NCBI GenBank assembly: GCA_054661495.1 | Contig: BAAFSQ010000093.1 | Span: forward strand, 3,299-35,298 | Origin: Zygophlyctis sp. KS116 | Taxonomy: Eukaryota > Fungi > Chytridiomycota | DNA length: 32,000 bases | Reading direction: 5' to 3' | Shown: one piece after another, positions 1 to 32,000 of the stretch | Position numbering within the stretch: the stretch's first letter is position 1 | Layout: every line of letters begins with the position of its first letter | Notes under the pieces: model-generated | The model's database searches: none | What the model was told of the DNA's origin: nothing | What the model saw: only the letters and a program-made list of their open reading frames with translations | Translations under genes and position numbers: made by a program

Positions 1-914
1 GCTTCGTCGAATGTAGCTTCTCCTAAATTCTGTCGAACCACATCTTCAATAACTTTTACATCTAAAAAATATCCCTTTGTCAAAAATCTCGTTAATTTCC
101 TACTAAGAGTTCCTCGAACACTCTTTTTAGAGAAAGCTTCCAAATTTATATTCTTTCCGTTTAATAAATTGGGTAATTCTTCTTCAGTATGCGTGCAAAC
201 CAGAGCCGCTATAAGAGCGCCAACCGAACTACCACATATTATTTTTGGTAATAATCTTTGTTCAAATAGTGCCTTTGCAACTCCTAAATGTATCAGCCCA
301 AAAGTGGATCCCCCTTGAAAAACGAGAGCAGTACACCCATAACTTTGTTTACAGTCATTCATCATATCATATTTTTCTTTTACTATAATATTAAATATAA
401 ATCATACTTACTAGTTGCATTATTGAAATTTGTAAGAGATATATATCGTAATAGTTCAGCGTAAGCTCTGTTGTAATCTTCAATTAATAATTTAGTTCCT
501 AGATAGTATTTAGCAAACAGTCGAGTATCGGCGACACCACAAAAGTTCCTTAATAGTCCAGATCGAAGAGTATAAGTCAATACAGAGAAATCCTTTGTCT
601 TCAAAAGCGAAAGCAACTCGATCGTACGTTTTCTAATCTGTTTGTAGTCATAGATGTGGGAGTTGGGAAGATACTTCCAATGCTCATAGCCTCGAAGTAT
701 ATCCAGCTCCAATGCTGTTTTGTACCATGTGGTGAAATCGTTTGCCGTGTCCAGTTTATCTTCCAACAAATCAATGGGGGTTTTGACGGATACAATGTCT
801 AATTTCTAGCATTAAATGTTTGAGACTTACTTTCAATATATATGTCTGGACAGCGTTAAAGAAGAAAAGTATCTGGGAAAGAATACTGCTGATAATCTCG
901 TGTATTTTTAACAT
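1..914 (-). CDS. Patatin-like triacylglycerol lipase (Tgl3/4/5, SDP1 family), runs off the left edge
   Basis: ATG at 914 (MLKIHEII); introns 806-830 (25 nt) and 383-411 (29 nt). Spliced frame gives LRSGLLRNFCG...GTKLLIEDY (DUF3336-like), then ALVFQGGSTFGLIHLGVAKALFEQRLLPKIICGSSVGALIAA (patatin Gly-rich loop and GxSxG). Confidence 0.9.
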
Positions 915-915
915 T

Positions 916-3900
916 CTAATCTAAAAAGCCGACAATATTTACTCCTCTCTCACTTTCACGCACTGCAATCACTCCCTTTCCTCCAGTGATTTTCCTTAAT
1001 AAATCTGCATCATATCTTTCACCCTTTAAATAATCCCATTCAGTCGTAATTTCTCCGCCATGCCATCCAAGGTTTGCTATTGGATCCATGCATATAAGAG
1101 GTCGTGTTGACAATATCCAAGAGGCTGGTGATCTTTCACATTTAGGTATAGATTTGTCACAGTCAGTCAACAACCAAGAGTCGTATTCCTTTAATAAATT
1201 CATTTTGAGTTCAAGTGAATGTGAGCACAGAGATTGAAGAAAAAGAAATCTATCAGACAAGCTACATGGGTCAAAGTTTTTGGTTGGGCGTGGAGGACAG
1301 TGGAAAACTGAGTGATGACGAAATATTGTGGCGATATTTCCTGCTCTGCAATCAATATCCTTTGTACATTCTTTCCAGTATTTTCCTTTAGTTTTTGAAA
1401 ACATGCTCTAAATTTTAGAATTCTAATTCATTACAGAAAAATCTTGTTTAGTCATTTCACGATCTTCTGAGAGATACTTAAATATGTTCTTGGTTTTATA
1501 ATTGCTCTGTACAAAGAAACTTGACTCTGCAACAGAATCTCTTTCTATCTGGAAAATCATATCTGCAGAATTTAATGATAACAGTGCGAGATATGATTGG
1601 TATATATCACGGTAGTATACAATATCCCTAGTATTAATAAATGAAACATGCCTTGAAGAATAATGAATATTATAGTTTAGAGCGAGTATCTCAAAAATTC
1701 CCTAGTCATTACTGGGAACGCATTTTACCTTTGCAATATCACTAAAGTGGGGCTCTCCAACTTCATTTGCCTTTTTGCTAGGAAATAAATAACATGCAAA
1801 ATTCATATTGCTGCATTCTAAGTATGCCGACACGGAAAATGTCATTAAAAGTATAGATTTTCTTACCCGGCCCCCGATCAAGATTGAATGGTATACATTT
1901 TGAATTAATGGACTAATATTAGACTGCGGAATAAAATACATTTCATTTCGATTCCAGGGAATTATTGAAATTATTTTATCATTGCCCGATTCTAGCGATG
2001 TTAAATGCTGTAGTATTTCATAAAGACCTTTTTTGTGCTGGTTATTAAATAGCGCAGAATTTCTAGAACTTCAAAATATTCTAAATATACCCAGAATTTA
2101 AAAGCCACGGTGCAAGTTCTATATCAACATTTGAGATCCACTTGTTTGCATCCATACGTAAAGAATATGAATTGTTTCGCACAATTTTGGGGTAACTGTC
2201 TGAAAATGAATGATTAAGCTTCAATCCCAATAGTGATTTCATGCGGTTAATATTTGCTAAAGAAAATCCCAAGTCTTTCTGACGAGCACGGACGTGGATA
2301 GGCGACGAATAAGTCATTTCGGCAACATCAAGAATATTAAATGCTTTCCCAGTGCCAAGATTAATCACCTGGTTATTTGAGTCAGAAGTTTGAGCAGCCA
2401 GAATGATTCCACTTACCACATCATCGACATGTATAAAATCTCGAATATTAGATCCATCTCCTTCTATATATAAGGGCATTTTTAGTTGGGAGCGATGTCT
2501 AAAAATCCCAGTGACAGTAGCTGAAGGGCCAAAAGAATCCTCATGAGGACCATAAATCGAAAAAGCCCGCAGGATAACAACTGGAACTTTTGAAAGCCTT
2601 TGAAACATTTCCAATTTTTTCTCAATCGCTAACGCTACCTCCCCAATTGTGGTGGATGGCATTGGCTAAATGTTAGATTGCAGTATTTATACCGGCCGTG
2701 ATTCTGTCTGAGCTATTCCTGCATCACCATAAACATGAAAAGAAGAAAGAAAGATAAACTTTTTTACAGAAGAGTGCAAAGATGCGTTGAATAAGTCTAG
2801 ATATTAAAAACAAAAAATACTCCAATGTTCATCACCAATTTTGACAAATGCTCCCACATCTTGTCGGCCCTTCTTCGGAGTAGGAATGATTGGCATTCCC
2901 AAATGAAATATAATTTCAACATCCCGCACAGCCTTTTGACAATCTTGATAATTACCAACATATCCTTGCATAAATTCATACTGTTTGTCCTCTGAAAATG
3001 GTATATGTCTATATTTTCCATTTTCAAAACTTTCCATGATTCTCACACGATATCCGTGTTTTAGCAATTTGTCCACAAGCTATAGTTGAGACTAAATAAT
3101 ATACCCTGTGCCCGACATATCCTAAAAATCAAAATATTAGTATCTTACCTGCACCACCAATAACGAGAACGAATGGATGCCCATTTACATCTCTAATTGT
3201 TTTGGGAGTAAAGTTTAGCTCAAAAACTGAATCTGCGAGTTTGAGTGAGTTTAAATAAATGAGTCCAATGCATAATATGGAAAATAGTAATCTACTTAAC
3301 CAAATATTTTCATTCTTTTTCTGAAAAAACCTTATATCTAAAGCCAAATACCCCATAACTGCTCCACATATCCTTGAGAACCTCAAATGGTAGGAATCCA
3401 GACTATATAAAAAAGACGTCCAGACCGTTAAACTGGTAGCAATAATTGCTATATCCCATGAGAGATACTCTTTAGACTATTGTTTTAAAAATTATAAAAA
3501 TTACAAGTCTAACCCATAGATATTGAAGAAGGAGAACCAAAAAACTAGAAAATATAATTATTGATAGTCGTATTTCCTGTAAATACCCTCTACTAAAAAC
3601 ATTTTTAGCTTCAAATATAAGAAAACCAATCATAAATCCCATAAATATTGTAGGAAATGTGATATTTTCCTGTGTATTTTCTAGTCCGATTTCAAATAAT
3701 ATTACATAAGCTAGAACCATTGACAAAAATTGAACCAGAATTCCTACAAATGGTAAATTTATACTTTCAGTTTGAATTATAAACAGTAAACCAATGAGTA
3801 CATAGGTGAATTTCTTTGAAAACAGATTTTTTGGTTGTGATTTTCCTCTAAAATAATTGATAAAGACAATCAATAGTGGAAATAAACACTAGATTTAGCA

Positions 3901-4253
3901 GATTATAAAATACAAAAATCTGTCCTCTAGCCAGTGTAGTAATTTTAAATCCAAAATCCAACATTATTATAATTGACGCAATAATTCCAATATAAATTGG
4001 TTTTGAGTTTACATTGTGAGAATGATTTTCCAGTTTGAGTAAATTCCTTGAAACTCTTCTAATAATTTCTGCTAGTCCCCAACTTGCTGCATGATTTAAA
4101 AATGGAAAAACTAAAATTACTCAATAATTCATACTTGAATTGGATGGAAAAACAAGACAAATTCCCTTGTAAGATATGATTGAAGAGAATAATCTTGTCT
4201 TAGACTAAAAAGACTTACAGTAGAAAAACCTTTAAATCAACTTTGTCCTTCAT
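916..4253 (-). CDS. Multidomain membrane protein (~1018 aa): SLC35/TPT-like nucleotide-sugar transporter + extended-SDR epimerase-like domain + PF03407/GT77-like transferase domain
   Basis: One stop-free frame from ATG 4253 to TAG 916 after removing 11 GT-AG introns (4194-4218, 4111-4134, 3889-3913, 3477-3504, 3122-3148, 3080-3104, 2797-2820, 2666-2692, 2069-2090, 1702-1728, 1408-1434). Epimerase motifs: VLVIGGAGYVG, KKFIFLSSFHVYG, LRAFSIYGP, GDGSNIRDFIHVDDV, NLGTG. The transporter and GT calls are weaker pattern matches. Confidence 0.75.
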
Positions 4254-4297
4254 ACTAATCTTTTAAAATTAAATCGGACTTTCTCAATTCGTGTCTT

Positions 4298-5140
4298 TTA
4301 AGAATTTATTTGTGCACAATCTGGACAATACCATTTCCCTTTTACAGGACCATCTAAACCAACACACTTTTCTTTTAATTCTAAAAATTACCTTGTAATG
4401 AAACCACTCAATACTACAATCTTCATTATCACAAGCAATCATTTCTCCAAAAGACACTTGTGAGCATATACAATATGTAGGTTCTGAATGTGGTGCAGGA
4501 GATATCATTTCTGCATCTACATCTCCTACTTCTGGATCTACTAGAGGATCTAAATTTGAATTTACTTTTACATTTTCAGGTTCAACCTTTACATTCTCAG
4601 TGACTGTATTTGATCTATTTTAGAATGAAATTAAATCTTTTAATACCTTGTAGCTCTTGTAGCTCTTTTATTTCCTGTAGAATTATTTGAATTTGACTCT
4701 AGTAAATCATATTTTTCCAAAGACTCTATAGAATTTTTAACAATTGAAGCTTCTTTAGAGACTCTAGGAGAATCAAATTTCCTCTTTTTAGGAGTTTCTT
4801 TAATCCCAGAGAGCTGATCTTCTTCAAATTTGAGTAAATCCGACTCTAATCTAGAGACATGTTCATTTACCATTTGAGTACAAGTTGAAGAAATTTCCAC
4901 CTGTTGGTAACCTATATTCTTAATTTTCTTAATTTCAGTAGAGATTCTAGAGAGCAATTGAGTCTTTTCTAGTGAATTTAAATCTAAATTTTGCAAGAAT
5001 TTTGTGATTAATTCTTTCAAGAGAGTTTTTGAAGACTGTAATTTATAATCTACTTGTTTTAGAATAGTATATTGACGAGAGAGTTCATTTGGGAGCGAGT
5101 CCAGGACGTCACAATAATCTAGCAAATGTGGAATTGACAT
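4298..5140 (-). CDS. ING family PHD-finger chromatin protein (Yng2/Pho23-like)
   Basis: N-terminal [16 protein letters not shown] (ING domain); [34 protein letters not shown]|[17 protein letters not shown]; introns 4615-4646 and 4367-4391. Confidence 0.93.
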
Positions 5141-5146
5141 TTCTCG

Positions 5147-5248
5147 TCTAGGTTTTTACTTTTTGCAGTAGGTTTACTTTAACAGAGTTAATCTAGGTTT
5201 TTACTTTTTGCAGTAGGTTTACTTTAACAGAGTTAATCTAGGTTTTTA
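5147..5248. repeat. Exact 45-nt tandem duplication (about 2.3 copies) in the ING/Rab8 divergent promoter
   Basis: TCTAGGTTTTTACTTTTTGCAGTAGGTTTACTTTAACAGAGTTAA at 5147-5191 and 5192-5236, partial copy 5237-5248. Confidence 0.95.
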
Positions 5249-5250
5249 AC

Positions 5251-5278
5251 TTTCGCGACTTGAAAATTTTCGCGACTT
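5251..5278 (+). promoter_or_regulatory. Two TTTCGCGACTT motifs (SCB/E2F-like CGCG element)
   Basis: Direct repeat at 5251 and 5268 just upstream of the Rab8 ATG; the reverse complement CGCGAAA matches the fungal SCB consensus. Function is inferred. Confidence 0.45.
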
Positions 5279-5284
5279 TGAAAA

Positions 5285-5937
5285 ATGGCAACGTCAAAAT
5301 CAGCCAGTTACGATTACTTGATTAAACTATTGCTCATTGGAGATTCAGGTGTCGGTAAGAGTTGTTTACTCCTTCGTTTTTCTGATGATGCCTTTACTCC
5401 TTCTTTTATTACTACAATTGGAATAGATTTTAAAATCAGAACAATTGAATTGGATGGCAAAAGAATTAAATTACAGATTTGGGATACAGCTGGACAAGAA
5501 CGTTTTCGTACTATTACTACTGCATACTATCGTGGTGCCATGGGAATATTACTGACTTATGATGTCACGGATGAAAGATCTTTTAATAATATTCGAAATT
5601 GGATGAGAAATATTGAACAACATGCTTCTGAAGGTGTAAACAAGATACTTATAGGAAATAAGGCTGATATGTTGGATAAAAAAATTATTAGTAAAGATCA
5701 AGGTCAGGCTCTTGCAGATGAATATGCAATAAAGTTTATTGAATGTAGTGCCAAGTCTAATATTGGTATTTTTTTTTCTTTTTTAAAAAAATAGGTGTAG
5801 AAGAAGCCTTTTTTACATTAGCTAGGGATATTAAGAAAAGATTGATTGATACTGCACAAGATAAAGAAGCTAATGATACTATTACAGTTGATGATAAAAA
5901 AGGTGGATCACTGACTAGTAGTTGTTGTGGAAAGTAA
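5285..5937 (+). CDS. SEC4: Rab8/Sec4/Ypt2 small GTPase
   Basis: [52 protein letters not shown]; intron 5766-5794; C-terminus SSCCGK with CC prenylation motif. Confidence 0.96.
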
Positions 5938-5965
5938 TTTACGATTTACGCATATTTTAAAAAAA

Positions 5966-6596
5966 ATGTTTAAAGCAATTTCATCTATTCCATATGTCAT
6001 TGAATCTTCTCCAAGAGGAGAAAGAGTTTTTGATATATTTTCTAGACTACTTAAAGAGAGAATTATTTTACTAAATGGAGAAGTTCATGATTCTAGTTCT
6101 GCAATTATTGTTGCTCAATTACTATTTTTAGAAGCAGAAAATCCTAAAAAGCCAATTGCAATGTATATAAATTCTCCAGGTGGTTCAGTGACTGCTGGAA
6201 TGGCTATATATGATACGATGCAGTATATTCAGTCTCCAGTTTCGACTGTTTGTATCGGTCAAGCATGCTCAATGGGATCTTTACTATTAGCTGCAGGTGA
6301 GCCTGGATCTCGTAGTATTCTACCAAATGCAAGAGTAATGATTCATCAACCAAGGTAAATTTCTATAAAATAAAGACTATAGTGGTGGTGCATCTGGTCA
6401 AGCAACGGACATTGCTATTCATGCAAAAGAAATTTTAGATGTTCGATCTAAATTAAATTCAATTTATGTTCATCATACTAAACAGCCTCTGTCTGAAATT
6501 GAAAAAAGAATGGAAAGAGATCATTTTATGTCTGCACAGGCTGCAGTGGATTTTGGACTAGTTGATAAAATTTTAATAAAACGTTTGGAAGCTTGA
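5966..6596 (+). CDS. CLPP: ATP-dependent Clp protease proteolytic subunit (mitochondrial type)
   Basis: [47 protein letters not shown] (catalytic Ser), MIHQP|SGG (catalytic His), MERDHFMSA; intron 6355-6382. Confidence 0.96.
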
Positions 6597-6697
6597 TGTA
6601 TTAACACTAGAGGAAACTCTTAAACGTCTCAAGAATGGGGCGTAGGTGTAAAACAAGTTGCGGCCTAGGTTTTACATTTTGTTTTGAATTGTTTGAC

Positions 6698-7484
6698 ATG
6701 ACAAAAGTTGAATGGCCATTGGAAGCTCAGACAGTAATTTATATATTCTTAATTTTTAGGTCATTGTTACTGGTAACTTTGATAACTGGGCTGGGACTTT
6801 TCCTTTAATTAAAGTAATTTATTTTTCTAAACCTAGAATGAATCTGGAATATTTGTTGGTAATCTATCTAATCATGATTGGCCTTTAATTTTCAAGTTTA
6901 TTGTTGATGGAGAATGGAAAACTTGTTTAGAATATTCTATCCAATCTGATGATGATGGAAATGTTAACAATATTTTATATTTTGAAAAATCTCAAGATAT
7001 CAAGGAATCATTGCAAGGGCAAAAAAGTATTTCAAACCTGGATTTGAAGCAGACTTGGCCTTTACCAGGTATCCCAGAGGAAACTTCTCCAGAGATTAGA
7101 GGCATTCAAATTCCAAAAGTTTTAATCACAGATGTAAATGGTGTTGAATCAGACTATCCAATTAGTCTAAACATGCAAGGGAATAATCAAGTTCCCAGAG
7201 TGATTTTAACTGATGTCGATGGAAAGGTTTCTTTGCCTATTGTCCCAAATATAGTCATTACTGATGCTGATGGGAATATTACAGAAGAGATTATAGATTA
7301 TATTGATCTTCCAAGATCACCAATGGTTAATTCATTTTCAGATTCTAGTATGGATTCGGTAGACTCTCAAACCACGTTGAATGCCTCACAAGAAGATAAA
7401 AATTCGAAAGCTTCTAAAAAGTTGTTTAAACCTTTAAAGGGATTAAAGAAGAAAACTTCTCGTTTAATGCAATCTGTAATTTAA
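6698..7484 (+). CDS. AMPK-beta-type CBM48 (Mdg1/Crp1-like) protein with three PxIxIT-like repeats
   Basis: Spliced N-terminus MTKVEWPLEAQT|VIVTGNFDNWAG...FKFIVDGEWKT...DDDGNVNNIL is a typical AMPK1_CBM pattern; two short introns (about 6734-6759 and 6814-6837) join in frame to ORF 7011-7484. Confidence 0.85.
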
Positions 7485-7673
7485 AATTTTATTAATTATG
7501 TAGATGAAGAAAACTTTTGGACTTTCTTCTAAATAGCTGGCTATAATGATTTTTGCAAAAGAGATAAAAGATTTATTTGATTTTTAATTACAATTTGGGA
7601 CATTTGTGGGGCCCGAGTGGCGTCTTGAAAGCCCATGGCTCAGGGTTGATATTTTTTCTCCGACCCGTCCGTA

Positions 7674-9603
7674 ATGAGTGGCTACTGTCCTCACATTTCA
7701 TCAACCACTATTTCCAAGAAGCGGAAAGGGAAAATTAAGTCGTTGTCGCATTGTGAAGATTGCGGAAAAACAACACAGTCGACATGGATGTGTATTTCCT
7801 GCGGACAAATCGGTTGCGGAAGGTATCTTTTAATCATTATCATGATCATTCAGATTTATTTCTGGACATGCTTTGGATCATTATTCAAAATCCGCGCATC
7901 CGATCGCCATTGATATCGATAGTCTAGCATTTCATTGGTATTGTTTTTCATATTTTTATGATTGGTAGTTATGTTTGCGATGATTTTGCATTTTCTAATG
8001 ATCCAAAAGATGAATCGGCTCTAAAAGGTTTTAGGTCTTACGTGACTTCATTACGACGAAATCAGAAACTCAATGTTATGACTGGAGCGATAAAGGAAAA
8101 GATGGTGATTTCAAAGAAAAAATTTATGCATCTTACTGGATTAAGTAATCTCGGTAATAATGATCATTTAATCGGTAGGGAATACTTGTTTTATGAATGT
8201 GATCTTACAGACATTATGGTGGGTTAAATGCTATATAATTATATAGCCATACAGAACCGATCCAGCATTACTTTTTAGATATTAATGATCCACTATCGCC
8301 AATCAATAGTCCAAAATCAGATCTTAATCGTCCATTGACAAGACGGGCTGCTTTTGAAAGAAGAGATGTGTATGATTTCTTTATAGTAACAAAACAGGTC
8401 CATTTGGGAAGAATTTGCAAATCTTTTAAGGGAAATGTGGACATCTTCATTACAGGCTATCAGCCCAAACTCTTTTTTAGATACAATTTGGAAAATTGTA
8501 CCAATGGTATTTTATTTCTTAAATAAAAATCATAGTTTCGGGGATATCAACAGCAAGATGCCCAAGAGTTTGCACGCTATTTGCTGGATCGCATCAATAC
8601 TGAATTAACATTACAAAAGAGAATTAAGCAAAATTTCTTACTCTCTACATTTCAAGGAGTTCTAACCAATCAAGTAAATCTGATTTTAAATAATTTTAGG
8701 TGCATTGTCTCTCATGCAATCATGTATATGTAAAGCAGGACCCATTTTTGGATTTATCATTATCAATACCTGAAAAATATTCTCAAAGAAAAAATAAGAT
8801 ACAAGAACAACAAGAACCGTGCTCTTTGGCTGGTAAGACTCTTCTTCAACTTAACGACTAGAATTATTAAACAATTTTGTACAAATGGAACACTTGGAAG
8901 GACAAGATCAATATGATTGCGAAAAATGTAAAAGTAAGCAAAATGCTACTAAAAAATTCACCATTGAAACTCTTCCAGAAGTATATTTAATTTAATTAAA
9001 TGATTATAGGTTTTGTGTTTACACTTGAAACGATTCAAGTACACTCGTCACTCTAGATCAAAAATTGATACATATGTAGAATTTCCAATAACTGATTTGG
9101 ACATGACACCCTATACATGTAGTAACAAGACTGCTCAGTTATATGATTTATATTCTATAATTGTACATCATGGAACATCTGGCTCTGGACATTTCTTGGC
9201 ATATATTTGGTCACCCGACAACTCATCATGGTTTGAAGTCAATGATTCTCATACTAAACCCACAACACCAGACATTATACATAAACAATCTGCATATATG
9301 TTGTTTTATCTCCGTAGAGATGTCAATTCAAGATTTAAAGAGAGTGACAGCCTAGATCTAATTGCTGATACTCTCAGTAGCGTAAGCTCTGTAAATATGA
9401 AACCCTCTAAAAATATTAATTCTCTTGATGAAGCATACTACTCATCACCTGCTGATTCTATTGATAACTCTAGTGACTCTGTAAGGCGTAGATCTGGACG
9501 TCTAATTAATAATGAAAGTTTTGATGACTTATCATCTCTCGGAGTCAGGCGATCAAAAAGAAGAAGAAATATTGTGAAAATGGTTGATAGTGATTCTGAT
9601 TAA
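7674..9603 (+). CDS. Ubiquitin-specific protease with N-terminal zf-UBP (USP3/44/49-like)
   Basis: zf-UBP CPH...CEDC...WMCISCGQIGCGR|FISGHALDH; Cys box GLSNLG|NTCFMN; QQDAQEF; His box HHGTSGSGHFLAY, WFEVNDS, AYMLFY; about 9 short introns. Confidence 0.92.
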
Positions 9604-9635
9604 ATTTTGTAACCTTACCTTATTTTTTGACTGAA

Positions 9636-10459
9636 ATGCTTGATCAATCTGACCCAATAGAACCTATGGATTCCATTGACTCTACTGATGCTATGGATGG
9701 CATTGATGCTATGGATTCTATTGATCAAATGGACCCAACATCACAAGACCCGACTCTTGATTGTAATAATACCCATCCACCTCAAAATGTGCGGATCGAT
9801 CAAGTTGAATCGGCGATCAGGGAAGCAAACTTGGTAATCCTAAATTTCTCAATATTAGATCAATCATGAATTACAGTCGCTTTTGGATGTATCGCTCCTC
9901 AAAATCAAAAAACTGAAATTTGAAAACAAGTAATTTTCTAATAATTAATTTCAAGATTTCTAGTTGAAACTCTTCATCAAAAAAATGATGCTCTATTTAA
10001 TCAAGATCCTTATTCACCATCAAAGAGATTGTATCAACTTCATAAAGATTCAGATTCGGAAGATCCTAATAATGATTTTAAAAGAAAGCCGAGGAAAAGA
10101 AAAACCAAAGCTGTTGATCCAAATGCTCCAAAGCGTCCTTTAAATGTATTTTCTGTATTTTCAGAGTTCCAAAAAGATTTACTCAAACAAGAAAGATTAG
10201 AATTAGAAAAAACAGCCCCAGATTCTGCAGATTGTATTGCATTGAAAAATATTTCAAAAGCAGTGACTGCAAAGTGGAAAAATATTAATGAGGACGAAAA
10301 ACAGGGTATGATTTAATTTTTAAAAACCTAGTATATCGGGAAATGTATCGTTCACAAGTTGAATCTTATGAGAAAGCAATGGAGGAATATGTAAAGTCAA
10401 ATCCAGATATGGAGAGTAGTTCCAAGAAGATCAAGACTGATCCGCAAGAAACAGAATAA
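9636..10459 (+). CDS. HMG-box protein, Nhp10 (INO80 subunit)-like
   Basis: Acidic N-terminus with D-x-M-D repeats, coiled coil (KIKKLKFENK|FLVETL), DPNAPKRPLNVF HMG box with ISKAVTAKWKNI; 3 short introns. Confidence 0.8.
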
Positions 10460-10519
10460 AGAGTTTTGTACCAATGTCTGACATTTGGCGCGTCCCAGCC
10501 CTTGACAGAATTTTTTAAA

Positions 10520-11698
10520 ATGAGACCAAGTCTAGGAACTGGCGGTAGATCGTCAGTCTCTGGATCCATCGCATCAGTCTTTGGATGCACTGGGTTTCTA
10601 GGAAGATATCTAGTAAATAATTTAGGAAGAAGTGGAACACAAACAGTCATTCCTTATCGTGGATGCGATGATGACAAGAGACATTTGAAAATTATGGGGG
10701 ACTTGGGACAAATAGTTTCAATGAAATTTGACCCATTGTCGACTGATAGTATGCGGGAATGTTTGCGTTCCTCTAATGTTGTTTACAATTTGATGGGCAG
10801 AATGTATCCAACAAAGAATTACAGTCTGGAAAAAGTTCATGTGGACATGGCAAGGGAAATCGCAAAGTTATGCAAGGAAACAGGGGCTAGATTAGTTCAT
10901 GTATCTGCTTTAAACGCTTCTGTCGATTCATCATGTCAGTTTTTAAAAGCAAAGGTACTTATTTTTCCATCCTTTTAGGAATTGCATGGATCTTAAATTT
11001 TAGGCTCTTGGAGAACAAGCAGTACTGCAAGAATTACCTGATGCAACTATTATTAGACCTTCATATATGTATGGTGATGAAGATAGATTCTGGAATAGAA
11101 TGGGATGTATTATATTGGATTTTTAATTAAATAGCTCAATCTAAATGGAAAGGAGGAATTTTTCTTCCTGGATCAGGAAATGTTAGATTTAGACCAGTGT
11201 ATGTGGGTGATGTAGCTGCAATTATGGCGAAAATGGTAAAGGATGATAGAGCAGATGGCAGAATTGTGGAATTATTTGGGTTTGTCTTTAATATGCTAAT
11301 TTTAGACCAAAAGAGTATTATTACAAGGATTTAGTCCAATTATTTTTAGATGTTTCTGGTAATGCCGCTGAAGCACGTCCAGTTCCTAAAGCAGTTTACA
11401 AGTATTTTAAATTTCTAATGATAAATAGGATTATAGCAGGTTTGTTTGAAAAACTAAAAGTCTTTCCAATTATAACCTCTGATGAAGTTGAAAGGGTAAA
11501 TTTTAGTAATTTAAAAGATAGCTTTTTATTGATGATGTCATATCAAAGGATGCATTGACATTTAAAGACTTTGAATATAGACCTCACTCTGTAGAAGAGA
11601 CTATAACGCGATTTGTACGAATGTACAGACCTGCAAGATTACAAAGAGTCCCTTTGGAAGAAAATATCAAATCTTATGCTATAAATGAAAGTAATTAA
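10520..11698 (+). CDS. NDUFA9: NADH:ubiquinone oxidoreductase 39/40-kDa subunit
   Basis: GGRSSVSGSIASVFGCTGFLGRYLVN, RHLKIMGDLGQ, YGDEDRF, PVYVGDVA; 5 introns (the first, 10955-11003, is 49 nt); TAA at 11696-11698. Confidence 0.95.
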
Positions 11699-12801
11699 AT
11701 TTTTTTGGTTTTTAAATTATGATCCAATCCCAAGAAATTTAGAACATTTAGTCCCAAAATCATTTCCTTTTCTTGTACTGTTAAAAATTTACATTTCCGA
11801 ACAACTTCACCAGGTGATTGTTCTCCTAAAGGAAAAGGATAATCACTACCAAGCATAATCTTATCTACACCAATCTTTTTTACAAGTAATTCTAGAGCAT
11901 CTGGATCGTGTACAAGCGAATCACACCAAATCTTGTTTAAAAAAGTTGATGGACTTGATTTACATTTTATAGCAACTAGATCAGGCCTACAATTATATCC
12001 ATGTTCAATTCTTCCTAAAGTACCAGGAAAAGAACCACCACCATGAGCAAAACAAATCTTTAAGTCTGGATACCTTTCTAAAACCCCTCCCAACATAACT
12101 GAGCAAATCCCAATAGTAGTTTCACATGGCATCCCTATAAGCCATGGAAACCAATAAGGAGACATTCGACTGTCATATTAAGAAAATAAAAAATACCCAT
12201 TCTTCTCCATATCCCAAGGATGAACAAAAATGGGAACTTTTAATTCATTACAAAAACTCCAAAAAGGCTCCAAATATGGATCATCTAAATTTAGACCATT
12301 TATATGAGATCCTATTTGTATTCCAGCCAAATTCAAATTAAATAGACACCTTTTCAATTCCAAAATTGCGAGTTCCGAGTCTTGCATTGGCACCGTTCCC
12401 AATCCAATAAATTTCTTTGGATGATTTGCAACTGTATTAGCAATATCATCATTTAAAATCCTAAAATTTAATATTACGTATCCTACTTTGCAACATGTAG
12501 ACAATCTTTGGGTGATTTATCATAATTAAACATTACGGGAACAGTTGAAATGACTTGAACATCTACTCCTGTATGATTTATATCTGATATTCTCGATTGA
12601 GCGTCCCAACAATTACATTCAATGTCTCTAAAATGTTCATTGTCTATTTTCATGACTGCTGTTTCCTATTCTTCATTTATGTAAAAGTACATTGTCCACT
12701 GGCTGTACAGAGACCCATCCTCCATAGCCAAAATGTTTAGAAAAGTCTGGAAGTGACTTTGGAAGAATGTGAGTGTGCAAATCAATCACCAACTGTGGCA
12801 T
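11695..12801 (-). CDS. ACMSD: 2-amino-3-carboxymuconate-6-semialdehyde decarboxylase
   Basis: IDLHTHILP, VQVISTVPVMFNY, GLGTVPMQ, IQIGSHIN, FVHPWDM, WLIGMPCET, AHGGGSFP, LGSDYPFPLGE; 3 short introns. Confidence 0.95.
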
Positions 12802-12876
12802 TAATAATCAAAATTCCTCTCCTCAATCTAGTCTGTTTAATACAATTGTTACTAATACTATTGGAAATTTAAAAAT

Positions 12877-13003
12877 TAATGTCTGCTGCCATCTACACAG
12901 AATATAAAATATATCCTGCTCAAAAAGCAACAATTCAATCTTCGAAACGGGGTATCTCTTGAAAATGCATTAAAAGCAATTTCAAGAACTGTATGTCTCG
13001 ATC
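12877..13003 (-). ncRNA. Box H/ACA snoRNA; 5' hairpin predicted to guide the LSU position equivalent to yeast Psi2129
   Basis: Two hairpins with internal pockets: TCGAGAC/GTTTCGA plus TCTTGAAA/TTTCAAGA, and TGTTGCT/GGCAGCA plus GCAGGATATA/TATATTCTGT. ACA lies 14 nt below pocket 2. Pocket 1 (ACAGT / GATACCCC) pairs around GGGGAAUC-U-G-ACUGU of fungal 25S with one mismatch (rRNA sequence recalled). The H box is imperfect (AGATTGA). Confidence 0.75.
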
Positions 13004-13073
13004 CTTCATCTCATTTCAAAAAAAAACAATTTGGTACAATATAAAAATCTACAGAGTTAGTGATAAAGAGAAA

Positions 13074-13163
13074 CTGATCAGATAGTTTGGTAAGTTTGTA
13101 CAGTATCAGCACTTTAGATCAGAAGCAGAACTGGCATGTTTTGTACAGTTATCATCACTTCAG
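13074..13163 (-). ncRNA. Box C/D snoRNA, snR61/SNORD38-like (LSU Am1133 equivalent)
   Basis: Box C GTGATGA; D' CTGA preceded by GCCAGTTCTGCTT (13 nt antisense to 25S AAGCAGAACUGGC, +5 rule hits the A after AAGC); C' GTGCTGA; D CTGA; terminal stem CTGA/TCAG. Lies in intron 13049-13176 (GTATGT...CACTAAC...TAG). Confidence 0.9.
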
Positions 13164-13206
13164 AATAAAAACATACCTATTATAATTTAAAGAGAAACAA
13201 TATGTG

Positions 13207-13282
13207 AGAGCATCAGTTGGTGGTGCATGTTATTTATCATCATCATATGTATGTAATAATGGATATCATCATCATTTGCTCT
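13207..13282 (-). ncRNA. Box C/D snoRNA, snR55/SNORD33-like (SSU Um1269 equivalent)
   Basis: Terminal stem AGAGCA/TGCTCT, box C ATGATGA, D box CTGA preceded by CATGCACCACCA-A, antisense to 18S UGGUGGUGCAUG; the +5 rule hits the U equivalent to yeast U1269. Confidence 0.9.
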
Positions 13283-13362
13283 AAACTTTTTGTAAAAAAA
13301 AAGAATAAAAGTCCTTGTCCTGGTACTTGAGAATAACTTTAGTCCGCAGTTAAATTGAAATT

Positions 13363-14289
13363 CTAGACTTTAATCCCCAAATTTGACAAGTAATTAATAA
13401 ATTTAGCATGATTTCCATTTGATCTAGCAATATCAATACAAGATTCACCAGAGAAATTTTTTTGTTGAATTAAATCCATTATTCCTTTTTTTCCAATTGT
13501 TTTTAGACCATTGTCTACAATTATACAAAAACAAGTAAAAGAATTTGATGATATTGAAAGAGATAAACAATTTTCTCCAGTAAAACAACGTAATTCAAGG
13601 TCAGCTTTTGCTTCTACTAACCATTCTGTCCAAAGAGAATGTTTTCTTTCTATAGAAATCATTAGAGGAGTAAATCCATTAAATGAATCAGGTTCATTAA
13701 TATCCCAACCTTTAGATTGTAATTCTGTTAATATTTCCTGATCATTAAAACCATAAAACGCAGAAATCCAAATTGGACCTTCATTCCTACTATTTATAGT
13801 AATATTAGATAAAGCAGAATAATTAAGTCTCCATATTATCCTATTTTGAATAATCATTTCCTGAATGACTGAAACTTGATCTGGTTCAATTGAATATTTA
13901 ACTCCTATACAAGAAATCCCATAATTCAGATTAAACAAATGAGATAATTTGTTTCTAGTACAAGCAAAGACAATATTCATTTGCTTCTTGTGACATGAAG
14001 AAACAATTCTTGCAATTTCCTGATCATGATCTCTAATATTTTTAGCAATAATTACCATCTTGATTTTATCTAAATTCCTATAAACTTGATTTAGTCCAAT
14101 GATGAGATTTGTTTTTTTAGATTTAATAAGAAATTTAGATACAATATCTTCCAATTCTGAATTTATAAATTGATTTACATAATTCCCAATAAAACTTGAA
14201 TCAGTTGCACTTGTTTTCTGTAATATTCTAGAGATGCTAGAGTGAAACTGGTCAAATTCAATAAACTGCACTGCATTCTGCGAGAGCAT
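13363..14289 (-). CDS. SBP2 (SECISBP2)-like L7Ae domain fused to ankyrin repeats, intronless
   Basis: YVNQFINSELEDIVSKFL...IIGLNQV...KIKMVIIAKN...IVFACTRNKLSHLFNLNYGISCIGVKY resembles the SBP2 RNA-binding domain. The C-terminal half has ankyrin-like units (NEGPIWISAFYG, NGFTPLMISIERKH, GENCLSLSI, GESCIDIA). Confidence 0.75.
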   Translation of the reverse strand: MLSQNAVQFIEFDQFHSSISRILQKTSATDSSFIGNYVNQFINSELEDIVSKFLIKSKKTNLIIGLNQVYRNLDKIKMVIIAKNIRDHDQEIARIVSSCHKKQMNIVFACTRNKLSHLFNLNYGISCIGVKYSIEPDQVSVIQEMIIQNRIIWRLNYSALSNITINSRNEGPIWISAFYGFNDQEILTELQSKGWDINEPDSFNGFTPLMISIERKHSLWTEWLVEAKADLELRCFTGENCLSLSISSNSFTCFCIIVDNGLKTIGKKGIMDLIQQKNFSGESCIDIARSNGNHAKFINYLSNLGIKV

Positions 14290-14310
14290 ATTTTCTCTTC
14301 TTCTTGTGCA

Positions 14311-14410
14311 ATTTCTATGCTAATTCTACTAATTCTATGCTAATTCTATAATATTTATGAAGATGTATGAAGATGTATGAAGATTTATGAAGATTTATAA
14401 AGATTTATTA
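14311..14410. repeat. Two adjacent minisatellites filling the intergenic gap
   Basis: (AATTCTA[TG]CT)-like units at about 14311-14350, then 10-nt AT(T/G)TATGAAG units x5-6 at about 14352-14410. Confidence 0.85.
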
Positions 14411-15013
14411 AAATGTTAAATAGAGTACAGTCCAAAAATATACTATAATCCTTGAATATTTAATATTAGCAGAATTAGGAATTAGATTAGAAGGCCATAA
14501 TACATCAATTTCCACTTTAGAATCTTGTGATTGTGCACCAAGAGCAGTCCAGAGTGCTTGTCCGTACAAATCTAAATTCCTTGAAACTTGATTTAAAGGC
14601 CATAAACATCCATTAGTTGGACAGAAATCTACAATTGTTGCATTTACAACTAGTGAATGATTTTTAGAATTCCTAATTTGTAGAGTTTGAAAACATGAAT
14701 TCACTTTATTAGATCCACCATATGCTCTCTCTGATACTGCAACTGTAAATGATTTTGGCCAAATAGATTTTGAAAGTAAATCTAGATTTTGTCTCTTTAT
14801 AGAGTCTAAAGAAGAACCATTAATATTAGCCATAATTTCCATCTGATCTCTATCATAAACTCCATCATTTAGAATCTTGTTCCATCGAGGATCTCCACCA
14901 GGTTGTCCATTGCTACATCCAACACCAACATCTAGTAATTGATATCCAATCTCTGAAAAGTGAGGAATAATAGGAAATGGTCCATAATGTGTTGCAAGTC
15001 CTGATTTCCACAT
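14408..15013 (-). CDS. RlpA/DPBB (expansin-like) protein with GPI-like C-terminal tail
   Basis: G.ATHYG N-terminal strand, VAVS...YGG...CFQTLQI, VNATIVDFCPTNGC, LDLY..LWTAL; hydrophobic C-terminus after NSA. Confidence 0.75.
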   Translation of the reverse strand: MWKSGLATHYGPFPIIPHFSEIGYQLLDVGVGCSNGQPGGDPRWNKILNDGVYDRDQMEIMANINGSSLDSIKRQNLDLLSKSIWPKSFTVAVSERAYGGSNKVNSCFQTLQIRNSKNHSLVVNATIVDFCPTNGCLWPLNQVSRNLDLYGQALWTALGAQSQDSKVEIDVLWPSNLIPNSANIKYSRIIVYFWTVLYLTF

Positions 15014-15054
15014 TTTAGAATTTCTTGTTTACAGTACGTCATTACTCATTCTAA

Positions 15055-16119
15055 ATGCTTTTAAAGTTATTCATCTTTCAAAGAATTGTTTCAGCATCTG
15101 ATTGCTCTATTGTAGTTGATCTTTGGAAATATTTCAAAAAGTCTACAATCGTTGATGCCAATGATACTGTCGGTTGTTGTAATTCTGATATTCCAAATAT
15201 TACCTGTAATGGCTCCTCTGTAATCAAAATGTACTCTTAAAAATACTGATCATAGCGATTGGTCAAATCTTGGTTTACAAGGTGACATACCGGCCAGTAT
15301 TAAAGATTTGAAAGAATTATCATTAATGTACTCTAATCTCTTTAAAACATAGCAATTTTGGTAATAATTTACTGGTCAATATTCCAAATGAAATCTCTGA
15401 ATTACAAAATCTCAAAAACTTGTATTTCTAAAACTAATTTATAGATTGCTTTATAGTAATGGTTTTAAGGGATCAATTCCATCTTCAATTCTTAAAATTC
15501 ATGGATTAAAAACTCTAGATTTATCAAATAATAAGTTTTCTGGAATGATACCATTTGACATTATGCAATTATCAAATTTAGAGATTTTATCATTGTCCGA
15601 TAATCTCTTGTCTGGAAGTATACCATCAAATATTGTGAATTTAACTTCTTTACAGCAACTGTATATTTAATCAGACTAATTAAAAGGTTTTTATCAAATA
15701 ATAAACTATCAGAAGTGATTCCAAGTCAGATAGGATCAATGAATAATTTAAAATATTTGTATTTTTTCTAAAATACTAATACAAAGAAGACTTGATGGTA
15801 ATCAATTCTCTGGAAAAGTTCCATGCACATTTTCTAATCTCTTAAACTTGAATGATCTAAATTTACAAGATAATCCTAATCTATCGGGGATCGTATGGAT
15901 TGGCAGTTCCATAAAGTAAGATTATTTACTAAAAATGATAGAATACAGACTATTAAAACTAAAATTAAACTAGTATGTACTCCTGATCTTCAAAAATCTG
16001 ATCCAAGATGTCAAATTTGTGGTTATTCTGATGATGAATCACTAGAATCTGCAGGAATTTCAATGTCTCCTGCTATTAGTCTTTTTATATGGATTCTATT
16101 TATTTCTTGCATTCATTGA
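15055..16119 (+). CDS. Secreted, probably GPI-anchored plant-type LRR protein
   Basis: Short signal peptide, Cys-rich N-cap, repeats LxLxxNxFSGxIPxxIxxLxxL, six phase-2 introns of 23-28 nt, C-terminal ESAG followed by a hydrophobic tail. Confidence 0.88.
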
Positions 16120-16179
16120 CTTTGAAATTGCACTTTAGAAATCTTTATTTTTGAAAAAATATATACAGGCATATTCTTT

Positions 16180-16962
16180 TCAGTTTTTGGCCAGAATATT
16201 GCTGAAAAACAATCTAGACTTTTTTCTCAAGACATAAATCCGTCTTTTTATATATGATTGTGTCTTGATGAATATTTTCTTTAAGAATCTTTGTAATCTG
16301 TACAATATACTTGGATCAAGACGTGTTTTAGAATTTATAGACTTGAGAGTCTTTTCTTTAGATTTGATTTCCCTTTTAGCATTGTTAGTATTTATAGTAG
16401 TTTTAGCAATTTTAGAAAATTTAGAAAATTTAGAGCTGATCTGCACCATTTCGTGAGATTCCTTGGCCTTCAAATCAAAAACATTATTCTGAAAGTGATG
16501 CATGCTTGACGACTGATAAAACATTGAGTCTGTAATCATTGGCGTTAGACTAAACGTGTCTTTATAGAAGAAGAATGATAGTAATCCAATACATGCAGTC
16601 AAATAGATAAGAAATATGATTGATGGGCTTGGAGCCTTGATCTCTACAAACAAATGCGGGAAATCTGATGAATAGTCTTCTGTGAGATTTTTTACATCAT
16701 CAAAACAGTTTAAAAGAATACTTAAATCATACTTGGCTGGCTCATCTTGACTGCAAGACATGCTTTTAGTAATGCCTGATGATTGTTTAATTTCAATAAA
16801 TGAAGAGTCTACCATCTCATTAGACAAGTCCGGAATATTGCTAGACGCAATTTCTGAATTTACAGATGAATTATCTTCAGATATTGATGCCAAGTCATAA
16901 TCAGTCTTTTCCCAGTTTACAAATACTAAATCTGATATATCGAGCGTTTCTGCTGCTGCCAT
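16180..16962 (-). CDS. Hypothetical single-pass membrane protein (acidic N-terminus, basic C-terminus)
   Basis: Long open frame; likely ATG at 16962 (MAAAETL); TM segment IIFLIYLTACIGLLSFFFY. Confidence 0.6.
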   Translation of the reverse strand: MAAAETLDISDLVFVNWEKTDYDLASISEDNSSVNSEIASSNIPDLSNEMVDSSFIEIKQSSGITKSMSCSQDEPAKYDLSILLNCFDDVKNLTEDYSSDFPHLFVEIKAPSPSIIFLIYLTACIGLLSFFFYKDTFSLTPMITDSMFYQSSSMHHFQNNVFDLKAKESHEMVQISSKFSKFSKIAKTTINTNNAKREIKSKEKTLKSINSKTRLDPSILYRLQRFLKKIFIKTQSYIKRRIYVLRKKSRLFFSNILAKN

Positions 16963-16986
16963 CAGGAAGATAAGAAAAAGTTTCCG

Positions 16987-17421
16987 ATGCCAAATGATGC
17001 TCAGGGATTCATTTACTGTCCAAAGGGATGTCATGAGAATCGGTTAAGTACAGATTTGGCTCCTGAAATATTGTATTCAATTTATTTAATTCTTAGGCAA
17101 ATCGCAAAAGTCACAGAGACTGCAATTTACTATCTTCCATGCACAAATGCTTTAGAAATTCTGGGCGATAGTAATCATCAAGTCTTTAAAGCGTAAGAGT
17201 AGTGTTTGTCTAATATTAGACAAACTCTTTTAAATAATCTACTTTATGATCGCACTACCAATATAAATCGAGTAAAATCAAATCCCTGGCTAAAACCAGA
17301 TAAGCCATTTGGATGGGGTGAAAGAAGGGATGGAGTTAAAGATAATATTAAATACAGGAAATCTATTCAAAAGATGAAATCAGAGGCCGTGATCTCTGCA
17401 AAGAGTTCAAAATGGATATGA
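16987..17421 (+). CDS. Hypothetical protein (two ORF-track pieces joined by short introns)
   Basis: A putative 24-nt intron at about 17073-17096 and a 21-nt GTCTTT...TAG intron ending at 17202 join MPNDAQG... to ...SNPWLKPDKPFGWGE...; no family recognised. Confidence 0.4.
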
Positions 17422-17566
17422 TTTCAAGATTATAAATAGATTTAAAAAATATTTTACATGTATTATGTTCCTGAAAGATGGATTTACAATTTTTTATGGA
17501 TAGTGAAAGGGAATCTGTTTTAATTGGTTTTAGTTTTATAAAGAAGTGCGATTCCCCGAAATTATC

Positions 17567-17639
17567 GCAGAATGAGCTCCGTTGGTAGAGCGTAGGTCTC
17601 ATAATCCTAAGGTCGTGAGTTCGATCCTCACATTCTGCA
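17567..17639 (+). tRNA. tRNA-Met(CAT), elongator type, intronless
   Basis: Acceptor GCAGAAT/ATTCTGC, D stem GCTC/GAGC, anticodon arm TAGGT-CTCATAA-TCCTA (U31:U39 typical of eMet), T arm GTGAG-TTCGATC-CTCAC, discriminator A. Confidence 0.93.
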
Positions 17640-17699
17640 TAGTAAAGTCACTGATACAATTTGCGACTATTTTTATTTTTCGTGAACGGAATACGCGAT

Positions 17700-18465
17700 T
17701 CAAAAACTTTTTTCTTCCCTTGACGACATGATTGAGATTAATTTCTGAATTTTATCTATAGAAACATCTGTATTCTTGTTTGGTTGTGTAGATTCTGGTT
17801 GATCTAAAAAATTCGAAACGTAAAAATTTAACCAATTACTACACTCTTGAGGCATTCCATCCCTTGTTCTAGACATTTGCCAGCCTCTAATTCCCAGATA
17901 TTGAACTTGTAATCTAAAATAAGAAGAAAAATCAGGGGCTAAAAAAGTCCATGTTCCATTTAGAAATAATTGTATATTGATTTCTGGTGATTGATCTATT
18001 TCTTTTGAATAGACAAGACAGACTTTACCAAAAGGTAAAATGTCCTGAATCTCAAACGCGTTGACAAAAAGATTCTTATCAGAGTCAATATCAGACAAGG
18101 GTACAATATCATGTAGAGAATTTATAAAGATATTTCCAATTTTAACTGCATCGGTTAATTGTTCTCTTGTCCAACTTTTAGATTTTGGCTGGATGCCGAA
18201 TGATGAAGACACATACCAACAAACATTAATTCCTAAATCGTAAAAATAGTCAATTACCATCAGACACACTTAAAAAGTCTTTGAGATCTTGAGGAAGCTG
18301 ATTTAGATTTTGAGATTCCCAATTCCTAATCATGATTGGAATAGCTGGTGGATTAGAATTCGCTTCAATGCTAACTCCAGGACAATTTTCTAAATACTCC
18401 AAAGCTCCGCTTAATAGCAACTCATTGAGTAGAGACTTTGTAATCCGAGCTCTTGTAGGCTCCAT
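17700..18465 (-). CDS. TPGS2: Tubulin polyglutamylase complex subunit 2 (SMI1/KNR4-like fold)
   Basis: LEYLENCPGV...PPA...IRNWESQN..QLPQDLKDFLSVSDG|INVCW, GKVCLVY, W.FLAPDFSSYFRLQVQYLGIRGWQ; intron 18233-18257. Confidence 0.85.
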
Positions 18466-18502
18466 ACACCTGACCCACAAAACCAAAAAAAACTCACGAC
18501 GG

Positions 18503-19161
18503 ATGACGACATTGATCGCTCCCGGAACTTCTTCAATTCCACCGAGTTGCACAATCTATGTAAGAGGTCTAAATGAAAAAATTCCAAAAAAGCAATTAAA
18601 GCATATACTATATTGTCTCTTTTCTTGTTTTGGACAAGTTTTTGATATTGTGGCACTTAAAACGTTGAAGATGAGAGGTCAAGCATTTATAGTCTATGGA
18701 TCTATAGAGGAAGCTACAAACGCTCTCAGAAACTGTCAAGGAATGCAATTCTTGGGTAAACCAATGACTATACAATACGCAATGGGAAGATCAAATATTT
18801 TAAATGTAATTCAAGGAACATACCGTCCTTCTGTAAAATCAACATTAAAGAGAGCAGGAGAAGAACTCAATGGAACGGATAAAAAGAGTAAAGAACAAGG
18901 TAAATTTTGAGTTTTTTAAATTTAGAAAAATCACATATACTTTTCATATCTGGTGTAGGAGAATCAGTTGATGATGTTCAGTTAGAATCTCTTTTCCAAG
19001 AACATGATGGGTTTAAAGAAGTTAGAAGAGTTCCTGGAAAGCCAGAATTGGCTTTTGTAGAGTATGATTCTGTAAAAAATGCCGAAATCGCTAAAGATGT
19101 ACTCGATGGATTCGAAATTACAAGCGGGAATAATATTAAAATTGAATTTTCAAAAAACTAA
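18503..19161 (+). CDS. SNRPB2: U2B''/U1A/SNF family two-RRM snRNP protein
   Basis: TIYVRGLNEKI, DIVALKTLKMRGQAF (U2B''/SNF-type loop), second RRM with GFKEVRRVPGKPELAFVEY; intron 18900-18925. Confidence 0.9.
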
Positions 19162-19166
19162 TAAAT

Positions 19167-19967
19167 CTAGAAATAATCTTCAATGCCAAGACCACTTTTT
19201 GAAAAACGACTATTTAGTAATTGGATTGGCTCTAGAATTCCTTCTCCGATTCCCAATGGTGTACCAGGTTGCCATCCCATCTTGACTAGCATTTGATATC
19301 CAACACATGATATTGGGTCAAATTCAATTGATTGGCTTTTCTTACCCAAATACTCTCTCCAAAAATTATTAACATATTCAAATATTTGAATATCAAGATG
19401 ATTACGCCATCTATTTGGTATATATGTGTTTGATAGGCGTATAATTAAGAGATATTCTTCCTGATTACTTCCCCTAGATTGAACATTTAGACAATAGAAA
19501 TTAGATTGCTGTCTAATGAAATTAAATAGTCTTTTTGGAATCTGATCAAAAATAATTGTATCAGGCTTCATTATATCTTTAATAAACTTTCGAAGCTTGT
19601 AATCTTGTGTATAAAGAAAAGACTTTATGTCTTGAACAACTCTAGAATTCCAAAACTTGCCATGTCTTTCACGATCAGGCAAATGCACAAATGATTCCAT
19701 TGCAGCATATAATCTCTTAATAATCTCAAATCCATCCATGTCTATATCAGTCTCTATGAATTCCATTTCTTCCTCTGATGATGAGTTTGTCTCCTCATGA
19801 GTACTTTGAGCATGAGCAAAATAATTACTATTACAATCTTGATGGCCTGGTACAGAATTACAAGATCTGATAGAAATGATCGAATCGGAAGAGTCTGAAT
19901 CAATGCAGATTACTGATGCATCTGATAAGATTTCAGTCAGAGGAATGTCTGAATGCAAAAAGGCCAT
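19167..19967 (-). CDS. Degenerate R3H + G-patch protein (Sqs1-like paralog)
   Basis: C-terminal G-patch VGYQMLVKMGWQPGTPLGIGEGILEPI...KSGLG; R3H-like segment lacking both R and H. Confidence 0.8.
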   Translation of the reverse strand: MAFLHSDIPLTEILSDASVICIDSDSSDSIISIRSCNSVPGHQDCNSNYFAHAQSTHEETNSSSEEEMEFIETDIDMDGFEIIKRLYAAMESFVHLPDRERHGKFWNSRVVQDIKSFLYTQDYKLRKFIKDIMKPDTIIFDQIPKRLFNFIRQQSNFYCLNVQSRGSNQEEYLLIIRLSNTYIPNRWRNHLDIQIFEYVNNFWREYLGKKSQSIEFDPISCVGYQMLVKMGWQPGTPLGIGEGILEPIQLLNSRFSKSGLGIEDYF

Positions 19968-20040
19968 CTAAAGATTCTAAAATTTTATAAAACTATTTTT
20001 ATAAACAAGGAAATAATTTATAAGAATCTAAATCCTTTCA

Positions 20041-20953
20041 TCATTCTGCTCCAAGACCACCACGTTTAGATCTTACAATGGCTGTAATCGGTTCGACAAT
20101 TCCAGATCCATCACCCAAACTTTCACCCTGCTTCCAACCCATTTTTAAGAGCATTGCATGTCCTATACTAGTTTCAGAATTCAACGGAGCAGCAGAACCT
20201 CCAACAACATCTCCCATTTTAGGTACATGTTCTTGATTAGCATAACCAGCCTTCTTTTTTTGAACTTTTGGCGTTCCATACCAGAATTTATGAATATTCA
20301 AATTAATTCCTAGTTTACCTTTTGTAAGTTCATCAACTATTTTCCCTGAATTCTCTGGAATCCTAGATCCAGAATTTTTAATTATAACAAATACTTTATT
20401 CTTTGCACGACCTCTAGTGTTTGCAGTAAGATTATACTTTCTTGCAATATCATTTACAAAGTCTCTAATTGCAGATGGCATTTTCCCTAAAACCATTGAA
20501 TCTTGATCAGAATTAAAAAAGTCCAAGATTTTGCGATTTTCTTGTCGTCTATACTATTATTATCAGGTAATCATACAAATATTCAATCACTCCCTTGTCT
20601 AAAAATCCTTTAGATTTTTTCAAAATCTTTGCCAGTTCTAGTGCATCATCATGTACATTTAATGAATCCTCTATTGCAATTTCTTTCCGTAAACGCTTTG
20701 CTTCTCTCTTTGCCTTTTTGATTTGAGATTTTGAAGTTTTTGACTCTATTTCTTTGAGAGAGATTATACTCTCTGCCTCACTTGAACTACTATCAAAACT
20801 TGGATTTTCATCAAGAGAAAGTGCCACAAATCTATTCAGATCTTGTTTATATTCCTCATCAATATTATCAATGTAATCCTGATAAATATCATTTTGTTTT
20901 TGTTTCCTTGAGTTGGATTTCCCAAGATTCAAAGAAATATAATCCTTGTCCAT
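20041..20953 (-). CDS. R3H + G-patch protein, Sqs1/Pfa1-like
   Basis: DIYQDYIDNI N-terminal motif, R3H-like MPSAIRDFVNDIARKYNL, GDVVGGSAAPL, G-patch IGHAMLLKMGWKQGESLG...KRGGLG; 28-nt intron at about 20549-20576. Confidence 0.85.
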
Positions 20954-21003
20954 GTAATATCTGCAGCTAGGATAACAAAAAAAAGACTTGATAAAATAGA
21001 CCT

Positions 21004-21549
21004 TTATTCTACGACTGCATTATTTTTCTCTGAATATCTAGCCTTCATATCTTCCCATCTTCTTTCAAATGGATCTTGCCTCTCTCCTTTAAATTTCCAT
21101 AGAGACCTTTCTTCATCTTCATGTTCTATAATTGATTTTCTTGAATGTTTCTCTACTTCTAAAAACATTTTTTCAAATGTTGCTAAACCAATTCCCCATC
21201 CAATAGCACCCCAAGCAGTTTTAGCAAAATTCCTTTTTAAAAGTCCCTTTACAATTCCAATAGAGACTCCTCCGGCCATTGTATTAAAGGGATCATCGGT
21301 TTGACGGAATCTAGCAAAAGAAGTCCTTACTGTCCAAAATAAACCAAGTATTCCACCTGCAGTTAAAGAGGCGCTTGGAACAAGAGCAAGAGAAGACTTT
21401 ACAGGTAAACCAAGCCAAAATCCACGGCCTAATGAGACTATTGCTCCTCCTAATAGTCCAGCTCCAATACCCTTTGTACCTTCAGTCAGGGGGGATGCAT
21501 ATATTGCGGCTTCTCCAATGGCAAATAAATCTGTGTTTTCCGAACCCAT
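21004..21549 (-). CDS. Tim17/Tim22/Tim23-family membrane protein, probably NDUFA11-like
   Basis: Gly-rich TM helices and the family signature ARFRQTDDPFNTMAGG. Confidence 0.75.
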   Translation of the reverse strand: MGSENTDLFAIGEAAIYASPLTEGTKGIGAGLLGGAIVSLGRGFWLGLPVKSSLALVPSASLTAGGILGLFWTVRTSFARFRQTDDPFNTMAGGVSIGIVKGLLKRNFAKTAWGAIGWGIGLATFEKMFLEVEKHSRKSIIEHEDEERSLWKFKGERQDPFERRWEDMKARYSEKNNAVVE

Positions 21550-21705
21550 GAAAAAATAAGCTTTTGTGATCGCGAATTCCCACCACAGCCCAGTCTCTCT
21601 TTCTCAATGAGACTCCAATACAAAATAAATTCAACTTTATGATTTAATGGCGGCTTTTGATTTTATTGAAATTTAATCAAAAAAAGTCACAGACTAATGA
21701 TCGGT

Positions 21706-22644
21706 CTAATAGAACGATCCAGAAAATTCCTTGTCTGTTGAACCTCTTATAGTTGCATTGTTCCATAAGCCTATAGAATATGAATTTATAAAGGCATCAT
21801 TCACCAGCTTTTGAATGGAATTTTGTGAGTCCACAAATGTTGGACCATTTCTAGTCAAAGTATTGGCCGCTGCGAGACAAGAAGCACTGTTGGCTGTGGG
21901 AAGCCAAGAAGCACAGTAGTTATGATAATTTTTCCAGTTGATATTGAATTTGATTATATGCTTTTTGACAGCAGACTTGCAAATAGTAGCATCAAAATAG
22001 CAAAAATATGCGACCATATTCACGCAAGCTTGCGTTGGATTTAGATTATCATCCATAACACACTGAAAAGATGAATCTTGGTATCTAACTCTAAATACCT
22101 GTGCTCTCTTTAACAATGAAGAGACACTACCAGCAAGAAGATATTTTGGATTGGAAATAGGTGGCCATAATGTAGAAAATGCAAATTTAGCGTTTACTCC
22201 ATATATATCCCAGAAAAAGTTTATCATAGTGCCTGCAATATCATCTGTAATAGGTGTCTTTTCAGCAGGACTATTGATATAGCCCTTCCTCTTTAGATTC
22301 AAAATACTACTATTGCAGGCAGTAGAGTACTTTTCAGTCACTTGAATTCCTGTAGTAGAAGATACTCTACCGGGGAAGCAATTGTCTCCAAAAGATCTCC
22401 AAGGACTTGTTGCGCTAAAGGAATCAAAGACTGTGTTAGTGAAGGCCGTACATTTGGGACCATTTCCACCGGTAGTAGTACTGCAAAAGTAGGAAACTTT
22501 ATTAAGGCAATCTATATAGGGATTCCCCATTGAATCAACATTGCAAGTAAATGTAAGAGCATTTCTGGTAAAGCGGAATACCTGTGCGGAATAACCCATG
22601 GGAATGATTGAAGCCCAGATAGCCAAAGCAAGATTGTGTTTCAT
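21706..22644 (-). CDS. Secreted Cys-rich two-repeat precursor of unknown function
   Basis: Signal peptide MKHNLALAIWASIIPMGYSA; two six-Cys repeats, each starting AQVFR; KR before repeat 2; intronless. Confidence 0.8.
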   Translation of the reverse strand: MKHNLALAIWASIIPMGYSAQVFRFTRNALTFTCNVDSMGNPYIDCLNKVSYFCSTTTGGNGPKCTAFTNTVFDSFSATSPWRSFGDNCFPGRVSSTTGIQVTEKYSTACNSSILNLKRKGYINSPAEKTPITDDIAGTMINFFWDIYGVNAKFAFSTLWPPISNPKYLLAGSVSSLLKRAQVFRVRYQDSSFQCVMDDNLNPTQACVNMVAYFCYFDATICKSAVKKHIIKFNINWKNYHNYCASWLPTANSASCLAAANTLTRNGPTFVDSQNSIQKLVNDAFINSYSIGLWNNATIRGSTDKEFSGSFY

Positions 22645-23403
22645 TTTAATTTATAAGTGTAGATAAAGATCAAAGTAGTTTATTTTATAAGAGAACGGTT
22701 GACGTTGACACATTGTCTGGCGGTGACGTTGATTTATATTAGCTGTTTCAAATACATCTCTCCAACTTCAAATATCGTAGAAAGGCTCTTCAGTTGTGTT
22801 TTAACTGATAACCCAAAATTAATACTCCATATTCAATTGATTGTGTGATGTTTTTGAAGTTTATCAGGAACCTAAAGGATCAGAAATGGATCAATAAATA
22901 ATTAATGATGTCATTGTGGCACCACCTCTCCTTTTTTGATTAGTAAGCAGATTGCATCATCAGTCAATTGAGTCCAAAGTCTTCCGTTGGATCATTGCCG
23001 TTTGTAGGTGCCTCAGTCGTTAAGTAGGTGCCACTGTAGGTGTCATCAGGAGCAAATGCAACAACTCAAAGTAAATTTCAAACAATTGTACAGAAACTGT
23101 ATATTAAACGATTGGATTTTAGTCATCCCGATTGAAACGCACAATGATCCGGACTGGTGGAAATCTCATATATTAACAAATGCCTTTTCTAGACATGAAT
23201 TTCTAAATTTAAATTCTGAAAAAGTTTTAGTTGGAAATGGGGAAATTTACCGGGGGTTATTTATATCTATCAAATTGATGATTTATTGGAAATTTTCATT
23301 TCCACGGGTACTGCATAAATTTAAAAATTTGATTGCTTTTCATCTTTCCAAGAGATCAAAGCATGGAGGTGGAACGGAACAAAAAAAATTCTCGCGTATT
23401 GAG

Positions 23404-24600
23404 ATGCCGGACAAGACTTGTAAATCATTAGCTCAAAATACCCCTAAATGGAGAGTAGTTAAACCAATTCCGCCTCTAATGATCCCGAATAGAATTATGC
23501 AGGAATCTAATCAGGCGAATAGATCAAAAACAATCATTAAAGTTCCAAAATATTTGAGTGAAAGTTCTGATAAAGACTCTTATAAAATACTGCTGTTAAT
23601 CAGGGAATTGGCGTTATCTCAAGAAAGAGAAGAAAATTTAAATGATTTAATTTCCAGAGAAAAAGAAGAGCATAAAAAGGTAGAATTGGATTTCTCGCGT
23701 ACACGGCAAGAGTTGGACGATTTACATAAAAAGCAACAATCATTACATCATCAATTAAGAGAATCATCTAAAATCATTTCACACTATGAACAGGAAATAT
23801 CAGTACTAAGGAATAAACCGTGTATTGCTAAAAGTTCAATTGGAGTTGGAACAGATTTTATTATTTCTGAAATCTCAAAAGTCAACAATTCGAGCTTCAA
23901 ATCTAATACAAAACAAGTAAATCCTGCTGATCTCGAGTATTTTCTGAAATTATGCCGTCAAAATGAAATGAGTATTTCATACATGGTTGAGCCAAGTGAA
24001 AAATTAGATACAGCATCATCAATTTCTGAATCGATAAGTTCATTTGCTGATCAAAAAATACAAATTCTTAATGATTCTCACTTGGAGAATATTGTCGCAG
24101 AAACGAATCAGTCTAAATCTTTTAAAAAAATTCATATGGGAATACAGACAGAAAAACAGAGTGATTGTTCAAAAGAAATTAAGGTAGATCCTACGCCAGA
24201 AGACTTGAAGTTTATTATGAATGCATACTCTGAAAATAGATCTGCTACATCAAAAAAGGAACCAATTCATGAAAATACAGTTTCCTTCAAAGATCGGATA
24301 AGGATTTTCAGTAAAAATCCATGCTTCAAAACTTCACCAAAAAATTCAATTTGTACATGTGTTAAAAAATCAGAAATCTCTAAAAGCTCTACTGAATCTT
24401 CTCAATCAAATAATGATTTATATTTATTACAAGATGAAACATCTATGCTATTACCATTACCGGATCTACTCGCAGAATTAGAATCAAGTTATAAGTCTAT
24501 AGAAATAATGGAAATAGAACAAGATAAAATCTTTGTTCAGGAGGATATGTGCGAAAAGAATGATGATTTGAGTAATTTGATTCAAATTTTGAATTTTTAA
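23404..24600 (+). CDS. Hypothetical coiled-coil protein (start uncertain; the open frame extends to 23008)
   Basis: Long ORF with a heptad-rich segment (LIRELALSQE...EISVLRN) and S/K/E low complexity; ATG 23404 is preceded by a TCGCG motif as in other promoters here. Confidence 0.65.
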   Translation: MPDKTCKSLAQNTPKWRVVKPIPPLMIPNRIMQESNQANRSKTIIKVPKYLSESSDKDSYKILLLIRELALSQEREENLNDLISREKEEHKKVELDFSRTRQELDDLHKKQQSLHHQLRESSKIISHYEQEISVLRNKPCIAKSSIGVGTDFIISEISKVNNSSFKSNTKQVNPADLEYFLKLCRQNEMSISYMVEPSEKLDTASSISESISSFADQKIQILNDSHLENIVAETNQSKSFKKIHMGIQTEKQSDCSKEIKVDPTPEDLKFIMNAYSENRSATSKKEPIHENTVSFKDRIRIFSKNPCFKTSPKNSICTCVKKSEISKSSTESSQSNNDLYLLQDETSMLLPLPDLLAELESSYKSIEIMEIEQDKIFVQEDMCEKNDDLSNLIQILNF

Positions 24601-24642
24601 CTTTGAAAAAATTCGCGTTTTATAACTTCTCTCTGCTCCAGT

Positions 24643-26326
24643 ATGCATAATCATAGGTTTTATATGGATAAAAAGATTCGAGAGCCTATTGAACCATTTG
24701 AGTTCTGGACTATTCTGGCTGCATGCGGGTTCCTTGTTATCCTAGGTGGGATATTTGCTGGTAAACCAAATATAATCTCAATGGCTAGGTCTGACTATCG
24801 GACTGATGAGTTTGGATGCTACGAATCTACAGATATTAAGGGCCTCAGGGACCAACCTTGAAAAGATTTATGCAGCACGCATTGAACCAATAAGAAAATC
24901 AACTCATCTATTACTTGTGACCCTTTTGCTAGGAAATACTATAGTTAATGAAACATTGCCTGTTCTCTTTCACATCATACATTTAGATGGTTATCAGGCT
25001 GTACTCATTTCTACTGCTCTTATTGTGGTTTTTGGAGAAATTATTCCTCAGGCAGGTAAGTTTAGGCTTTGATTCAGATTATAGTTTGTGTCCGATATGG
25101 TTTAGCAATTGGTGCATTTTTCGCTTGGCCATTAAGGATTATGATGTGGATTTTATATCCAATCGTGTATCCAACTGCAAAGTTGTTGGATTGGTTTTTA
25201 GGGCATGAGCATGGAATTATTTATAAGAGGGCTGAACTAAAGGAATTAGTTAATGTAAGATTTGTAGTATTTACATGAATTAGTTACATGGAGAAGGGCC
25301 GTCTGGTACTTTAAATAAGGATGAGGTCTCTATCGTAAAGGCTGTGTTAGAGTTGAGAGATAAGACTGCTGAGCACACCATGACAAAAATAGATGATGTT
25401 TTCATGCTTCCATTATCTGGAACTTTAAATCGGGAAATGTTTCAGATGGTAGCATATATTTTTTTAATTTTATAGATCATGCAGAAGGGACACTCAAGAG
25501 TTCCTATATATCATCAATCTCGTCAAAATGTTATTGGTGTTGTATTAGTTAAATCCTTAGGTAACAATGAACCTTTTAATAGTAGTAATTTATGAAATGA
25601 ATAAGAATGTTCCATTATCAAATATTCAAATTAGAAGACTTCCAAGGGTCGAAAAGAATACCCCGCTTTTTGAATTGCTTCATGTTTTTCAGTCTGGTGG
25701 CTCTCATATGGCATTAGTTGTAGACCCTGTAACTATTGATGAACCAACCTTCCCGGAATTATTGGTGCATGACTCGCCGCTTTGGGTTCCTGCCAAATAT
25801 CCTGATTCAAAAATACGATATAGGATTCTTGGCATTATCACTTTAGAGGATGTCATTGAGGAACTGCTTGGTGAAGAGGTGATTTCTATCATATTTAAAA
25901 GTCTAGATTATCGATGAAACGGATGTATACGTAGATATGAATTCTAAAGTGGAAGTTTTCAGAAGCGATGACTTTAGGCCTTCTTCTCTAATTAACATTA
26001 TTCCTCAAATACATTCAGAATCTAAGAAGCCAAATACATCCGAAGCCCCGGATGAATCAACGCACCTTCTGCAGGAAAATGCAGAAGACAAAACGCCAAC
26101 ATTCAGGACTTCTTCTAAATTTAAAAAGGACAAAGAAATGATTCCTGCCTCCAAATTAGCGTCAGATGCTACATTAAGAGAAAAGGTTTTAAGGCCTGCT
26201 CATATCTTTTCACACTTTCCTCGAGAATCTATTGAAGAGAACAGTAGCGATCCAGATATTAGCTGGTCATTAGACGATGGATCTCTTTCTACAAAGGAGC
26301 CATCGTCTCCACAAATAAATCAATAA
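24643..26326 (+). CDS. CNNM/Mam3 family DUF21-CBS metal transporter
   Basis: GGIFA|GLTIGLMSLD, HLLLVTLLLGNTIVNETLP, FGEIIPQA, GHSRVPIY, GGSHMALVVD, GIITLEDVIEELLGEE|IIDETDVY; about 6 short introns; start may be 24665. Confidence 0.92.
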
Positions 26327-26335
26327 ATTTTTAAA

Positions 26336-27335
26336 TCATTCGTTAATATTAAGTTTCCAGATTCTAACTAGAGAATCATCTCCACCAGTTGCCAATAAGA
26401 ATCCATCAGTATCCAAAGGACACCATTGCAAAGAATTAATTTCATTTCCGCCTTCTGGCAGACTAACAGAGCATAATTCTACTAGTTTATTCTCTTCTTC
26501 TTTTAATATCTTGATGACACTATCTCCTCCACTGGTTGCAATATATTCATGATTTTTAGACCAAGAAACTGAATAAATTGGACGTGAGTGATGATTTTCA
26601 ATTACATGAGATTGTATCCATTTCCCATCTTCCAATACCCATAGCCTTATACTCCTATCATCTGAAACAGACACCAGCTTGTCCCCTTTTTGATTGAAAT
26701 CTATTGACCAAACTGTAGAAATATGTCCAGTTAGTGTATCTGAACAAAACCAATCATCATCATCATCTCTCCAAATTTTAATAGTATCATCCTTTAGTTA
26801 ATATTATAACAAGGTACGTATGATGCCGAAGCCAATAAATCTTGATTTGGATGCCAAATGACAACTTTAACATCTTGAGTATGTTCTTGTAATACACTTA
26901 GACATTCAAAATCCGAATCATCCACCAATTCCCAAATCCATACACTCTTATCTCTTCCACAAGTAGCTAATAATGATCCGGAAGCAGACCATGCAACTGA
27001 TTTAACTTCATTCTCATGCCCCTCTAGCGAAGCTAAACATTCCGGATCATCACTGGTAATATCCCAAATTAATGTTTGACCGTCAAAACTACCTGATGCA
27101 AGCCACTTTCCGTTTGGAGCATATGCTAATGATCTAATTGTTCTAGTATGTGCATTGTCTATTAAAGTTTTTGATTCCCAATTTTTATCAAAAATTCTAA
27201 TTGATTTATCAGAAGATGCAGTGGCTAATGATCTTACAATCGGAGACCATGATACTGCCCATACAGTTTCCGCATGTCCTAAAAATGAATATAAACAAGA
27301 GTACCTGATAAAGTAGCAACAATCTCCAAGTGCAT
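26336..27335 (-). CDS. CIA1: Cytosolic Fe-S assembly WD40 protein Cia1
   Basis: HTRTIRSLAYAPNG, LEGHENEVKSVAW, CGRDKSVWIWE, EHTQDVKVVIWHP, ASASY|DDTIKIW; introns 27279-27304 and about 26792-26817. Confidence 0.95.
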
Positions 27336-27385
27336 TTGATTAGAACGTAAGCCCTAATTCAATCATTGCTTCAACTTCTTGACGA

Positions 27386-28236
27386 ATGCGACTAGAGCTA
27401 AGAGATTCATTTCTATTTTATCAAATCTATGATGGTCCTTCCAACATCCCATGCTTGATCTTAAACGGAACGTAAGTAAATCTCTATTTAACTAAAGTGC
27501 AAATGTAACTGATGACTTTGATCAGATCGCTAAAGAGATCTCAAGAGATAGAAGCGTTTGTATATTTGACTATAGGGGGATGGGTAAATCAGGGCCTGAA
27601 ACTCGAGATATTACTTTAATTCAGACTGCAACTGATGCATTTGAGCTTTTAGAGCATTTGGGATGGAAAAAATTCTATTTGATTGGCCATTCATTTGGTG
27701 GTATAGTTGCGTTGGAGTTGATACTTCTTCTAAGAGGAAGGAATGATTTTGATTGTTGTGGGCTTGTTCTCTTGTCTACTTCTGCAAAGATTTCAGCTCA
27801 TGGTTCCTTGAGTTCTATAATTTTCGATAATCTCAGAATCCACTCTATAGGAGTGAATGAGAAATCATATAGCGATATGGATAAGGATTCTAGGATAGCT
27901 CTCTCAAAAGGAATTGTAAAGGCATGTGCACCAGACATTACCACTAGGCATTTTGATCGAGATATTCAAATTATTGAACAGCAAATTTATTTGCAAGATG
28001 CGTTAGAAATAGTTCAAATGCTTCATCTCGTATCGGAAATTAATGTATTAAGTATTATTGGGCTAAAAGATACGGTTAGTGATCCTTTTTATTTTGAACG
28101 TAAGTGCAAAAGTATTTTTAACATTTAGCCATCTTTCAAGAATTTTCAAATATAAAAATATATAGATTAGAGGAGGCATCATTTTGGACATGGTCAAATT
28201 GTTTTCAAGAAACTGTTAATCCAATCAAAATGTTTT

Positions 28237-28244
<8 letters not shown>
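27386..28244 (+). CDS. Alpha/beta-hydrolase fold protein
   Basis: FDYRGMGKS, LIGHSFGG nucleophile elbow, IIGLKD acid loop; introns at about 27470-27497 and 28100-28128; TAA at 28242-28244. Confidence 0.85.
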
Positions 28245-30509
<2,265 letters not shown>

Positions 30510-30700
30510 TTTGAGCAACAGAAAAATTATATGTAGTTTTAGGTCACTAGGATCCTTGAACTGATCTTATCTTTGATATTTTCGGACATGATAATCCAAC
30601 TTCAAATCACTTCGGTCGGTGATGACCATCCCATCCAATCCAATCGGTCCAGTCAAACAAACGGATATCTCCGAATCATTCAGTTTACAAATTTTGCTCT

Positions 30701-30868
30701 AAGCCTGATTGGGTTATATACAATGAGTTTGTATTGACTTCTCAAAACTATATCCGCACTGTCAGCGCCATCCGTGGAGAATGGACTTTCGAGATCTCGC
30801 AGTCACACTTTAAATTATCTCGGTTCCCAGATGGATCAGCAAAACTAACTCGCTAGAATACGGTAAAA
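30701..30868 (+). repeat. Inverted partial duplicate of the PRP43 3' coding region
   Basis: 30701-30845 is the reverse complement of 28356-28500 with 6 mismatches in 145 nt by manual count; a degenerate extension runs to about 30868. Confidence 0.93.
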
Positions 30869-31118
30869 AAACAATCGGGTCTTCATTCAATACGGGAAGA
30901 ATTGAACATTTGTATGCAGTCTTGCATGAGAGTATACGTCAAAATGCGAATGTAAACAGGTCCAAAGACCACGGTCTGAAGGAGATTCGGACATTAAAGG
31001 AACCCTATAAAAATTGCTGTTTGAAAGACGACGAAATTGCTCCAAGGTAAGCCATTTGAACTTGAAACATGAAAATGCATTGTTTTTTGAGATTAACTTT
31101 TGAGATTCACTCTAAATA

Positions 31119-31797
31119 ATGAAAAATATTCACAGAGAGAAATTAGTTGTTATAAGTCCATAGTAACTGATCCTTAACACATTGATATTTAGCAAAACTT
31201 CTTCAGAATTGAGAAATTTGAAATTTTATGAGGCTGAAACTATCGAGTACGCTTATATTCTTTTGTCTCTAAGGTAGTTTTACAGCGACTGACTTCTAGT
31301 AAGCCACAAGAGAACCAAAATCAGTTTGTCTTCTACGACCATGCCGATTCAAAAAAATCTCAACTGGACAAGGTAACTTACGAACACATTTCTGTTTATA
31401 GGCTGCCGATGATCTTATAAAGAAAAAATATTGCGATCGATTAGTTGAAATTGTTAGTGAAAACACACTCAAAAAGTACTCGTTAAACGGAATGAGTGCC
31501 AAAGAGGAATCTGTCCAAACTATTAATAATGAATCAAAACGCTGCGGGCCGGTTGTGGGAGCTGAAAGATCTTTAAAAAAAGTATTAAAGAAAAGTCAAC
31601 AATCTCCTACCTCTTGCACGCCCTCAAAAAACAAACTTTGGACTGAAGCTGAAATAAATGTTCTCAAATTGGGCGTTCAAATTTATGGAGCAAGAATGGA
31701 ATTGATAAAAGCTCATTTTCCCAATGAATTAAAGAAAAGGTCCGTCCATGGAATGAAGCATAAGTTTAAAAATATGGGATTGATGTCAGGGATATAA
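31119..31797 (+). CDS. Protein with C-terminal TRF/telobox-type Myb domain (divergent)
   Basis: WTEAEINVLKLGVQIYG...LKKRSVHGMKHKFKNM; upstream exons join in frame through introns 31163-31192, 31274-31299 and 31373-31401 from ATG 31119. Confidence 0.7.
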
Positions 31798-31892
31798 TAA
31801 ATAGGACCTACTCATAAAATCAGTTTTTAAAATTAAAATCAAATTAGCAACATTAACTGCAAAGCCTTATCCCATCCATATGTATCATCAAA

Positions 31893-32000
31893 CTAATTGC
31901 AAGCATTTGCCCAAATTCCAAGAGGAGCTCCCATCTTTAGTAACTTCCGCTTGATGTTTCTTGCACGATCTTTGAGATTGACATTGGTTCTGCGCACTAA
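31893..32000 (-). CDS. 3' end of a Tbf1/Taz1-like telobox Myb protein (partial)
   Basis: LVRRTNVNLKDRARNIKRKLLKMGAPLGIWANACN-stop matches the telobox pattern RTxVxLKDxARN. Confidence 0.8.
   Translation of the reverse strand, partial: LVRRTNVNLKDRARNIKRKLLKMGAPLGIWANACN

Follow-up and report, generated by a model that had tools for sequence, protein, structure and literature searches.

A conserved fungal protein that joins a multi-pass membrane domain, a predicted pseudo-SDR fold and a degenerate GT77-like fold in one chain

Introduction

GT77 proteins of early-diverging fungi that carry an added GDP_Man_Dehyd or Branch domain have been described in one sentence (Orlowska & Muszewska 2022, PMC8778642). 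In the first of these types, Nucleotid_trans (PF03407) is combined with GDP_Man_Dehyd (PF16363), so that an SDR fold and a GT77 fold occupy a single chain, as they do in the protein described here; an SDR–GT77 fusion as such is therefore not new. The likeness is one of described architecture only, as the published account includes neither a membrane domain nor an analysis of catalytic sites, and PF03407 stays below threshold in our protein. These proteins are not named in the portion of the supplements available to us. A survey of fungal nucleotide-sugar enzymes (PMC8092308) mentions no fusion. Our literature search found no report of a carrier-containing version, a carrier–epimerase–transferase fusion or catalytic loss; an earlier note on this DNA regarded the three-domain architecture as not known to be characterised.

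Each of the three parts has better-known relatives. The plant Golgi enzymes GAE and MUR4/UXE are lumenal, membrane-anchored extended-SDR NDP-sugar 4-epimerases, and the SDR domain of the fusion resembles them in being membrane-anchored and probably lumenal. Thermotoga maritima GalE (4zrm), MoeE5 and WbpP share with this domain the fold, the GxxGxxG motif (altered in two orthologues), the catalytic Ser and the RDFIHV and INLG motifs; in contrast to such extended-SDR 4-epimerases, it lacks YxxxK and, predictably, 4-oxidation chemistry, and it is fused on both sides. The GT77 (RGXT, RRA and XEG113) and GT34 transferases resemble the C-terminal part in atlas features (0.94–0.95), in the register of the DxD strand and in a C-terminal K...W, whereas the fusion has S/A-x-D, Gln in place of His, an extra Cys/Trp-rich tail and a multi-pass anchor instead of a type II anchor. 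The SLC35 carriers (Vrg4, CST and the TPT-like SLC35C/E) and the regulatory SLC35A4 have about ten helices with spacing similar to that of the N-terminal bundle, in which the conserved basic substrate-cavity residues look absent by eye. Finally, the described associations of carriers with transferases are complexes (PMC6709370, PMC6453868), while the fusion is covalent.

It is still unsettled whether the nucleotide-sugar carriers of the Golgi pass their donors straight to a partner enzyme, and the arguments so far come from interaction assays. A natural, conserved fusion of carrier-, epimerase- and transferase-like parts provides Rosetta-stone evidence of joint action, even with catalysis apparently lost. 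Moreover, it brings to light an apparent multi-domain pseudoenzyme in uncultured zoosporic fungi, whose glycan machinery is little known.

Gene structure

The window, the whole stretch of 32,000 nucleotides that was analysed, belongs to the AT-rich, 12.7-Mb assembly of Zygophlyctis sp. KS116, a lake-dwelling fungus, in which the fusion gene is present as a single copy. The gene occupies 916..4253 on the minus strand, and forms one spliced reading frame with its ATG at 4253 and its stop at 916-918. Splicing was deduced by comparative genomics, through spliced alignment to the orthologue loci. The earlier note had counted 11 canonical tiny introns and about 1018 residues. The single frame stands, as the version with 11 GT-AG introns of 24–28 nt encodes 1016 aa with no internal stop, but the count does not: the model corrected by orthologue comparison has 14 exons, 13 introns of 24–28 nt and 999 aa. 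Its exons, all on the minus strand, are 4253-4219, 4193-4135, 4110-3914, 3888-3505 and 3476-3149 (exons 1–5); 3121-3105, 3079-2821, 2796-2693, 2665-2091 and 2062-1940 (exons 6–10); and 1912-1729, 1701-1652, 1627-1435 and 1407-916 (exons 11–14). Spliced models were used for the frame, intron-position, motif and dN/dS checks, and the database and fold searches were performed exon by exon.

For intron 1, the orthologues favour 4218-4194, and the alternative position 4229-4205 was rejected for this reason. Orthologue comparison also revealed two in-frame, stop-free introns. The counterpart of the first (1913..1939, minus strand, 27 nt) measures 52 nt in the orthologue L040 and 31–32 nt in the orthologues L035 and L036, where it breaks the frame and is thus obligatory. 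The second (1628..1651, minus strand, 24 nt) is a GC-AG intron, with GT-AG counterparts of 22, 26 or 28 nt in L002, L003, L031, L033 and L036, and is absent from L040. Its GC donor, common to the window and the strain L038 with GT-AG in other relatives, represents a GT-to-GC switch. In the spliced alignment, the introns of the orthologues agree with those of the window in both codon and phase. A genetic code with reassigned TAA/TAG was rejected, since the stops sit within GT-AG segments that are conserved in position and variable in length.

Two further observations concern the introns themselves. Those of L040 are 35–63 nt long at the window intron sites, and together with the window introns they form a natural series of intron shrinkage. 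L036 lacks three introns (at aa 97, 334 and 836); the introns at aa 97 and 334 are present in both the window and the distant L040, which implies their loss in L036.

Conservation of the fusion

In exon-wise searches, relatives of the gene were found only in metagenome contigs, from freshwater metagenomes, with 41–97% identity to the window over the SDR part. L038 is a near-identical strain, and L035, L036 and L040 show 66%, 58% and 41% identity, respectively. The L040 model reaches 1030 aa with no stop inside the frame, and its exons 1 and 2 are uncertain. With the last exon as the query, an unrestricted phmmer search gave six fragments, all metagenomic, but no protein of full length; a JGI metagenome search for further relatives yielded no contig beyond one already known, and a search of viral sequences produced no match. 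The order proposed in the earlier note is retained among the orthologues, with the multi-pass membrane domain followed by the extra helix, the SDR fold and the GT77-like fold, and both this architecture and the intron positions are conserved in L035, L036, L038 and L040.

The three parts were further proposed to form a single polypeptide, and several observations bear this out. The membrane/SDR junction lies within one exon in every orthologue that spans the region. The linker between the SDR and GT folds (aa 626–660; 2041..2173, minus strand) contains intron 9 (2090-2063) in the window, while in L040, the most distant orthologue, the SDR/GT junction is intronless. In addition, the linker is 78–88% identical in L035 and L036, with a dN/dS of 0.13–0.15. 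The corresponding values are 0.16–0.17 for the SDR part, 0.19–0.26 for the GT part and 0.30–0.38 for the membrane part; synonymous sites are close to saturation in the comparisons with L035 and L036, but the comparison with L038 agrees. All of the domains are thus under purifying selection, with dN/dS mostly between 0.13 and 0.38. A decaying pseudogene is rejected on the same grounds, as dN/dS is far below 1 in every domain. The gene encodes a real, conserved three-part protein.

The locus is flanked by an ING-family gene on one side and a patatin lipase gene on the other. The neighbours in the window are a patatin/DUF3336 lipase at 1-770 (minus strand), an ING PHD protein at 4284-5140 (minus), a Rab8/Sec4 gene at 5285-5938 (plus) and ClpP from 5927 onward (plus). 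The upstream ING/Rab/ClpP order is conserved in L035, L036 and L038, and the downstream patatin gene is kept in L001–L004, L033 and L038. L040 has other neighbours than the window, and TTI1 takes the downstream position there and in L032. At 5150-5250 of the window, in the short spacer that separates the ING gene from the Rab8/Sec4-like gene, a segment of about 41 nt is repeated in tandem almost perfectly.

The SDR domain lacks its catalytic Tyr and Lys

The middle of the protein (aa 327–625; 2174..3173, minus strand) was correctly recognised in the earlier note as an extended-SDR NDP-sugar epimerase fold. PF01370 matches exon 9 with E=7e-15 and 55.6 bits, above the gathering threshold, and reaches 82 bits on the read-through; consistently, GalE-type structures match the domain. 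The Rossmann GxxGxxG motif (aa 332–338; 3111..3158, minus strand), which is split by intron 5, is intact in the window, L038 and L040, and L035 and L036 have Ser in place of its middle Gly. The catalytic Ser/Thr on beta5 is also present, within an LSS motif (443–445) that is conserved in all models.

In contrast, alignment to T. maritima GalE 4zrm places Ile468 and Ala472 at the YxxxK position (2633..2647, minus strand). The corresponding residues are Leu/Ala in L035 and L036 and Leu/Asn in L040, and the catalytic Tyr and Lys are missing from the window and from all four orthologue models. The paralogues in the same genome keep YxxxK; we take these to be UGE-, UXS-, GER- and NRS/ER-like from their motifs. 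SDR oxidation at C4 needs YxxxK, as established for SDR chemistry. With both residues replaced, the domain is predicted to be unable to oxidise C4 and hence to be catalytically dead, so that the "convert" step would be gone. The automatic JGI annotation of these genes as "UDP-glucose 4-epimerase" is wrong.

Among the paralogues, two tandem UXS-like copies (presumably UDP-xylose synthase; L008/L009, G000:C9:74555-76633) lie about 1.3 kb apart and have identical Pfam scores. They represent a recent duplication or an assembly artefact.

The C-terminal domain resembles GT77 with degenerate motifs

The C-terminal third had been likened to PF03407/GT77. Its putative GT77/GT34-like GT-A fold (aa 661–925; 1141..2040, minus strand), with degenerate motifs and conserved cysteines, agrees with this likeness in two respects. 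The ESM Atlas features of the orthologue P0021 score 0.95 for GT34 and 0.94 for GT77, and the ten best family matches all belong to one clan. Moreover, hhalign against the GT77 proteins of the same genome gives P=0.0095 in the right register, with their DxD aligned to the S/A-x-D of the fusion. A Pfam assignment fails: the best PF03407 match, again on P0021, is in the right place at 13.1 bits (E=0.095), below the cut-off of 22, and a PF03407 scan of the genome did not find the fusion locus. A PDB profile search with the GT part was blank, and its AlphaFold model, built on too shallow an alignment, has a pLDDT of 34.

The DxD motif, described as metal-binding for RRA (PMC10744005), corresponds to Ser771-Arg772-Asp773 (1624..1656, minus strand), and is split by the GC-AG intron. 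Seven loci have Ser or Ala in place of its first acid, L032 has Glu, and the second Asp is invariant. Gln894 (1234..1236, minus strand) occupies the position of the C-terminal His. Each of the eight orthologue loci that cover the position has Gln, and the paralogue L020 from the same genome has His. Thus, in what we take to be the GT77 C-terminal motif, HxN...K...W, the fusion family has Q-x-L/I, and the Lys and Trp after it are kept. The domain is short of two of the usual three metal ligands. The VYxR[DN] stretch is conserved, and the region of the DQ motif appears by eye not to be conserved across the orthologues. The domain looks like a GT77 that fails two defining motifs, and its sequence makes inactivity rather likely.

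The protein ends with a Cys/Trp-rich tail (aa 926–999; 919..1140, minus strand) that has no match outside the fusion family. Elsewhere in the genome, a GT14/Branch-like ORF lies directly upstream of a GT77-like ORF at two loci (L021:187-2253, on G000:C229, and L019, on G000:C355), which appear like the published Branch–GT77 combination (PMC8778642). The DxD of L021 also looks degenerate (ESG). The two products may serve as active partners or may represent parallel fusions with a pseudo-GT.

The membrane domain and the topology

How is the protein held in the membrane? The N-terminal multi-pass domain (aa 1–275; 3327..4253, minus strand) would have about ten helices by register, and hydropathy shows eight peaks in the window and nine in L040 ahead of the extra helix. 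Its first 300 or so residues had been read as an SLC35/TPT carrier, with a match to PF03151/EamA expected. That match is absent: exon by exon, none of PF03151, PF08449, PF04142 and PF00892 matches the domain, and scans of the genome with the DMT-clan Pfam models missed the fusion locus while finding about a dozen others. PDB profile and atlas searches with the membrane part were blank. An AlphaFold model of one membrane exon has seven helices at a pLDDT of 47, and fold searches on such a model are uninformative.

What survives of the carrier reading is a weak, partly collinear signal against an SLC35 profile, and the likeness is one of helix register only. Exon 3 of L040 aligns to the TM2–4 region (its score was reached by three of 500 shuffles), the TM10 piece of L040 aligns at the expected place (none of 500), and exon 4 of the window gives z of about 2 in the expected register; several other membrane exons do not score. 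The profile is small, consisting of the genome's own SLC35 proteins, and a deepening search added only three proteins, so these tests are underpowered. We consider it probable that the membrane domain is of SLC35 ancestry and much diverged. This strong divergence makes transport by the domain doubtful.

An extra transmembrane helix (aa 283–303; 3243..3305, minus strand) follows a Lys/Arg-rich loop, in which each of the five models has three to five Lys/Arg residues ahead of the helix. In Vrg4-type carriers, both termini are cytosolic (PMC6709370). If the bundle is oriented as in Vrg4, then an eleventh helix places the C-terminus in the lumen. Consistently, the N-glycosylation sequons N430, N612 and N625 are kept in L035, L036 and L038, with variation of the middle residue and of Ser/Thr (L040 has others), and ten Cys residues after the extra helix are invariant. 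The basic loop, the kept sequons and the invariant cysteines make a lumenal position of both soluble folds likely, as the earlier note had suggested from the extra helix.

Discussion

On balance, we favour the interpretation that the protein belongs to a Golgi complex for glycan synthesis, as a pseudoenzyme subunit on the lumenal side. It would be one ER/Golgi membrane protein, in which a diverged, probably SLC35-derived bundle and one extra helix hold a pseudo-SDR domain and a probable pseudo-GT77 domain in the lumen. It may have been kept as a non-catalytic partner, serving as a scaffold, a folding helper or a donor- or acceptor-binding subunit, while catalysis in the glycan-building complex would be performed by ordinary GT77/GT14-type transferases, and ordinary SLC35 carriers and epimerases from other loci of the genome would supply the donors. 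Such genes are at hand: alongside about a dozen SLC35 loci of the ordinary kind, the genome has several SDRs that are intact and further GT77 genes, so that other proteins can carry out the chemistry. The most likely descent would be from an active carrier–epimerase–transferase fusion. Cosmc/C1GALT1C1, CHPF and plant IRX9 are non-catalytic glycosyltransferase partners, which likewise combine a GT fold and a degenerate DxD with selective maintenance, as a chaperone or scaffold; in contrast to these single-fold type II proteins, the fusion would contain two dead folds and a multi-pass domain. Against the subunit interpretation, the second DxD Asp, VYxR[DN] and the catalytic Ser are all conserved, as is the full GxxGxxG in two lineages, L032 has ExD, and the Gln that invariably stands in for the His could have a function.

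Some of these features bear on a rival reading, which we regard as possible but unlikely: the GT77-like domain would be an active transferase, metal-independent or using a single Asp, for which the dead SDR binds or concentrates the donor or mediates dimerisation, and the membrane bundle anchors the protein or still imports the donor. Some GT-A enzymes, such as GT14 and bacterial GT6, are metal-independent. The invariant second Asp and the Gln, Lys and Trp motifs, the ExD of L032, the purifying selection on the GT part and its atlas similarity to GT34/GT77 all fit such an enzyme, but the first DxD residue can be Ser, Ala or Glu, the His is absent from every locus and the DQ region, judged by eye, is unconserved.

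We are equally tentative about the N-terminus being a true SLC35 carrier, which would make the protein the first natural single-chain carrier–epimerase–transferase, either still importing or a pseudoenzyme descendant. In one version, it would import the donor for an unusual, metal-independent transferase by way of a dead, donor-binding SDR; in another, active parent fusions would exist among the unstudied SDR–GT77 proteins of early-diverging fungi. If true, such a chain would open Golgi substrate channelling to genetic study.

Distinctly less probable is that the N-terminal bundle is an unrelated multi-pass anchor, or that the protein is a cell-surface sensor of glycans or nucleotide sugars with the dead enzyme folds as its ligand-binding ectodomain. 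The blank Pfam, PDB and atlas searches and the family-specific Cys-rich tail would suit this, and an odd number of helices would render the soluble part extracellular if the protein reached the plasma membrane; against it stand the collinear exons on the SLC35 profile, and a cytosolic signalling tail is not evident.

The fully active import–convert–transfer channelling unit that the earlier note envisaged is very improbable. Its domain order and topology fit, and complexes of carriers with transferases do occur in the Golgi of mammals (PMC6453868), but aliphatic or neutral residues replace the SDR catalytic Tyr and Lys in every orthologue, the GT metal ligands are degenerate, and the carrier is missed by family models that recognise about a dozen paralogues. 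Least credible of all, and rejected, is the wrong joining of two or three adjacent genes, for which intron 9 between the SDR and GT parts might speak, as the membrane/SDR junction is intra-exonic, the SDR/GT linker is conserved and uninterrupted in L040, and the block stays intact in a lineage with different neighbours.

Two other features of the window deserve mention. An NDUFA9-like exon, identified by eye at 10466-10978 (plus strand), suggests that complex I is present; we take NDUFA9 to be the SDR pseudoenzyme of complex I. At 21706-22644 (minus strand), a 312-aa ORF with no evident introns begins with a signal-peptide-like segment, is Cys-rich and apparently contains two internal repeats, and it may encode a secreted protein.

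What the first reader, a model, noticed from the sequence alone, without database searches (positions are those of the whole stretch)
13363..14289. SBP2-like L7Ae domain fused to ankyrin repeats in a fungus, next to K-turn RNAs
Seen: the N-half matches SBP2-specific features beyond generic L7Ae (YxxQxxxxELxxxVxxxL helix; FAxxRxxLxxxxN...SxxGxxxY). It lacks the RFQDR-containing segment and has GLNQV for GLREV. The C-half is ankyrin repeats. Known: SBP2 binds SECIS kink-turns for selenocysteine insertion, and Sec machinery is reported in only a few early-branching fungi. Inference: either this lineage retains Sec decoding, or an SBP2 relic was repurposed as a K-turn RNA adaptor. Its stop lies about 80 nt upstream of same-strand box C/D snoRNAs, whose C/D motifs are K-turns, which raises possible co-transcription or autoregulation.
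Basis: partly seen in the sequence, partly recalled or inferred. Interest (0 to 1): 0.8.

Follow-up and report, generated by a model that had tools for sequence, protein, structure and literature searches.

The report
Short SBP2 relic in Sec-less fungus
A fungus that shows no sign of selenocysteine machinery still keeps, under selection, a short copy of the selenocysteine-decoding RNA-binding protein SBP2 with an ankyrin tail; that tail is shared with SBP2 of selenocysteine-using fungi, so the protein probably has a second, selenium-independent job.

Summary
Window 13363-14289 (minus strand) is an intronless 308-aa gene with an L7Ae domain followed by about four ankyrin repeats. Its stop lies 80 nt upstream of two same-strand box C/D snoRNAs.

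- **SBP2 type.** A profile of the family's N-domains hits human SBP2 at 42.9 bits and any other L7Ae protein at 27 bits or less. Foldseek also ranks SBP2 first.
- **Not a new fusion.** The nearest named relatives are the SBP2-like proteins of Gonapodya and Bifiguratus, which use selenocysteine, and of Quaeritorhiza. The complete ones carry the same ankyrin tail with the same unusual first repeat.
- **No Sec machinery found.** The window's 12.7-Mb assembly shows no tRNA-Sec, SepSecS, SelD, SECIS, eEFSec domain IV or second KTI12/PSTK-like gene.
- **SECIS contacts lost.** GLREV has become GLNQV, the E699 equivalent is Arg, the spacing is 18 instead of 20, and the RFQDR segment is deleted.
- **Still selected.** dN/dS among the short relatives is about 0.1-0.24.

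Best reading: an SBP2 descendant with a changed or Sec-independent RNA or adaptor role. Selenoprotein-less insects give a precedent.

The snoRNA adjacency is conserved. A conserved CTGCGG element suggests, but does not prove, a separate snoRNA transcription unit.

The parts
13363..14289 (-). Whole coding sequence of the 308-aa SBP2-like L7Ae + ankyrin protein, stop TAG at 13363-13365
   Evidence: ORF. Pfam L7Ae plus Ank. Orthologues start and end at the same places. dN/dS 0.10-0.24.
14122..14289 (-). N-terminal helical extension, aa 1-56. The second helix (about aa 31-56) is the SBP2-type helix that precedes the L7Ae core.
   Evidence: AF2 helices 4-24 and 44-56. SBP2 hits begin at profile positions about 20-40. 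Foldseek aligns 178 columns to SBP2 chain 7zjx_B.
13843..14121 (-). L7Ae core, aa 57-149. G65, A82-K83-N84, T111-R112 and S126/G129 are invariant. Q68 and R86 replace the two acidic SECIS-contact residues.
   Evidence: pLDDT is above 90 over the core.
13780..13842 (-). Linker, aa 150-170, with the invariant RIIWR motif and the start of the NSRNE-P-W motif that opens the ankyrin domain
   Evidence: Invariant columns. The same W..F / NSRxExPxW motifs occur in Gonapodya and Bifiguratus.
13366..13779 (-). Ankyrin-repeat domain, aa 171-308, about four repeats
   Evidence: Pfam Ank_2, Ank_5 and Ank. PDB ankyrin hits. AF2 helix pairs with pLDDT 82-97.
13343..13349 (-). CTGCGGA heptamer, 60 nt upstream of snoRNA 1. 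Candidate upstream element of the snoRNA unit.
   Evidence: Invariant CTGCGG in the window, L008, L017 and L018. The same heptamer lies 62 nt before the first C box of another snoRNA cluster on C24.
13207..13282 (-). Box C/D snoRNA 1, SNORD33 / snR55-like
   Evidence: Rfam RF00133, 51.6 bits. The D-box guide is conserved in L007. The same 5' end is present in L017 and L018.
13049..13176 (-). 128-nt intron: GTATGT at 13171-13176, CACTAAC at 13056-13062, AG at 13049-13050. It contains snoRNA 2.
   Evidence: Read directly from the sequence. The 5' splice sites of this genome begin GTA.
13075..13163 (-). Box C/D snoRNA 2, snR61 / Z1 / SNORD38-like
   Evidence: Rfam RF00476, 50 bits. The 19-nt D' guide is identical in L007.

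Best explanation
The gene encodes a minimal descendant of fungal SBP2, the SECIS-binding protein. It keeps the SBP2-type L7Ae RNA-binding module and the C-terminal ankyrin domain typical of fungal SBP2. It lacks the long N-terminal half.

It sits in a genome where no selenocysteine machinery can be found, yet it is under purifying selection. The residues that SBP2 needs to recognise a SECIS kink-turn are replaced or deleted: two acidic residues 20 positions apart, and the RFQDR / basic segment. The rest of the RNA-binding face stays invariant (G65, AKN 82-84, TR 111-112, the S..G loop).

The most likely working model is that the L7Ae face still binds a structured RNA, kink-turn-like but not a canonical SECIS. 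The ankyrin repeats would then dock a protein partner, so the protein acts as a Sec-independent RNA-protein adaptor.

Shown: homology, architecture, selection, changed contact residues, and no detectable Sec factors. Inferred: RNA binding, the target, and the adaptor role.

The adjacent snR55/snR61-type snoRNA cluster is a conserved neighbour. Its functional coupling to the gene is not established.
For: **SBP2 subfamily.**
- The family N-domain profile hits human SBP2 (7zjw_B) at E 4.3e-10, 42.9 bits, against 27.1 bits for the next hit, archaeal L7Ae.
- The proteins recruited by that profile hit SBP2 at 209 bits, against 58 bits for L7Ae or Snu13.
- Foldseek ranks 7zjx_B first.

**Fungal SBP2 link.**
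- The next-best hits after the short family are Gonapodya sp. KAJ3338991.1 (named SECISBP2-like), G. prolifera KXS16090.1, Bifiguratus OZJ04102.1 and Quaeritorhiza KAJ3057839.1.
- All the complete ones have ankyrin repeats after the L7Ae domain.
- They share a specific linker and first repeat, NSRxExPxW...GW...D.
- The quick tree puts them in one clade with SH-aLRT 94.
- Gonapodya prolifera and Bifiguratus are Sec-using fungi (10.1101/314781).

**No Sec machinery in G000.**
- tRNA-Sec: best hit 36 bits against a cut-off of 47, and it is a tRNA-Gly.
- SepSecS, SelD and SECIS: no match.
- eEFSec domain IV: no match.
- KTI12 family: a single strong hit.
- There is only one SBP2-like gene.
- The five standard L7Ae paralogues are all present, so the assembly is not grossly incomplete.

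**Changed contacts.** Q68 and R86 replace E679 and E699, the spacing is 18 instead of 20, and the RFQDR segment is deleted. These are required features according to PMC1874613 and PMC2500217.

**Selection.** dN/dS is 0.10-0.24, and 42 alignment columns are invariant.

**Precedent.** SBP2 is retained in selenoprotein-less insects (PMC2500217).
Against: - No experiment or RNA data supports RNA binding or any target.
- The pocket residue is changed from acidic to basic, which could mean that kink-turn binding is lost altogether.
- The assembly has 1175 contigs and unknown completeness, so absence of Sec factors is strong but not absolute.
- Fungal SECIS elements are known to escape the standard models.
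- A more careful tree on fewer rows leaves the join between the short family and the long fungal SBP2s unresolved. That link therefore rests mainly on the shared ankyrin tail.
- I could not check whether Gonapodya or Bifiguratus have a second, ankyrin-less SBP2. If they do, the ankyrin proteins would be paralogues and not the working SBP2.
- C. elegans SBP2 is only 153 aa and functional (PMC4114682). Short length alone says nothing.
Confidence: 0.6

Rival explanations
1. It is still a working SBP2. The organism decodes UGA as selenocysteine with a divergent or unassembled machinery, and the short L7Ae + ankyrin protein is its SECIS-binding factor, as in nematodes that have an RBD-only SBP2.
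For: - It belongs to the SBP2 subfamily.
- C. elegans SBP2 is 153 aa, lacks the SID and is functional.
- Fungal SBP2 and SECIS elements are very divergent and often missed.
- The assembly is fragmented into 1175 contigs.
Against: - Six independent markers are absent: tRNA-Sec, SepSecS, SelD, SECIS, eEFSec domain IV and a second KTI12-like gene.
- All five standard L7Ae paralogues and Kti12 were found by the same method.
- Both acidic SECIS-contact residues and their spacing are lost, and the RFQDR segment is deleted. The Sec-using fungi keep all of these.
Confidence: 0.05
2. The protein has been redirected to box C/D kink-turns and is functionally coupled to the snoRNA cluster behind it. The snoRNAs would lie in 3'-UTR introns of its own mRNA, giving co-expression or feedback through kink-turn binding.
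For: - The stop codon is 60-115 nt before a SNORD33/snR55-like snoRNA on the same strand in the window, L017, L018 and L007.
- The guides are conserved down to the 32%-identity orthologue, where the upstream neighbour has already changed.
- L007 has a consensus GTAAGA 55 nt after the stop and before the snoRNA.
- The window has GTACCA 37 nt after the stop, and 5' splice sites here begin GTA.
Against: - A conserved CTGCGG element keeps a fairly constant distance (55-85 nt) to the snoRNA and not to the stop codon. In L018 it lies inside the coding sequence.
- The same element and layout precede an unrelated snoRNA cluster on C24 that has no ORF in front of it.
- The cluster could equally lie in the 5' leader of the downstream Amidohydro_2 gene, which is also syntenic.
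- Human C-SBP2 does not bind Snu13-type kink-turns (PMC1874613).
- The genome has its own Snu13.
- The SBP2 locus of Gonapodya has no snoRNA nearby.
- No conserved RNA fold lies between the ORF and the snoRNA.
Confidence: 0.15
3. The L7Ae domain no longer binds RNA. The protein survives as a purely protein-binding scaffold, in which the ankyrin domain and the L7Ae fold both act as interaction surfaces.
For: - The acidic pocket residue (E699 equivalent) is Arg, Lys or Gln throughout the close family.
- The first acidic contact is Gln in the window protein.
- The basic RFQDR...KAK segment is deleted.
- The most strongly conserved block, RIIWR plus NSRNE-P-W, lies outside the classical RNA face.
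Against: The invariant residues inside the L7Ae core (G65, A82-K83-N84, T111-R112, S126, G129) are the loops that contact RNA in L7Ae, 15.5K and SBP2. That pattern is hard to explain without an RNA ligand.
Confidence: 0.2

Closest known systems
SBP2 / SECISBP2 (SECIS-binding protein 2; human structures 7ZJW and 7ZJX)
   Same: Same L7Ae subfamily. The profile match is best by 16 bits and the fold match is best. It shares the helix that precedes the core, the invariant Gly (G676) and Arg (R730/731), the IIA-x-N strand and the FA-x-TR-x-x-L helix.
   Different: No N-terminal half and no SID. The RFQDR / basic segment is deleted. E679 is Gln, E699 is Arg, and the spacing is 18 instead of 20. It has a C-terminal ankyrin domain. 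It occurs in a genome without detectable Sec machinery.
Fungal SBP2-like proteins of Sec-using fungi (Gonapodya prolifera KXS16090.1, Gonapodya sp. KAJ3338991.1, Bifiguratus adelaidae OZJ04102.1)
   Same: Same two-domain unit: an SBP2-type L7Ae domain directly followed by ankyrin repeats. They share the W..F linker and the unusual NSRxExPxW first repeat.
   Different: Those proteins are 937-1458 aa with long N-terminal regions. They keep GLREV, the acidic residue at the E699 position and the FQxR...KAK..RR segment. Their hosts have Sec machinery.
SBP2 retained in selenoprotein-less insects (Drosophila willistoni, Apis, Nasonia; Chapple and Guigo 2008, PMC2500217)
   Same: SBP2 RNA-binding region is kept after loss of tRNA-Sec, EFsec and SecS. 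The SECIS-binding stretch between the two acidic residues is altered. The authors' inference was a secondary, Sec-independent role.
   Different: This is a different kingdom. Here the N-terminal half is gone completely, both acidic residues are replaced, and an ankyrin domain is present.
Snu13 / 15.5K and archaeal L7Ae (box C/D kink-turn binders)
   Same: Same fold and the same general RNA-binding loops.
   Different: Profile scores are much lower (16-27 bits against 43). The genome has a separate genuine Snu13 on contig C821. There is no Glu at the pocket position.

Membership tests
L7Ae/eL8/eL30/eS12 superfamily (PF01248) | Pfam model match above the gathering score | tested here: met
   25.8 bits against a cut-off of 22.1, aa 56-131. 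All 8 family members match.
L7Ae/eL8/eL30/eS12 superfamily (PF01248) | Alpha-beta-alpha sandwich fold | tested here: met
   AF2 model with pLDDT 87 and pTM 0.79. Foldseek gives TM by target 0.8-0.86 to L7Ae crystal structures at rmsd about 2 A.
SBP2 / SECISBP2 subfamily | Closer to SBP2 than to Snu13, Nhp2, eL8, eL30, eS12 or Rpp38 | tested here: met
   SBP2 scores 42.9 bits, L7Ae 27.1, Snu13 21, eS12 18, Rpp38 15 and NHP2 14. The set of relatives hits SBP2 at 209 bits. The genome's own paralogues fall outside the SBP2 group in the tree.
SBP2 / SECISBP2 subfamily | Helical extension N-terminal to the L7Ae core | tested here: met
   Aligned with SBP2 of animals, algae and fungi. Foldseek aligns 178 columns to SBP2.
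SBP2 / SECISBP2 subfamily | Two acidic residues (human E679 and E699) with fixed spacing, needed for SECIS recognition | tested here: not met
   The window protein has Q68 and R86, 18 positions apart. Gonapodya sp. and Bifiguratus have Glu and Glu, 20 apart. The requirement is stated in PMC2500217 and PMC1874613.
SBP2 / SECISBP2 subfamily | RFQDR / basic KAK..RR segment before the GLREV strand | tested here: not met
   13-column gap in the window's close family. The segment is present in the long fungal and animal SBP2s.
SBP2 / SECISBP2 subfamily | Invariant Gly (G676) and Arg (R730/731) of the RNA face | tested here: met
   G65 and R112 are invariant.
SBP2 / SECISBP2 subfamily | Co-occurrence with tRNA-Sec, SecS, PSTK, SPS and eEFSec | tested here: not met
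   None was found in G000. Caveat: the assembly is fragmented.
SBP2 / SECISBP2 subfamily | Binds SECIS RNA and supports UGA recoding | not testable with these tools
   Needs EMSA or CLIP and a recoding assay.
Fungal SBP2 with ankyrin tail | Ankyrin domain directly after the L7Ae domain, with W..F linker and NSRxExPxW first repeat | tested here: met
   The C-domain HMM hits Gonapodya and Bifiguratus at E about 1e-18 to 1e-19, directly after the L7Ae domain. BLASTP gives 2e-10 and 9e-10 over the linker and first repeat.
Fungal SBP2 with ankyrin tail | Monophyly of the L7Ae domains | tested here: inconclusive
   The quick tree of 163 rows gives a 16-row clade with SH-aLRT 94. The careful tree of 48 rows leaves this node unresolved.
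Snu13 / 15.5K | Orthology with the box C/D and U4 kink-turn binder | tested here: not met
   A separate Snu13 gene lies on C821. The profile score to Snu13 is far below that to SBP2.

The most novel reading that the evidence does not exclude
Fungal SBP2 has always been a two-function protein. The L7Ae + ankyrin module would carry an ancestral, selenium-independent RNP function, and only the N-terminal half would serve Sec insertion. On this reading, the lineage lost Sec and shed the N-terminal half. It then retuned the RNA pocket and kept the second function, possibly on a kink-turn-like RNA of the ribosome or of snoRNPs. Its gene remains tied to the snR55/snR61 snoRNA cluster.
Probability: 0.25. 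Interest if true: 0.75.

Novelty: new variant of a known kind. Interest (0 to 1): 0.55.

Why it matters
Two points bear on open questions in selenoprotein biology.

First, the SBP2-like proteins of the few fungi known to use selenocysteine carry a C-terminal ankyrin domain. I found no mention of this in the searchable literature. The authors who found these fungi called their SBP2 and SECIS elements unusually divergent, and an extra protein-docking domain may be part of the reason.

Second, a Sec-less fungus keeps a trimmed, retuned SBP2 under selection. This is an independent case, from another kingdom, for the suspicion raised from selenoprotein-less insects that SBP2 has a role outside Sec decoding. 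A protein this small (308 aa, no introns) is a convenient reagent for finding that role by RNA-binding and pull-down experiments.

Tried and rejected
- **Whole-protein PDB search** and the **ESM Atlas look-up** returned only generic ankyrin proteins.
- **Word-index search** with the Gonapodya L7Ae + ANK region found only the query itself.
- **snoRNAs in other loci.** Rfam found none downstream of the gene in L019, where the ORF is truncated and the downstream DNA is unrelated. It found none around the Gonapodya gene either.
- **3' spacer fold.** RNAalifold on the spacer of four orthologous loci gave no consensus structure.
- **General promoter module.** CTGCGG plus an AGGGTT telo-box as a genome-wide module was rejected: 3 matches against 6 in the reversed control.
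- **CTGCGG before a C box.** CTGCGG followed 40-70 nt later by a C box gave 11 distinct places (12 rows, the window's counted twice) against 1 in the control. Only the window and C24 are credible snoRNAs.
- **Third snoRNA.** It is not alignable with the third snoRNA intron of L007.
- **Upstream neighbour.** The 201-aa protein has no Pfam family and is not conserved in L007.
- I re-ran it with sequences read from the session's files.
- **Outgroups.** For the genome's own Snu13, Nhp2 and eL30 I used only the longest stop-free exon piece. Exons were not joined.
- **Paper supplement.** The supplement of the fungal Sec paper, which would name the SBP2 genes used, is not held.
Full report
**1. The observation**

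Window 13363-14289 on the minus strand is one uninterrupted ORF of 308 aa, ATG to TAG.
- Pfam finds Ribosomal_L7Ae at aa 56-131 (25.8 bits, cut-off 22.1).
- Pfam finds ankyrin repeats at about aa 178-262 (Ank_2, 32 bits, cut-off 27.3).
- Rfam finds two box C/D snoRNAs downstream on the same strand. SNORD33 lies at 13207-13282 (51.6 bits) and snR61 at 13075-13163 (50 bits), both above their gathering scores.
- The stop at 13363-13365 is therefore 80 nt before the first snoRNA.

**2. The gene is real and selected**
- The word-index search found seven relatives of 280-320 aa, at 32-62% identity, all from environmental assemblies. They have the same start, the same end and the same two domains.
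- Forty-two alignment columns are invariant. They cluster in a few motifs: G65, IAKN 81-84, F108, TR 111-112, LS 115-116, S126, G129, Q-x-RIIWR 148-154, N-x-x-NE-x-P-x-WI 166-175, EPD 199-201 and G-x-TPLM 205-210.
- Pairwise dN/dS among the five members for which I have DNA and for which dS could be estimated is 0.10-0.24. dS is above 1, so the values are rough.

**3. Which L7Ae subfamily**
- A profile of the eight N-domains, searched against all PDB sequences, puts human SBP2 first (7zjw_B, E 4.3e-10, 42.9 bits, residues 658-770).
- The next hits are archaeal L7Ae 27.1, Snu13 21.2, eS12 18.2, 15.5K 16.3, Rpp38 14.8 and NHP2 13.6 bits.
- The exhaustive profile search of 1.84 billion representatives gave 579 hits. 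The best are long proteins with the domain near the C-terminus, as in SBP2.
- Those with names are called SBP2, or come from lineages such as Limulus, Seison, Trichinella, Chlorokybus and Flabellula.
- An alignment of 77 of these domains hits human SBP2 at 209 bits, against 58 bits for the next family.
- An AlphaFold model of aa 1-165 built on that alignment has pLDDT 87 and pTM 0.79.
- Foldseek ranks the SBP2 chain of the Sec-decoding ribosome (7zjx_B) first, with the longest alignment. L7Ae structures follow.
- The genome has its own eS12, eL8, Snu13, Nhp2 and eL30 genes. It has only one SBP2-like gene.

The SBP2 assignment stands.

**4. The ankyrin tail is not new to this lineage**
- After the short family, the next-best hits of the deep search are four fungal proteins:
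  - P0011: Gonapodya sp. JEL0774 KAJ3338991.1, named 'Selenocysteine insertion sequence-binding protein 2-like', 937 aa.
  - P0014: Gonapodya prolifera KXS16090.1, 1445 aa.
  - P0055: Bifiguratus adelaidae OZJ04102.1, 1458 aa.
  - P0018: Quaeritorhiza KAJ3057839.1, partial.
- The three complete ones have ankyrin repeats after the L7Ae domain.
- An HMM of the short family's C-domain matches them directly after the L7Ae domain at E about 1e-18 to 1e-19. Of the 159 SBP2-like proteins collected at that point, 13 matched it at E below 0.001. These were nine short-family members besides the window protein, and these three long proteins.
- Two more short metagenomic proteins (P0078, P0104) also have ankyrin repeats by Pfam.
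- The similarity is specific and is not generic ankyrin similarity. The linker W-x-x-x-F and an atypical first repeat, NSR-x-E-x-P-x-W ... GW ... D, are shared (BLASTP 2e-10 and 9e-10).
- A quick ML tree of 163 domains places all of these in one 16-row clade with SH-aLRT 94.
- A careful tree on 48 rows supports the short family (97/85) but leaves its join to the long fungal proteins unresolved. The link therefore rests chiefly on the shared tail.
- Gonapodya prolifera and Bifiguratus adelaidae are two of the five fungi in which Mariotti and colleagues found eukaryotic Sec machinery. They reported that fungal SBP2 is monophyletic and highly divergent (10.1101/314781).
- That text never mentions ankyrin. 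No paper in the library combines SECIS-binding protein, L7Ae and ankyrin repeat.
- Caveat: I could not search those genomes for a second, ankyrin-less SBP2.
- The Bifiguratus model also carries an N-terminal EFR3 domain, which probably reflects a merged gene model.

**5. No selenocysteine machinery in this genome**

I searched the window's assembly in six frames (G000; 12.7 Mb in 1175 contigs).

| Factor | Result |
|---|---|
| tRNA-Sec (RF01852) | Best 36.3 bits against a cut-off of 47. ARAGORN calls it tRNA-Gly, and the other hits ordinary tRNAs |
| SepSecS (PF05889) | None |
| SelD (TIGR00476) | None |
| SECIS (RF00031) | None |
| eEFSec domain IV (PF21131) | None. The control genomes cannot validate this search |
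| KTI12 / PSTK family (PF08433) | One strong full-length hit (176 bits), taken as Kti12, and no second copy |

The same method found every expected L7Ae paralogue. Absence is therefore well supported. It is not absolute, because the assembly is fragmented.

**6. The SECIS-contact residues are changed**

I used the HMMER alignment to human SBP2 and the 15-sequence alignment.
- G676 corresponds to G65, which is invariant.
- R730/731 corresponds to R112, which is invariant.
- E679 corresponds to Q68. The motif GLREV reads GLNQV here. Other short-family members have GPNQV, GLNQA, G-x-KEV, GLDQV or GQREI.
- E699 corresponds to R86. The close family has Arg, Lys or Gln at this position.
- The two positions are 18 residues apart instead of 20.
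- The FQ-x-R...KAK..RR segment is a 13-column gap.
- Gonapodya sp. and Bifiguratus keep G(L/M)REV, Glu at the second position, the 20-residue spacing and the basic segment. G. prolifera has GLRET and a spacing of 21. The partial Quaeritorhiza sequence also keeps GLREV, Glu at the second position and the basic segment.
- Clery et al. state that E699 and R730 are crucial for SECIS binding (PMC1874613). They equate them with E61 and K86 of 15.5K, which hold the flipped-out loop base.
- Chapple and Guigo cite the fixed distance between the two acidic residues as a defining feature of SECIS binding (PMC2500217).

The protein therefore fails the functional signature of a SECIS binder, while it keeps most of the L7Ae RNA face.

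**7. What it most likely is**

It is a trimmed descendant of fungal SBP2 that has outlived Sec decoding.
- The conserved core loops argue that an RNA ligand remains.
- The acidic-to-basic pocket change and the loss of the basic segment argue that the ligand is no longer a SECIS.
- The ankyrin domain is conserved from Sec-using fungi onward. It is the obvious protein-docking part.
- I therefore favour a Sec-independent RNA-protein adaptor. The identity is shown. The mechanism is inferred.
- Short length is not an argument in itself, since C. elegans SBP2 is 153 aa and functional (PMC4114682).
- There is a precedent in insects. D. willistoni, Apis and Nasonia lack selenoproteins but keep the SBP2 RNA-binding region. 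That paper concluded SBP2 may have secondary roles.

**8. The snoRNA neighbours**

*Conservation*
- The adjacency is conserved.
- In L007, the locus of the 32%-identity orthologue P0008, a SNORD33-like RNA starts 115 nt after the stop. A snR61/Z223-clan RNA follows.
- L007 has the same D-box guide and an identical 19-nt D' guide.
- An Amidohydro_2 gene then follows, as in the window.
- The upstream neighbour is not conserved in L007.
- In L017 and L018 the same snoRNA 5' end (AGCAAATGA) appears about 50-80 nt after the stop, just before those contigs end.

*Intron layout*
- snoRNA 2 is clearly intronic: GTATGT at 13171-13176, CACTAAC at 13056-13062 and AG at 13049-13050.
- Introns elsewhere in this genome are 23-27 nt and begin GTA.
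- snoRNA 1 has no canonical 5' splice site before it. The only candidate is GTACCA at 13321-13326.

*Evidence for a separate unit*
- CTGCGGA (13343-13349) is invariant as CTGCGG in the window, L008, L017 and L018. It sits 55-85 nt before the snoRNA, and in L018 it lies inside the coding sequence.
- The same heptamer lies 62 nt before the first C box of an unrelated snoRNA cluster on contig C24.
- That cluster has no ORF in front. It has the same layout: first snoRNA, about 30 nt, a GTA 5' splice site, then an intron with a second snoRNA.
- The motif is not enriched genome-wide with a telo-box.
- Most other CTGCGG-to-C-box matches are coding sequence.

*Weighing it*
- I rate a separate snoRNA unit, possibly continuing into the Amidohydro_2 mRNA, and co-transcription with the SBP2-like gene as roughly equally likely.
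- Nothing supports autoregulation. No conserved fold exists in the spacer.
- Human C-SBP2 does not bind Snu13-type kink-turns (PMC1874613).
- The Gonapodya SBP2 locus has no snoRNA.
- From my own knowledge, as a lead only: snR55 and snR61 are also clustered in budding yeast. If so, the pair is an old fungal unit irrespective of this gene.

**9. Verdict**
- The SBP2 assignment and the 'relic' alternative are supported.
- Retention of Sec decoding is not supported.
- The snoRNA coupling is unproven.
- What is new is the ankyrin tail as a shared trait of fungal SBP2, and a retuned minimal SBP2 in a Sec-less fungus. I class it as a new variant of a known kind, of moderate interest.

Noticed in passing
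G000 contig C172: cox1 at 6004-7341 (minus); tRNA at L014 1501-1582 (minus): ARAGORN's 'tRNA-Pyl (cta)' is a type-II tRNA (long variable arm, A73) with anticodon CUA. It sits in a low-GC tRNA cluster next to cox1, whose match contains two in-frame TAG codons. This looks like the mitochondrial genome, with UAG read as a sense codon by a Leu-type tRNA. From my own knowledge, chytrid mitochondria do this, so it hints at the organism's affinity.
   Followed up: yes
L004 (Nhp2) and L003 (Snu13) of G000: Spliceosomal introns in this genome are extremely short: 27 and 23 nt in Nhp2 and 26 nt in Snu13. Their 5' sites read GTAAGT, GTAATG and GTAACT. The snoRNA-bearing intron in the window is 128 nt.
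   Followed up: partly
window 13343-13349 (minus); G000:C24:14835-14903 (L025): A CTGCGGA heptamer lies about 60 nt upstream of the first snoRNA of two unrelated snoRNA clusters. It is invariant in three orthologous loci from other organisms. It may be a snoRNA-unit promoter or processing element.
   Followed up: partly
window 14290-14407: The 118-bp spacer between the upstream same-strand gene and the ATG consists largely of short tandem repeats. On the plus strand there are about three copies of an 11-mer (CTAATTCTATG-like) and four to five copies of a 10-mer (ATGAAGATGT-like).
   Followed up: no
window 14408-15013 (minus): The upstream neighbour is a 201-aa protein with no Pfam family. A 202-203-aa ORF sits directly in front of the SBP2-like gene in L008, L017, L018, L019 and the P0004 contig. 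It does not do so in the more distant L007.
   Followed up: partly
P0055 (Bifiguratus adelaidae OZJ04102.1): The deposited gene model joins an N-terminal EFR3 domain (aa 11-355) to the SBP2-like L7Ae + ankyrin part. This is probably two genes merged.
   Followed up: no
L019 1640-2552 (locus of P0006): In this contig the orthologue ends early, at 280 aa. The downstream DNA has no snoRNA and no similarity to the other loci. It is either a rearrangement or an assembly chimera.
   Followed up: partly
The only hit is an H/ACA model at E 0.86. The region is not alignable with the third snoRNA intron of L007. A second GTACCA hexamer lies at 13031-13036.
   Followed up: partly
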